Below, one piece after another: positions 1 through 218 of a stretch of DNA of 218 nt. Each line of letters opens with the position of its first letter. The first letter of the stretch is position 1. Position numbers and translations under genes: made by a program. Where the stretch lies: the sequence record J02446.1. One strand, written 5' to 3'. Origin of the DNA: a phage. The notes beneath the pieces are model-generated. The model saw nothing but the letters and a program-made list of their open reading frames with translations. It was not told where the DNA came from and ran no database searches.

Positions 1-1
1 T

Positions 2-103
2 GAAACCCTATCTTCCGCCAGGTTTAGGTGCAAACCTAACTCGGAATGGAGAACCCAGATCCCTCTATTTCCTCAGGAAGTAGAGGCCTGCGTTCTCTCC
101 TGA
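2..103 (+). CDS. C-terminal fragment (5'-truncated by the window edge) of the last ORF, most likely the replicase (RdRp) of a levivirus-like ssRNA phage; stop TGA 101-103 followed in frame by TAG 104-106
   Basis: Frame 2 is open from the window edge to 100 (ETLSSARFRCKPNSEWRTQIPLFPQEVEACVLS) and ends in tandem in-frame stops TGA-TAG. The stop sits inside a small hairpin (98-114) just upstream of the CCCC/GGGG and GGGUGGG elements, which is where I recall the MS2 replicase stop lying. Frame is ambiguous: frame 3 is open to TAG 81-83 and frame 1 has TGA at 1-3, so the ORF could end at either instead. 33 codons is too short for composition tests. Confidence 0.35.
   Translation, partial: ETLSSARFRCKPNSEWRTQIPLFPQEVEACVLS
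13..46 (+). other. Interrupted stem-loop (basal 5-bp helix, internal loop, apical 6-bp helix)
   Basis: 13-17 UUCCG pairs with 42-46 CGGAA, and 20-25 AGGUUU pairs with 32-37 AAACCU; apical loop 26-31 AGGUGC. Confidence 0.4.
62..86 (+). other. Stable 11-bp hairpin with one U-G wobble and a 3-nt loop, inside the putative coding tail
   Basis: 62-72 CCUCUAUUUCC pairs with 76-86 GGAAGUAGAGG; U68-G80 is a wobble that would be an A/C mismatch on the other strand. Loop 73-75 UCA. No downstream U-run. Confidence 0.55.
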
Positions 104-114
104 TAGTATCAGGA
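98..114 (+). other. Hairpin containing the candidate stop codons (UGA in the 5' arm, UAG in the loop)
   Basis: 98-103 UCCUGA pairs with 109-114 UCAGGA; loop 104-108 UAGUA. Confidence 0.4.
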
Positions 115-117
115 CCT

Positions 118-129
118 CCCCGGATGGGG
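118..129 (+). other. Short GC hairpin CCCC-GGAU-GGGG
   Basis: 118-121 CCCC pairs with 126-129 GGGG; 4-nt loop GGAU. It sits immediately 5' of the GGGUGGG tract, in the same order as a C-run/G-run hairpin I recall in the MS2 3' UTR. Alternative pairings of the G-run are possible. Confidence 0.35.
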
Positions 130-134
130 TGGGT

Positions 135-150
135 GGGACCGAAAGGTTCC
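135..150 (+). other. Hairpin with GNRA (GAAA) tetraloop
   Basis: 135-140 GGGACC pairs with 145-150 GGUUCC (6 bp, G137-U148 wobble); loop 141-144 GAAA. Its 5' arm is part of the GGGUGGGACC motif. Confidence 0.55.
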
Positions 151-153
151 TAT

Positions 154-168
154 GGAGGTGAATCCTCC
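154..168 (+). other. Hairpin GGAGG-UGAAU-CCUCC containing a Shine-Dalgarno-like GGAGGUGA
   Basis: 154-158 GGAGG pairs with 164-168 CCUCC. GGAGGUGA (154-161) is perfectly complementary to the 16S rRNA 3' end, but no ATG/GTG/TTG lies 4-12 nt downstream. Confidence 0.45.
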
Positions 169-183
169 CGCCCGTGAAGGCGG
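168..183 (+). other. GC-rich hairpin CCGCC-CGUGAA-GGCGG
   Basis: 168-172 CCGCC pairs with 179-183 GGCGG (5 bp, 6-nt loop). It shares C168 with the previous hairpin. Its position, penultimate to the terminal hairpin, parallels a short GC hairpin I recall in MS2 (CGGGA-UUC-UCCCG). Confidence 0.45.
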
Positions 184-188
184 TTTAA

Positions 189-211
189 TGACTAGTTTGC
201 TTGGCTAGTCA
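189..211 (+). promoter_or_regulatory. 3'-terminal hairpin (9 bp, loop UGCUU); candidate replicase recognition element next to the minus-strand start site
   Basis: 189-197 UGACUAGUU pairs with 203-211 GGCUAGUCA, including two U-G wobbles (196-204, 197-203). Loop is 198-202 UGCUU. The loop-plus-3'-arm sequence UGCUUGGCUAGU matches the recalled MS2 terminal hairpin. No U-tract follows, so it is not an intrinsic terminator. Confidence 0.6.
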
Positions 212-218
212 CCACCCA
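212..218 (+). promoter_or_regulatory. Single-stranded 3' tail CCACCCA (levivirus-type genome terminus; the final A is normally non-templated)
   Basis: The window ends exactly in CCACCCA, identical to the recalled MS2 3' tail. The tail is complementary to internal UGGGUGG at 130-136. Confidence 0.5.

Follow-up and report, generated by a model that had tools for sequence, protein, structure and literature searches.

We found that the segment UGGGU(GG) at positions 130-134(136) of the stretch of RNA phage sequence analyzed here (218 nt in length, the window in what follows) is, with a probability of about 0.82, the upstream strand of ld IX, a helix in which it pairs with the 3' tail (CC)ACCCA at 212/214-218 and closes a compact 3'-terminal domain. 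As an element, ld IX is already known, and the finding is real but ordinary. The sole new detail is a deletion in U1, the 3'-terminal hairpin, which in the strain of the window is predicted to permit a 7-bp form of the helix.

The window represents the 3'-terminal 218 nt of a coliphage of the F-specific RNA type, group II (Emesvirus japonicum), with 94.1% identity to BZ13 strain T72, 93.6% to KU1, 90-91% to BZ13 DL10 and DL20 and 89% to GA, and every match to the 3' ends of these relatives extends through the final base. The replicase coding sequences in the BZ13, KU1 and GA records end at what corresponds to window position 103, and the translation of 2-103 reads ETLSSARFRCKPNSEWRTQIPLFPQEVEACVLS, followed by the stop, with 31 of the 33 residues the same as in KU1. 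The true 3' UTR is 104-218, and the window is not wholly UTR. The TGA at 1-3 was considered as a stop codon and ruled out, being out of frame, with the stop lying at 101-103. A scan against Rfam with permissive E-values found no family near its gathering score; the top match reached 20.5 bits against a threshold of 66 and lay on the wrong strand. The elements that could be delineated in the window are collected in Table 1.

Table 1. Coding and structural features of the window, numbered from its first nucleotide
Feature	Position	Strand	Basis
C-terminal 33 codons of the replicase (RdRp beta subunit) and stop codon TGA at 101-103	2..103	+	CDS ends of relatives; translation
R1-type hairpin with the replicase stop codon, UCCUGAUA / UAUCAGGA	98..114	+	8-nt perfect inverted repeat
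Hairpin CCCC-GGAU-GGGG (118-121 with 126-129), directly 5' of the ld IX strand	118..129	+	folds
Probable ld IX upstream (5') strand; core UGGGU 130-134, strain-specific extension G135-G136	130..136	+	conservation, pair probabilities
GAAA-tetraloop hairpin GGGACC-GAAA-GGUUCC, abutting ld IX	135..150	+	covariation
Hairpin GGAGG-UGAAU-CCUCC within the 3' domain	154..168	+	in all folds
Hairpin CGCC-CGUGAA-GGCG within the 3' domain	169..182	+	folds, alignment
U1, 3'-terminal hairpin with conserved UGCUU loop motif	189..211	+	inverted repeat; pairing in relatives
3' tail CCACCCA; ACCCA 214-218 as conserved ld IX 3' strand	212..218	+	folds, pair probabilities, relatives

The hairpin with the stop codon is present in all folds and is invariant across group II, and the hairpin at 169-182 varies in both loop and stem within the group. 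The U1 loop (196-204) reads UUUGCUUGG and includes the UGCUU motif. The GAAA-loop hairpin that the first-pass annotation placed after the segment 131-140 is indeed present, with 135-140 pairing with 145-150 in a 6-bp stem that includes one G-U pair. G135 and G136 are common to the base of this hairpin and to the extension of ld IX.

In its passage on this interaction, the study of Rumnieks and Tars 2012 (PMC3561173), citing Beekwilder, Nieuwenhuizen and van Duin 1995, describes ld IX in all known Leviviridae. The domain that it closes has at least three hairpins, the last of which is U1 with a conserved (U)UGCUU loop (PMC3561173). The window resembles this description in that its 3' terminus pairs shortly past the replicase stop codon, with the upstream strand about 30 nt beyond it, and in that the enclosed hairpins end in U1. 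The domain sits at the extreme 3' end past the replicase ORF, its tail is complementary to the upstream strand and predicted to be paired with it, and more than the minimum of three hairpins are enclosed: four in the window, namely 135-150 (or 137-148), 154-168, 169-182 and U1 at 189-211, versus seven described for MS2. The same UGGGU/ACCCA pair is found in MS2, fr, GA and KU1 as in the window.

On the single sequence, positions 130-136 (TGGGTGG) are the exact reverse complement of the tail at 212-218 (CCACCCA). Whole-window shuffles give an expectation of 0.07 copies of TGGGTGG, and two copies occurred in 0 of 200 shuffles. A stricter shuffle, in which the G-rich upstream region alone was permuted with its dinucleotide content kept and the complement had to start from the terminus and span at least 7 nt, produced such a complement in 236 of 5000 cases (p ~0.05). 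Taken by itself, the tail match is thus borderline, and the main support comes from conservation in relatives. A second register is also present in the sequence: GGGUGG at 127-132 is complementary to CCACCC at 212-217, since GGGGUGGGUGG contains two overlapping copies. Its formation would disrupt the CCCC hairpin, and with a probability of ~0.001 it is negligible in the ensemble.

The module was aligned across 11 sequences: six from group II, MS2, fr, DL52 and two IMG/VR contigs with 46-48% replicase identity. UGGGU is invariant in 11/11 of these Emesvirus-like sequences, including the two contigs (L147 and L149), and a hairpin-UGGGU-hairpin arrangement is kept in MS2, fr, DL52, all the group II strains and the two distant metatranscriptome relatives. 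The MS2 3' UTR is laid out as CCCCGUAAACGGGG-UGGGU-GUGCUCGAAAGAGCAC. Both the arrangement that had been suggested for the MS2 3' UTR and the proposal that it represents a conserved module proved right. A search of IMG/VR for replicase relatives yielded 24 loci; all the metatranscriptome contigs stop short of the true 3' end, and from them only the upstream module was usable. Among them, the emesvirus-like contigs L146 (IMGVR_UViG_3300025757_000013), L147 (3300028088_000015) and L149 (3300022166_001538), all with 46-48% replicase identity and truncated 3' ends, keep the module with wholly different hairpin sequences.

Further searches for group II 3' ends in the metagenome and IMG/VR collections found no additional ones. 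A 25-mer from U1 had no match in the metagenome scan and a sole match, GA itself, in IMG/VR. A 21-mer from the module matched three metagenomic contigs of 5.5, 64 and 167 kb, which were judged to be chance matches from contig size alone. The pattern CCCC-N-GGGGTGGGTG gave at least 120 matches in IMG/VR, likewise put down to chance, none being similar by blastn to the window or the MS2 3' end.

The flanking hairpins show covariation. CCCCG/CGGGG becomes CAUCG/CGAUG or CCGCG/CGCGG in relatives, and GGGACC/GGUUCC becomes GUGACC/GGCCAC, GUGCUC/GAGCAC or CUGUUC/GAGCAG, with the pairs retained in each case; the equivalents of the 118-129 hairpin in MS2/fr, L147 and L149 have another sequence with compensatory changes. 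Across the two flanking hairpins eight pairs are changed on both sides, a count reached in 0 of 500 shuffles, and in the 135-150 hairpin four of the six pairs differ on both sides among relatives. The five ld IX pairs, on the other hand, never vary within Emesvirus, i.e., they show conservation without covariation, because the tail itself is fixed. Covariation across related 3' UTRs is thus seen in the hairpins and is absent from the ld IX core within the genus. Where the first-pass annotation asked for conservation of the full 130-136/212-218 complementarity, UGGGU/ACCCA is kept in the relatives and the outer two pairs are not. From the alignment, the conserved helix is one of 5 bp, UGGGU 130-134 with ACCCA 214-218.

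Invariance without covariation could also be read as the mark of a conserved single-stranded protein-binding motif, with S1, the replicase, IF3, the maturation protein or the coat protein as the ligand and the complementarity to the tail being incidental. Both IF3 and the maturation protein bind the MS2 3' region, and the single-sequence significance of just ~0.05 leaves room for a fortuitous match. Nevertheless, we regard such a motif as quite improbable: in other genera the upstream stretch matches each respective tail, the tail is paired in the Qβ virion model, and both neighboring helices abut UGGGU with no spacer, which is the geometry of a stacked junction.

Across genera, a change in the tail goes along with a matching change in the complement anchored on the terminus: the tail CCACCCA is accompanied by UGGGUG(G) in Emesvirus, CCUCCCA by UGGGAGG in the MX1/Qβ type, CCAACCA by UGGUUGG in C-1, CCCACCA by UGGUGG in Hgal1 and ACAUCCA by UGGAUG in PRR1. 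These partners were themselves chosen by complementarity to the tail, which renders the comparison partly circular and hence supportive rather than decisive; independent support for the pairing comes from published work. In shuffle tests of the tail complement, the window, MX1, PRR1 and C-1, which represent four independent lineages, gave p values of 0.02-0.05; those for Hgal1, SP, PP7 and M were not significant, and the values overall ranged from 0.02 to 0.8. In local folds of the window, MS2, fr, MX1, SP, NL95 and M, the tail is paired within the 3' UTR and the domain is closed.

In the window itself, the local folds pair the tail with 130/131-136, in agreement with the long-distance pairing between the internal element and the tail that had been suggested from the sequence and with the published ld IX (PMC3561173). 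Minimum-energy and ensemble folds give a probability of 0.97-0.98 for 131-134 with 214-217. Toward the hairpin the probabilities fall to 0.83 for 135-213 and 0.69 for 136-212, with 0.25 for the competing pair 136-149, and the end pair U130-A218 has a probability of 0.09. The form with 7 bp in ld IX and 4 bp in the GAAA hairpin has a predicted energy of -97.4 kcal/mol, with the 5+6 bp form at -96.5 and the tail-free form at -96.6 kcal/mol; another set of values for the variants is likewise close, at -97.4, -96.3 and -96.5 kcal/mol. The predicted cost of releasing the last five bases is 2.6-2.7 kcal/mol in the window strain versus 1.5-1.7 kcal/mol in other group II strains. With a predicted stability of 1.5-2.7 kcal/mol, ld IX would be only marginally stable, as would suit a helix that needs to be reopened.

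Folding on a larger scale gave a different picture. In the full-length minimum-energy folds of KU1 and MS2, ld IX was not recovered; instead the tail was partnered by the 5' GGU in KU1 and by 832-834 in MS2. Folds of 3.5-kb RNAs are known to be unreliable. We treat the absence of ld IX from these folds as a consequence of that unreliability, and have still counted it against the helix. When the UTR alone of MS2 and fr is folded, the tail favors a GGG right after the stop-codon hairpin; this GGG is absent in group II, which argues that UGGGU is the conserved partner. With the tail forced to be single-stranded in the window, GGGU 131-134 pairs with ACCU 114-117, lengthening the CCCC hairpin with U130 bulged. 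This alternative pairing shows no covariation and has no group I equivalent; in the model it represents a possible tail-free state.

The length of the helix is where the strain of the window departs from its relatives. In the folds of T72, KU1, DL10 and GA, a 5-bp ld IX, a 6-bp hairpin and an 11-bp U1 are combined with no unpaired junction nucleotides. In all other Emesvirus sequences, C212-C213 find their partners in a GG of the U1 5' strand. The window lacks this GG before UGACUAG at 185-190, as is apparent from GGCGGUUUAAGGUGACUAG in KU1 versus GGCGGUUUAAUGACUAG in the window, a 2-nt deletion. In terms of individual pairs, eight sequences have G-C at U1 pairs 44-71 and 45-70, and only in the window are these positions unpaired. 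U1 has thereby lost two basal G-C pairs and has 9 bp in the window strain versus 11 bp in the four other group II strains that were folded. The absence of the GG, seen in comparison with KU1 (L002), T72 (L001) and L003-L005, is either a real variant or a sequencing error. The deletion frees C212-C213, which can therefore take G136-G135 from the base of the hairpin. As a result, ld IX would extend from 5 to 7 bp and the GAAA hairpin would lose its two basal pairs.

In the relatives, these two positions belong to the hairpin. At 136:149, the window, T72 and KU1 have G-C where GA, DL10, DL20, MS2, fr and L147 have U-A, and at 135:150 L147 has C-G against G-C in eight sequences, a pattern of covariation that assigns G135 and G136 to the GAAA hairpin as judged from the alignment. 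Conversely, 136-212 is pairable in only three of the eight scorable Emesvirus sequences. Accordingly, the seven Watson-Crick pairs claimed for 130-136/212-218 stand as an exact complement that is also predicted to form, of which just five are conserved in relatives. The claim that this pairing excludes the base of the 135-150 hairpin holds insofar as the overlap is real, and is limited to 2 nt, G135 and G136.

It had also been suggested that this overlap could be a conformational switch. In such a switch, either G135-G136 or all of UGGGU would alternate between the tail and C149-C150 or ACCU 114-117, thereby toggling the 3' end between masked and exposed states. The conformers are indeed separated by only about 1-3 kcal/mol in the predictions, the pair probabilities are split (0.69 for 136-212 against 0.25 for 136-149), release of the tail costs 2.6 kcal/mol in the window and 1.5-1.7 kcal/mol in other group II strains, and the tail-free fold offers GGGU 131-134 a partner in ACCU 114-117. 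Energy gaps this small nevertheless fall within the error of the model. Moreover, the overlap with the hairpin amounts to just 2 nt and depends on G136, a base found in three of nine sequences; in two of the strains concerned, T72 and KU1, U1 holds C212-C213. Covariation places 135 and 136 in the hairpin, and the ACCU/GGGU alternative comes with neither covariation nor a group I equivalent. We therefore consider a switch possible but unlikely. A discrete switch as originally conceived finds no comparative support; what is predicted amounts to branch migration over 1-2 bp, made possible in the window strain by the 2-nt deletion in U1.

A second strand of the first-pass annotation concerned the likeness of the element to the start of the MS2 genome. 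Positions 131-140 read GGGTGGGACC, which is indeed identical to the first 10 nt of MS2, and of fr as well. On this basis the GGGU and the stable hairpin that follows might be kept as an internal copy of the genome 5' start, be it as a replicase recognition element, a local stand-in for the 5'-3' terminal helix or a relic of duplication or recombination. In favor of this reading, all 10 bases agree with the genome starts of MS2, fr and the DL20 record, and the two sites share a layout in which GGGU is directly followed by a hairpin; in addition, genuine Qβ replicase templates have been proposed to form a helix between their 5' and 3' termini, as cited in PMC6847885. Yet, the first six of these bases are dictated by the tail. 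In MS2 and fr, the 5' GGGUGG and the 3' CCACCC are complementary to each other, and hence a sequence able to pair with the tail necessarily shares six bases with the start of the genome. The complementarity between levivirus termini (5' GGG..., ...CCCA 3', on both strands) thus explains the GGGUGG reading of the tail partner, with the differences that the internal element is not a terminus and that its likeness past 6 nt is not conserved.

Beyond those six bases the resemblance is not conserved. Positions 136-140 vary among group II strains, and the additional GACC in the hairpin strand is variable among close relatives (GGGACC, GUGACC, GUGCUC, GCCGC and CUGUUC), with positions 7-10 of the likeness falling in a GUGACC context in GA, DL10 and DL20. 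The internal element of MS2 itself reads GGGUGUGCUC, and the two classic group II genomes start otherwise, KU1 with GGUUGGCGCC and GA with GGUGGUUAGG. As judged from these relatives, no conserved match to the 5' end of its own lineage beyond the bases imposed by the tail was found, the matches being confined to MS2, fr and the DL20 record. The loops are also unlike, GAAA in the element of the window versus UUUC at the 5' end, and the 10-mer recurs with two or fewer mismatches in 103 of 200 shuffles. We accordingly rate an internal 5'-start copy as most improbable; already weakened, it could be revived only by a 5' end of this strain reading GGGUGGGACC together with tracking of the 5' hairpin by 137-140. 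As an independent feature the internal copy was not upheld, with its first six bases following from tail complementarity and its GACC variable. The sequence comparisons point to the 5'-start resemblance being a by-product of complementarity between the genome ends, with no separate feature and no conservation beyond GGGUGG. The DL20 record (BZ13 DL20, FJ483839; L165 1-55) starts with GGGTGGGACC and is for ~55 nt identical to MS2, a group I phage, and unlike KU1 and GA. This 5' end looks suspicious and could be primer-derived, a chimera or a recombinant.

Several other features of the 3' region emerged alongside. The MS2 isolate DL52 (JQ966307; L006) has in its last 35 nt a U1 of the group II type (GGUGACUA...CUAGUCACC) despite its group I label, and its 3' UTR is much shorter than that of MS2; these sequence features suggest a mosaic 3' end in DL52. 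MS2, fr, GA and KU1 all have a complement of the U1 loop, CAAGCA(A), lying 1267-1364 nt from the 3' end, a spacing that is conserved, and its counterpart in MX1 and SP is AAAGCAG at 1214-1244 nt. The CAAGCA(A)/AAAGCAG sites listed are at 2211 in L007, 2212 in L010, 2199 in L008, 2220 in L009, 2972 in L011 and 3063 in L015. This complementarity would fit a Qβ-type long-range pseudoknot in the emesviruses, with the partner of the U1 loop lying outside the window. Within the window, GCAAAC at 30-35, in and beside a GCAA loop of the replicase coding part, is complementary to GUUUGC at 195-200 in the stem and loop of U1, and both are invariant in group II. The complementarity is probably incidental, given the better conserved partner ~1267 nt upstream.

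A close counterpart of the closed 3' domain is known from Qβ. In the virion model of this phage, its last six nucleotides are folded back onto 4124-4129, and the maturation protein binds the junction of the 3' UTR (PMC8880383). The likeness to the window lies in the CCCA initiation site, which is sequestered in a short helix closing the 3' UTR junction; the differences are that Qβ belongs to another genus, with the UGGGAGG/CCUCCCA pair of the MX1/Qβ type, and has a three-hairpin domain. The terminal A is not templated and the replicase initiates at the penultimate C (PMC4200798). Hfq facilitates access of the replicase to the Qβ 3' end, whereas for MS2 an Hfq-like role has been proposed for IF1, with IF3 competing for the 3' terminus (PMC8956599); the host chaperone is thus Hfq in Qβ and, as a proposal, IF1 in the emesviruses. 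In work on the MS2 replicase, no minus strand was obtained from engineered plus strands, and the authors weighed "a potentially inaccessible 3' end" (PMC6847885). The suggestion that the pairing masks the 3' end from the replicase, or presents it to it, is consistent with the reports on Qβ, in which Hfq aids access (PMC8956599).

In the folds of the window, a marginally stable helix joins the terminal ACCCA to a stacked junction of several helices. Extrapolating from Qβ and MS2, we propose that it is this closed junction that the maturation protein binds in the virion, and that the helix sequesters the CCCA initiation site, hiding the penultimate C. The helix would then have to open before minus-strand synthesis could start, with the help of Hfq in Qβ and possibly of S1 or IF1 in the emesviruses. 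A 2026 preprint reports that ISG20 and its bacterial homologues trim only single-stranded CCCA and are blocked by structured ends (PMC13344964). By our own inference, ld IX probably also shields the 3' end against 3'-5' exonucleases. The in-vitro substrates of that study were 3' UTR fragments without the UGGGU partner (PMC13344964), and such assays may overstate the exposure of CCCA in the full genome.

A more far-reaching reading, in which GGGU and its hairpin persist because they stand in for the 5' end in cis and, paired to the tail, locally supply the terminal helix proposed for genuine Qβ-type replicase templates between 5' GGG and 3' CCC, and the U1 deletion is an adaptive retuning, strikes us as highly doubtful. 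If it were true, the resulting 7-bp helix would hold the 3' end ~1 kcal/mol tighter, and dependence on the host chaperone or resistance to 3'-5' exonuclease defenses could change.

With ld IX as the preferred reading, the helix is one that decides the exposure of CCCA for minus-strand synthesis and shapes the 3' junction gripped by the maturation protein, and with it packaging and delivery. These roles are established for Qβ and MS2, and hence the group II case is a confirmation and not a discovery. What the group adds is variation between strains: the presence or absence of the GG in U1 and of G or U at 136 moves two base pairs among three adjoining helices, and these differences are natural variants for gauging how tightly the 3' end must be held.

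Follow-up and report, generated by a model that had tools for sequence, protein, structure and literature searches.

The window analyzed here, that is, the entire 218-nt stretch of DNA, is almost certainly the 3'-terminal portion of the genome of a genogroup II F-specific RNA coliphage, a member of Emesvirus japonicum (family Fiersviridae) from the GA/KU1/BZ13 lineage. There is similarly little doubt that the sequence is a DNA-letter copy of the end of a plus-strand RNA genome, which comprises the last 33 codons of the replicase gene, the tandem stop codons UGA-UAG and a 115-nt 3' untranslated region (UTR). Nothing that contradicts this identification was found. The 3' end of group II genomes is already known, and the 3' domain of RNA coliphages has long been studied; the window is best annotated as group II (GA/KU1/BZ13-like) rather than as MS2-type.

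A blastn search with the window against 50,697 phage records yielded six matches that span its full length and are collinear with it, so that the whole window, and not just its end, matches the 3' termini of group II genomes. The closest sequences are those of BZ13 T72 (94.1% identity) and KU1 (93.6%), followed by BZ13 DL10 (91.4%), BZ13 DL20 (90.5%) and two GA records (89.2%), with E-values between 1e-76 and 1e-87 for the group II matches. The BZ13, KU1 and GA records are all classified as Emesvirus japonicum, Fiersviridae. Each of the six alignments stops at the final base of the respective record, in agreement with the proposal of the initial annotation that the window is the 3' end of an RNA phage genome. 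Furthermore, the final 30 nt are identical to those of the window in all five group II genomes, and this identity, together with the E-values for the whole window, puts the resemblance of the terminal 30 nt far beyond chance. Because the window and its relatives share the terminal base, base 218 would be the physical end of the single-stranded RNA genome. The relatives have genomes of 3.4-3.5 kb that encode maturation, coat, lysis and replicase genes; the source record of the window consists of the 218 nt only. The UTRs of the group II phages show 88.6-94.6% identity to that of the window, which is nearest to the KU1/T72 sub-lineage within the group.

The initial annotation, made from the letters alone, interpreted the last 30 nt as an MS2-type genome terminus and took the window to come from a relative of MS2 rather than from MS2 itself. 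Both parts of this interpretation hold. The terminal segment, UGACUAGUUUGCUUGGCUAGUCACCACCCA, is composed of a hairpin at 189-211 and the CCACCCA tail at 212-218, and the MS2 terminus that it gave for comparison, UAACUAGCUGCUUGGCUAGUUACCACCCA, is exactly the final 29 nt of NC_001417.2 by direct comparison. When the window is aligned to the 3' end of MS2 (NC_001417), the two termini resemble each other as described, with the UGCUUGG loop, the 3' arm and the ACCACCCA tail otherwise the same. The differences had been noted as consistent with a paired stem, and the A to G change at position 190 and the U to C change at position 210 indeed involve pairing partners and convert an A-U pair to a G-C pair; the remaining differences are one substitution and a one-base insertion at the edge of the loop (196-197). 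That the window actually represents the 3' end of MS2 or another genogroup I phage (Emesvirus zinderi) is nevertheless extremely improbable. The terminal 30 nt are 93.5% identical to MS2-like records, and the tail and loop are those of MS2, but in the blastn search the group I records align with the window over positions 189-218 only, leaving the other 188 nt unaligned. In addition, the UTR of the window is 115 nt long, compared to 171 nt in MS2 and 176 nt in fr, and the C-terminus of the encoded replicase differs from the genogroup I sequences at most positions.

Positions 1-103 of the window, on the plus strand as are all features described below, hold the end of the gene for the replicase (RNA-directed RNA polymerase beta subunit), which is identified by translation, stop codon alignment and a peptide match. 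The window opens on the third base of a codon, and codons 2-100 encode the 33 residues ETLSSARFRCKPNSEWRTQIPLFPQEVEACVLS. The stop codon UGA (101-103), which is followed by UAG (104-106), aligns with the annotated replicase stops of BZ13, KU1 and GA. The C-termini of group II replicases have the same amino acid at 30-32 of these 33 positions, and the corresponding regions of MS2 and fr are quite different. An exact-sequence lookup in NCBI nr identified the peptide as the replicase fragment P09674.1 of Swiss-Prot (33 aa, "RNA-directed RNA polymerase beta chain"), which shares a 90% cluster with the replicases of GA, KU1 and BZ13; an exact-product lookup among products encoded on contigs gave no match to the 33-aa peptide. 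The match to P09674.1 implies that the window corresponds to a curated 3'-terminal fragment of a group II genome, deposited long ago as a partial sequence from a phage in culture. Older taxids within the species belong to JP34, TH1 and BO1, one of which may be the source strain; JP34 (Adhin et al. 1989) is a plausible candidate. The concern, voiced in the initial annotation, that an origin from a DNA assembly would be unexpected is therefore not applicable. The tandem stop codons are contained within a predicted hairpin at 99-113 (CCUGAU-AGU-AUCAGG, minimum free energy [MFE] fold). All six base pairs of this hairpin are invariant in the six group II sequences, so that it provides no covariation information. 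An out-of-frame ORF at positions 46-177 (43 aa) was considered as a gene and rejected: it is interrupted, at differing places, in KU1, GA, DL10 and DL20.

An entirely different interpretation would be that the window represents a small RNA, self-replicating or defective, that arose from the 3' end of a phage and is not a piece of a full genome. Variant RNAs replicated by the Qbeta replicase are roughly 220 nt long, and both the 218-nt length, which is that of the record itself, and the very stable fold of the window (z = -5.85) superficially resemble such molecules. Several features of the window are at odds with this possibility and render it most improbable. The window is collinear with full genomes throughout, without any rearrangement, and starts mid-codon in an intact replicase frame. 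Its 5' start, UGAAAC, is not G-rich as required for initiation at a 3' CCA of the complementary strand, and the encoded peptide is catalogued as a replicase fragment.

The chances appear equally slim that the window stems from a DNA genome, for example as a terminator, a CCA-ending tRNA-like gene, a small RNA or a CRISPR repeat, or that it contaminated a DNA assembly. An Rfam search at a permissive threshold did return matches on the minus strand, namely cow-rumen-2 (20.5 bits, compared to a gathering score of 66) and CRISPR-DR15 (13 bits), but all of these are below threshold, with no family reaching its gathering score, and they are probably due to chance. The cow-rumen-2 match covers window positions 127-216 on the minus strand (E = 0.098) and is driven by the complement of the terminal hairpin and the neighboring hairpins. 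ARAGORN detected no tRNA or tmRNA genes in the window, and a scan for promoter-like or terminator-like sites in the window found none; the terminal hairpin is followed by ACCACCCA and not by a run of U, contrary to what a terminator would look like. Two query patterns, the terminal motif and a 26-mer from an invariant internal segment, were also run against contig collections. In the viral contig collection, GA itself was the sole match to either sequence, and the metagenome contig collection contained no match to the terminal motif or the 26-mer. The genome contig collection yielded a single 19-nt match to the terminal motif, in a metagenome-assembled genome (MAG) of Granulicella, which could be taken to support an origin from a DNA genome; the similarity stops after these 19 nt, and in 6e11 bases chance alone should produce several such matches.

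Within the genogroup II genome end, the most prominent element is the terminal hairpin U1 at 189-211, which is supported by the predicted fold, by conservation and by compensatory changes. Its stem can be written as UGACUAG(UU)/(GG)CUAGUCA, with a loop that contains UGCUU. When folded alone, the last 30 nt form nine base pairs (189-197 with 203-211), of which seven are Watson-Crick and two are G.U, leaving the 7-nt tail unpaired; this structure has an energy of -10.4 kcal/mol (z = -3.0), a stability that 200 shuffled sequences all failed to reach. The loop region is UUUGCUUGG, and the UGCUU loop feature, which is conserved in single-stranded RNA phages (PMC3561173), is present at 189-211. Comparison of group II with MS2 and fr reveals compensatory changes at two positions of the stem. 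The loop-tip motif GCUUGGC is located at positions 199-205, and the general form of this motif, GCUUNGC, is found at a distance of 20-21 nt from the 3' end in each of the seven full genomes checked, in five of which it is the sole copy.

The 3' UTR, the 115-nt 3'-terminal domain at 104-218, extends downstream of the replicase stop and is 115-119 nt long in the relatives; the whole window folds with an energy of -98.8 kcal/mol (the z-score given above being relative to shuffled sequences). In the 3' domain of Leviviridae, the long-distance interaction ld IX bridges the very 3' end to an upstream stretch, and U1 is the terminal hairpin (PMC3561173). In the window, the predicted ld IX involves GGGUGG at 131-136, the 5' arm, and CCACCC at 212-217, the 3' arm within the CCACCCA tail (212-218), and would close a domain consisting of three small hairpins and U1, with the terminal A at 218. 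This pairing is found in both the MFE and the centroid folds. The pairing probability of the ACCC tail with the upstream G-tract is 0.98 in the partition-function fold of the window. Moreover, among 15 UTRs from relatives with replicase identities as low as 49%, 14 contain the UGGGU core, which is complementary to ACCCA; the chance expectation is approximately 0.12 per UTR.

The first of the three enclosed hairpins, at 137-148 (GACC-GAAA-GGUU, predicted by folding), directly follows the ld IX arm and has a tetraloop of the GNRA type; equivalent GAAA-loop hairpins are located after the G-tract in MS2, fr and DL52. The second one, at 154-168 (GGAGG-UGAAU-CCUCC, also from the fold), holds the sole compensatory change within group II, from A-U to G-C. 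The third hairpin, at 169-182 (CGCC-CGUGAA-GGCG), is supported by the fold and by strain comparison: its loop is CGUGAA in the window, GUAA in T72, UUUAUU in KU1 and CAAAA in GA, DL10 and DL20, with the stem retained. In the alignment, a single-stranded linker, UUUAAU (183-188), separates this hairpin from U1. Covariation statistics within group II are uninformative given that neither U1 nor ld IX varies and the other helices offer a single compensatory pair. Levivirus genogroups I and II have ACCACCCA as their 3' signature (PMC3499819); this sequence occupies positions 211-218 of the window, and every full-length relative ends with it. The termini of three BZ13 records and of DL52 were obtained by primer walking and might be influenced by the primers (PMC3499819). 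The GA and KU1 sequences come from other laboratories than the BZ13 and DL52 records.

The only structural peculiarity of the window is the lack of two G residues immediately before U1. Comparison of ...GGCGGUUUAAGGUGACUAG... in KU1 with ...GGCGGUUUAAUGACUAG... in the window reveals a clean 2-nt deletion at the junction UUUAA|UGACUAG (183-189), which reads ...UUUAAGGUGACUAG... with the GG and ...UUUAAUGACUAG... without it. The window has AA-UGACUAG at this position; GG-UGACUAG or GG-UAACUAG is present in all 10 relatives that reach it (the five group II records, MS2, fr, DL52, a wild group II contig from ENA and a Logan relative with 54% identity). The resulting GG:CC extension at the base of U1, which is conserved in the relatives albeit not a published defining feature, is absent from the window, which leaves its U1 with 2 bp fewer than is usual in the family.

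Partition-function folds indicate that these two bases could affect the partner choice of the tail. In sequences with the GG, the latter pairs with CC 212-213 at a probability of 1.00, giving a U1 of 11 bp, and the ld IX pairing of the tail is weak (0.00-0.31 in the relatives). Without the GG, that is, in the window and in T72 after in silico removal of the GG, the pairing of the tail with the ld IX G-tract rises to 0.82-0.98; conversely, when the GG is put back into the window in silico, CC 212-213 returns to U1. The missing GG could be a genuine property of the strain, which would then be a natural mutant with its 3' end engaged only in ld IX, but this appears rather unlikely. A compression or editing error in the old sequence is the more likely explanation, favored by the strict conservation of the GG elsewhere. 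If the deletion is real, the strain would offer a ready test of whether competition of the U1 extension with ld IX has consequences for the access of the replicase or the binding of the maturation protein; in either case, the missing GG is worth flagging for those who use the record as a structural reference.

The terminal elements are missing from relatives assembled from metatranscriptomes. None of these has a complete terminus, every assembly stopping at or before U1, which suggests that the terminal hairpin and tail are systematically lost in assemblies. For example, the ENA contig ERZ21844407 ends at position 3425, exactly at the GG before U1, and the Logan contig from SRR24706665 ends at 3458, at GGUGAC. 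Three other sequences, NC_073941.1 (ssRNA phage AVE017; 3470-3483) and two Logan contigs (3451-3473 and 3259-3282), end in AGATCGGAAGAGC..., which looks like Illumina adapter sequence. Being adapter-like, these apparent 3' ends would be library artefacts and not genome termini. Given that modern assemblies lose the terminal hairpin, the old, directly sequenced termini remain the reference.

The functional roles of the group II 3' end can be proposed by analogy with MS2, Qbeta and AP205. Plus-strand replication starts at the 3' end, where the penultimate C is the initiation site and the terminal A is non-templated (PMC10610835). By analogy, the replicase holoenzyme would take the CCA-3' end of the group II genome into its active site and begin the minus strand at the penultimate C, and the terminal A would be added without a template. 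According to Klovins and van Duin (1999), cited in PMC3561173, the replication of Qbeta depends on a pseudoknot between the U1 loop and a sequence approximately 1200 nt upstream. The U1 loop of the group II phages, UUGCUUG, might likewise pair with CAAGCAA located about 1.26 kb upstream, in the replicase gene, to form a pseudoknot of the Qbeta type that would be needed for replication. The CAAGCAA sequence is part of a conserved CAAGCAACCG block. Its distance from the 3' end is 1263-1267 nt in each of the five group II genomes, 1312 nt in DL52 and 1358 nt in MS2. In the replicase genes of relatives from both genogroups, the block maps to positions 2130-2139, 2220-2229, 2199-2208 and 2211-2220. 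The CAAGCAACCG block can be considered a candidate partner of the U1 loop and fits the pseudoknot model, but because the block is also coding, its conservation is no proof of the pseudoknot.

Structural information on virions suggests a second role for U1. In the MS2 virion, stem-loop 40, which bears the highest MS2 number in the review, contacts the maturation protein, and the 3' end adjoins that protein (PMC10610835); in AP205, the last stem-loop is clamped by the maturation protein via the loop-tip motif GCUUXGC (PMC10980823). In group II virions, the maturation protein may similarly hold the U1 loop tip GCUUGGC, in which case the 3' end would exit the capsid first at infection.

Among the characterized phages, the window is most similar to KU1 (AF227250) and BZ13 T72 (FJ483838), with which it shares the stop position, the UTR architecture and length (115-118 nt), U1 and the tail. 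The differences from each of these two sequences amount to 14 substitutions, another loop in the hairpin at 169-182, the GG deletion in the window, and an Ile to Leu change at residue 3 of the replicase fragment. The group II prototype, GA (NC_001426/X03869), is also collinear and co-terminal with the window and has the same stop, U1 and tail, but belongs to the other group II sub-lineage, together with DL10 and DL20. The ld IX arm of GA is GGGUGU instead of GGGUGG, its counterpart of the hairpin at 137-148 differs, and its CAAAA-loop hairpin is longer.

At a greater distance, MS2 (NC_001417, Emesvirus zinderi, genogroup I) has in common with the window a U1 with the UGCUUGG loop and the ACCACCCA tail; it also resembles group II in that its ld IX arm, GGGGUGGGUG, precedes a hairpin with a GAAA loop and in that the CAAGCAACCG complement is present upstream. 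MS2 differs from the window in its 171-nt UTR with more hairpins, a compensatory pair in the U1 stem and a different replicase C-terminus, and shows no detectable nucleotide similarity beyond the last 30 nt. A mixed case is the MS2-like isolate DL52 (JQ966307, 3493-3525), which is classed in genogroup I but has a U1 3' arm of the group II type, UAGUCACC rather than UAGUUACC; its replicase ends in ...ELS, resembling the ...VLS of group II. Both features fit the published proposal of a recombinant replicase and 3' region. Finally, the 3' domain of Qbeta and stem-loop 88 of AP205 are similar to the window in containing UGCUU/GCUUNGC approximately 20 nt from the CCA-3' end (PMC3561173, PMC10980823). 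These phages belong to other genera and have unrelated flanking sequences, and it is from them that the functions are known.
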